NCBI GenBank assembly: GCA_016840035.1
Contig: JAEOTC010000200.1
Coordinates: 1 to 45,743, forward strand
DNA: 45,743 bases
From: Candidatus Hodarchaeota archaeon
GTDB taxonomy: Archaea > Asgardarchaeota > Heimdallarchaeia > Hodarchaeales > Hodarchaeaceae
Direction: 5' to 3'
A model generated the notes under the pieces. The model was not told the DNA's origin and ran no database searches. It was given only the letters and a program-made list of their open reading frames with translations. Shown piece after piece: positions 1-45,743 of the stretch. Position numbers and translations under genes: made by a program. How positions within the stretch are numbered: the stretch's first letter is position 1; each line of letters begins with the position of its first letter.

Positions 1-2
1 TA

Positions 3-356
3 GAAAATAAACCTGGTGCCTTAGCTGATTTAGGAGAAACTCTAGGTAAGGAAAAAATTAATATTGAAGGACTTTGTGGAGCTATATGTGACGGAGAGGA
101 TTTAATTCACATTTTGGTGGAGGAATCTGGAAGAGCATATAATGTTCTAGAACGAGCAGGTTTTAAAATAAAAGAACTTAGAGAAGTCATTATTTTAGAA
201 ATAAAAGAAATTGTTACTGAACCTGGCTCTGGTGGGAAACTCTTTCGCAAGTTAGCTCAAGAGAATATCAATATTGATATCATCTACCTGGCAGAAAATA
301 ATAGAATAATTCTTGGTGTAGATGACATCGAAAAAGCTAAATCAGTATTGCTCTAG
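3..356 (+). CDS. Tandem ACT-domain protein (amino-acid-binding, COG4747-like), 5' truncated by window edge
   Basis: Frame open from base 3: ENKPGALADLGETLGKEKINIEG... then a second ACT repeat EPGSGGKLFRKLAQENINIDIIY. Confidence 0.8.
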   Translation, partial: ENKPGALADLGETLGKEKINIEGLCGAICDGEDLIHILVEESGRAYNVLERAGFKIKELREVIILEIKEIVTEPGSGGKLFRKLAQENINIDIIYLAENNRIILGVDDIEKAKSVLL

Positions 357-382
357 GAAAATATACAAAGTTAGAAGGGTCT

Positions 383-853
383 TTATTTGAATAGATCCTT
401 CTTGTATGTCATCATAGTGAATCCAGGGGATTCTATAGTATCTTCCAAGGTGTATCCAAAATTTTCATATAATTTTCGTGCTGTTTTGAGGCGTTTTGCT
501 GTATGAAGATAGATTACTTTTTTCTCTTGGGAACAGACGAAATCCTCAACATGTTTAACTAATTGGGTTCCGATTCCTTTTTTTCGATGACTTTCTTTAA
601 CTCGAAGCTGAATTAAATCTGCTCGATTATCTGGTTGGATTTGGACTCCGATTAATCCTACAATTATTCCTTGGTCTTCCATTACCCAAAATTTTCCTAA
701 TTGGTCAAGATAGTAAGAATATTTCTCTTCTAATTTTTGTTTCTCGATTGAAATTTCTTCTGATTGAATTTCGGGAAAATTTTCTTTCATGAATTCATCA
801 TGTAATCTTAGAACTTGACTTTTATCCGAGTTATGATAGGGTCGAATTTTCAT
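383..853 (-). CDS. GNAT family N-acetyltransferase
   Basis: Acetyl-CoA motif A LRVKESHRKKGIGTQLV; C-terminal ARKLYENFGY. Confidence 0.9.
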   Translation of the reverse strand: MKIRPYHNSDKSQVLRLHDEFMKENFPEIQSEEISIEKQKLEEKYSYYLDQLGKFWVMEDQGIIVGLIGVQIQPDNRADLIQLRVKESHRKKGIGTQLVKHVEDFVCSQEKKVIYLHTAKRLKTARKLYENFGYTLEDTIESPGFTMMTYKKDLFK

Positions 854-871
854 TTTTTGTCTCTTAAAGTT

Positions 872-1411
872 TTAATTTACGCTTTCAGAACTTTGACTAG
901 GAGGAACCAAGTAAAATCTAGTGTTATCCTCCCAGTACACTATTTTCAATCCAGAGAATTTAAAGTTGTTGGATACGATTTTTATACCAGGTTGTAATTC
1001 TCTTTTGAATTTTTTGACTAATTTATCATTTGTTTCTTGAAGAAGGTAACATGTGATTAAGGTGGCTTCGCTTAGGTCCTTTTGGAAGAAATTCCCATAA
1101 ATAATCTTGACACGTCCTCGTAAACCTAATGCAGTGATTAGGAGCTGACACCAAATGTAACGTAAAGGATCGATTTCAATACCTACAGCCTTAGCGCCAT
1201 AATATCTGGCAGCAATTACCAGTATACGACCGTCACCACATCCTAGATCATAAACAATATCATTTGGTCCAACTGCTGCTAACTTCAACATTTTATGAAC
1301 GTCTTTCATTGATGTTGGAACCCAAGGCGCCCCCAAATTTGTTGTCCAGACTGTTGAAAATACTATCACTAAGAAGAGAAAAAAAATGAGTAATAGTAGC
1401 TCAACAGACAT
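872..1411 (-). CDS. Class I SAM-dependent methyltransferase with N-terminal TM anchor (FAM173/aKMT-like protein lysine MTase)
   Basis: Hydrophobic N-terminus, GAPWVPT, motif I YDLGCGDGRI, GIEIDP. Confidence 0.8.
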   Translation of the reverse strand: MSVELLLLIFFLFLVIVFSTVWTTNLGAPWVPTSMKDVHKMLKLAAVGPNDIVYDLGCGDGRILVIAARYYGAKAVGIEIDPLRYIWCQLLITALGLRGRVKIIYGNFFQKDLSEATLITCYLLQETNDKLVKKFKRELQPGIKIVSNNFKFSGLKIVYWEDNTRFYLVPPSQSSESVN

Positions 1412-1442
1412 ATACTCATCTATTAATTAATCTCATTTGAGT

Positions 1443-2405
1443 TTATCCTGAGAAATTCTCCGAGGCTTGAGCTATCTCATTCATTTCAGATTGATTTAAC
1501 TGAAAAGTCATTGCTCCAGAACTTTCTTGTGCATGACCAAGCTTAGTAGCTCCAGGAATTGCAACCACTGTCTCTCCATTGTAGGTGATTAACCAATTTA
1601 AAGCTACTTGACTAGGAGTGGCATTATAAGATTTTCCAATCTCGATCATCGTTTCAATTAGCTGAGTGCTTTTTTCGAGTCTTTTTTTAGCCCCTCTTCG
1701 GAAGAAAAAGAACTTTTTCTCCAGCAGAGTAGGATTTGCGTGATACTTTCCCGTTAAGAGTCCTTGTCCAAGGGGAGTATATGCTATGATAGTTATACCC
1801 AGCTCTTTCGCGGCATTGAGTATACCATTTCTTTCAATGTTTCTTCTAAGGAGACTATAATGAACTTGATTAGCAGCTAGTGGTATACCATGCTTTTCTA
1901 GCACTTCATGTGCTTCTCTCATTTGATCTTCACTGAAATTACTAACACCGATAGATTGGATTTTATTTGATTGTACAAGTGAAATCATCTCATTCATTTG
2001 AGTTTTAATTGAAGAAAAGCTATAGGGAAGATGAATCATGAAAAGATCAATCGAATAAGGATGAAGGTGCTTTATACGATCTTTAATTGATTTACGCATG
2101 TTGCGTGCACGTCTAGGGAAAGGCCTCCACTTAGTGCCAATAACTACATCTTTATCCTCAATACTGTTTACGGTTAAGGCTGCAGCCAAGGAAGATTCGG
2201 AATGACCAGATCCGTACATTTCTGCAGTATCAAAGAAATTCACCCCCCCTTCATATGCCTCCTTTATGAGAGTGTTCTTAGTTTCATCTGGGATAGCTGG
2301 CATACGCCCCCAAATAATTCCCTTTCCACCGGCCCACATCATTACTCCGATTCCAATCGGAGATACTTCAATATCAGCTTTTCCAAGTGTTCGTTTATCT
2401 ATCAA
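1443..2405 (-). CDS. Aldo/keto reductase
   Basis: FFDTAEMYGSGHSE, IGTKW, IGVSNFS, NQVHYSLL, AYTPLGQGLLTGKY, AIPGA. Confidence 0.95.
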   Translation of the reverse strand: MIDKRTLGKADIEVSPIGIGVMMWAGGKGIIWGRMPAIPDETKNTLIKEAYEGGVNFFDTAEMYGSGHSESSLAAALTVNSIEDKDVVIGTKWRPFPRRARNMRKSIKDRIKHLHPYSIDLFMIHLPYSFSSIKTQMNEMISLVQSNKIQSIGVSNFSEDQMREAHEVLEKHGIPLAANQVHYSLLRRNIERNGILNAAKELGITIIAYTPLGQGLLTGKYHANPTLLEKKFFFFRRGAKKRLEKSTQLIETMIEIGKSYNATPSQVALNWLITYNGETVVAIPGATKLGHAQESSGAMTFQLNQSEMNEIAQASENFSG

Positions 2406-2551
2406 TAGATGTCACTTTCCAACTGAGTGAGATAACTATCCTGAAGAGGTAGGGAGAGGAAGAATTCTTTTTCGTCTGAAGATTTCTCTACGTTGTTTAG
2501 CAATAATTTCAACACGTTTAGTAGCGTTTTCATTATGCGAGGTAAAGTGAG

Positions 2552-3043
2552 TCAATCAATATTTCCAAAGTTTAAACTATTTCTACTAATAGTTTCAATA
2601 TGATTTCCATAAACAACAATTTCCTCCAAAAAAGTTGCTTCTGGAATCATTTTTTTAAGATCAGTAACGCATTTAGCTTTTTCCCCTCCACCGTGCGAGA
2701 TAAATGGAATTACTTTTTTTCCAGAGAAATTATTTTCTGAAAGAAATGTTACGACTGGTGGAGCAATTGTACTATACCAATTTGGGGAGCCAATGAAAAT
2801 CACATCGAATTTTTCAATATCTTCCAGTTTTTTTCTAAGTGGTGGTTTATAATTCTTTCTGATTTCTTCTTTACTAATCTTTAATACTTCTCGATAGCTT
2901 TCAGGATACTCTTTAATTGGTTCTATGCGAAAAATTTCTCCCCCAACCATTTCGTTGATTTTAAGGGCAATTTCTTGGGTATTCTCAGAATGAGAATAAT
3001 AAGCGATCAATATCCTAGGTGAATGTGGCTCATTTGAGTTCAT
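2552..3043 (-). CDS. Flavodoxin (Flavodoxin_4-like)
   Basis: ILIAYYSHSENT FMN loop, IFIGSPNWYST, PFISHGGG. Confidence 0.9.
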   Translation of the reverse strand: MNSNEPHSPRILIAYYSHSENTQEIALKINEMVGGEIFRIEPIKEYPESYREVLKISKEEIRKNYKPPLRKKLEDIEKFDVIFIGSPNWYSTIAPPVVTFLSENNFSGKKVIPFISHGGGEKAKCVTDLKKMIPEATFLEEIVVYGNHIETISRNSLNFGNID

Positions 3044-3162
3044 TAATCATTCCTCCATATAGATTTGATTATTTTGCTTATGGCTTTAGTAAATTGTAAT
3101 TAGTGGAACCTAGTCCAATTTGCTCCATAACTAAAGGAAGTCTCTTAACTGTAAATTACACA

Positions 3163-3792
3163 TTAAATTATTCTTGAAATAACGAATTGAGTCAGATCAG
3201 TGTTAACTGTCCTTTCTGCTTTATGACTTTTTAAAATTCTCAACTTGCTTTTAGTGGTTATTGTGTAAATGACTCCAGTTTCTTTCAACAATGTATCAAG
3301 AGTTTTAGAAAGTCTTATAATGTCGTTTACCTCCGGTATATGTCGCCATTGGAACGCGTAATCAAATTTTCCAATTAATTCTCCTATGATATCTTTCATC
3401 CCTGCTAGCTCCGTAATATTTGCATTTAAAAGAGCTATTGCTTGTGATATACTTGGACCTATTAAACGAATAAAAGTTAATGCGATATCTTCTTTTTTAG
3501 ACGCTTCTAACTGTTTTAAAACATCATCCATCTTTGGATTACTTGTTGTAACCGTATAACGACATTTAAAACCGCTAAATAGATCATCTAAATATTTCAC
3601 TAATTCTAGAGAGTCCTCTGCAGAAAGAGGATTATCCCAAACGATTTCATAATCAGCAGTTTCTCCTATATATATTCCTGAACGCAAGATTCTGTCTTTA
3701 TATTTCTCAATCCTTCGTAAATTGTTCAATTCTTCAAGTGCAAAAGAGATTCCTGGACTATAAAGCTTTATTAAGGTTTTAGCTTGATTCAT
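3163..3792 (-). CDS. Hypothetical protein with two tandem copies of an ~80-aa domain
   Basis: LIKLYSPGISFA...DYEIVW...LDDLF...YTVTT aligns with FIRLIGPSISQA...DYAFQW...LDTLL...YTITT. Confidence 0.75.
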   Translation of the reverse strand: MNQAKTLIKLYSPGISFALEELNNLRRIEKYKDRILRSGIYIGETADYEIVWDNPLSAEDSLELVKYLDDLFSGFKCRYTVTTSNPKMDDVLKQLEASKKEDIALTFIRLIGPSISQAIALLNANITELAGMKDIIGELIGKFDYAFQWRHIPEVNDIIRLSKTLDTLLKETGVIYTITTKSKLRILKSHKAERTVNTDLTQFVISRII

Positions 3793-3959
3793 TCAACCAC
3801 ACCTTCAAAGACCAGAATTAATGGAATTCCTATCCTATTTAAAGTTTTGATTGTGGACTCCTTTCTCTTAGTAACGAATCCTTAAAAGCTGTAGTAATAA
3901 TCAGTGAAAATCACAAATCCTAATTACTCCTTTAGAACAAACCTGATTGAGGTCATTAT

Positions 3960-4562
3960 ATGAAAATCTGTCCAAATTGTACTGCTGAAAATGCCGATAA
4001 TGTGTCCTTTTGTATTTCCTGTGGGCAAAAAATTGAATCTATGGAAACTATTTCTACTACATATTCAGATTCCCCATTTACAGGATTCTCTTTAGATTCT
4101 GATTCGGTAAGAGTTGTATGGATGCTAGCTATTTTAGTTGGCGTAATTCTAATTATTACAGCTATTTTGCTTTCAGAGACTCTAACGAATACTGAAAATA
4201 GTACTTCATACATGCCTATAGGATTAGTAAGTGGATATGTTCTATGCCTTTTATTCGGGTTTCTGGTGTTGAGAGACGCTAAACCCAGTCAAGAATCACC
4301 ATGGGCTGCTTCGAAGAAAGTGGGAAAAATCCTCGTCGTAATCGGACTTGTAGTCTTTCTCGTAACAGGGACTCTTGGTATGAGTGATGTCGATAATGAA
4401 GCAATGAATCAAGCTATGATGCAAGGAGAGTATTATGATTTTCCACTTATTTCTGATTTGGGAGGCTCCTTCGGTTTTGGTCTGGTTTTAGCTTGGTTAC
4501 TCGGTGGTTTTGTCATTGTTTACGGTATAATGAGATATCAGCTGCAAAAAATAGAGAATTGA
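3960..4562 (+). CDS. Zinc-ribbon domain membrane protein (about 4 TM)
   Basis: N-terminal CPNC...CISCG; four hydrophobic segments. Confidence 0.8.
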   Translation: MKICPNCTAENADNVSFCISCGQKIESMETISTTYSDSPFTGFSLDSDSVRVVWMLAILVGVILIITAILLSETLTNTENSTSYMPIGLVSGYVLCLLFGFLVLRDAKPSQESPWAASKKVGKILVVIGLVVFLVTGTLGMSDVDNEAMNQAMMQGEYYDFPLISDLGGSFGFGLVLAWLLGGFVIVYGIMRYQLQKIEN

Positions 4563-4700
4563 TCTTATGATACAATTGTGATAAGATCCCGATAGCCCTC
4601 ATGAGGAGCTTTTCAATATGTTTACAATTTTGAAGTTTTCCTCTGATCAAGATGATCTTCTTGTAGGTTCTCCATCAGATCTTTAGATCTGCATTGTCCT

Positions 4701-5453
4701 TTAGTCTATCTTGTAAACTACTTTGTAAGTGCAGGCTATTTCATCCTCAGTTAAATGTGAGTATTGAGACCACATTCTTTGTACTTTTTCACCGTGAAGG
4801 CCTTGCTTCATATTTTTTACCGCTTCAACTACTTCAGGATGGAAAGCCTTACTATCTGGAATAACCTTAAATCCTAAAGAGATAAATTTATCTAATGTAT
4901 ATGATCCCCACCAATAACGCAAAGGCTTAATCTCTGGTATTGCAGTTGCATAGATTTTTTTCCATTTTTTCTTTTTGCTCCAATCTTGTAAATGTCTTAC
5001 CATGTTTCTCCCTATATTTTTACCAATATACTGTTTCCATGATATCCATTCTTTCTCCCCTTCATTTTTAACTACTTGAATGCATTCAATATCCAGTGAC
5101 CTTTGACTATCAGGAATATCTTTTAATGAAGGTGCTTTTCTGAAAAAAGCTTTAAATTTCATTAGTTTTCTTACTTCATCGGGATCTTGAATACAGAAGG
5201 ATGTGTTATTCATTTTTTCTTTAATTATTGATGGATAGAACCACAACACACCTATAATGCTATCGTTTAATTCATCATCTCGTGCTATTACCGCACACGA
5301 ACTGTATTTTGATATTATAGTTCGTAGAACATCCTTTACACCTTGTTGATTCACCTCTGATACTGGTTGACCTAAATCACTCTTAAAAACCGGTCCTCCA
5401 TGCATACATCTGCAAAGAAATAGTTTTTCATCCATCATTTCATACTTAATCAA
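4701..5453 (-). CDS. GNAT-like hypothetical protein
   Basis: IGVLWFYP, IECIQV, QYIGKNIGRNMV (motif A-like), FISLGFKV. Confidence 0.55.
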   Translation of the reverse strand: MIKYEMMDEKLFLCRCMHGGPVFKSDLGQPVSEVNQQGVKDVLRTIISKYSSCAVIARDDELNDSIIGVLWFYPSIIKEKMNNTSFCIQDPDEVRKLMKFKAFFRKAPSLKDIPDSQRSLDIECIQVVKNEGEKEWISWKQYIGKNIGRNMVRHLQDWSKKKKWKKIYATAIPEIKPLRYWWGSYTLDKFISLGFKVIPDSKAFHPEVVEAVKNMKQGLHGEKVQRMWSQYSHLTEDEIACTYKVVYKID

Positions 5454-5620
5454 ACTTATTCCTTCTATGATTCATTCAGAATATCTTGACTGCAAGGATA
5501 TTCCAAGTTTTGATAAAGGCTTTGATAGACTTCTAAATCGGATAAGCTAAATGTTGAAGTTTTCCATGAGAAATTTTACTCGTAACTTGATGTGAAGGTT
5601 CTAATTCGCTCTTTTTGGAA

Positions 5621-6613
5621 TTAGCTTTCTTGTCTTTTAACGAGATAGTCTGGAAGTGTAACCACAAATTTACAGGTGTCATTACCCATTAAAATGGATT
5701 CAACAGGTTCTACAGTTACTTCCGAATCAAGGACATACTCCCAATAATTTTTATAAAATCCAGCACTACAGTTACAGAAAATTGGATCCATTTCGAACGA
5801 TTTATCTTGTAAACCTTCCCGTACCCACGGACAGTGGCAGTAATAATATTTCTTTTTTTCTGGGTCTGTTTCGGTAATAAATTCTTTGGCCATGTAAGGA
5901 ATTTTAGTAATTATGAGTTTATTTCCTTCCCGTATTCCTGATTCAATACTAGGATTAGCTTGTACGTAATCAATTACGGATTGGTCTATTTCTTGAGTAA
6001 AGAATAATGACCCTTCATTCATGTGGTTGGTTAGGGTTTCTTTTAATTTTTTTTTCTTATAAACCAAAAATTCTGTAAAGTTATTTAATTCTAAATATTT
6101 TTCACGATCTGGTTTATAGGAATCAATATATTTATCTCTCAGGCCATTATTAAGCAGTTCTTTGCACTTTTCACGAGGAACTACAGATAAAAATTTATCA
6201 ATTAGTCGTTTAGTGATTAAAGGCCGATCCTTAGGATGAAGGCCCAATGGAGGCATCTCTCCCTCAAATATTTGATCCCTTAGTTCCTTACCAAATAACT
6301 CCTCTAATCGCGTTGAAAAATTAAACATTACCTCCCCTCCATCTATAATTTCCATAATAGCTAGTATCATGTCATTACTTTTATAGAAATAGCCTAGACG
6401 GAGTATATAAATGAAATTATCAAATATATTCTTTTTATGTTCAATAAGATAGCTAGAGAAATCATGAACATCCTGATAGGTTGGTCTATTTATAGTTGAT
6501 CCTTTTTGATCAAGAAATGAAGCAAATTCAGAAATCAGAATATTTATCTGTAATGTCGTTTCATCTGATATTCCTTGTTCTTGTAACCACTCTTTAAATC
6601 CCTGTACAGTCAT
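5621..6613 (-). CDS. Cys-rich V4R-like C-terminal domain protein (DUF6144-like)
   Basis: YYYCHCPWVR, FCNCSAGF, VESILMGNDTCKFVV. Confidence 0.65.
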   Translation of the reverse strand: MTVQGFKEWLQEQGISDETTLQINILISEFASFLDQKGSTINRPTYQDVHDFSSYLIEHKKNIFDNFIYILRLGYFYKSNDMILAIMEIIDGGEVMFNFSTRLEELFGKELRDQIFEGEMPPLGLHPKDRPLITKRLIDKFLSVVPREKCKELLNNGLRDKYIDSYKPDREKYLELNNFTEFLVYKKKKLKETLTNHMNEGSLFFTQEIDQSVIDYVQANPSIESGIREGNKLIITKIPYMAKEFITETDPEKKKYYYCHCPWVREGLQDKSFEMDPIFCNCSAGFYKNYWEYVLDSEVTVEPVESILMGNDTCKFVVTLPDYLVKRQES

Positions 6614-6738
6614 AAAATCACTCTTTATAAGAAGTTAATGTGATTGATTACCAAAATAAGATAATTTAAATGAATTTAAGCCTTTGGATAAAGGTAAGAT
6701 TTCATATTTTGATCTCAAGCTGATAAAAAGATACTTGA

Positions 6739-7692
6739 ATGTATATTATGTCTGGTGACACTCAAATGGAACTGGAAATTGGTGAATTCGTGAGAATTTC
6801 AGACCATACATTTATGGTAATAGGAGAAAGGCCTCACGGGAATGTTGGTGGAATAGCCCTAGAAAACTATTCAATTGCAATCGATTCAACTGGTAATTCT
6901 AGTGGTGGAAGAGTATTTCGAAAGAAACTGGAAGAATATTACAAATTTCCGATTAAATATGTTATATTAACCCACTATCATGGAGATCATATCAATGGAA
7001 GACAGACGTTTAAAGATATTGATCTCATTGTCTCCAATTATACTCCTACAGCTAAGAGACGATTTAAAAACGGTTTGTTTATCAAAGACGAGTATCTAAT
7101 TCAAGATGGGAGTTACACAGTAACAATATTCCATACTGGGGGTCATACAGTTGGCTCGATGTTTATCCATTTTCCAGCAGAGGATATCATTTTTGCTGGT
7201 GATTTAATCTTTGAAAATCTTTTTCCGCCATTTGGGGGTGATCCAACTTGTAATCCAGAGCTTTGGTTTCAAGCTTTAGAAAAAATAAAATCATTAAAAC
7301 CAGCTAAAATTGTCCCAGGTCATGGTTCATACCTTACAGGGGATGGAATCACTCATCATTTATCAAATTTAAAGAAACTTAGAGGTACGATTAAAGAAGC
7401 GATCAAAGAGAATCATAAACCCCATGATATTGAGATATCTGATTTTTATGGTGAATTCCATTCAAGATGGTGGTCAAGAACTCTCCCTCACTGGTTTTCA
7501 TTCTATAGTACAATTGATAAGATTCCTGGAATACTTGAGGAAATTCGATCTCGTTCTACAGACCAAAATCGTATTTTCCTGTCTAAAATGACTATAACCG
7601 AATTGAAGGTTCTGGCTAATCATCTTAAGATTAGGATTAGTGGTAATAAAAAGAATATTGTGGGTGAAATTCTAAAAAATATAAATCTCTAA
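6739..7692 (+). CDS. MBL-fold metallo-hydrolase with C-terminal SAP/Rho-N-like helical motif
   Basis: THYHGDH, GGHTVGS, FAGDL, VPGHG; tail LSKMTITELKVLANHLKIRISGNKKNIVGEIL. Confidence 0.85.
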   Translation: MYIMSGDTQMELEIGEFVRISDHTFMVIGERPHGNVGGIALENYSIAIDSTGNSSGGRVFRKKLEEYYKFPIKYVILTHYHGDHINGRQTFKDIDLIVSNYTPTAKRRFKNGLFIKDEYLIQDGSYTVTIFHTGGHTVGSMFIHFPAEDIIFAGDLIFENLFPPFGGDPTCNPELWFQALEKIKSLKPAKIVPGHGSYLTGDGITHHLSNLKKLRGTIKEAIKENHKPHDIEISDFYGEFHSRWWSRTLPHWFSFYSTIDKIPGILEEIRSRSTDQNRIFLSKMTITELKVLANHLKIRISGNKKNIVGEILKNINL

Positions 7693-7908
7693 CGGTACCA
7701 CAGCTAAAGAGCTTGAAAGAACACTGATCCTGGATAACATTCTCACTGTAAGGAAAAACTAGGAAGATACAGATCTAAATAGATGAGTATTCTTCACCAA
7801 ACTCTGCCTCATCCTTTGAAATTCAAAAAATGAAAAGAAGGATAATTTAATTATCACCATATTATCCAATGAATTAAATAAACTAACAGACTATGATTTG
7901 GTGAAGAC

Positions 7909-8406
7909 ATGACTGAAACAAAAAAATATGAAATGACAATTAAAGATAAGGCAATTTCTGTATACTTGATTGTAGGAGCTGTTGTACAATTTCTCATGAT
8001 GTTTCTTTATGGAAATTGGTTTAATTTAGACATCCTCTTCTATGTAGGGTTACTGTTTGCAGTTATTTCGGGAGTTTTGATACTATCTTCAAATGTATTA
8101 AAAGAACAAGGCGAGATGGAGAAGGGAAAAGGATTCGTAACAACGAAACTTGTAGATAGTGGAATTTATGGAATTATTAGACATCCAATTTATGGTAGTC
8201 TCTTTTATCTATTCATAGGTTTCGCTCTAATATCTCAACATCCAGTCAGTCTATTTTTTGGATTGACCATGTCACCATTCTGTTATTATTTTATGCTAGC
8301 TGAGGAAAAAATGACCATTAACAAATTTGGAGATGAGTATGTCGAATATATGAAAAAAGTCCCGAGACTTAATTTGTTAATTGGATTATGGCGCAAAATA
8401 AAGTAA
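7909..8406 (+). CDS. Isoprenylcysteine carboxyl methyltransferase / PEMT family membrane protein
   Basis: LVDSGIYGIIRHPIYG, EEKM...FGDEYVEYMKKVPR. Confidence 0.9.
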   Translation: MTETKKYEMTIKDKAISVYLIVGAVVQFLMMFLYGNWFNLDILFYVGLLFAVISGVLILSSNVLKEQGEMEKGKGFVTTKLVDSGIYGIIRHPIYGSLFYLFIGFALISQHPVSLFFGLTMSPFCYYFMLAEEKMTINKFGDEYVEYMKKVPRLNLLIGLWRKIK

Positions 8407-8526
8407 AATAGTACTTCTATTCTTTGGGACTTATAATCAATAAGAAAAAAATAAGGAAGATATATTCATATCTTCACATAGAGAAGTCTGGATTTTATTC
8501 AAAACCTGTAAAGACTTTATAAATTA

Positions 8527-8856
8527 CTATGGGGGTTTAGGATCCCACCGATATTGGTATTGGTGTTGCCATTCCAAAGCCCAGTGATGCATTGCCATCT
8601 TTGGATCTTGTTCGTCCAAAGGCCCATATTGATTTCTTTTTCCATCACCTTGATTGGGATCTCCACCGTCTTCTCCATCAGAAGGAGCAGGACAATCGTC
8701 ATCACGATCGCGATCGCGATCACGGTCTAAATCCCCATTTTGAAGACCATCACCAGGGTTATCAGGTGCAGCTAAAGCGACCCCGAGTCCTCCTGATATA
8801 AGAAGGACTACAGAGAGTAATACTAGTGTAAATAAACGAATTTTTATTTTAATCAC
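8527..8856 (-). CDS. Small secreted low-complexity protein
   Basis: Signal peptide ending ALA-A; D/G/N-rich body with DRDRDRDRDDDC; aromatic/His/Gln C-terminus. Confidence 0.65.
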   Translation of the reverse strand: MIKIKIRLFTLVLLSVVLLISGGLGVALAAPDNPGDGLQNGDLDRDRDRDRDDDCPAPSDGEDGGDPNQGDGKRNQYGPLDEQDPKMAMHHWALEWQHQYQYRWDPKPP

Positions 8857-8978
8857 CTACAATTTCTTGATTTCGGCCACAAAAATGTTTCAAATTTGTG
8901 ACTGAGATGGGTGTTTTTCCTTTATTATTAATGAAATGAGGAACATTTTTTTGCCAATCAGTTCAACACAAACTAATC

Positions 8979-9995
8979 ATGAAGAATCGTCACACCTTTA
9001 CAGAGGAAGAGCTTGAGATACCTATTGATAGTATTATACTTTCTGGGACGTTAACTCTTCCACTAAGAATAGATTCACCTCCTATTGTGATTTTACTCAG
9101 TGGCTATGGGCCCTGGGAACGGGATTCTGAAAAAGATGGCTTGAAGAAATTCCGTATTATCTCTTCTTATCTGGCCGAAAATGGAATTGCCTCATTTAGG
9201 TACGATGATCGTGGAGCTGGTAAGTCTTCTCCCGTAAAGTGGTCTGATTTCACGTTTTATGATCTTGCTGATGAAGTACAGACGATACTCCAATTTCTTA
9301 GGAGTCATCCAAAGCTACTTTCCTCTCAAATTGGCTTACTTGGGTATAGTTTGGGGGCAGCCATTGCACCTATAACAGCATCACTATCAGAAGAAGTTAG
9401 TTTTCTTGTCTTAATAGGTGCACATGGACTTATCGGGACTGAAACCGGAAGAATAACACGTAAATATATTGGCCAATCGTTAGGAGAATCTAACCAAGCT
9501 TCTGAAGAAGGAATGAGGTTTGTTTCCTCAGTTTACAATGAAATTCTTACTGATAGGGATTGGGCACAGGTACAATCAGACCTATTAAGTAATTTAGAAC
9601 AGAAATATCAGAAATTATCGGATAAAGAAAAAGGAGATTTTGCATCTGTTGAGGATTATCTAAAAACAACCTATGAAGGTTTTCTATATTCTGAAGGGAA
9701 TACACCCATGTTTCGTTCATTTCTAACGTATGATCCAATTGATTCTCTTTCGAAAGTCAAATGCCCTTCTTTACTATTTTTTGCAGAACAAGATTTCTTT
9801 CACCCTCCTTATGAGCATAAGCAGGCAATTCTAACTGCTTTCTCTGAGACAGGAAACGATTTTGTAACAGTCAAAGAGTTCCCTCAGACAACACATGAGT
9901 TTACAACAATAGAATCGCGAGTTCGAAAGGAATTTGCTCCTGGTTTTCTTCCAACAATCAGTGAATGGATAAAAAACGTAATATACAGAAAATAA
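8979..9995 (+). CDS. Alpha/beta hydrolase
   Basis: LLSGYGP, RYDDRGAGKS, nucleophile GYSLG, acid EQD, His in TTHEF. Confidence 0.9.
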   Translation: MKNRHTFTEEELEIPIDSIILSGTLTLPLRIDSPPIVILLSGYGPWERDSEKDGLKKFRIISSYLAENGIASFRYDDRGAGKSSPVKWSDFTFYDLADEVQTILQFLRSHPKLLSSQIGLLGYSLGAAIAPITASLSEEVSFLVLIGAHGLIGTETGRITRKYIGQSLGESNQASEEGMRFVSSVYNEILTDRDWAQVQSDLLSNLEQKYQKLSDKEKGDFASVEDYLKTTYEGFLYSEGNTPMFRSFLTYDPIDSLSKVKCPSLLFFAEQDFFHPPYEHKQAILTAFSETGNDFVTVKEFPQTTHEFTTIESRVRKEFAPGFLPTISEWIKNVIYRK

Positions 9996-10140
9996 CTAAA
10001 GCATTGGCATGATTACTTGTAGAAGAAGGAGCTGTCATTCGGTTTCGTGTGTTAACTGATTTTCATCACGTAATGCCTTCGTATGATTTATCTGAATGAG
10101 AAACGTGAAGGGTAAATAGGGACTTCTTGATTAGAATACA

Positions 10141-10152
10141 CGAATTTATATA
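10141..10152 (+). promoter_or_regulatory. Putative archaeal BRE/TATA box of the kinase gene
   Basis: CGAA-TTTATATA about 60 bp upstream of ATG 10213. Confidence 0.45.
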
Positions 10153-10212
10153 CAAGCAGCAATATTAGATCAATAATTCGTCCTTATGATAAGTCATTCA
10201 ACGTGAAAGAGA

Positions 10213-11382
10213 ATGATCTCTAAAGAAAGAGAATTGGAATTACTCTTAGAAGCTACCAAAGAAGTGCTATCACTTCAAGAATTCAGTGTGACTGCACGTA
10301 AAATTTTTGATATGTGTAAAGAGCTAACTGGTGCGAGCGCAGGGTATGTAGCCCTTCTTAGTGAAGATGGATCAGAGAATGAAGTTCTCTTTCTGGATGC
10401 GGGTGAAAGAGAATGTTCTGTAGATCCATATCTACCCATGCCCATCAGAGGATTACGAGCTGAAGCCTATCGTGAACTGATGAGTGTCTATGATAATAAA
10501 TTTCTTCATAGTGAATGGATACAATTTATGCCAGAGGGTCATGTGGCTCTTGATAATGTAATGTTCGCCCCATTGGTAATAGAAGGCACTGCTCGAGGAC
10601 TGGTTGGTCTTGCTAATAAAGATGGTGGGTTTCTTGATGATGACGCTCGGATAGTAGCTGCTTTTGGAGATCTATGTGCCATTGCGCTACAAAATAGCTG
10701 GAATATTAATAAACAACAGAAAGCCACTCGAGAAATATCGACATTGAATGAATCGCTTTCGATAATTAATAAAATTCTTCGTCATGATCTTCTGAACGAC
10801 ATTGCAATATTGGATGGATATCTTTCTCTTTTTGACAGAGGCCAGCCACTCGAGATTAGTAAGATGTTTGGTGTTTTGAATAAAATGCAGAATCTAATCC
10901 AAAGGATGCAAGAGTTGGAGAATGTAGCATCCCCAATTCAACCAACTGAAGAAGTTGAACTCAAACCAGTTTTTACTGAATTGATTACGAATTATTCTGA
11001 TCAACCAATTGAGTTTACTATAACTGGAAATGGTTTTATCTTAGCTGATCTTGCGATTACCTCTCTTTTTGATAATATCATCCGTAATAGCGTTCTTCAC
11101 TCTAGAACGGACAGAATCGATATTCAAATTCAACCTAAGGAGCAATTTTGTGAGGTGAAAGTTACTGATTATGGGAAAGGAATGCCAAAATCAATTCGAG
11201 ATAATCTTAACCGAGGAAAGTTTTTCGGTGAATCGGATTCACCAAATCTAGGGTTATTCATTGTAACTAAACTTGTTGAAAAATATAATGGGAAGCTTTC
11301 TGTAACATCTGCAGACTTGAAAGGGACTTCCTTCATGATTCAACTAATTAACTCTAAGTATCAAGAACCAGCTGGACATTAA
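10213..11382 (+). CDS. GAF-domain sensor histidine kinase
   Basis: GAF (MFAPLV...GLVGLANK..GF...D), H-box RHDLLND, N-box NIIRNSVLH, G1 DYGKGMP, degenerate G2 PNLGLFIV. Confidence 0.9.
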   Translation: MISKERELELLLEATKEVLSLQEFSVTARKIFDMCKELTGASAGYVALLSEDGSENEVLFLDAGERECSVDPYLPMPIRGLRAEAYRELMSVYDNKFLHSEWIQFMPEGHVALDNVMFAPLVIEGTARGLVGLANKDGGFLDDDARIVAAFGDLCAIALQNSWNINKQQKATREISTLNESLSIINKILRHDLLNDIAILDGYLSLFDRGQPLEISKMFGVLNKMQNLIQRMQELENVASPIQPTEEVELKPVFTELITNYSDQPIEFTITGNGFILADLAITSLFDNIIRNSVLHSRTDRIDIQIQPKEQFCEVKVTDYGKGMPKSIRDNLNRGKFFGESDSPNLGLFIVTKLVEKYNGKLSVTSADLKGTSFMIQLINSKYQEPAGH

Positions 11383-11402
11383 TTAAAATACTCTGATCTA
11401 AA

Positions 11403-12239
11403 TTACAGAGTGTTGTTTATTGCTTTGATGATTGCTTCGCGAATTCCATCACGTGGTGCCTCATATCCCCAAGAGATTTCCTTTCCATTAACAAAAATTG
11501 CACGGGAGATTTGATGAGTTAGGAATTGTTTACGATCATCAGATGAGTACTCATGGAGCACAACTTGATCTTTAAATTCAGTGACAACTTCTCGGACTCT
11601 TTCTGCTTCTGTGTTCGAAGTTTCACAAAACGTATTGTAAAATAAATCAATAACTACACTACCTGAAGTAGGCTCATAGACATAATTTCGTACTAGAAAC
11701 TTAGGTTTCTCCGCAGATTGGTCGTGTATCTTCCATAACATCAGTTCCGTATAATTTCCTGCGGAATGTGAGATTTTATCGATTTCTTGATATCCATGAT
11801 TTCTAAAAAATTGCGCTGGCATTAGAAAAAAATCGGAATTCCAATCATAAGCAATTAATACAACCCCCTTTTTCCCTTGATTCTTACATTCTTTTTCCGC
11901 GGCATCTAACAGTTCCTTCCCAATCCCTTTTCCTTTGAATGGCTCATTGATATTGAGACACGGAATTACTAAGAGATCTTTTCCGATAGGCCCCCAAGGG
12001 CTTATTTCTATTGGTAGGCAGTAAAGAAATCCTACTCTTACATTATTTAACAGAGCTACTTTAGCCCGAAAGCCTTCTCGATATTTTTCCCGAAACCATT
12101 TGGTTCGATTGCTTCTAAATGCTAAGCAATCAGCAATAAATATTGGATTATCTTTCGCTTCCTCTCTACTATGCCCACACATACTTACAAACTCCTCATC
12201 CTCCAGTTGCATGTCTCTTATGGTGATTTCTGGTACCAT
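11403..12239 (-). CDS. GNAT acetyltransferase with YoaP-like C-terminal domain
   Basis: IPCLNINEPFKGKGIGKELL, FLMPAQFFRNHGY, thioredoxin-like tail AIFVNGKEI. Confidence 0.8.
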   Translation of the reverse strand: MVPEITIRDMQLEDEEFVSMCGHSREEAKDNPIFIADCLAFRSNRTKWFREKYREGFRAKVALLNNVRVGFLYCLPIEISPWGPIGKDLLVIPCLNINEPFKGKGIGKELLDAAEKECKNQGKKGVVLIAYDWNSDFFLMPAQFFRNHGYQEIDKISHSAGNYTELMLWKIHDQSAEKPKFLVRNYVYEPTSGSVVIDLFYNTFCETSNTEAERVREVVTEFKDQVVLHEYSSDDRKQFLTHQISRAIFVNGKEISWGYEAPRDGIREAIIKAINNTL

Positions 12240-12407
12240 AAGTATATAGTCAAGGATAATGATATTACTTTTTGCTTTGTAAATATGATTCCCTGTGATT
12301 TTATTGTGTTGTTTTTACCATTTTATCTGAGTATGAGTTCCTCTGATCCACATTCCTATTTCAGTAGATAATCTCTTTCAGAATCTTTGATAGCTTCTCT
12401 GAAATAT

Positions 12408-12971
12408 TTATGAGTTGTTTTTTCGAGTATTGGAAAACTGTTTTAATCTACCATTAGATAGATCAAAGAACCCATGTGGATCAGAGTCATCACTTATAGG
12501 CATCTCATCTTTTGACTTATCAGTAGTCTCAAAAGCTTGCCGTTTTGTGATGCTATTCTCTGATTCGTTGCTTGATTCCCTACTAGGAAAATAATTTTGG
12601 TCTAATCTTGATTTCAAAAAGGCAGATATTGGGGGATTATTGATAGCGAATAATGAAGCTTCACTAAGTTTTCTGGAGTCATTATAACTGCCCGGGATTC
12701 TTTTTGAGTGTGGGTTTTCAGCAAAAGAAAATCCCCTGTACGCCTGTCTTAAATAGAAGAGTGATATAAAAACAAAGATAATCATACCTACAAACTCTCC
12801 TAAGAATAATAAAGGAATAAGGGATAATAATCCACAGACTAATAATGCATATCGATTTGCTGCTAGGGAACAGTTAGATGAACAAACCCATACCTCCCCA
12901 CTAAAAACTGAAGATTTACTATGCTTTAGACTAATACGTTCAGAACCACATATCTGACATCTAATATTCAC
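12408..12971 (-). CDS. Hypothetical membrane protein with N-terminal Cys cluster
   Basis: CQIC...CSSNC, two TM helices, GGAGGT SD before the GTG start. Confidence 0.65.
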   Translation of the reverse strand: MNIRCQICGSERISLKHSKSSVFSGEVWVCSSNCSLAANRYALLVCGLLSLIPLLFLGEFVGMIIFVFISLFYLRQAYRGFSFAENPHSKRIPGSYNDSRKLSEASLFAINNPPISAFLKSRLDQNYFPSRESSNESENSITKRQAFETTDKSKDEMPISDDSDPHGFFDLSNGRLKQFSNTRKNNS

Positions 12972-13134
12972 TTATTTTACCTCCAAAGAATACTTTTCTC
13001 CGCTTTAATACTAACTTCATTGTTTAAAAAACCAAACATGACGGAACAATTCTTATTCTACTTTCAAGTCTAGCGGCCCATGGGGATATCACATCGATTA
13101 GGCTTTTCCCTCTGAAAGAGAAATGAGTTTTTAA

Positions 13135-14568
13135 TCATCTTTTTCGGATTCTAAAGAAAATTAGGAGTCCTAGTTCGATAACCACCCCAATTATGATTCC
13201 GATCCCAAATACGTCAGGATAATGGAAGATCTTGTCAAGTATGTCTTGAGGGATAGGATATACCGTAACTGTCACCATATCTGAACTACTCAATCCATTC
13301 TCATCATAAACCACGAGTTCAAGATAGTGAATATCTACACTCAGGTTATGTACTGAATAGGAAATTAATGATCTGTTCCAAGAACCACTTTCAACTAATG
13401 TATTATTTAAATAAAGAGAATAGGAAGCAGGATGATCATCTGAGCAATTCCACGTAACAGCTGCGTTTGAGTGATATTTCACAATGAGATCTTCTGGATG
13501 ATTCATTATGGGAGATTGAAAGTCATAGTTTCTAAGTGGATAGAGATCAGCAAAAGGCCCCCCATCTATTGAATAATTACCTGTTCCATTCCAATCAGAC
13601 CAGTGGTTCCCAGCTAGCCGTTCTGGATCATACCAGAACTCATAGGTTCCATTATCAAACGCTTGTGAGTGGATGGTTAAATTCCCATTATCTATGATAG
13701 TGTTAAAGTAGATAGAATTACCTTTAGTGGAATAAGGATAACCTTCTACTTCTTTATTCATAATGAAGATCCCATAATCAGAATTCTGTTCGAGAAGATT
13801 AAAGGAAATAGTGGAATCTTCAAGAATCGAAGCAAAAATTCCATATTTATTATGTGATACCTCATTTCCAGTGATTTCATTAGCTGAGGTATACTGAAGG
13901 TTAATTCCACTGTTATTATTATACGTAAATGAGTTGTTGATAATTTTTATATTTCTACTGAGTTGTTCTCCAGTAGGATAAGTGTAGATTCCATCAGAAT
14001 TATTAAAACATTCGTTATTTGACACTATAATGTCAAATCCTGCAACTAAGATCCCCACAAAGTTTTCTTCACAGTAGTTTCCTTCAATCACACCATTTTC
14101 ACTAAAAAACATGGTTATTCCATATCCTGAACATCCTCTGACCACGTTATTCAAGATGTACGGGGAACCAGATTGAAGTACACCAACAATTATTCCATAC
14201 ATACTGCTTGAATTTCCCTCACCATCAATCCAACAATTACGAATGATAAAATCTTTTGTAGTGTTGGTGATTCTGATCGCATTCATGTAGAAATTGGTGA
14301 TCTTAAGGTTCTCAATAATAAATGGATCTTCAGGAGTACCAGTTCCGCTTGATGAAGCGTTTTCTAATGCAATATCATCTTCTACCTCGATAGGGTTGTG
14401 TTGAATATATTGGGTAATTGAAGATTTGCTAATTTGTCGATTCTGAAGCCTAGGTTCTTTTGAAAGTGAGGGATGAGTTGAAAATGTAAGTAAAGTGGAA
14501 AATACTAGCAAACCAAGAATTAAACTCTGTATTAGGGACGAAAACTGAGGGGTCTTTCTGATTTTCAT
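13135..14568 (-). CDS. NosD/right-handed beta-helix cell-surface protein with Ig-like domain and C-terminal TM anchor
   Basis: Signal peptide (start taken at MKIRK), GTGTPEDPFII, Asn-rich PbH1 repeats, GNHWSDW, TM followed by RIRKR. Confidence 0.85.
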   Translation of the reverse strand: MKIRKTPQFSSLIQSLILGLLVFSTLLTFSTHPSLSKEPRLQNRQISKSSITQYIQHNPIEVEDDIALENASSSGTGTPEDPFIIENLKITNFYMNAIRITNTTKDFIIRNCWIDGEGNSSSMYGIIVGVLQSGSPYILNNVVRGCSGYGITMFFSENGVIEGNYCEENFVGILVAGFDIIVSNNECFNNSDGIYTYPTGEQLSRNIKIINNSFTYNNNSGINLQYTSANEITGNEVSHNKYGIFASILEDSTISFNLLEQNSDYGIFIMNKEVEGYPYSTKGNSIYFNTIIDNGNLTIHSQAFDNGTYEFWYDPERLAGNHWSDWNGTGNYSIDGGPFADLYPLRNYDFQSPIMNHPEDLIVKYHSNAAVTWNCSDDHPASYSLYLNNTLVESGSWNRSLISYSVHNLSVDIHYLELVVYDENGLSSSDMVTVTVYPIPQDILDKIFHYPDVFGIGIIIGVVIELGLLIFFRIRKR

Positions 14569-14650
14569 GGCAAAATGGATGTGCATTCTGATTGATATAA
14601 TCTTTTGAAGGTCAGAACTTAGGTAAAATCCGCCTGAAATTTATAAAACA

Positions 14651-15400
14651 CTACAATGATAAAACATTGACAACTTCTTGTAAGGATCGAGTAAATACGT
14701 GGTCAGGAGGGAAAATAGTGGTTCCGTGCGCCATCTCATAGGCAGTAGTACAAGAACACGATATGTGACCAGCATATTTTATACCCCCTTGTTTAAAATC
14801 TTCAGCCCATGAATTGAGATCCTTCACCATATCCACTTCTGGGACTTGATTAAACAGAAGATATACATCCAGGTTGAGCTGGGGTTTTGCACGCTTATAG
14901 AGTATTTCCAACAATCTTTTTGACCCATTTACTTCATAGGAATTTGGTCGTAAGATTAAAATGGCTTTATTTGATAAAGTAATCAGATTAACAAGGTTCA
15001 TATGCCAACCAGGTGGGGAATCAAAAACAACATACTTATACTTGTTTTCAAGCGATTTGAATTCTTTGATCATCCTCCCTAAGAGATTGAGAAACCATTC
15101 TTGATCTGATCCCATAATTTTCTCCATAGGATTAAAATCCTTATTTGCAAAGATTACGTCTAAATCAGGCTTGATATTAGGAACTATAACGTCTTTGAAA
15201 TTACCACTCCCATTAAGATAGTTATTGAAAAATGTGTCAGGATCGTGTTTGAATATGTTGTAAAAGGAAGGCATGCTAAAGTCATTCTCGATAAGTAAAA
15301 CGCGTCCTTTCTGGGATAAAATGCTAGCAAGATTAACTGCTACAGTAGTTTTTCCAGTCCCTCCTTTATAACTGTGAACAAAGATCTTCTCTGTTGTCAT
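14651..15400 (-). CDS. ParA/MinD family ATPase
   Basis: Deviant Walker A KGGTGKT, LLIEND, Walker B VVFDSPPG, LLFNQV. Confidence 0.92.
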   Translation of the reverse strand: MTTEKIFVHSYKGGTGKTTVAVNLASILSQKGRVLLIENDFSMPSFYNIFKHDPDTFFNNYLNGSGNFKDVIVPNIKPDLDVIFANKDFNPMEKIMGSDQEWFLNLLGRMIKEFKSLENKYKYVVFDSPPGWHMNLVNLITLSNKAILILRPNSYEVNGSKRLLEILYKRAKPQLNLDVYLLFNQVPEVDMVKDLNSWAEDFKQGGIKYAGHISCSCTTAYEMAHGTTIFPPDHVFTRSLQEVVNVLSL

Positions 15401-15415
15401 AACAATCTCATGACA

Positions 15416-15949
15416 TTATCGGACACTATAATAAATTTTCCCTTGAGATTCTGTAGATTCAAGAAGCACGTCTGCAAGAAATTTCTCTAGATATTTTCGA
15501 ATAGACTGCTCATCTTTATCCAAATACTCCATCAAATCGTCCATAGTTACTCCCGTAGGTTTTTCTAGTTGTAGATTTACTAAGGCTGTTGCTACATCCC
15601 TTTCTTCTTCTGGGAGCGACGTTCGAATATTCCAGTTATTCAGGGTAAATTGTTCTCGCAATTTAAGATAATACTCGGTGATTGCTCGTTTAATGAAGTC
15701 ATCAACACCCATAAGTGCGTTACTAAGTTTTATGTATCGATTTGAAACAATTTTCTGGATTTCATCAATAATATCTTCATCAATTTCTAATGTAACACCA
15801 TGGTAGACTTTGTTTACACAAAACCTGAGGACTTCAGATTTATTTTTAAGTTTATACTTCTCTTGAATCTGTGTAAACTTTTCCTCATCTATTTTATCAA
15901 GATCTACTCGAATGTGAAATTTTCTCGGTGTTTCTTTGTCCCCTGGCAT
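15416..15949 (-). CDS. Putative DNA-binding protein: two ribbon-helix-helix-like units plus C-terminal winged HTH
   Basis: FHIRVDLD...KNKSEVLRFCV; VTLEIDED...VDDFIKRAI; GVTMDDLMEYL...SIRKYLEKF...GKIYYSV. Confidence 0.65.
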   Translation of the reverse strand: MPGDKETPRKFHIRVDLDKIDEEKFTQIQEKYKLKNKSEVLRFCVNKVYHGVTLEIDEDIIDEIQKIVSNRYIKLSNALMGVDDFIKRAITEYYLKLREQFTLNNWNIRTSLPEEERDVATALVNLQLEKPTGVTMDDLMEYLDKDEQSIRKYLEKFLADVLLESTESQGKIYYSVR

Positions 15950-15994
15950 AACTAATCACGTTGTTTTCAAGAACGGTAGAAACCATCTATTAAT

Positions 15995-16097
15995 AATAAT
16001 ATTATTCCTTAATATTGTCCAACATAGTAAACCTTATTAAGGCTAGTAAATAATATGAGATATTGTAATATAATATGAATTGACTATAATATATTAT
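15995..16097. repeat. AT-rich TAATAT repeat/palindrome array
   Basis: TAATAT at 15997, 16010, 16051, 16066, 16071, 16087; perfect 12-bp palindromes at 15995-16006 and 16086-16097. Confidence 0.6.
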
Positions 16098-16443
16098 GCT
16101 TATCGTGTAGAAGAAAGATGGAAGTACTATGAATGGCGTAGTCCTACGCACTATTCATGTTCCAGAGGGCTTTCATCAGGGTAACCTGGATTTTCAAAAA
16201 CAGAATAGCATGTGTACATGAGTGGGGTTATATTACGGGATAAAACAAAAATCCTTGTTTGTCCCATACACATCTAAGTATAACAAGGTACGGAGGAACT
16301 TTTGGGCTTATCTAAGAGTATTCCTCCCTCTTTTTATTCATAGCATTCAAAATCCTAAATTAGTAATGAATATCGGAAGGGATAAGTTAAGTAAGAAAGC
16401 TAGGTTTTTTTACTTGAGAAGACAAACTAGAGACTTGAAAAGC

Positions 16444-17583
16444 ATGTCAATACCAGAACTTCTTTTACATCAGAAGCGAATCCCTTCATCAATTTGGACC
16501 TCCTTACAGCAGTATGCCGAAAATCAATACTGGGATATAAAGAATTATAGTCAAGTTGCCTTAGAACTTGAAGAATTTATCCATAATCTTCCCTCTTCTG
16601 AAGAAAATTTAGATGAATTGTGGTACGTCCTTATAAAACTCCTATTTTTTGCTGGTGATTTCAGAAGATTGAATGAAGTATATGCATCAATCACTGCCAC
16701 CAATCAAGGAATCCCTGGCGTTCGTGTCTTCTATGCCCTTGCTCTCACATTTCAAGGACATGCAAATGAAGGACTTCGAATTTTAAATAATGTCAAAGTT
16801 GATAAAATTAGGAACCCTCAAATAAAACTCGAAGCTCTAGGAGTCACCCTTTTCTTCTATTCGATACGTCGTGACCAAGACAAGGTGGATGAATTGTATC
16901 ATAAGATTATTCATCTTTCCGAATCTAATCCCGAACTTACTGAGCGAGATAAAGCTCATTTACTTCCATGGGCATATATTCGAAAAGCTTATTCAATTCG
17001 GGGGCAAACAACCAGAGCTCTTGATCTACTAATAAAAGTACAATCTGAACTCAATATTTTTCCTCATCGTTTCTTTCAAATCATGACTAGTCTCCGTATT
17101 GGCCACATCCACCACATTGGTGGTGATTTCACGAAAGCAATTGAGTATTATGATCAAGCTATCGACCTCGCATCGGAGTTACAAAGCTGGCATTATCTTT
17201 CTATGATTTATAATCGTGTGGGTTTTATTTTAACCGCTCAAAGACAACATAATGAAGCTAAAGGATATTTTCAGGAATCACTCGATTTTGCTAATAAATC
17301 GGGTGCACACTGGCTTACAGTGGGTCCACTAGTTAACTTAATTCGATGGAAACTAAATCAAGGCAGGGTTGATGAAGCTATTGAGGATTATCATACTTTT
17401 GCGAAAATTACAGAGTCTGTTGGTGATGAACAGGAACAATTTTACGCTCTTCTCGCGTTGGCCGAGCTCTATGCCCAAATTGATGATATGCCTAAGTCCA
17501 AATATTATTATTCCAAAGGTGTAAAGTTGGGATTAAAATTAGGCCATTTTCGTTTAGTCGATCAGTCAAAAGAGAATAATTAA
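16444..17583 (+). CDS. Tetratricopeptide repeat protein
   Basis: IGHIHHIGGDFTKAIEYYDQAIDLA and following TPR units; start uncertain (ORF open from 16222). Confidence 0.8.
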   Translation: MSIPELLLHQKRIPSSIWTSLQQYAENQYWDIKNYSQVALELEEFIHNLPSSEENLDELWYVLIKLLFFAGDFRRLNEVYASITATNQGIPGVRVFYALALTFQGHANEGLRILNNVKVDKIRNPQIKLEALGVTLFFYSIRRDQDKVDELYHKIIHLSESNPELTERDKAHLLPWAYIRKAYSIRGQTTRALDLLIKVQSELNIFPHRFFQIMTSLRIGHIHHIGGDFTKAIEYYDQAIDLASELQSWHYLSMIYNRVGFILTAQRQHNEAKGYFQESLDFANKSGAHWLTVGPLVNLIRWKLNQGRVDEAIEDYHTFAKITESVGDEQEQFYALLALAELYAQIDDMPKSKYYYSKGVKLGLKLGHFRLVDQSKENN

Positions 17584-17595
17584 GGGAATTTAAAC

Positions 17596-19182
17596 CTACT
17601 CAACCCAATAATGATGGTAATATTTCCTGATTAATTCTTGCTTGTATTCAGTATTCAAGTCGCTAATGGTCTTATAGATGTAATCCAGATTTGCTCTTTC
17701 AGTGATTTTTGAAATATTTAGCTGGCTCAAAACCTTTACCGATATGGGCCGTTTAGCTTTCCAGTAAATGATACTATTTAAGAATTTTAGAGCGACTGGA
17801 TGGTTCAGTAACGAATAGAAAAATAAAGCCTCTTCTTTTGTAGAAGTAGGAAGCAAATAACTAGTATCATCAAGTACCACAGGTTTATTCTGAATAGGGC
17901 CAATAACCGTAAACCCAAGCTTCTTATGAAGACCAGATATTCCAATCTTCCAATTTGTAAAGGAATATGGCCCTACACCAAATACTGAAAATGGGGGTTT
18001 ACCCTTATAGATAGAACTACCACGATGTCCCATCATGATGCGGTTTGCATCGAGATATTCCCATGTTTTGGGTGCAGTTGTTTTAATTGTTGTAGTATCT
18101 TCCCCTACTGTTTTTTGTGGAACTATCAACCAACGATGAGTTTCGTTTACGTTATTATGTGCTAGATCTGTACTTTTAAGTAAAGGATAGAGGAAAGTAT
18201 CCTCTATTTCAACTTTATTGTTTTGACCATTAATATAGGAGTCTCCCTCTTTTGTTAGTATCATAATTTGGGATGCATCATGCTTAATTCCGGATCTCCA
18301 AGGAATTACAAATTTCCCGTGAAGGGATTCCGTCTCTCTGAAAGCTTCCAAATTATTTACGATTAAATCTTCAATAATTCCAAGCGATGATGACGATGAA
18401 GTTGCTTCTAATGAAGGGTAGACAGTCATCGTCTGGGTCGAACTTCCTGCTTGAATGTCCAAAGTTAGTAAACACGCATCCACTGAAGCATTAAAATGAC
18501 TTAAAGCATTAATCATGTGTATAGTACACCTAGTAACGGGAGATTTGTGTTTATAAATGAATTTGAAAATCTTTCGTGCAACGCTTACTTTACATAAAAA
18601 TGCTAAGGTTCCTGAAGATTCATTCATTACTTTTAACAGAGTTAAAATCATCCACTCTGAGATATCAAAATTACTTTTTCCTGTGAGCGAATCTAAACCA
18701 GTGAAACCATGTATATTACTTTTTTTAGGAAGATTCGTTCCATTAATTAATCCCTGTGTTGATGAGGTAATCCATGGTAAATTACCCACAATTAAAATTG
18801 GAGTCTGTAATTGAGATATGAATTTGTTCCAATCTTTCAGGAAAAAATCGGTATTACTTAAATTTACAAGTTCTTGTTGTTTAAGTCCGATAACTTTAGT
18901 GTTTAACTCATTTAAATAACTAGGATTAATATCGAGGCCGTATATTTGAGTATTTGGAAAGGTTTTAAGGGCTGAAAGTATGAATGAACCTGTACCACAA
19001 GTGGGCTCTATTATTACGGAGGGGGAGATCCCCTCTGACTTTAATTTAGTTAGAATACTCTCTGCAAGCGTTAGGGGTGTTTGGAAATCGCCATACTCTT
19101 TAATGTGCTTATGCTTGCGTGATTTCACATCTAGGATGAATGAATATCTCGTTAAGAATCTTTCTTGTAGTCTTATAGTCAT
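17596..19182 (-). CDS. N6-adenine DNA methyltransferase (gamma-class motif order, resembles M.NspV-like family), orphan
   Basis: YGDFQTP, motif I IIEPTCGTGSF, motif IV variant VGNLPW, GKSNFDISE, WRSGIKHD. Confidence 0.8.
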   Translation of the reverse strand: MTIRLQERFLTRYSFILDVKSRKHKHIKEYGDFQTPLTLAESILTKLKSEGISPSVIIEPTCGTGSFILSALKTFPNTQIYGLDINPSYLNELNTKVIGLKQQELVNLSNTDFFLKDWNKFISQLQTPILIVGNLPWITSSTQGLINGTNLPKKSNIHGFTGLDSLTGKSNFDISEWMILTLLKVMNESSGTLAFLCKVSVARKIFKFIYKHKSPVTRCTIHMINALSHFNASVDACLLTLDIQAGSSTQTMTVYPSLEATSSSSSLGIIEDLIVNNLEAFRETESLHGKFVIPWRSGIKHDASQIMILTKEGDSYINGQNNKVEIEDTFLYPLLKSTDLAHNNVNETHRWLIVPQKTVGEDTTTIKTTAPKTWEYLDANRIMMGHRGSSIYKGKPPFSVFGVGPYSFTNWKIGISGLHKKLGFTVIGPIQNKPVVLDDTSYLLPTSTKEEALFFYSLLNHPVALKFLNSIIYWKAKRPISVKVLSQLNISKITERANLDYIYKTISDLNTEYKQELIRKYYHHYWVE

Positions 19183-19238
19183 TGTGTAACTTCACTGTGG
19201 GACTAGAAGGTTTTTATAAACTCCAAATTACCTCGTAA

Positions 19239-20684
19239 ATGGATAAAATGACTCATTTTTTAGACGAACTTCTAAATCCAAGATCTGTAGCATTCTTGGG
19301 GGCATCAAACAATTTGATCACGATGGGCACAGGTCAATGTTATGCTCTTAAGACTCGATTTAAAGGAAAAATTTATCCAATTCATCCCAAAGAGGATAAA
19401 GTTCTAGGATTACCAGTATATCGGAAATTAGAAGATTTACCAGAAATTCCTGATCTTTTGATCATCGTCCTTCCAACTCGTTTAGTTATTGAATATTTAG
19501 AAGCAGCAGGAAAGTTAGGAATTCCTTATGCAGTAATCGTTTCAGCAGGTTTTAGCGAAGTAGGAGAAGTAGATAATCAAGAAGAATTGAATGAAATTGC
19601 TACTAGGTTTAATATGCGATTTATTGGTCCTAATTGTATTGGTGTAATTAATACCCATTCTAACCATGGTATCCTCAATTGTACCTGGTTTCCTTTTGAA
19701 TTACCTAAAGACCAGAAGGGGAATATCTCATTACTGAGTCAAAGCGGGTCCTGGATCTCCCAAATTCTAATCTGGGCCGAACGGAGAGGGCTTAGGATAG
19801 GAAAATCTATATCGATTGGGAATGAAGCAAACACGAGTATAACGGAATGTCTTGAATATTTCCATCAGGATCCCCAAACTGAAGTCATTGGTATGTATGT
19901 TGAGGGAATAAAACGCGAAGGCCGAAAATTTGTCGAAGCTCTCCATGAGGTTTCAAGGGAAAAACCAGTTGTAGTCTCATATCACGGAGGGACATCGGCC
20001 GGAGCACGTGCAGGGATGTCTCATACAGCGTCACTTGGTGGAAAACCGTCAATCTACGATGCGATATTTAAACAATCAGGGGTCATTCAAGCAGCTAACA
20101 TGGAAGAATTATTCGAATTCACACATGCTTTTTCGTTAGCACATCCTGTCAAAGGTAAAAGAGTTGGACTGATAACAAATTCAGGAGGCCCAGCAGTTAC
20201 TTTAGCTGATTTATGTGAAAAGGAAGGATTAGAAGTAGTTTCATTATCGAAAGATTTACAAGCCCAGCTAAAAGCTATTATTCCTTCAGTTGCCTCCGCA
20301 AATAATCCGATAGATCTAACATTCGATTTGAATTTTAATTTGTTCTATGAAGAAGTTCCTAAACTCGTATGGCATTCAGGAGAAGTAGATGTTTTAATTT
20401 TTTACGGGATTTTTGGACGAAGCATGTTAGAACGTTCACTAGAATACTCTAATGGTGAATTTTCACACCTCTTTCCCCTTGAACCTATGGATATTCTTGT
20501 ACAAGAAACTTTAGAACGATTTTTTGAGTGGGTTCATTCCAATAAGATCCCTGTTCTGATTAGCTGTATTGATACAGCAGATAATCTGATCCCACTATTC
20601 CAAGAAAATCGGATCCCAATATTTAAGTGGCCAAACATGACCGTGAAAGCTGCGAGAGCATTAGTACAGTATTATAACCAGTAA
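19239..20684 (+). CDS. acdA: Acyl-CoA synthetase (ADP-forming) alpha subunit
   Basis: NPRSVAFLGAS, SAGFSE, GPNCIG, SQSG, phospho-His motif SHTASLGG, TNSGGP, NNPIDLT. Confidence 0.9.
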   Translation: MDKMTHFLDELLNPRSVAFLGASNNLITMGTGQCYALKTRFKGKIYPIHPKEDKVLGLPVYRKLEDLPEIPDLLIIVLPTRLVIEYLEAAGKLGIPYAVIVSAGFSEVGEVDNQEELNEIATRFNMRFIGPNCIGVINTHSNHGILNCTWFPFELPKDQKGNISLLSQSGSWISQILIWAERRGLRIGKSISIGNEANTSITECLEYFHQDPQTEVIGMYVEGIKREGRKFVEALHEVSREKPVVVSYHGGTSAGARAGMSHTASLGGKPSIYDAIFKQSGVIQAANMEELFEFTHAFSLAHPVKGKRVGLITNSGGPAVTLADLCEKEGLEVVSLSKDLQAQLKAIIPSVASANNPIDLTFDLNFNLFYEEVPKLVWHSGEVDVLIFYGIFGRSMLERSLEYSNGEFSHLFPLEPMDILVQETLERFFEWVHSNKIPVLISCIDTADNLIPLFQENRIPIFKWPNMTVKAARALVQYYNQ

Positions 20685-20708
20685 ACTGATTGTTTCTCCC
20701 TTTCAAGA

Positions 20709-22097
20709 TTATTTTTGTGTGGATATCTTTACTCCTTTTGTTCTAATTAGAGGTGTCGTTAAAAACCCGCCAGTCAGTTGTGTCTCTTTTGAAAGACCAG
20801 TGATATTATTCAATACATCGAAGACATTTCCTCCGATGGAAACATTAGTCAAAGGTTCTGCTAGCTCTCCATTTCTTATTAATTGTGCACCCTTAGCTAC
20901 ACCACTAAATATTCCATTTTCAACTCTAAATGATCCAGAAAAATACTCAAATATGATTCCTAGCTTAACATCTCCATGAATTTCCTCAGTACTCATATCA
21001 CCAGGTAGGATATGAGGTGCATTGGGAAAAATTTCACTTGGTGGCTGAATAAATCGCATTCCTCCTAATCCTCTCCACGAATTACCTGTGGATTTCGTGT
21101 CCATCTTATTAGCCCGTAATTCATCAAATATAAATGTTTTTAGAACTCCGTTGTTAATTATTGAAGTTTTCTGTGTTTTATTTCCTTCATCATCAAAGGG
21201 TTTACATCCGCTTCCAGCATTAGGGTTATGAGAATCATCTATCAGGTTAAATGATTCTATTGCAACTGAATCAGCTAGTTTATCTTTCCACATAGAACGG
21301 GCTTGTTCTACACTATCAGCCCTAATGGAATGTGCAATGACAAAGAAGAGTGGCTGGAAAACACTATTTTTACTAAAAATAACAACATCTGAATCAATCG
21401 ATGGGGGGGTGACCGCGTTCAAGTTCCTGATGGCTCGAGACGTTAGAACTTCTCCAAAGTTCAAAAAATCTACTTGGCTTGTGTCATGGGTGTAAAAACT
21501 ATCAAAAACAAATGATCCGACTTTTTCTCCTTCTCTTGCTACGGCAAGAAAATTTCCCTCTAGACAGTTGGATCTTGAGAATCCCTCGACACCTAGAGAA
21601 TTTACAATACCAAATGCATTTTCTGAAGTTTCAATTTTGCTTAAATTAGTTCTAACACTAACCTTAGCCTTCCTCATTGGTTCTAACACTAATTTCGCAG
21701 AGTCAATCATTTCTTCGATGGTTACCTCGGCTACTGAATTAGTAAATCTACCATCAATTTGCGAATATTTTGATGGTATAGGAAATTTTAATCCTGGTTT
21801 GATTGGTGCTACATGTGTAATGTCAACTGCTTCATCTACACAAGATTTTAATGCATTCATGTCCGTTTTGTTTGAATAAGAGAATCCTTCTACTTCTTTA
21901 TTAAGAATTCTGACTGCAAATCCTAATTCTGAGGTTGATCGTTCTGTAGAAATAGATTGTCCCTCGGTCATCACTTGAGTATTCTTTCGTAAATGAAAAA
22001 ACACTTCTGCTGAAGTAATTGCCTTGTTATCGGCATATTTTAAGACTCGGTGAGCTAGATCCAGCAGGGAGGACTTAGTTTCATATTCACTTTCCAT
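20709..22097 (-). CDS. pmbA: TldE/PmbA protein (non-catalytic subunit)
   Basis: PFDDEG, STGNS, NVSIGGNV, no HExxH; GGAGGT SD inside the tldD 3' end supports start 22097. Confidence 0.88.
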   Translation of the reverse strand: MESEYETKSSLLDLAHRVLKYADNKAITSAEVFFHLRKNTQVMTEGQSISTERSTSELGFAVRILNKEVEGFSYSNKTDMNALKSCVDEAVDITHVAPIKPGLKFPIPSKYSQIDGRFTNSVAEVTIEEMIDSAKLVLEPMRKAKVSVRTNLSKIETSENAFGIVNSLGVEGFSRSNCLEGNFLAVAREGEKVGSFVFDSFYTHDTSQVDFLNFGEVLTSRAIRNLNAVTPPSIDSDVVIFSKNSVFQPLFFVIAHSIRADSVEQARSMWKDKLADSVAIESFNLIDDSHNPNAGSGCKPFDDEGNKTQKTSIINNGVLKTFIFDELRANKMDTKSTGNSWRGLGGMRFIQPPSEIFPNAPHILPGDMSTEEIHGDVKLGIIFEYFSGSFRVENGIFSGVAKGAQLIRNGELAEPLTNVSIGGNVFDVLNNITGLSKETQLTGGFLTTPLIRTKGVKISTQK

Positions 22098-22098
22098 T

Positions 22099-23505
22099 CT
22101 ATTTACCTCCCGCAAGCATCGCTTTCACAGCTAGATGAGGGCCTCCTGCATCAACTTTAGCTGGTTGCTCTTTTCCACAAAATCCTGCACCTAAATTAGT
22201 GTCAAAGTCTTTCCCTACACCAAGAATACTATTTAACACCTCGAAAGCATTCCCAGTCAGGACGGGATTTTGGTATAATACTTCCGTGATCTCAGCCTTT
22301 TTTATTTCGTAACATTCAACCGCTCCAAACATGAATTCTCCTGAACTATCCGCCTGTCCATTCTGTAATGATTTCAAATAATATCCGTTCCCAATTGATT
22401 CGCATAATTCTTCAAAGGTCATATCGCCTGATTTAATGTACGTATTACGCATTCTTACAATAGGTTCATCATTAAATGTGTATGCTCGAGCATTACCCGT
22501 CACTTCAATGCCCAATTCCGCCGCCAAAGCCCGATTTGTCAAATATCCCGTCATTATCCCATCTTTTATAATATGCGTCGTTTTCCCCCTAACTCCCTCA
22601 TCATCAAATGGTAACCAACCAGCTCCCATCCATTTCGATCCTTCCAGTACAGGTGAGTCGATAATCGTTATGTTTTCATCACACACTTTCTGGTTAAGTT
22701 TTCCTTGCGTAAACGATCCCAATTGAACAAGATCTGCCTCTGCTGTATGACCTATCGCCTCATGTGCAAAAACACCCACTAGTTGTTGATCTAATAATAA
22801 ATTACTGAGACCACTTGGAGGAAGAGACGCTTTAACCAGTTTCAACGCTTTTTGTGCACTTTCCTCGACTACTTCATCCATTGGATGTAAATCAAAAAAT
22901 TCAGCTCCACACGTATGGGACCACGAAGTATAACCACTAGCCATTTTACCTTCTTCCATTGCTACGGCATAGGCCATCAATGTTGGTTTCATGTCAGTCC
23001 AACTTACACGGGTACCCTCATTAGTAACAATCATACGGTTATCAATAACTTCATTATAATTGATCGTGAGACTTTTGATCAGTTGCATATTTTCTGTGAC
23101 TTTAGCAGCATCTATAATCATCTTTAACTTCTCTTCCGTCGAGAGCTCCTTCAAATGTTTCTTCCTAGGAGAGATTGCTGTTTCTTCAATTATTTCAATT
23201 TCCGCCAATTCAACCTTACTGTCCTTGTATGGAGCTGAATTCTTGGCTAACTTGGCTGCAGATTGAACACTTTCTTCAATCTCTCGTTCAGAAGTTTTAT
23301 TGGTCGCAGAAAGACCCCAACTTCCATCAATAAGGACTCTTACACAAATACCTTCTCTTGAGCCGGTTGTGCTTGTTAATTCCCCATTTCGGTACCGAAA
23401 GTTTGCGAGATATTTATCTTGATAACGGAGTTCAACATAACTTGCTCCAAGTTTCTCCCCTTCCTTTAAACCTGAAATCAGTAGGTCTTGATCAAAGAAA
23501 CTCAT
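22099..23505 (-). CDS. tldD: TldD metalloprotease subunit
   Basis: HEAIGHTAEAD, FDDEG, TGNARA, VRMRNTYI, GFCGKEQ...GGPH. Confidence 0.93.
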   Translation of the reverse strand: MSFFDQDLLISGLKEGEKLGASYVELRYQDKYLANFRYRNGELTSTTGSREGICVRVLIDGSWGLSATNKTSEREIEESVQSAAKLAKNSAPYKDSKVELAEIEIIEETAISPRKKHLKELSTEEKLKMIIDAAKVTENMQLIKSLTINYNEVIDNRMIVTNEGTRVSWTDMKPTLMAYAVAMEEGKMASGYTSWSHTCGAEFFDLHPMDEVVEESAQKALKLVKASLPPSGLSNLLLDQQLVGVFAHEAIGHTAEADLVQLGSFTQGKLNQKVCDENITIIDSPVLEGSKWMGAGWLPFDDEGVRGKTTHIIKDGIMTGYLTNRALAAELGIEVTGNARAYTFNDEPIVRMRNTYIKSGDMTFEELCESIGNGYYLKSLQNGQADSSGEFMFGAVECYEIKKAEITEVLYQNPVLTGNAFEVLNSILGVGKDFDTNLGAGFCGKEQPAKVDAGGPHLAVKAMLAGGK

Positions 23506-23680
23506 GATTCTTACCAGTGATTTAATCAGGATTGGAAGTTTTAGAATTCTATCCCCAGAAATTCTGATGCCAGTATTGTCACTTTTTTTATACTATCAAA
23601 TTCTGGTGAGCTTAAGAACGAAACAGTTCTTACTAAGATAGAAATCGAATTTGAGGTTATTCTCATGTGGGATTTAGTTC

Positions 23681-24559
23681 CTGAACAATAAGCACAACAA
23701 AAATACGTTTCTAACAGGTATCGCTCTCAAGCGATCAAAATTTTCTGAAAAAAAAGATTTTTCGAATTCTATCTTAACTGCAGATAAGTATCATTCTTTC
23801 ATCTTCCTGGATTACGAAGGAGTGGATAATCTTCTTTCGATTCAAGAGATTGAGAGCCTTTTACGTAAACTCAATAATTCTTTGGTGCTTACAATAGCAG
23901 TTAGGGCAGTAGAATTTCAGAATGGTAGTGATCTTTGGAGATCCTACCTTAACCTATTTGCTGATAATCCAAATATGGGTTTGAACATTGTCGCAGGTCA
24001 TCCAGCGTATAACATTGACCAATCAATATCACTGAAAGAAACTCTAGGAAAATACTTCACAGAAATTAGGAAAAGGACAGATCGTCCAATATTCTTTGGA
24101 ATAGATAATATTTCCTCAAAACTTGTGAGAAAAATATGTCAACGATTTTCACCAATAATTCCATTTGGTCTTCATGGTGACAAGCGTTTACTGAATGGTT
24201 TTTCAAAAGAATTAGAACATTGTACACTGGCTATATACACTCCTCTAGCCATAGCTTCTCAGAAGGATGAGGATGATTTAGATGAGCTTCTTCCTTATCT
24301 TCTTCGACGTAGATCGATAAAAAAGCAATTGTTAAGAATTAAAAAAACGAGTGCTGGACGAATAAAATCCTCACAATCCACTTCTTCTGAAGAAGTTCAA
24401 AAAGTGATAAGAGATAATCTTGGAGATTTTATCCTTACAGATTCCAATATTGAAGAGAAAATGGTCGAGTTTTCATCTCATAATATTAAATTATTAGTAG
24501 GATATCCTGCAATCTCTTCAATCAGGGATCAACAAATAGAGGAGTTTAAAATTCCCTGA
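23681..24559 (+). CDS. Conserved archaeal hypothetical protein (resembles haloarchaeal DUF7388-type proteins); probable CTG start
   Basis: GIALK, LDYEG, AVRA, VAGHPAY, AIYTP, YLLRR, LVGYPA; the first two motifs lie upstream of the called GTG at 23822. Confidence 0.6.
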   Translation: MNNKHNKNTFLTGIALKRSKFSEKKDFSNSILTADKYHSFIFLDYEGVDNLLSIQEIESLLRKLNNSLVLTIAVRAVEFQNGSDLWRSYLNLFADNPNMGLNIVAGHPAYNIDQSISLKETLGKYFTEIRKRTDRPIFFGIDNISSKLVRKICQRFSPIIPFGLHGDKRLLNGFSKELEHCTLAIYTPLAIASQKDEDDLDELLPYLLRRRSIKKQLLRIKKTSAGRIKSSQSTSSEEVQKVIRDNLGDFILTDSNIEEKMVEFSSHNIKLLVGYPAISSIRDQQIEEFKIP

Positions 24560-24707
24560 ATAGAGAAAGAAAGAGAGAAAATGGGTTCAACTCTAACCAT
24601 TTTTTACTTTGTCATCCTTAAATAGGATAGATAACTAGCTTATTGATTAGAGGAAGCATGAAAAATTCTCGATTTTCTCCCAAAATGTCGTTCCTATTGG
24701 AAGTATA

Positions 24708-25595
24708 ATGATGGAAATCAATTCAAATCTGGTAAATACTGTTTTAAAAGAAACTACCAAGACGATAAGCTGGCGGGATATTATGATGTACGCTACAGCC
24801 ATTAATGATCCTAATCCGTTCTATTTAGATGATGAACGTGAGGGAGGAATTGTATCCCATCCAGTTTTTCCAGTCACTTTAACCTTACCTCTCGTAGAAA
24901 ACCTGCATGATAATATTGGAGAAGAAGATCAGGAAAAATTTCCTTTTGAAGTTTTATTGACCGCCGTGCATTATTCGGAACATATAAAGCTTCATAGACT
25001 TATTCGTCCAGATGATTCTTTGACATTAACTGGAAATGTTGAAGCGATTATTCCCCATCGGGCTGGAACGCATGTAATTATAAAATTCGACGGTGTAGAT
25101 AGCAATAACCAACCAGTTTTTACTGAATACACGGGAGGAATGCTTCGGGGAGTAGAATGTCTTGGAGGTGATCAAGGAACCGAAAACATACCTCACGTCC
25201 CTGTTTCACCCTTTGGTGAAGATTTTTTGTGGAGAAAGGAATTAAAGGTAAGTCCGTTACAAGCACACATATATGATGGGTGCGTTGGACCAACACTACC
25301 ATTTCATACCTCTAAAGAAATTGCTCATCAATTAGGGTTACCCGATATACTTCTACAAGGATTATGTACCTTAGCTTTTGCAGTGAGTGAAATTATTTCA
25401 GAAGAATTCAATGGTGATCCCACTCACGTATCAGAAGTTGCCGGTAAGTTTACATCGATGATTATCCCGAATTCAGAGATAGAACTAAGGGTTAATGGTA
25501 AGAATATGTGTGGTAACTCACAAGAGATCTTTTTTGAAGTATATAATCAAGAAAATCGGAAAGCGATTAGGGAAGGATATGTAAAAGTGATTTAG
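24708..25595 (+). CDS. MaoC-like double hot-dog dehydratase
   Basis: MMYATAINDPNP, VHYSEHIKLHR, FHTS...GLPDILLQGLCTLA. Confidence 0.85.
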   Translation: MMEINSNLVNTVLKETTKTISWRDIMMYATAINDPNPFYLDDEREGGIVSHPVFPVTLTLPLVENLHDNIGEEDQEKFPFEVLLTAVHYSEHIKLHRLIRPDDSLTLTGNVEAIIPHRAGTHVIIKFDGVDSNNQPVFTEYTGGMLRGVECLGGDQGTENIPHVPVSPFGEDFLWRKELKVSPLQAHIYDGCVGPTLPFHTSKEIAHQLGLPDILLQGLCTLAFAVSEIISEEFNGDPTHVSEVAGKFTSMIIPNSEIELRVNGKNMCGNSQEIFFEVYNQENRKAIREGYVKVI

Positions 25596-25605
25596 AATAT
25601 CTAAA

Positions 25606-25656
25606 ATATATACCAAAAACGATATATACCAAAAATGATATACAATATCTTAGATA
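25606..25656 (+). promoter_or_regulatory. Direct repeat plus palindrome upstream of arsR (candidate operator/promoter)
   Basis: ATATATACCAAAAA(C/T)G twice at 16-bp period then ATATAC; TATCT-T-AGATA at 25646-25656. Confidence 0.55.
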
Positions 25657-25700
25657 AAATAAGTCAGCAATCATCTGATATATCCAAATTGGTAATTAAA

Positions 25701-26099
25701 ATGAAATTCTCTTGTTGCGATCTTACATCTAAAGAAATTAACGATCTAGCCAACCCAGAGCTTCCAGATGAACTCGCAGTTAGAATTTTAAAAGCCATAG
25801 GTCATCCTCTGAGATTAAAAATTCTACGTTTACTTTTGAATCAGCAGGAATTATGTACTTGTGATTTAACTTCGGTGTTTGAAGAGCAACAACCGATTAT
25901 TACCAGACAATTGGCAAAACTGAAAGCGGAAGATTTGATCATTGGACGTAAGATAACATTCAACAAGACGGGAACGATGGAATCAAAATCAAATGGAAAA
26001 TGGACCGCCTATCAGATCAATCCTGAAAAGCGAGAATTTATCACCCATCTTCTCTCTCCATTCATCTCCACAAAACAAACAGAGAATCATTGTGATTGA
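25701..26099 (+). CDS. arsR: ArsR/SmtB family As(III)-responsive repressor
   Basis: LKAIGHPLRLKIL, ELCTCDL metalloid site, GKWTAY wing, N-terminal CC; directly upstream of arsM. Confidence 0.88.
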   Translation: MKFSCCDLTSKEINDLANPELPDELAVRILKAIGHPLRLKILRLLLNQQELCTCDLTSVFEEQQPIITRQLAKLKAEDLIIGRKITFNKTGTMESKSNGKWTAYQINPEKREFITHLLSPFISTKQTENHCD

Positions 26100-26143
26100 T
26101 GACTTGTTCAAAAAAATGAAGAATACAAAGGAATTACCACTGA

Positions 26144-27109
26144 ATGACTGACCCAAAAGAGAATATACAAGAAAATCAACCTGCAAAAAGCTATCAATGT
26201 TGCGGATCAAAGTCAGAAGAGCAAAACACAAATTTGACAAAAGATGAGCAACTTTCAGAGACAGCTATTCGAAAGGCTGTTCGAGATCAGTATGGAGCAA
26301 TAGCTTCTGGAACTAACAGCCCAACAGATGAGCAATTATTAGAGAAAACTAGCTGTTGTGGAGGTAAAGAGGATTATACTGACTACTCAAATGAAGAACT
26401 AGAACAAATACCAGCTGGGGCAAATCTTGGCCTTGGATCTGGAAATCCCATCCGATTAGCGGAAATCCAAAAAGGAGAAACAATAGTGGATCTTGGTTCT
26501 GGTGCTGGAATTGATTGTTTCCTCGCTGCACAAGAAACTGGAGAAACAGGGAAAGTTATTGGCATTGACATGACTTCTCAGATGATTGATAAGGCTAGAA
26601 TCAATGCAGATCGAGAAGGATATCAAAACGTTGAATTTCGACTAGGAGAAATTGAGCATATGCCCATGGCAGACAACTCCGTTGATTTAATAGTATCAAA
26701 CTGTGTTATCAATCTCTCTGTGGACAAATCTCAAGTTTTTAAAGATGCTTTTCGAATCTTGAAACCTGGTGGTAGGATAGTTGTATCAGATATTATGCTT
26801 CAATATGAATTCCCAGAAGTTATCAAACAGGCATTAGCAGATAGTCCCGGATGTGTGTCAAGAGCTTGGGTAACAGATGAGTATCTAGGAGTGATTAAGG
26901 CTGCAGGGTTCGAACAAGTTGAATTACTTGAATCCCAACTTATTACACCTCAGAAAAAGCACACTGATGAACCTTCATCTGGTACTAGGAAACGATCGAT
27001 CATGATTTCAGGGAAAAAGCTGGAAGTGGAGCTTTCTCCAGAAGAAGATGAACAACTACAAAATACAATCTTGAAAGCTCATGTTAGAGCTTATAAACCT
27101 CAAGTATAG
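26144..27109 (+). CDS. arsM: Arsenite S-adenosylmethionine methyltransferase
   Basis: NLGLGSGNP, VDLGSGAGIDCF, GIDMT, FRLGEIE, SNCVINL, PGCV. Confidence 0.9.
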   Translation: MTDPKENIQENQPAKSYQCCGSKSEEQNTNLTKDEQLSETAIRKAVRDQYGAIASGTNSPTDEQLLEKTSCCGGKEDYTDYSNEELEQIPAGANLGLGSGNPIRLAEIQKGETIVDLGSGAGIDCFLAAQETGETGKVIGIDMTSQMIDKARINADREGYQNVEFRLGEIEHMPMADNSVDLIVSNCVINLSVDKSQVFKDAFRILKPGGRIVVSDIMLQYEFPEVIKQALADSPGCVSRAWVTDEYLGVIKAAGFEQVELLESQLITPQKKHTDEPSSGTRKRSIMISGKKLEVELSPEEDEQLQNTILKAHVRAYKPQV

Positions 27110-27112
27110 TCG

Positions 27113-27137
27113 TTTTTCCCATTTTTTCCTTTTTTTT
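27113..27137 (+). terminator. Oligo-T tract after arsM (archaeal-type terminator)
   Basis: TTTTTCCCATTTTTTCCTTTTTTTT between convergent genes. Confidence 0.45.
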
Positions 27138-27636
27138 ACATCCCAAGACTAATCAATGAATCCATGGTATTATCCCAAGAAGTATTCACTGCTTCTGAAT
27201 CAGGAGGGTTGTCATTAGCATATCGAAGATAACCGATCTGCGCTAAATGATGAATGGTATGAAATGAAGTATGCCAAATAACCCAAGCGAGTGTAGCTCC
27301 ATCTTTAGGTTCTCTAGGCACAAGATCTGAATCTCCTGCCTTTTTAACGAGGTCTTTTAGGAATTTTTGTAGGTTCACGTAGAGATCCATTAATTCACTA
27401 GAGGAAAGTGAAGATAATTGTTCAAGAGTCTTAGGTGCTTGATGACCAATATGACCTAACCAATAAATCTCCCCTTCAAGTATATGACGGAAAATTTCTA
27501 AAATAGGTTTACCTTTTGAATCTTTAGGAGTCCAATTAATCATTTCATTAGACAAACCATCTGTTAATCGTTGACCATAATCTCTTAAGGTATCAATAGT
27601 TTCTAGTAAATTTCTTTGCTTCGTTTGCTGTTTCAT
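27136..27636 (-). CDS. DinB/YfiT family protein
   Basis: IFRHILEGEIYW, WHTSFHTIHHLAQIGYLR. Confidence 0.85.
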   Translation of the reverse strand: MKQQTKQRNLLETIDTLRDYGQRLTDGLSNEMINWTPKDSKGKPILEIFRHILEGEIYWLGHIGHQAPKTLEQLSSLSSSELMDLYVNLQKFLKDLVKKAGDSDLVPREPKDGATLAWVIWHTSFHTIHHLAQIGYLRYANDNPPDSEAVNTSWDNTMDSLISLGM

Positions 27637-27841
27637 GTGATATCTCTCATTATTAATTTAAATTTCGTAAAATTTTGTGTATACTGAGACCCCTCCAAGA
27701 GAGGTTAAAATTCTCAGAGTTATGAATATCGAATTCCTCTTTTATTTTCAGATTATACGATTCTCTACGGATTCGTCTGATGTTCGTCAAAAAGAATTAA
27801 TAGCAGTACCATGTATAATAATAAATTAGGAGATAAAGAAG

Positions 27842-28762
27842 TTGGTTTTAATTGCAGGAATTCAGATTGCCCCAGTATTTTTGAACAGTCAAAATACATG
27901 GATGAAATTAAGTGATTTTATTAGAGAAGCTCATGATAAAGGAGCACAATTGGTAACATGGGGAGAATCATTAATTCCAGGCTATCCATTTTGGCTTGGA
28001 GCTTCAGGAGCAGCTAGTTGGGATAATGCTGATCAGAAAAGAGCATTCAGTACATATTGGCAAGAGGCTCTCGAGTTAACCACAAGTAGCATACTGGGTG
28101 AGATGAAAGAACTAGCACGAGAGTTGAAAATTATGATGATGGGTGGGATAGCGGAAAAATCAAGTGGATCAACACACGCCACGCTTATTACAATAGATGA
28201 AAAAGGTAATCTGATTAACAGACACCGAAAATTAAAACCTACCTATGCTGAAAGATTAGTATGGGCTGATGGAGATGGTTTAGGATTGAAAACAGTGCCT
28301 TTTCAAGGATACAAGATTGGAGGTTTAAATTGCTGGGAAAATTGGATTCCATACGCACGTGCTGCTCTTCATAAGCAAAATGAAATGCTTCATGTGGCTG
28401 TCTGGCCAGGTAATAGCCATGTAACAAGTGATATTACTAGATTTATTGCTAAAGAGGGTCGTTATTGGGTTTTATCAGTATCTGGACTTATTAGGACTGA
28501 GGATGTCATACATCTATCAGAAGAGGAATTTCCCATTAAAAACATCTTAGATTTAGATAATAAAAAAGACAAAATTTGGCAAAATGGAGGATCCTGTATT
28601 GCTGATCCTAAGGGGAATTATGTAGTAAAACCAGTAGTTGGAAAGGAAGATATACTTTATGCAGACATTGATTTTATGACAGTAGTTGAGGAACGACAGA
28701 ATTTTGACTATTCTGGACATTATAGTCGTTTCGATATATTCAACGAACCACTACGGGAATGA
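27842..28762 (+). CDS. Nitrilase (carbon-nitrogen hydrolase)
   Basis: E-K-C triad: GESLIPGYP, HRKLKPTYAER, LNCWEN; C-terminal DYSGHYSR. Confidence 0.93.
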   Translation: MVLIAGIQIAPVFLNSQNTWMKLSDFIREAHDKGAQLVTWGESLIPGYPFWLGASGAASWDNADQKRAFSTYWQEALELTTSSILGEMKELARELKIMMMGGIAEKSSGSTHATLITIDEKGNLINRHRKLKPTYAERLVWADGDGLGLKTVPFQGYKIGGLNCWENWIPYARAALHKQNEMLHVAVWPGNSHVTSDITRFIAKEGRYWVLSVSGLIRTEDVIHLSEEEFPIKNILDLDNKKDKIWQNGGSCIADPKGNYVVKPVVGKEDILYADIDFMTVVEERQNFDYSGHYSRFDIFNEPLRE

Positions 28763-28882
28763 AAGAATAAAACTCGATTCCAGAATACTAGTATGGATTT
28801 TCAGTTCTGAAATTCCATTTGAGTTTAATTAATATAGGATTATTCCACTAATGACTAAACAATGTCTTTAGGTGTGAGATGA

Positions 28883-30841
28883 ATGAAAAAAGCCATAATC
28901 CTACCCATCATTCTCCTATTAGGAGTTTTCGGAATATTTATTTCAACCCCAACTGTTCCTGTATCAGGAGCATCAGTAACTCATTACTATGAAGATTTTG
29001 AAAGTGGATTATCCTCTCTATGGACTGCGACTGGGGATTGGCATATTGAAGATAATGCCACCTCGAATTACCCAATTACTGATCCCTCCGTCACGATTCC
29101 AAGTGGTACACATTATATGTGGTATGGTGATAACACATCTGGGACGTATAACAATGTCTCAGGTTATTTAACTTGGGGCCCACTTGATCTGACAACTATT
29201 CCTGGAAAAATCGAAGTTAATTTCTTTGGATGGCTTTATCATTGGAATGAATATCTTGATGTCCGGTATTCCCCAGATGGAGGTGCCTGGTATTATCCTT
29301 TTTCAGGATGGTTTGCTGCACATACTGTGCGATTCTCTCAGTTATCATTCGAAGTTCCACATTATGCTAGAACTTCAACTTTTTACTTTCAATTTCGATT
29401 TCTTCAGAATACAATGTACGGGGAAAGTGAATTCGGGTGGCGAATTGATGATGTGGCAATCACAGAGACTCCTGATTATTCCATTGAGTTTGAACAGTTG
29501 GGAGTAAAGAATGCACTTGTGGACGAGACAAGATCACTCGGGTATAGTATAAAATTGCTCTATTCTGAAAGTCAGATGACACAAATTATGGTGAATATTA
29601 CCAGTCCTTCGAGTATGCGGGAAATGATTGTTCTCGAGGATGTTACTCTTAGCAGTGGAGAAAAGTGGTATTACTCTCATGAGTATACGTTTACCGAAGA
29701 AGGAATCTATAACATCACAGTGTATGCAGTAGATGAACTGGGAACTCTCTTTGCAGAATCCAAGATCTGGGAGATAGGGCCTTACTTAGTGATGCATAGA
29801 ACTGATAGTGGATATTTCGTTAATATAGGTGAAACTCCAACAATGGAATTCATGATCATTAGTTTCTATGACGTTGATACAATTTTTGATATAAATATAT
29901 GGGTTGAATCAGCTATTGGGGGCAATCATACTATATATCAAACGCAAACTGAAATTACAACGTTTGAAGAATTCAGATTCAGTGCTTCAGAAACTTTTTT
30001 AGAAAAAGGATCTCATAGAGTATTTATGAATGCTGTAGATCCGATGGGAAAGAACTATACAAGATTTGAAGGTTACTGGGAAGTCGGTCCCTATTACTTC
30101 TCTTGGGTAGAAAATATTGAGCCTTATGAAGAACGTTATGTGGGCGAATCAATACCACTCAATGTCTTTGTAGAGGCTAGGACGGCTACATCAGGTGAGA
30201 TAGACATCCAAGTTGAAATAATTGATCCAGATTATTTCGTCGAAAGAGTTTATGAAGAATCGGCGTTAGCTTTTCCCCCAGAGGAAATTTGGAACCAAAC
30301 CGTATCATACACCTGTACTAAAGCTGGCCTCTATCAATTAGATGTTTTGATGGTAAATTCATCAGATCCTTCCGAATTTTGGTGGAGCGATCGTGTCTCA
30401 TGGTTTACAATCGAGGAATTAAGTTTAACAATAACTCAAGAGGGCCATTATGCTACCCTCAATGAAGAAGAAACCATGGAATTTATCCTTGAAAATCATT
30501 ACGGATATGAAAAAGAGGTAGATATTCTTATCTCGGTTGAAACACCAAGTAATAACGAAGTCGTTCTACATGAAGAGACAGTAACGCTACAAACAGGAGA
30601 AATGTGGAGTTTAACACTGGAATATACCTTTGAGGAAACGGGACGTTATGTAGTTGAATTTCAAGTCGTTGATGACACTGGAAAAGAATGGTTGGAAGAT
30701 AGCTGGTGGAGCATTCCCTCTGATAACACAACCACAGACACTACTCTATCCCTAGATTCTCCAGGTTTTGGATTGGTACTTCCTTTGTTGTCAGTTTTAG
30801 TCATCTTGGTTGGAAGTCGGTTATTTCGAAAAAAAAGATAA
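28883..30841 (+). CDS. Cell-surface glycoprotein: N-terminal beta-sandwich, four Ig-like repeats, PGF-type C-terminal sorting signal
   Basis: Signal peptide; EDFESG...GWRIDDV; repeats YTFTEEGIY/FLEKGSH/YTCTKAGLY/YTFEETGRY; Thr-rich linker, SPGF, TM, RKKR. Confidence 0.8.
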   Translation: MKKAIILPIILLLGVFGIFISTPTVPVSGASVTHYYEDFESGLSSLWTATGDWHIEDNATSNYPITDPSVTIPSGTHYMWYGDNTSGTYNNVSGYLTWGPLDLTTIPGKIEVNFFGWLYHWNEYLDVRYSPDGGAWYYPFSGWFAAHTVRFSQLSFEVPHYARTSTFYFQFRFLQNTMYGESEFGWRIDDVAITETPDYSIEFEQLGVKNALVDETRSLGYSIKLLYSESQMTQIMVNITSPSSMREMIVLEDVTLSSGEKWYYSHEYTFTEEGIYNITVYAVDELGTLFAESKIWEIGPYLVMHRTDSGYFVNIGETPTMEFMIISFYDVDTIFDINIWVESAIGGNHTIYQTQTEITTFEEFRFSASETFLEKGSHRVFMNAVDPMGKNYTRFEGYWEVGPYYFSWVENIEPYEERYVGESIPLNVFVEARTATSGEIDIQVEIIDPDYFVERVYEESALAFPPEEIWNQTVSYTCTKAGLYQLDVLMVNSSDPSEFWWSDRVSWFTIEELSLTITQEGHYATLNEEETMEFILENHYGYEKEVDILISVETPSNNEVVLHEETVTLQTGEMWSLTLEYTFEETGRYVVEFQVVDDTGKEWLEDSWWSIPSDNTTTDTTLSLDSPGFGLVLPLLSVLVILVGSRLFRKKR

Positions 30842-30879
30842 ACACACCTTTTCGTTATGCTGATATAAACTAATCATCA

Positions 30880-31263
30880 CTAACTAGAATCTTGGTGGCA
30901 CATATCCAAGGACCAATGAATAAAAGGCTGTAAGCTCATTTTTAATTCCCGACCTTGGGGTGTCAACTGATACTCTACTCGCAATGGAATTTCATTAAAG
31001 ACTTCTCTTCTAAGGAGATTGTGGGTCGTCAAATCAGTTAACCGTTGAGACATGGTGGTATCACTGATTTTGTCTTTACTTAATCCATTTAACCGAGTCC
31101 GAATTTCAGAATATCGTAGTGGGTCTGATTCAGGAAAAATCAATAATGTAAACAACATCCACTTTCGGCTAAGGAGTTCAGTGTATTTAATAAGAGGTTT
31201 CAAACAGACACCATTAATCTCAATCTGAAAGCAATCTTGGATTATTTCACGAGTTTTTTGCAT
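30880..31263 (-). CDS. HxlR family winged-helix regulator
   Basis: C-L-K-P near N-terminus, LLSRKW, LRYSEI, ISDTTMSQRL, EIPLRVEYQLTPQG. Confidence 0.9.
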   Translation of the reverse strand: MQKTREIIQDCFQIEINGVCLKPLIKYTELLSRKWMLFTLLIFPESDPLRYSEIRTRLNGLSKDKISDTTMSQRLTDLTTHNLLRREVFNEIPLRVEYQLTPQGRELKMSLQPFIHWSLDMCHQDSS

Positions 31264-31363
31264 ACTTAATCACTCTAAAGCTACTAAGAATGGATTTAGT
31301 TACCAATTTATATACTATTTTTATTGGAGTTAATCCAGCATTTAAAGTTGGTGAAAATCAAAC

Positions 31364-31522
31364 ATGACAGACAAAAAAGGCTGCAAATGTAATAGCCATG
31401 GAAAAGGACATCATAAAGATATGTCACATGCTGAAACAGTTGAACATTCCAAAGAATGTCTTGATAATATTATTGAAAAGCTGCAATGTCTTAGAGAATC
31501 ACTTGAAAATCTAGAAGCCTAG
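31364..31522 (+). CDS. Small Cys/His-rich protein (52 aa), absent from the ORF track
   Basis: MTDKKGCKCNSHGKGHHKDMSHAETVEHSKECLDNIIEKLQCLRESLENLEA*; GGTGA SD at 31350 and TTTATATA at 31307. Confidence 0.75.
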   Translation: MTDKKGCKCNSHGKGHHKDMSHAETVEHSKECLDNIIEKLQCLRESLENLEA

Positions 31523-31526
31523 GTTT

Positions 31527-33644
31527 TCAGGTCTCTCCTCTTTTTTTTTCCGATTTGAGGAATAAGTTCATTTTTTTCTTTTGTCTCCGTTTATAGCCCG
31601 AAAAAAGAATTACTCCAGTTCCCAAAAATAAAAAACCAAAATCTGTGGAATTTTGAGTGGTTGAACTTTCATCGGGGGTAGAATTACCATTTTGGATAGT
31701 GAATAACCAATCAGAGACATCCCATGCAGTTATGCCTATAGAACAAGTAGCAACAACCTTGAGTAGGTAACTAAAACCATCTTGGACGGTATTTGTATTC
31801 CAGAGAAGCTCAGTAGTATAAAGATTTGATTCAATTTGATCCCAAGTAACTCCACAATCAGATGAATAATAAACTGAGTAGTGAATTATATGAAAATAAG
31901 GATCAAGTGAGGAATCCCATTTAACGGTGATTGTCCCTGAGAGAGTTTCCATTCCATTAGGATGCATTATTTTTGGAACAGTAATCTCATGGAAAGGAAC
32001 ATAATGCCATGGAGAAAACCCCCCTAAGATTTCATAGGGTATCGTACGTGGAGATTCATCTTGATTTAATGAAGAACCTGCAAGAATATACGGGGAGTCC
32101 ACTATCTCATCTAAATTATTGTCTGGAGTTGTCCACTCATTCCAAAAATTTTTTTCCACTACATTGTTTATTCCGCTATCATGTGCCTGGGAATTGCCAT
32201 AATTATTCCCATAGAAGTTATTCCTTCTAACGTTAATAAAATTCGATTTTAGGAGATTTACACCAAAGTTGGAATTATTGAAAAGAAGATTGGTCTCTAT
32301 TAAACCACTATTTGTTTCCTGATAGAGTATTCCTTGACTGTTGTTGAAAACCGTATTATTGTATATACTATTTAATCCAGAAGCTTGAGCCTCTATTCCA
32401 TTCTGGAGATTATTCATAACGGAATTATTAAAGAATTCGTTGAAAGTTGAATGAGAAAGAAGTATCCCACTTTTACTGCTCTTAGTTATGATATTTCCAT
32501 CGAGAGTGCATTCATCTGTATGGTCTAGGATAATACCATGGGTTTTGCTGTTTGAAATCTCATTGTTATGCAAGGAAATGTTCAAACAATAAAATGTACT
32601 TAAACTTTTTAATTTTTGATTATTCACCATTACAGAGTCGCAATTGACTAGAATGATTTGTTCTGCATTTTCTGGAACTATCTCACTTTGGATATTCTGC
32701 CAAAAAACTAATTTCTTTCCATTTATCGAATTATTCTGGATATCTGTTTGGAAGTAGTGATCAATATTTTCACCACTAATAGTAAATGTATTATTTTCTA
32801 ATTTATTACCAACTATTGTACAATTTCCAGTATTCTGGATAAATACACCCGTAAAACTTCCTTTAAAGTCATTATGAGAGATATAATTACTCCAGAGGGT
32901 ACAATTATTGGAATTTTCTAATTTAACTCCATCGTTACCATGATAGGTAATTGAATTATTGAGCAGGGTACAATCTCGGGAATTAGTAAATCTTGCCCCA
33001 TAGTTACCATTATGGATAATTGAGTTATTAGAAATATAACAGTTTATTGATGCCCAAATCAGAAATCCATCTATACCCACGTTAATAACTTTATTATTAG
33101 ATAGTGTGCAATTGCCTGAATTCACTAATGAGATGCCAGTTTGTTGGATATTGGATATTGTGTTGTTAGAAATAACGGTATTCCATGATTTTGCAAGATT
33201 AATGCCATAAAAATAGCTAATACTAATTGAGCTGTTGATAATTGATCCATTGGTTACGTTATTGAGAGATATCCCCCCAAACCCCCCTTTTACAATAATA
33301 TTCCTAATTTCAAAATATACAGCAGTGTTGCTAATGTCTATCAAAACTTCAGAATTACTCGTTATATCAATTCTTTCAATGATATATGGGAAATTTATTG
33401 TCCCATTCCCTTGCCACATCTCATTATTCGCTTGGATTTGAAAATTATCATTGCCATCAATTATAATTGGGTCATGATCATCATAAGGTTGGGAGATTTT
33501 GGAAGAAATTTGAAAGCTTTCACTAAACTGATACTTCGCACGAGGAGACGAATATTGATCGATTTTAGATGGGAATTCTACAACAAAACTTATACTGATC
33601 ATAGTAAACAGAAGAAATAGTAATAGCGGGTGTCTATTTTTCAG
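31527..33644 (-). CDS. NosD/beta-helix surface protein with Ig-like domain and C-terminal anchor; probable CTG start
   Basis: GNGTINFPYII, many Asn-rich repeats, NFWNEW, HPNGMETLSG, S/T linker, TM, KRRQKKK; signal peptide complete only from CTG 33644. Confidence 0.82.
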   Translation of the reverse strand: MKNRHPLLLFLLFTMISISFVVEFPSKIDQYSSPRAKYQFSESFQISSKISQPYDDHDPIIIDGNDNFQIQANNEMWQGNGTINFPYIIERIDITSNSEVLIDISNTAVYFEIRNIIVKGGFGGISLNNVTNGSIINSSISISYFYGINLAKSWNTVISNNTISNIQQTGISLVNSGNCTLSNNKVINVGIDGFLIWASINCYISNNSIIHNGNYGARFTNSRDCTLLNNSITYHGNDGVKLENSNNCTLWSNYISHNDFKGSFTGVFIQNTGNCTIVGNKLENNTFTISGENIDHYFQTDIQNNSINGKKLVFWQNIQSEIVPENAEQIILVNCDSVMVNNQKLKSLSTFYCLNISLHNNEISNSKTHGIILDHTDECTLDGNIITKSSKSGILLSHSTFNEFFNNSVMNNLQNGIEAQASGLNSIYNNTVFNNSQGILYQETNSGLIETNLLFNNSNFGVNLLKSNFINVRRNNFYGNNYGNSQAHDSGINNVVEKNFWNEWTTPDNNLDEIVDSPYILAGSSLNQDESPRTIPYEILGGFSPWHYVPFHEITVPKIMHPNGMETLSGTITVKWDSSLDPYFHIIHYSVYYSSDCGVTWDQIESNLYTTELLWNTNTVQDGFSYLLKVVATCSIGITAWDVSDWLFTIQNGNSTPDESSTTQNSTDFGFLFLGTGVILFSGYKRRQKKKMNLFLKSEKKRGET

Positions 33645-33671
33645 TTCACAACATCTCCCTAGGAAGAATCT

Positions 33672-34583
33672 CTAGACCTCTTTGGTTTTTTCTCGATATT
33701 TCTTTCTATAGATTTTAATAAATACAACAGTGGAAATAACTATCAGACCAAAAAAGCCTGTTGAGGTTTCTGAAGTAGTAATAGTTGTGGTAGGTTTCGT
33801 TGTGGTTGTAGTAGACAGTTCCGTTGTTGTAGTAGATGTTGTTTCCTCAATAGTAAAATCACTTACAGTTATATTGTCAAAACCAGAGTTACCCCTAAAT
33901 GAAACGAAATTAAAAACTTCTGATGTTGTAGTTTCATTATCAGTAACATTAATTACTTGTTCTGAATCGAAGTAAATGTTAAATTCCCCTTGTAAATTTC
34001 TTGAGATGTCTATATGATGTGTACCAACAATAGCACTTGGAAATTCATATGTGGTCAAGATAGTAAAGCTTGGAATATATGAAGCGAAAGTTATCCCTGG
34101 AACTGCAGCACCAGCAATAGCATCCGTATTTGCCGATGAAATAAGCAATAAACCATACCCAGTGACACCCGATAAGAATTCAGTTTCAGTTAATCCCTCC
34201 ATACTGTAATTATTAACATGATCAGTAAAAATAAAGGCTACCACATCATACCCTAGATGTGAACGATTATCAACAACAGTCCAGTCGAAGCTCCAGTTGC
34301 CATACGCAACAGAACTCTCACGATAGGCAAAAGCCGCAGTATCAAAAGCAATAGTATCAGGTCCTCTGAGTACCCCGTCGATGACACTCATTCCTATTTC
34401 AGAAATTTCCGTAAACCAAGACATATATGGTCTTTGCCAGTTTTTAAATGTCCAACCAGTCGGATTTTCGGAATCGAAGATTTCAGTCCATATTACAATA
34501 GCTTGACCTTGTTGTACTGGAAAAAGCACAAGAATAATGAGAAAAGTACCAGAAAAGTTTAGAAATTTTGTTTTTTTTGTCAT
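33672..34583 (-). CDS. Secreted beta-sandwich (lectin-like) surface protein with Thr-rich stalk and C-terminal anchor
   Basis: Signal peptide, AYGNWSFD, HHIDISRN..GEFNIYFD, FDNITV, poly-Thr, TGF, TM, RKK. Confidence 0.75.
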   Translation of the reverse strand: MTKKTKFLNFSGTFLIILVLFPVQQGQAIVIWTEIFDSENPTGWTFKNWQRPYMSWFTEISEIGMSVIDGVLRGPDTIAFDTAAFAYRESSVAYGNWSFDWTVVDNRSHLGYDVVAFIFTDHVNNYSMEGLTETEFLSGVTGYGLLLISSANTDAIAGAAVPGITFASYIPSFTILTTYEFPSAIVGTHHIDISRNLQGEFNIYFDSEQVINVTDNETTTSEVFNFVSFRGNSGFDNITVSDFTIEETTSTTTTELSTTTTTKPTTTITTSETSTGFFGLIVISTVVFIKIYRKKYREKTKEV

Positions 34584-34688
34584 CTTCTATCATCAACCAC
34601 AAGAAGCAGCTAATCAGATTTGATCTTCTGTCATTAATATGGAGAACTAATATTTTCTAATTAGGTAATATATTTTCCCTGAATATTG

Positions 34689-36362
34689 CTAGGCAATTTC
34701 GTCCTCAGAGAAGACTTTTAACTTATCGATTGTGATTTTTAAGGCTTCTTTTAAGGTTAGTAAGAACTTATACCCTTTAGGTGTAATAGTATAGTTTCGA
34801 TAACGCGCATCGTGGAGAACTTTGCTGGAAACAAATGGTTCCACATACTTTAGCTTATTTAAATTCTTAATATCTTTAGAGAGTGTCGAAACAGGAATAT
34901 TTAAGCTTTGAGCCAATTTGACAAGGCTAGCTTCCTTTGGGTCTTGAAACCCAATCTCAATTAAGGTTAAAATTGTACGACCTTTGAGTCCAGAAACTAG
35001 ATCCTGTTTGATTTCATGAGGGAAGTATTCAACCAAATCTAGAGGATCTTCTGGTTTGGTGATCACAATGGTTGTCGGTTCATGATGTGGATCATTCTGA
35101 ATGTTCTCCACCCCCACAATTAACTTGTGATAGATTGGTTTCAAATCTTCGATTTGAGGATGGGAAAAAAATTCTGGCAAAAGGAGGGGAGGTTTAATAT
35201 TAGATAAGGCTGATTTTAATCTGAATTTTTCAGGATAAAGAATGTATGTTACACAAAGGGTTAAAGGAAGAAATAAGGACAATAAATATAACAATACTGA
35301 GATTAAGACCTCAAAAAATGAATTTGCTTTAGCAGGTGCATTTAAATAGTCAGTAACTGATACTAAAGGATACGGATCAGTATTGTTTGCATTTCCATCA
35401 AGGGGATACTGGAGATCGATAATTAAATCCTTGTTACTGTCAATTACAGGCCAATCATCCCAATGATTATATTCAAAAGTATTAAATGAACCGCTATCTT
35501 TCGACTGATGTCCTCCGAGATTGTTTTGATGAAAATTATTAAATGTAAAACGATTTTCAATTGCCCCAGATTCAATTAAAACTCCATATTGCCTATTATA
35601 TTGAAGATGATTGAATTCAAAAGTATTCCTATGCGCATAATCAAGACGAACACCCTGTAAGCTATTATTAAAGATGGAATTATGACTAAATTCGTTGTCG
35701 TTGGCCTGATTAAGAAGAGTAACACCGAAATGACCATCGAAAATGGCATTATTGGTAATTAGAGAATCAGAACAATTATTAAGAAGGAGATTACTGTAAA
35801 AGAGATCACCTTGATGATGATTGTAAATTGAATTATTGCTAATCGTTATGTTTTGAGTCTCTTTAAGGTAAACACCAGTTGTGAGATGATCATAGACGGA
35901 ATTGTTGATGAAAATACTGTTTGTAACGTTGGTGATTTTCAGGCCTGAAATACATTCCGCAACAACGTTCTTCTCAATAATAGCATTCCTGACGTTGGTA
36001 AGAGAGATCCCACACATCGCAGATGACCCCCCAGTTAAAAGATTACTACTAATAATGAAATGAACTGAAGTATTCTTAATACTGATTAAATCATCAGCAG
36101 TATCTGTAATACTAAAGTGTTGTATGCGATAAGGATCGGAAGATGTTCCTGTACCTAAAAATCCTTGAGAGGAGAAATCAGCGTTAGAAGTGATTAGGAT
36201 TGATGCATGAGGATTATTACTATGGTGTTTGGAAGAACTAAGAAATGAGTCACTTTCATTATCCAAGTTGCGTTGGATAATAGATGTAGAATCAGCTGAT
36301 ATCATATGAAATAGGAATCCAATAAGAGTAATGGTCAGTACTGTTCTTCGTGAGAATTTCAT
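34689..36362 (-). CDS. NosD beta-helix ectodomain - TM - cytoplasmic MarR-like winged HTH protein
   Basis: Signal peptide; beta-helix aa ~50-335; TM aa ~352-376; LAQSLNIPVSTLSKDIKNL...DARYRNYTITPKG. Confidence 0.8.
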   Translation of the reverse strand: MKFSRRTVLTITLIGFLFHMISADSTSIIQRNLDNESDSFLSSSKHHSNNPHASILITSNADFSSQGFLGTGTSSDPYRIQHFSITDTADDLISIKNTSVHFIISSNLLTGGSSAMCGISLTNVRNAIIEKNVVAECISGLKITNVTNSIFINNSVYDHLTTGVYLKETQNITISNNSIYNHHQGDLFYSNLLLNNCSDSLITNNAIFDGHFGVTLLNQANDNEFSHNSIFNNSLQGVRLDYAHRNTFEFNHLQYNRQYGVLIESGAIENRFTFNNFHQNNLGGHQSKDSGSFNTFEYNHWDDWPVIDSNKDLIIDLQYPLDGNANNTDPYPLVSVTDYLNAPAKANSFFEVLISVLLYLLSLFLPLTLCVTYILYPEKFRLKSALSNIKPPLLLPEFFSHPQIEDLKPIYHKLIVGVENIQNDPHHEPTTIVITKPEDPLDLVEYFPHEIKQDLVSGLKGRTILTLIEIGFQDPKEASLVKLAQSLNIPVSTLSKDIKNLNKLKYVEPFVSSKVLHDARYRNYTITPKGYKFLLTLKEALKITIDKLKVFSEDEIA

Positions 36363-36549
36363 AAAGAAAATCTACCCGTAATTCTGATTGGCAAAAGTTA
36401 ATGTTAGTTTTTTAGAAATAGCAATAAGATATTTATTTTTATCTAAGTATAGATCATTTATTTCTATTGATAGTTGAGAATTCTGTCTTCTGAAAGACTA
36501 GTGTAATTCTTCAAGTAGATTAGTAAAGAGGATAAAAACAAAATTTCGT

Positions 36550-36744
36550 CTATTTTCTTCGTTTGTACAACGTAGTAGATATTAAAACGGCTACTATAAG
36601 TGAAAAAGGATCCAATGGAAGAGCGGTATTGGCCAAGGTCGTTATGTTGGTGGTGGTAGTTGTTATGGTCATTATCGTCATAGTCTGTATCTGAACGGGA
36701 TTTTCAAAATTGATTTCCACAAACCAGATGTCATTGTAACTAGT
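36550..36744 (-). pseudogene. 3' remnant (or micro-gene) of an anchored surface protein
   Basis: TSYNDIWFVEINFENPVQIQTMTIMTITTTTTNITTLANTALPLDPFSLIVAVLISTTLYKRRK*; in-frame TGA immediately upstream, no signal peptide. Confidence 0.6.
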
Positions 36745-36816
36745 TCAAAAAAAAATCTTTGATTTTTGGAAATCATGATAATAAAACTAAAAAAAAAGTA
36801 AGGGTTTTACTCTTAG

Positions 36817-37251
36817 TCACTCAAGATTAATTAGTTTCCACCCTGTTGCTTTGGGATCCTCGTGAGCTAAAGATCGACTAGCGATATATATCACATAGAG
36901 AAGAAAACCTAGAGATTTTAAGAAACTCATGTTTTCCTTAATACTCCTAATTTCTCCATCTTCATTGACTGACACGACGCGTAAATTCATAATTTTCATG
37001 AAGACTGTCTGTCCATCCAGTACATAACACGGGATTATTGAGTAATAACCTATAAGACCCAATAAAATCCCAGGAATTAATACAAATGGGGGACTTATAT
37101 CAGGAAATACTGCTGTAAAGACAAAAAAAAGTGGAACTGCAATAAGAAGACAAGCAAAAAGAAGTATTCCAATAATAAAATCTATATATGCAACGAATCG
37201 TCGTTTGATATATCCAGGTTCATTTAATGTTGTTTTTGTATCATTTGACAT
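36817..37251 (-). CDS. RDD family membrane protein
   Basis: KRRFVAYIDF, two TM helices, GQTVFMKIMNLRVV. Confidence 0.75.
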   Translation of the reverse strand: MSNDTKTTLNEPGYIKRRFVAYIDFIIGILLFACLLIAVPLFFVFTAVFPDISPPFVLIPGILLGLIGYYSIIPCYVLDGQTVFMKIMNLRVVSVNEDGEIRSIKENMSFLKSLGFLLYVIYIASRSLAHEDPKATGWKLINLE

Positions 37252-37520
37252 AATTAAGCGCCCGTTCTCTGCATGTGCCCTTTTCTTAAAAGTTTTTTGA
37301 CCTTGTGAGAAACTCGGTATGGATTTTAATGAAAATAAGCTTGAAATAAACAGAAAATTATGTTATTCTGAGAAATATATGCAAAGTTGTTAGTTGGTTA
37401 CCATTTGGTCAGTTATCATTGTTATACAATAAGTGCGTCTACTACGCTAGAAATCCGAATAATCAACAATTACGAATTGTTGTTGAATTGATCTTTGTTG
37501 AAATTAGGAAATTATATGTG

Positions 37521-37630
37521 GAAAACTAGCGAAAACTAGTGAAATAAATTACAAAAACTAGGTTGAATTGGAAGAAAGGATGAAAAAAACAGAATAGAAT
37601 GCGTTTTCCCATTTCGCCAACATTTATAAA
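37521..37630 (+). promoter_or_regulatory. Promoter region of the sulfur operon: AAAACTAG repeats and TATA box
   Basis: GAAAACTAG at 37521 and 37531, AAAACTAG at 37554; TTTATAAA at 37623-37630. Confidence 0.5.
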
Positions 37631-37825
37631 TCAAATTGGCATATTGGTTATTGAATAGTTTCAACGCACATAACCACTCTTAACAATCCGAAAAGTGATC
37701 TGATTCTTCAGCTCATTCTTAATACGGAAATCCTAACCGAAGCTTCAGAGACTTTGGAACTATTCATTAAAATTCATAGTAATTACGAAGAAACACTGAA
37801 TTTAACTGTTAAGGATGAAAATACA

Positions 37826-38062
37826 ATGAGTGAAATACATAAAACCCTAGATGCACGCGGACTTAGTTGCCCTATGCCTGTTTTGAAATCAAAGAAAGCT
37901 TTGAAAGAAATTAATGTCGGTCAAGTGTTAGAAATTCTATCAACAGACCCTGGAAGTATGGCTGATATACCAGCATGGACCCGAACAACTGGTCAAGAAC
38001 TTCTTACCTCGGAAGAAAGAGGTCCAAAAGACTTTCGATATTTGGTCAAACGAATGAAATAA
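37826..38062 (+). CDS. tusA: Sulfur carrier TusA
   Basis: LDARGLSCPMP, STDPGSMADIPAW; frame is open upstream to 37655. Confidence 0.92.
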   Translation: MSEIHKTLDARGLSCPMPVLKSKKALKEINVGQVLEILSTDPGSMADIPAWTRTTGQELLTSEERGPKDFRYLVKRMK

Positions 38063-38078
38063 AGGATGATGCAAAAGT

Positions 38079-38570
38079 ATGAGTGAAGACAAACCCAAAC
38101 GAATGGCAATAATTGCCTCCCAAGGTACTCTTGATGCAGCATATCCTCCTGTGATCCTTGCCTCAACAGGTGTAGCTATGGATATGGAAGTAGCAATTTT
38201 CTTTACATTTTATGGTTTCGACTTAATTCACAAGAAACGTAGTAAGGACCTCAAAGTTAGTCCCATAGCCAACCCTGCCGCTCCTAAAGCATTCGGATTA
38301 ATGCCCGTTCCAAATTGGATGGGAATGTTGCCCGGGATGACCCGGATTGCGACAATGATGATGAAAAGCTGGATGAAAAAGGCTAATGTAGCAAAATTCG
38401 AAGAGCTCCGTGAAGCCTGTATCGAAGGCGGAGTCAGAATGATTGCCTGTCAAATGACCATGGATGTTATGGGCATTAAAGAAAAGGACATTATTGATGG
38501 TGTCGAAACTGGTGGTGCAGCCACTTTTCTTGAATTTGCTAAAGATGCCGATATTACTCTTTTCATGTAA
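38079..38570 (+). CDS. dsrE: DsrE2-type (DsrE/DsrF/DrsH-like) sulfurtransferase
   Basis: GTLDAAYPP, IFFTFYG, IACQMTMDVMG, GAATFL. Confidence 0.88.
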   Translation: MSEDKPKRMAIIASQGTLDAAYPPVILASTGVAMDMEVAIFFTFYGFDLIHKKRSKDLKVSPIANPAAPKAFGLMPVPNWMGMLPGMTRIATMMMKSWMKKANVAKFEELREACIEGGVRMIACQMTMDVMGIKEKDIIDGVETGGAATFLEFAKDADITLFM

Positions 38571-38600
38571 TTCTCGTTTTTTAATTTTTAGGTGATTTTT

Positions 38601-39011
38601 ATGGGAAAACTTCTAATGGTATGTGATTCTGCAGCCACAGATAAACTGCAGACCTTAGCAATTATCGCTTCAGGGATGGTAACCAGTGATCATGAGGTAG
38701 TTATCTTCTTTATGCATGATGCTGTTTATGCCTTGAAAAAGGATGCTCCTCCTGAGCCTGAGGTTACGAGTATTTATCCTGAAGTTGCCGAAAAGGTGAA
38801 TCAGGCAAGAAAAGCAGGTAACCTGTTACACTGGAAAGGACTTCTGGAAGATTTAAAAGACTTAGGTGATGTAGAAATCGTCGCTTGTGTCCAAATTACA
38901 GAAATACTAGGTTTAGAGAAAGAAGATCTTCATCCTATGGTTGATAAAGTTGCAGGAGTAAATACTCTTGCTGAGCAAGCGATGCTTGCTGATAGAGTTA
39001 TGTTTCTTTAA
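38601..39011 (+). CDS. DsrE family protein
   Basis: VIFFMHDAV, IVACVQ, VAGVNT; AGGTGA SD. Confidence 0.8.
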   Translation: MGKLLMVCDSAATDKLQTLAIIASGMVTSDHEVVIFFMHDAVYALKKDAPPEPEVTSIYPEVAEKVNQARKAGNLLHWKGLLEDLKDLGDVEIVACVQITEILGLEKEDLHPMVDKVAGVNTLAEQAMLADRVMFL

Positions 39012-39039
39012 TTATAGAAAATTGAATGGTGAATAAACA

Positions 39040-39282
39040 ATGAGTAATGAAGTACAAGCAGATAAGGTCATGGATGCACGCAATGCTTTCTGTCCAGGCC
39101 CTCTGATGGAATTAATCAAATCTATTAAGAAAGGCGAAGTTGGTAAAGTCTATGAAGTTTGGAGTAAAGATGCAGGCTCCATTCAAGACATTCCTAAATG
39201 GGTTGCGAAAGCTAGCCAAGAAATGGTTGCCGTTGTCGAAGAGAATGGCTACACTCGTTTTCAAGTAAGGAAGGTCAAGTAA
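39040..39282 (+). CDS. tusA: Second TusA-family sulfur carrier
   Basis: MDARNAFCPGPLMEL, DAGSIQDIPKW. Confidence 0.9.
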   Translation: MSNEVQADKVMDARNAFCPGPLMELIKSIKKGEVGKVYEVWSKDAGSIQDIPKWVAKASQEMVAVVEENGYTRFQVRKVK

Positions 39283-39313
39283 ATTTCTTCTTTCTTTTTC
39301 TATTGGTGATTCT

Positions 39314-40486
39314 ATGAGCGAAGATAAAGCTAAAGTTGTTATTTTAGGTGGGGGCACTGGTGGAGTTATAGTTGCCAATCTCCTTGGACGGAAGGCAAAA
39401 AAACAAGCAGAGGTTACATTAGTTTCTAAGCAAGAGAATGTTTTTTACGAAGCAGATCTCCCTTATCGCATTTTTGACAAGAAATCTCTCAAGTCGATGT
39501 ACAAACCTGTACGGAATGTTGTTAATAAAAATGTAGAAGTTCTTAAAGACGAAGTAATAGGATTAGATCTTGATAAAAATTCAGTTGCACTAAGCAGTGG
39601 AAATAATCTTCCTTATGATTATTTAGTAATAGCTACTGGTGCTCATTATGATTATGATGGTGTTCCAGGATATAAAGAAGAAGCATATCATTATTACAAC
39701 GAGGAAGGCATTAATGAAATTAGGAAAGCCCTAGATGAGTTTGTTGAAAAAGGTACCGGTGGAAATGTTGTCATAGGAATTGCTGATTTACCATTTAAAT
39801 GTCCTGTAGCACCCCTTGAGGGAGTGTTCATGATGGAACATTTTCTAAGACGTAAAAAATTACGAAAGAAAACTGAATTACATTATTTAAGTCCTATTGG
39901 TAGTGCTTTCTCAATTGAAAAGGCTAATGTTCATATCGAGAAAAAATTTGCTAAGAAGAACATTAATTTACACACCTTCTTTAATACAGAAACCATTCAT
40001 CCCGATCGAAAGGTTATAGAATCTCTTGAAGGAGATGAAATTGAATACGATCTTTTAATTATGGTTCCACCTCACCGTGGACAAGGGTTTTTACAGGGAA
40101 CTCCCATTGTCGATGAAAGTGGATGGGTCAATGTAAATACAAAAACTCTTCAAAATGAAACATATCCGAATGTTTTTGCAATTGGAGATGCTGCTAATCT
40201 TCCTGTATCCAAAGCCGGTTCCTCCGCCCATTACCAAGCTATGGCTACCGCTCATAATTTGGTGGACGTGCTAAAAGGAAAACTTGACATTTCCCAAGTA
40301 AAGGAGAGATATAATGGTCATGCTACCTGTTTAGTAATGACTTCATTGACTTCTGCAATGTTTTTCGATTTTAATTATACCCGCCCTCCTTTCGGGCTAG
40401 GATATATCTCGAATCGTTTGTTCTACTACTTTAAAAAGTATCAGAGATTCCTATATTTCTATGGTTTCTTGTCAGGTCGTTTGTAA
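39314..40486 (+). CDS. sqr: Sulfide:quinone oxidoreductase-like flavoprotein (type III-like)
   Basis: GGGTGG, YDYLVIATG, FKCPVAPLE, FAIGDA, KAGS, YNGHATC; aromatic/basic amphipathic C-terminus. Confidence 0.82.
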   Translation: MSEDKAKVVILGGGTGGVIVANLLGRKAKKQAEVTLVSKQENVFYEADLPYRIFDKKSLKSMYKPVRNVVNKNVEVLKDEVIGLDLDKNSVALSSGNNLPYDYLVIATGAHYDYDGVPGYKEEAYHYYNEEGINEIRKALDEFVEKGTGGNVVIGIADLPFKCPVAPLEGVFMMEHFLRRKKLRKKTELHYLSPIGSAFSIEKANVHIEKKFAKKNINLHTFFNTETIHPDRKVIESLEGDEIEYDLLIMVPPHRGQGFLQGTPIVDESGWVNVNTKTLQNETYPNVFAIGDAANLPVSKAGSSAHYQAMATAHNLVDVLKGKLDISQVKERYNGHATCLVMTSLTSAMFFDFNYTRPPFGLGYISNRLFYYFKKYQRFLYFYGFLSGRL

Positions 40487-40534
40487 AGATATAGAAAATT
40501 CGGTTTACAGACGGTGAAAGGAGATTAAATGTAA

Positions 40535-41092
40535 ATGATTGATGAGAAGGACAAAGATATTATCAACTACTTTCAAAAGGATCCCCGAAGTTCATTTAAC
40601 AGGGCTGCTGAAGTGCTAGGCCTGGCTAAAGGTACTGTTAAAGCACGTTATGAGAAATTAGTAGAACAAAATCTAATTTCTCCAGGGATAGGAATGAACG
40701 TCGCTCAACTCAAATTCTCCCATGCTCTTTCTTTCATTGAAATCACAGATCCTGAAACCGAGAAAGCAATATTGGACTATTTCAATGATTGTCCCCTGGT
40801 GACAGCAATGTTTTCTGTTTCAGGGTTTGAATATAATCTCGTAATCTGTCTGGTAGCCGATAAGCGTGAAAAGATTAGCAAGTTTATCGATACTTTTCCC
40901 CTTAGTCATCTTCCAGGAGTGAAAAGACGGAATAGTTATTTCATTAAGGAAACAGAAGGGTATTCAGATAAACCCTTTTGGCTATTTTCTCCTCCAACAT
41001 CTGAAAAGAATATCTTCGACGATCACACGTGTCAGAATCGCTGTGGAGCATGTGGGGTTATCTCCCAGATACAAAAGAAAGTAACTAACTAA
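40535..41092 (+). CDS. Lrp/AsnC regulator with Cys-rich C-terminal tail
   Basis: IDEKDKDII...DPRSSF...GTVKARYEKL; CPLV; HTCQNRCGAC. Confidence 0.85.
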   Translation: MIDEKDKDIINYFQKDPRSSFNRAAEVLGLAKGTVKARYEKLVEQNLISPGIGMNVAQLKFSHALSFIEITDPETEKAILDYFNDCPLVTAMFSVSGFEYNLVICLVADKREKISKFIDTFPLSHLPGVKRRNSYFIKETEGYSDKPFWLFSPPTSEKNIFDDHTCQNRCGACGVISQIQKKVTN

Positions 41093-41292
41093 GAATCATA
41101 ATTAGTTTAATCTGATCATTCTTTCTCTCTTTTCTCGTAGTTCTGATTGATGATGTATATTGAGAACTACTCAGACTAAGGTTTTATATTTAATAATTCA
41201 CAAATTTTAACAGCATTTTGGTTCGAAGGGTTTTTATTCCTCGATTCAATTGAGATCTCAAAAAGTTCATTCCAATTGAGGAGATTCGGATT

Positions 41293-43716
41293 TTGAGACC
41301 GAAAAACGGTCCGTTCATATTCTTGAGCCTTTTATTATTCTCTCATTTTATTCCCATCGTAGATGTAAATCAATCTTCCCCGAATCTTCCTGTTTTATAC
41401 TCTGATCTATTTCAGGATGCATTTAATTTTACACATGAAGAACTCAACCTGATCGAACAAAATAAGTTCCTTGTACTTAACAGGATGGGAACAGATGATA
41501 TTTTGGATGCCTATCGGTATTATTGGAAAGCAGATCTACCAATTTTCATCACTACTGATACTCTTTTGCATACGTGGCATCTAGCATTTGATGAAACACT
41601 CATAGATGTTGAGAGCTTAATCTTATACCCTCTATTATTAAATTTAAGTCAGGCCATGATCCAAACAGCATTAGCTGAATTTTCCATCTCAAATGAAGTG
41701 GTAAATGATGTTTTAATTTATTTAGCAGTTGCGGAAAGATTGGTTAACCCCTCTGCTATTGCTCCACCACTCTTACAGGATGCTGTAAACCAAATTGTTT
41801 CTGCCATCATGGCTGAAATAACTATTTTCGAAGCACGGGGTCAACTGAGTAGTGACCAGCTGTCCCGTTTCATTGACGATTTCAGCCAATATAAACCCCG
41901 AGGTCATTATACTCGATCTGAAAGATTGCAAGCCTATTTTAGGTTGTTTAAATGGTTGTCTAGGATCCCATTTTTATTTGATCACTATTGCAGTGAGCAT
42001 ATTTTGAAACGAACTCCGGAAGAAATGATTCAATCAGCGGTTATTTTGGTCTGGATTTTAAAAAATACTGTTGTTGATATAGGGGGAAACCCACAGCTTG
42101 GAATAGACATCTGGAAAATGTTCAAAGAATTTCTAGATGTTATAATTGGAAAAACTTACTCAGTAACACCTATTATGCTTGATCAAGTATGTAGTGAAAC
42201 TATGGATACACCTAATTGGCACCCTTCAATAGCTGTGGCCGATTTAGAAATAATAGCAACCATTCAATCCAAAATACTTCAGAATGATTCAATCCCTGCA
42301 CCTCGAGACATGTTAATTGTGGATGGATTAGTTCCGGGCTGTCCAAGTTCTCCGAAAATGCTACTTCTCTTTGGTGAACGATTGACTCTTGATACTTACT
42401 CATTAAATCATCTTGTTTATCCATATGTTGGTAATAGACTCATGCCAGTGGCTTTAGACGTGGTGGCAACCTGTTTAAATTCAGAAAGAGCATACAATTT
42501 GGTCAAAGAGGAAGGATATATCGATCAAGTAGATACTCTCCGAGAAGAAATCAGGAATTGGAGTGAAGAAGATAAAACAACGGTCTATTGGAGATGGTTA
42601 GAGAGTCTGTCCCATTTAACTCAATTCCAGCCAGAGATAAATGATAGTGATAAAATCTACATTCCTCCGTTTATGAAAAGTGGGCCATGGAGGGATGAGA
42701 AGTTAACCACTGTTCTTGGAAGTTATGCTCAACTCAGACATGATACCATCCTTTATGCAAAACAATCTATGACACAAGTTATTTGTTCAACACCCGAAGG
42801 ATACGTAGAACCTTACCCTGAGTTTTACCGTGCTTTGAAAGACCTCTCTAAACATTACAGCAAAGCATTAGAGAATTTGTTGGATCTTGGGGATATAACA
42901 CAAACGTTGACATTTAATCTGTACGGTCTGGATTTGTTGATCAAAGCCAGTGCTATGTTAGAATCTATTGCTTATCGTGAATTAAAAAACCTACCTCTTA
43001 CAGATGTAGAAAAACAATTTATACAAGATACATATTGCGAGAGTGGAGTGTGTGGCGGTCCTTTTCTGCAAGGATGGTTAAGCGAGATAATAGGGCTGTT
43101 TAAAAATCTATACCGAGTCGATGCATTTCCAAATATCAGAACCTCACTAGTAGCGGATATACATACAGATTTGAATACTGGTAATGTCCTAGAGATTGCT
43201 ACAGGGGTACTTGAACATCTTGTAGCGGTTGTTCCTAACTGGAATGGAAGTGAGATGTTCGCGGTAGGCCCAGTTTTTTCTTACTATGAATTTATCACTC
43301 CGATGAGCATGAGAATGACCGATGAGGATTGGCGTGGAATCCTTGCCAGTCGTTTTCAAGGGAATGACGACTATGATTATACTGTCTTTCCCCGGGGATT
43401 CTGGGCAAAAAATTATATGATATCTACAGAAATGACCACCGATATTATCTATGAGTTCGAAGAGAGTCCTGAATTAACCCCTCCTACTTGGTTTCAAACA
43501 CAATCCATCAATTTCATATTGGATCCTTATTCTTCCTATACATTAGTGCAATATAACACACAAATCACAGATGATGGTCACACACAAATCACAGATGATA
43601 GAACTTCGCAACATTTTAGCAGTGAAACAAAAACCAGACCTCTTGAAATATACCCAATACTGATCATCTTGGCACTCGTATCAGTTTCAGTTATTACAAC
43701 CAAAAAGAAAAAGTGA
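41293..43716 (+). CDS. DUF3160 domain surface protein with C-terminal TM anchor
   Basis: FITTDTLLH, DFSQYKPRGHYT, LRHDTILYAKQS, GYVEPYPEFY, ADIHTD, GPVFSYYEF; TM followed by KKKK. Confidence 0.85.
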   Translation: MRPKNGPFIFLSLLLFSHFIPIVDVNQSSPNLPVLYSDLFQDAFNFTHEELNLIEQNKFLVLNRMGTDDILDAYRYYWKADLPIFITTDTLLHTWHLAFDETLIDVESLILYPLLLNLSQAMIQTALAEFSISNEVVNDVLIYLAVAERLVNPSAIAPPLLQDAVNQIVSAIMAEITIFEARGQLSSDQLSRFIDDFSQYKPRGHYTRSERLQAYFRLFKWLSRIPFLFDHYCSEHILKRTPEEMIQSAVILVWILKNTVVDIGGNPQLGIDIWKMFKEFLDVIIGKTYSVTPIMLDQVCSETMDTPNWHPSIAVADLEIIATIQSKILQNDSIPAPRDMLIVDGLVPGCPSSPKMLLLFGERLTLDTYSLNHLVYPYVGNRLMPVALDVVATCLNSERAYNLVKEEGYIDQVDTLREEIRNWSEEDKTTVYWRWLESLSHLTQFQPEINDSDKIYIPPFMKSGPWRDEKLTTVLGSYAQLRHDTILYAKQSMTQVICSTPEGYVEPYPEFYRALKDLSKHYSKALENLLDLGDITQTLTFNLYGLDLLIKASAMLESIAYRELKNLPLTDVEKQFIQDTYCESGVCGGPFLQGWLSEIIGLFKNLYRVDAFPNIRTSLVADIHTDLNTGNVLEIATGVLEHLVAVVPNWNGSEMFAVGPVFSYYEFITPMSMRMTDEDWRGILASRFQGNDDYDYTVFPRGFWAKNYMISTEMTTDIIYEFEESPELTPPTWFQTQSINFILDPYSSYTLVQYNTQITDDGHTQITDDRTSQHFSSETKTRPLEIYPILIILALVSVSVITTKKKK
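43556..43599 (+). repeat. 24-bp-period tandem duplication in the stalk of the DUF3160 gene
   Basis: ACACACAAATCACAGATGAT at 43556 and 43580 (TQITDD twice). Confidence 0.85.
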
Positions 43717-43929
43717 AAACCTTTTTACATCTCTAGTTAAACCTAGAAGTAATTTTCCTACGTCTTTAGTTATGCTTGGATCCAAATTACTTAAATCTCG
43801 GTTTCCTCTAGAATGACGACAGTTGAGTTTGAGACTTGTATGAAACTTCTATCTATATTATCGATTCAGATAAAGATATAAAATCTCCAAATTTTAGGAA
43901 GGAGTACTCAATCAGTATGGTGTTGTACA

Positions 43930-45057
43930 ATTTTCCAAGAATTAAATATTCAAGATTACTCAAATACCAGGTCTGTATTCCAAGGATTTTCATATCAGGT
44001 AGTCGTTAGAGCTGTTATCGAAAAAACATCCCCTGGAAAAATCTGGGTTGATGATCCGAATCGGCCTTCTAGTGGATTCATGGCTTCAACGGAAGGATGG
44101 TTTCTAGCTGGAAATACACAAAATGAGGAGTTCAATAAGGGTTTAAAAACTCTGATTGAAGAAATGATTATACACAGGAAGTTTTATTCTCCGGTTAATC
44201 CTAATTTCCTCAGTTATCTTTTTTTTCATATTGACTCGGATGATTGGAAAAAACAATTTCCCAAGATATTTTCTATTCGACCCCCTCTTCCTACTCACCG
44301 AATTCATTATATCTATAATAAAAATGTTCTAGACTGGAGAGAAAATATACCTCTGGGGTATAGAATCCTCCAAGTTGATTCTTCGCTCGATGAAACATCA
44401 CTTGAGATTCCAGAGGATATTTATGAATGGATAGAATCGTCTATGGAAGACCAAAAGAAAAGAGGATTTGGATGCTGTTTGGTTCGGGGAAAGAGTGTTG
44501 TAGTCTGGGTAAATTCTGATTGTGCCAGTGGAGATGAATGCGAGATTGGAATAATCACAACAGAGACCGAGAGGTTGAAGGGGTTTGGAGCTCTCACAGT
44601 AGCAGCAGCTATAGATCAATGTTTATCCATGGGCTATTCCCAGATTGGCTGGCACTGTGAGAATCACAACTATGGATCAAGAGGAGTCGCGGAAAAGGTA
44701 GGATTCGTTAAGGAAAGAGATTATATTCACTATATTTGTATGTTTGATGAGGCAGAACACCTTGTTGAACGTGGAATGAGGAGTTTCTATGATAAAGAAT
44801 ATGAGAAAGCGATAGCAGATTTTGAAGATGCATTAACTAAGGGAAAGGTTCCTATCTGGATGTATATTCTGGCAGCTAGAGCTTATGCTACTATGAGTGA
44901 GATTGAAAAAGTTCTCCAGAATTTTCGGGAAGCTCAAAGACAAGGCTGGCAAAACTGGAAACCTGTACTTCAAAGTTCCGAAATACAGCAACTTAGTGAT
45001 GAAAGAAAGATATTAGATTTCTTAAGGGATCTAAGTGAGATTACGCTTAGTAAGTAA
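43930..45057 (+). CDS. GNAT acetyltransferase with C-terminal TPR; probable ATT start
   Basis: AVIEKTSPGKIWVDDP lies upstream of the called ATG 44080; EIGIITTETERLKGFG, WHCENHNYGSRGVAEKVGF; TPR tail. Confidence 0.8.
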   Translation: MFQELNIQDYSNTRSVFQGFSYQVVVRAVIEKTSPGKIWVDDPNRPSSGFMASTEGWFLAGNTQNEEFNKGLKTLIEEMIIHRKFYSPVNPNFLSYLFFHIDSDDWKKQFPKIFSIRPPLPTHRIHYIYNKNVLDWRENIPLGYRILQVDSSLDETSLEIPEDIYEWIESSMEDQKKRGFGCCLVRGKSVVVWVNSDCASGDECEIGIITTETERLKGFGALTVAAAIDQCLSMGYSQIGWHCENHNYGSRGVAEKVGFVKERDYIHYICMFDEAEHLVERGMRSFYDKEYEKAIADFEDALTKGKVPIWMYILAARAYATMSEIEKVLQNFREAQRQGWQNWKPVLQSSEIQQLSDERKILDFLRDLSEITLSK

Positions 45058-45403
45058 ATACCTTAGCATTCACTGACTCTGCAAGAAGTTTAGTAGCTCC
45101 AGCAAGTTTTACACCCTCAATATAGTCTTCTTGTTTAAGTTCTCGAGCTTCAACACAGGGGACACAAGCATACACTTGACCACCCATTTCGATAAAATTA
45201 TTGATCAGATCTTCCAATGGGGTGAATGGGGGGAATACCCAACCTTTGCAAAAGTCCTTTCGGACGACATTTACACCTTCGGCTTGTAAAAACATTATGA
45301 CTTCGGCATCTAATACGTGAGCTGCGTTTGCCACTGCCCAAGCCATACTTGCACGTTCGAAATTATCAATTCCATGTGTGGAGACAATTACAAATTTTAC
45401 CAT
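45047..45403 (-). CDS. DsrE family protein (CxxC type)
   Basis: MVKFVIVSTHG, MFLQAEGV, YACVPCVEAR, LAGA; GAGGA SD before ATG 45403. Confidence 0.88.
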   Translation of the reverse strand: MVKFVIVSTHGIDNFERASMAWAVANAAHVLDAEVIMFLQAEGVNVVRKDFCKGWVFPPFTPLEDLINNFIEMGGQVYACVPCVEARELKQEDYIEGVKLAGATKLLAESVNAKVFTY

Positions 45404-45493
45404 CTTTATTTCCTCTATGCTTGTTTCTTTTAATTCAGATGTTCCTCTTCTCACTAATTTGCGAATTTGAGCGAAAAATTATTTCCCCAAACC

Positions 45494-45742
45494 CTAGCTA
45501 ATATCTACGCCTTGGACTGGATTATCTTCACTAATCAAATGATAATGCTCTTTGATACGATTTTGAATTGGTGATTTTGAAATCCGTGATAGTCCTGGGA
45601 CACAATTAATAGCTGCGAGACTTTCTTCTAGCCCTTCATCACCGAGGCAGCAAAGTTCAACCAATAGATCGTATTCTCCAAATATTCGATACATTCGTTT
45701 AACCCCAGCAATGGGAGTAATTTGGTTGATTATCTTGTCGAT
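45494..45742 (-). CDS. Lrp/AsnC ligand-binding domain, 5' truncated by window edge
   Basis: IAGVKRMYRIFGEYDLLVEL...INCVPGL; frame open to the window end. Confidence 0.75.
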   Translation of the reverse strand: MDKIINQITPIAGVKRMYRIFGEYDLLVELCCLGDEGLEESLAAINCVPGLSRISKSPIQNRIKEHYHLISEDNPVQGVDIS

Positions 45743-45743
45743 A

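Follow-up and report, generated by a model that had tools for sequence, protein, structure and literature searches.

Transmembrane transcription regulators form an established class, known from bacteria and archaea and defined in a census by the presence of a DNA-binding domain and at least one transmembrane (TM) helix in one protein; neither MarR nor Asgard is mentioned in the text of that census (PMC10269533). In the Bacteroidota, SusR and BguR consist of a signal peptide, a sensor, a TM helix and a C-terminal helix-turn-helix (HTH) domain (bioRxiv 10.64898/2026.01.10.698779), and in Sulfolobus acidocaldarius, ArnR and ArnR1 are membrane-anchored archaeal one-component activators of genes for cell-surface structures (PMC6396743). 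A further group is formed by ToxR, TcpP and CadC; each is likewise one polypeptide, with a sensor outside the cytoplasm, one TM helix and a DNA-binding domain that presumably works while membrane-bound. Membrane signal transduction in Asgard archaea is poorly known and, to our knowledge, no regulator-operator pair has been defined in these organisms.

The window analysed here, a stretch of 45,743 nucleotides from an uncultured Candidatus Hodarchaeota archaeon, encodes a protein of this kind, P0001, on its minus strand, while the plus strand across 34689-36362 is riddled with stop codons. From its N-terminus, the product is made up of a signal peptide, a beta-helix of the NosD/PbH1 type, a single TM helix, a short linker rich in Pro and, at the C-terminus, a winged helix of the MarR type, and it fits the census definition (PMC10269533). 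P0001 belongs to a family that is an uncharacterised Asgard (Hodarchaeales-type) archaeal version of the known membrane-bound one-component regulators; a description of this family in Asgard archaea or Hodarchaeales was not found in the literature. The gene and its parts are as follows:

34689..36362, minus strand: whole gene P0001, 557 aa, receptor-like transmembrane regulator (ORF and translation, full-length homologues)
36294..36362, minus strand: signal peptide, aa 1-23, MKFSRRTVLTITLIGFLFHMISA (by eye: an n-region rich in K/R, then a hydrophobic core and ISA|D)
35472..36194, minus strand: right-handed parallel beta-helix (NosD/PbH1-type) ectodomain, aa 57-297 (Pfam matches)
35235..35309, minus strand: single transmembrane helix, aa 352-376 (Kyte-Doolittle maximum 2.48; flanking K+R)
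35154..35234, minus strand: juxtamembrane Pro-rich linker, aa 377-403 (pLDDT about 40 in the model)
34692..35153, minus strand: cytoplasmic MarR-like winged-helix module, aa 404-557 (model, fold matches, profile, conserved columns), with dimerisation helix (aa 404-422), recognition helix (aa 491-503), wing signature (aa 518-530) and long C-terminal helix (aa 528-556)

A preliminary description of this locus stated that no characterised example of the arrangement was known, which is too strong because the bacterial SusR and BguR, members of a recognised class, have the same layout. They share with P0001 the signal peptide, a large extracytoplasmic glycan-type sensor, one TM helix, a linker and a C-terminal HTH domain; phosphorelay domains are lacking, a dimer is predicted, and the gene adjoins the genes under its control (probable targets in the case of P0001), with a conserved intergenic motif before the first structural gene. 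P0001 shows every element of this domain layout, the likeness being one of architecture only, as there is no sequence relationship between the proteins. The DNA-binding domain is of the GerE/LuxR type in BguR and SusR but a MarR-like winged helix in P0001, the sensor is a tandem beta-propeller plus Y_Y_Y domain in the former but a beta-helix in P0001 and another fold in its paralogues, and bacterial sigma-70 promoters stand against archaeal TATA/BRE promoters. Pfam matches to GerE or Y_Y_Y are absent from P0001. Moreover, BguR is backed by genetic evidence, whereas the architecture, topology, fold, family, synteny and cis-element of P0001 and its relatives are known here from computation. The domain order of ToxR and CadC, which are type II proteins with an N-terminal OmpR-type winged HTH (wHTH) and without a signal peptide, is reversed in P0001, as had been claimed: its wHTH is MarR-like, C-terminal and located behind a cleavable signal peptide (type I). 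With ArnR and ArnR1, P0001 has in common that they are archaeal, membrane-bound and one-component and have cell-surface targets, which in P0001 are candidates. ArnR has an N-terminal HTH, C-terminal TM helices and hardly any ectodomain, senses at the cytoplasmic or membrane side and is unrelated to P0001 in sequence.

The signal peptide, the beta-helix, the single TM helix at aa ~352-376, the Pro-rich linker and the type I topology with a cytoplasmic wHTH had all been proposed in the preliminary description and were recovered here. Residues 1-23 look like a signal peptide, which is lost in the public gene call as this begins at M20, and orthologues do have N-terminal hydrophobic segments. The Pfam families Beta_helix (E 5.6e-21) and NosD (E 4.1e-17) cover aa 57-297 of the ectodomain, which is presumably glycosylated and glycan- or surface-binding. 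The orientation is indicated by a positive-inside bias and by sequon density: K+R residues flanking the TM helix number four inside and one outside in P0001, and average 3.3 on the C-terminal and 1.1 on the N-terminal side over 122 family members (C>N in 106, N>C in 1). Nine N-X-S/T sequons lie in aa 1-351, N-terminal of the TM helix, and one in the cytoplasmic part, compared to 2.27 sequons per 100 aa outside and 0.49 inside across the same 122 members. The central proline attributed to the TM helix is present (P367), but a mid-membrane Pro occurs in just 24 of the 122 members and therefore does not define the family. From the end of the TM helix to the folded domain, the tether measures 23 aa in P0001 (family median 15 aa), and a juxtamembrane segment, GY..Y....K, is conserved in the family. 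Full-length homologues with 40-54% identity occur in many independent Hodarchaeales/Heimdall assemblies (MAGs), one complete chromosome among them, so that a chimeric assembly, the caveat raised at the outset, is excluded.

An AlphaFold model of P0001 reached a pLDDT of 80 overall and about 90 over aa 404-557, where it shows the recognition helix and the wing strands. All of the 50 best Foldseek matches of the module in the PDB are members of the MarR family, several of them solved on DNA, and the family profile retrieved solved MarR proteins from the PDB sequences at E 2.5e-4. Pfam wHTH matches at aa 457-542 are all below threshold (HTH_34, E 2e-4, 19.6-21.9 bits; MarR_2, E 7e-3, 14.5-17 bits; cut-off 27 bits), and P0001 scores far under the cut-offs of the MarR-type models of NCBIfam. 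The wing of P0001, DARYRNYTITPKG, fits the MarR signature D-x-R-x5-[LIV]-T-x-x-G, within which D518, R520 and G530 do not vary among 118 family sequences and T527 and K529 hardly vary; the D-x-R...T-x-x-G wing and the basic recognition helix STLSKEIKKL are the best-conserved parts of the family. These results bear out the C-terminal MarR-type wHTH and the MarR-like wing that had been recognised by eye. The module is predicted to form a homodimer, with a score of 0.53 against 0.01 for the best control, at least 64% of contacts shared between runs and a partner pLDDT of at least 68; in calibration, 20 of 30 solved homodimers and one of 23 solved monomers came up to the score mark. The predicted interface involves two helices, one N-terminal (aa 412-423) and one C-terminal (aa 542, 549), an arrangement known from MarR dimers; the score may in part reflect likeness to MarR dimers of known structure. 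The winged-helix core and the wing signature are common to the module and to soluble MarR regulators (MepR, MarR, FabT, ZitR; PDB 3eco, 3bpx, 6jbx, 5yi3). So are dimerisation via N- and C-terminal helices, which is predicted in P0001, and palindromic targets whose half-sites are spaced by one helical turn, of which P0001 has a candidate. The P0001 module differs from the soluble regulators in several respects: it falls below Pfam cut-offs, its C-terminal helix is single and long where a pair is usual, and three residues are inserted ahead of the wing. It is also membrane-tethered, receives its input from outside the cell and shows no evident role for a cytoplasmic ligand pocket.

The family that carries this cytoplasmic module comprises about 112 clusters. 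The proteins are about 200-1140 aa long and have the module at the extreme C-terminus, 9-52 residues past a TM helix, with the exception of a few shorter entries without one; these soluble, wHTH-only relatives of 116-150 aa indicate that a soluble form is functional in principle. A search for variety among the ectodomains, suggested in the preliminary description, showed them to be interchangeable over the module: among 74, 33 are beta-helices, five WD40 and three ANF_receptor/Peripla_BP_6 domains, and others are of unknown type. A C-terminal module under swappable ectodomains is the pattern of a signalling output module. An Asgard-wide distribution was not borne out, as the module is almost confined to one family-level lineage among 400 genomes of the phylum.

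Downstream of P0001 and on the same strand, the two surface-protein genes noted previously were found, separated from it by a region with a palindrome and a TATA-like box:

34654..34667, minus strand: candidate operator, imperfect palindrome TACC-TAATTA-GAAA (family consensus TTTC-N6-GAAA)
34633..34640, minus strand: TATA-like box ATATTAAT in the P0002 promoter (24 nt downstream of the palindrome, centre to centre)
33672..34583, minus strand: probable target 1, P0002, 303 aa (translation, model, PDB fold matches)
31527..33602, minus strand: probable target 2, P0003, 691 aa, beta-helix surface protein with a C-terminal anchor (Pfam, BLASTP)

P0002 consists of a signal peptide, a ConA-like lectin/CBM66/GH16-type beta-sandwich, a Thr-rich stalk and a C-terminal TM anchor; the fold matches of its model (pLDDT 78.5) in the PDB are CBM66, laminarinases and L-type lectins. 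Its orthologue comes next on the same contig as the closest regulator orthologue. P0003 (Pfam Beta_helix, E 3.3e-37) starts 69 bp past P0002, with which it may be co-transcribed, and its beta-helix is a paralogue of the P0001 ectodomain (32% identity, BLASTP E 8e-17). Among the related loci, collected with a 22-row family alignment, the downstream neighbour is a co-directional gene for a protein with signal peptide and C-terminal anchor in about 20 of 25 cases, at a gap of 56-292 bp. Beta-helix regulators are followed elsewhere, too, by surface proteins with paralogous beta-helices (BLASTP 1e-27 to 1e-33); in the other subfamilies, BLASTP gave no match between the ectodomains of regulator and target. 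A similar logic is known from RsgI/SigI of Clostridium thermocellum, where the extracellular sensor and the carbohydrate-binding or carbohydrate-active modules found in the regulated surface proteins are paralogous. RsgI is an anti-sigma factor that works via a separate sigma factor and regulated proteolysis, while P0001 unites sensor and DNA-binding domain in a single chain.

The palindrome TTTC-N6-GAAA, situated between the regulator gene and the next co-directional surface-protein gene and about 21 nt upstream of a TATA-like box, is a new element. It is two-fold symmetric with half-site centres 10 bp apart, co-occurs with the regulator gene across about nine subfamilies, and is present in 17 of 23 regulator-to-target gaps, where 1000 shuffles gave 0.6 on average and 4 at most. 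When each subfamily was left out of its own scoring, the best match of the whole locus fell inside this gap in 16 of 23 loci (0.26 expected), among them the window, whose site ranks first in its locus; the remaining 7 of 23 loci are without a top-ranked site. In a scan of 8.58 million positions of its own genome with a matrix trained on other genomes only, the site of a paralogue ranked first and that of the window third, and matches 2 and 14 stand before genes of anchored surface proteins, the latter before a P0002 paralogue. The left half-site of the window is imperfect, with TACC in place of TTTC, and a perfect palindrome, GTTTCTATTTAGAAAC, is found at the C126 paralogue. The short-ectodomain subfamily has a variant, TTCC-N6-GGAA, which the general matrix misses, and no clean pattern of covariation emerged between the recognition helix and the half-site variants TTTC and TTCC. 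In 19 loci the A/T box follows the palindrome at a fixed spacing of 18-29 nt (median 21), while distances to the stop and start codons vary widely. The palindrome was also considered as a terminator of the regulator gene; this was rejected, as its distance from the stop codon ranges from 7 to 160 nt at a fixed distance from the TATA-like box and similar sites also precede surface genes without a regulator gene upstream. The site could instead belong to another factor. Of 21 regions that precede regulator genes, just three have the element, and the one before P0001 is not among them, which gives no indication of autoregulation. Candidate sites were also observed at unlinked genes (C262, C282), which would be harder to reach for a tethered protein and count against the reading preferred below. 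The conserved palindrome and the TATA-like box, with ATATTAAT probably acting as the TATA box, make the downstream surface-protein genes likely targets, in line with the earlier suggestion that they were plausible ones.

The reading that best accounts for these observations, to which we assign a probability of roughly 0.7, is that P0001 is a tethered one-component regulator, predicted to be dimeric, that controls the adjacent operon of glycan-binding surface proteins via the palindrome; DNA binding and its sign, the nature of the ligand and the action of an uncleaved, membrane-bound protein are inferred. In this model, the signal peptide would export the NosD-type beta-helix ectodomain, while one TM helix and a tether of about 25 residues would hold the MarR-like domain at the inner face of the membrane. 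The two recognition helices of the homodimer would read both half-sites of TTTC-N6-GAAA, just upstream of the BRE/TATA region of the next gene, and from there the regulator would control the operon of the lectin-like P0002 and P0003. From this upstream position, the regulator would most likely act as an activator. A signal bound by the ectodomain would be passed via the TM helix and the conserved juxtamembrane GY..Y....K segment to the geometry of the DNA-binding dimer; the ligand sensed is probably the one to which the regulated paralogous surface proteins bind as well. With so short a tether, the DNA would have to come to the membrane.

The sign of regulation could also be the opposite, with the tethered dimer silencing the adjacent promoter and letting go once the ectodomain is occupied, which we consider possible but doubtful. 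At its 3' edge, the palindrome approaches the centre of the TATA-like box to about 13 nt and may extend into a BRE, and characterised MarR proteins (compare the fold matches MepR, MarR and FabT) are mostly repressors released by a ligand. Archaeal repressors, however, usually act over the TATA box or the start site, and the site found here has its centre about 21 nt further upstream than the TATA-like box, over neither of these; in addition, BguR, which has the same layout, and ArnR are activators (bioRxiv 10.64898/2026.01.10.698779; PMC6396743). A departure from DNA binding altogether would be a cytoplasmic winged helix that serves as a protein-interaction or scaffold module, comparable to the ESCRT-II/Vps25- and cullin-type domains common in Asgard archaea. 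On this view, P0001 would be an adhesin or enzyme at the cell surface, its inner part would serve as a cytoskeletal or trafficking anchor, and the palindrome would be the site of some other regulator. Though winged helices are often reused for protein binding and the wHTH models of Pfam remain below threshold, this is highly improbable: in fold and profile comparisons, the top matches are MarR regulators, specifically DNA-binding ones, and include complexes with DNA, the most conserved parts of the family are those that make up the MarR wing and the basic recognition helix, and a symmetric DNA element with 10-bp half-site spacing accompanies the gene.

The preliminary description had likened P0001 to eukaryotic membrane-tethered factors released by intramembrane proteolysis. 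In such a Notch- or RsiW-like scheme, ligand binding or shedding would license a cut in the TM helix by an S2P or rhomboid protease, and the freed MarR-like domain would bind operators as a soluble dimer. The proteases it called for were found in part: the genome has several Peptidase_M50 (S2P) homologues and one weak rhomboid, but no SPP/presenilin (PF06550) at 87% completeness. As S2P and rhomboid were matched in all of 14 control genomes, their presence says nothing, and a protease gene is not a conserved neighbour among the 25 loci. Exosortase/archaeosortase (PF09721) had no match in the genome either, with a model that matched only one of the 14 controls. The TM helix has many small or helix-destabilising residues in its inner half, where 107 of 122 members have a Gly and P0001 and its nearest relatives a Pro, as might suit a cleaved segment, but the Pro is unconserved and a Gly-rich, GxxxG-like motif suits TM dimerisation equally well. 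The soluble wHTH-only relatives and the good candidate operator sites at unlinked surface-protein genes also speak for a released domain; against it, the strict adjacency of regulator and target is what would be expected of a regulator that is unable to diffuse. Taken together, we regard release by proteolysis as unlikely. The broader proposal of kinase-free, plug-and-play receptors, in which swappable ectodomains share a MarR-like output that is freed by ligand-triggered intramembrane proteolysis, appears distinctly unlikely as well; if true, Hodarchaeales-type Asgard archaea, in the lineage closest to eukaryotes, would have a Notch-like prokaryotic pathway that leads from a type I receptor to the genome.

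With regulation from the membrane as the preferred reading, the P0001 family offers a compact, testable case that combines one output module, a predicted operator, swappable sensors and glycan-binding surface proteins as adjacent targets. It would extend the logic of SusR and BguR from bacteria to archaeal promoters governed by TBP and TFB, and it would show how, in the closest prokaryotic relatives of eukaryotes, the cell surface is tuned to outside cues without a kinase.

ORF search and translation identified a single minus-strand ORF of 557 aa (P0001, the regulator) at 34689-36362, with stop codons throughout the plus strand. The signal peptide, beta-helix and single transmembrane (TM) helix that the preliminary description had assigned to it agree with the ORF, Pfam and hydrophobicity analyses: the protein begins with a signal-peptide-like segment (MKFSRRTVLTITLIGFLFHMISA), aa 57-297 match Beta_helix (E 5.6e-21) and NosD (E 4.1e-17), and one hydrophobic helix spans aa 352-376. 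The public gene call starts at M20, which would remove the N-terminal segment; since P0001 orthologues have hydrophobic N-terminal segments, M1 is the better start. The locus comprises the following features:

31527-33602, minus strand: P0003, a beta-helix surface protein (32% identity to the P0001 ectodomain)
33672-34583, minus strand: P0002, an anchored surface protein
34633-34670, minus strand: candidate operator site
34689-36362, minus strand: P0001
36550-36681, minus strand: short ORF, its frame open up to about 36740, reading ...NDIWFVEINFENPVQIQTMTIMTITTTTTNITTLANTALPLDPFSLIVAVLISTTLYKRRK
36817-37251, minus strand: small RDD-family membrane protein (Pfam E 3.3e-7), directly upstream of P0001
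37754-41092, plus strand: adjoining sulfur-relay cluster (TusA, DsrE2-like, DsrE, sulfide:quinone-type flavoprotein, Lrp/AsnC regulator)

At aa 457-542, P0001 matches HTH_34, MarR_2, HTH_27 and other winged-helix models, all under Pfam/NCBIfam cut-offs, and judged by Pfam alone the C-terminal winged helix (wHTH) would be only a hint. The MarR-type assignment made earlier is nevertheless borne out by structure and profile comparisons. In an AlphaFold model of the C-terminal part, pLDDT averages 80, with an initial 29-residue linker below 50 and the remainder at about 90; all of the best 50 Foldseek matches in the PDB are MarR-family proteins (MepR, MarR, FabT, ZitR, RovA and others), several of them solved on DNA, and the family profile matched MarR-family chains among PDB sequences (E 2.5e-4). 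The P0001 wing (DARYRNYTITPKG) agrees with the MarR signature D-x-R-x5-[LIV]-T-x-x-G, whose D, R and G are invariant, and T and a K nearly so, in an alignment of 118 family modules. A role of this winged helix other than DNA binding is very improbable. Compared with textbook MarR proteins, however, the module scores under the curated-model cut-offs, has a single long C-terminal helix where those have a pair, and carries a 3-residue insertion ahead of the wing. A homodimer model of the module scored 0.53 (best control 0.01); of proteins solved as same-chain pairs 20 of 30 attain this mark, and of those solved as single chains 1 of 23. Contact agreement between runs was at least 64%, partner pLDDT at least 68, and the modeled interface (aa 412-423 and aa 542/549) corresponds to the MarR mode. 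Because MarR dimers are already in the PDB, the model shows likeness to them, not proof.

An exhaustive HMMER search with aa 380-557 yielded 112 clusters, in which the module always occupies the extreme C-terminus, 9-52 residues after the TM helix, of proteins of about 200 to 1140 aa. It occurs under varied ectodomains, a point that the preliminary description had proposed to check: 33 of 74 representatives carry beta-helix/NosD domains, five WD40 propellers and three ANF_receptor/Peripla_BP_6 domains, while most others have no common Pfam family among the 25 most frequent families listed. Among the family representatives (P0063-P0164), extracellular WD40 propellers and the ANF-receptor fold, the module that binds ligands in many eukaryotic receptors, stand over the same MarR-like tail. 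One subfamily, including the paralogue on contig C206 of the same genome (L002) as well as L026 and L030, has a very short ectodomain of about 55-90 aa with two hydrophobic segments. In databases the members go under the names “beta-helix repeat protein” or “MarR family regulator.” In a set of 400 genomes from the phylum, copies occur in 17 of the 21 other members of the same GTDB family (1-6 per genome) and in 1 of 12 genomes from a second family of the class; elsewhere the module is essentially absent. Homologue source names are Hodarchaeales, Hodarchaeota or Heimdallarchaeota, with some submitter labels Thor, Odin or Hermod. The present genome (4.3 Mb, 87% complete) holds three copies.

The proposed orientation, with a cytoplasmic wHTH and an external N-terminal part, is supported by two measures over 122 family members. 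In the 15 residues flanking the TM helix, K+R averages 3.3 after and 1.1 before it (C-flank higher in 106 members, N-flank in one), and N-X-S/T sequons are 4.6-fold denser before the helix than after it (2.27 against 0.49 per 100 aa). Between the end of the TM helix and the folded domain, P0001 has a short tether of 23 residues (family median 15). The mid-membrane proline stressed in the preliminary description occurs in only 24 members.

The gene after the regulator runs in the same direction in about 20 of 25 loci; it is separated from the regulator by 56-292 bp, and its product combines a signal peptide with a C-terminal TM anchor. Beta-helix regulators are followed by beta-helix paralogues (BLASTP 1e-27 to 1e-33), the others by SBBP or LVIVD propeller surface proteins. 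P0002, the first neighbor in the window, has no Pfam family; its model (pLDDT 78.5) is a ConA-like beta-sandwich, with CBM66, GH16 laminarinases and L-type lectins as fold matches. A Thr-rich stalk and the anchor come after the sandwich, and the P0002 orthologue likewise comes after the closest P0001 orthologue on its contig. P0003 starts 69 bp past P0002. From the first possible start (33602, minus strand), its N-terminus (MISISFVVEFPSKIDQ) lacks a basic n-region and has a weak hydrophobic stretch, whereas counterparts elsewhere have clear signal peptides; export of P0003 may be inefficient or rely on an unusual signal, or the arrival of P0002 may have truncated the gene at its 5' end. Upstream, the short ORF ends 187 bp before the P0001 ATG; with its Thr-rich stalk, TM anchor and KRRK, it resembles the orphaned 3' remnant of a P0002/P0003-type surface-protein gene. 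A 5' deletion is plausible here, since a gene on the contig of the closest P0001 orthologue likewise stops about 186 bp before the regulator. The RDD-family gene is not conserved beside the regulator in other loci.

The palindrome TTTC-N6-GAAA recurs in the gaps between regulator and neighbor, with a T-rich, TATA-like box after it, as at the paralogue on contig C126 (GTTTCTATTTAGAAAC-N14-TTTATTTA). Of 23 gaps, 17 contain the loose pattern T[TC][TC]C-N6-G[AG][AG]A (1000 shuffles: mean 0.6, maximum 4); ahead of the regulator genes themselves it is present in only 3 of 21 regions. With leave-subfamily-out scoring, the locus-wide best match on both strands fell inside the gap in 16 of 23 loci (0.26 expected). 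A matrix trained on other genomes only, run over the whole 4.3-Mb genome (8.58 million positions), placed the C126 site at rank 1 and the window site at rank 3; ranks 2 (contig C262) and 14 (contig C282) immediately precede anchored surface-protein genes, the second of them a P0002 paralogue, and from rank 4 down most matches listed are inside ORFs. C262:11457-12812 encodes a 451-aa anchored protein with a Ser/Thr stalk, and C282:8348-12462 holds four co-directional anchored surface-protein genes, two of them P0002 paralogues (33-35% identity); each contig has a good palindrome and A/T-box site before one gene and no regulator gene alongside, and these genes may be unlinked regulon members.

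The spacing between palindrome center and A/T box stays within 18-29 nt (median 21); to the stop codon it ranges over 7-160 nt and to the start codon over 47-151 nt. The near-constant box spacing identifies the palindrome as a promoter element and rules out a terminator. A two-fold symmetric wHTH dimer would fit the 10-bp distance between the half-site centers. The left half of the window site is imperfect (TACC), and the short-ectodomain subfamily has the variant TTCC-N6-GGAA (TTCC-ATTTTT-GGAA). The general matrix misses this variant, and the variant could mark a change of specificity inside the family.

The reading preferred here, with a probability of about 0.7, is that P0001 spans the membrane as a dimeric one-component regulator and controls the surface-protein operon next to it, acting via the putative operator palindrome. 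The ectodomain would sense an outside cue, which is probably what the controlled, paralogous surface proteins bind, a glycan or a surface structure, and the MarR-like domain would bind the palindrome; as this lies just upstream of the operon's BRE/TATA, the regulator would probably act as an activator. Alternatively, the MarR-like domain might be released by proteolysis, as the small-residue-rich TM end, soluble relatives (a few proteins of 116-150 aa consist of the wHTH part alone) and candidate sites at unlinked genes could suggest. This is rather unlikely: tethered action is favored by the strict regulator-target adjacency, by the lack of a protease gene as a conserved neighbor in 25 loci and by a Gly-rich, GxxxG-like stretch ending GY(F/L)LY, common in the TM helices (Gly in 107 of 122), which fits dimerization. 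S2P and rhomboid homologues are present in the genome but universal, and SPP was not found in this 87% complete assembly.

The contrast drawn earlier between the P0001 layout and that of ToxR/CadC is correct, and the layout of ArnR and ArnR1 is also opposite to that of P0001. These two are characterised archaeal examples (PMC6396743) of transmembrane transcription regulators, an established class in bacteria and archaea; a search of the text of a census of this class found mention of neither MarR nor Asgard (PMC10269533). The preliminary description knew of no characterised example, but SusR and BguR are described with the same order of signal peptide, sensor, TM helix and C-terminal HTH, BguR being an activator by genetic evidence with a conserved motif ahead of its adjacent gene cluster (bioRxiv 10.64898/2026.01.10.698779). 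Literature searches found no paper on the P0001 family of Asgard archaea. The family is therefore classed as archaeal, MarR-output, type I membrane one-component regulators whose sensors are interchangeable and for which a candidate operator is now defined.
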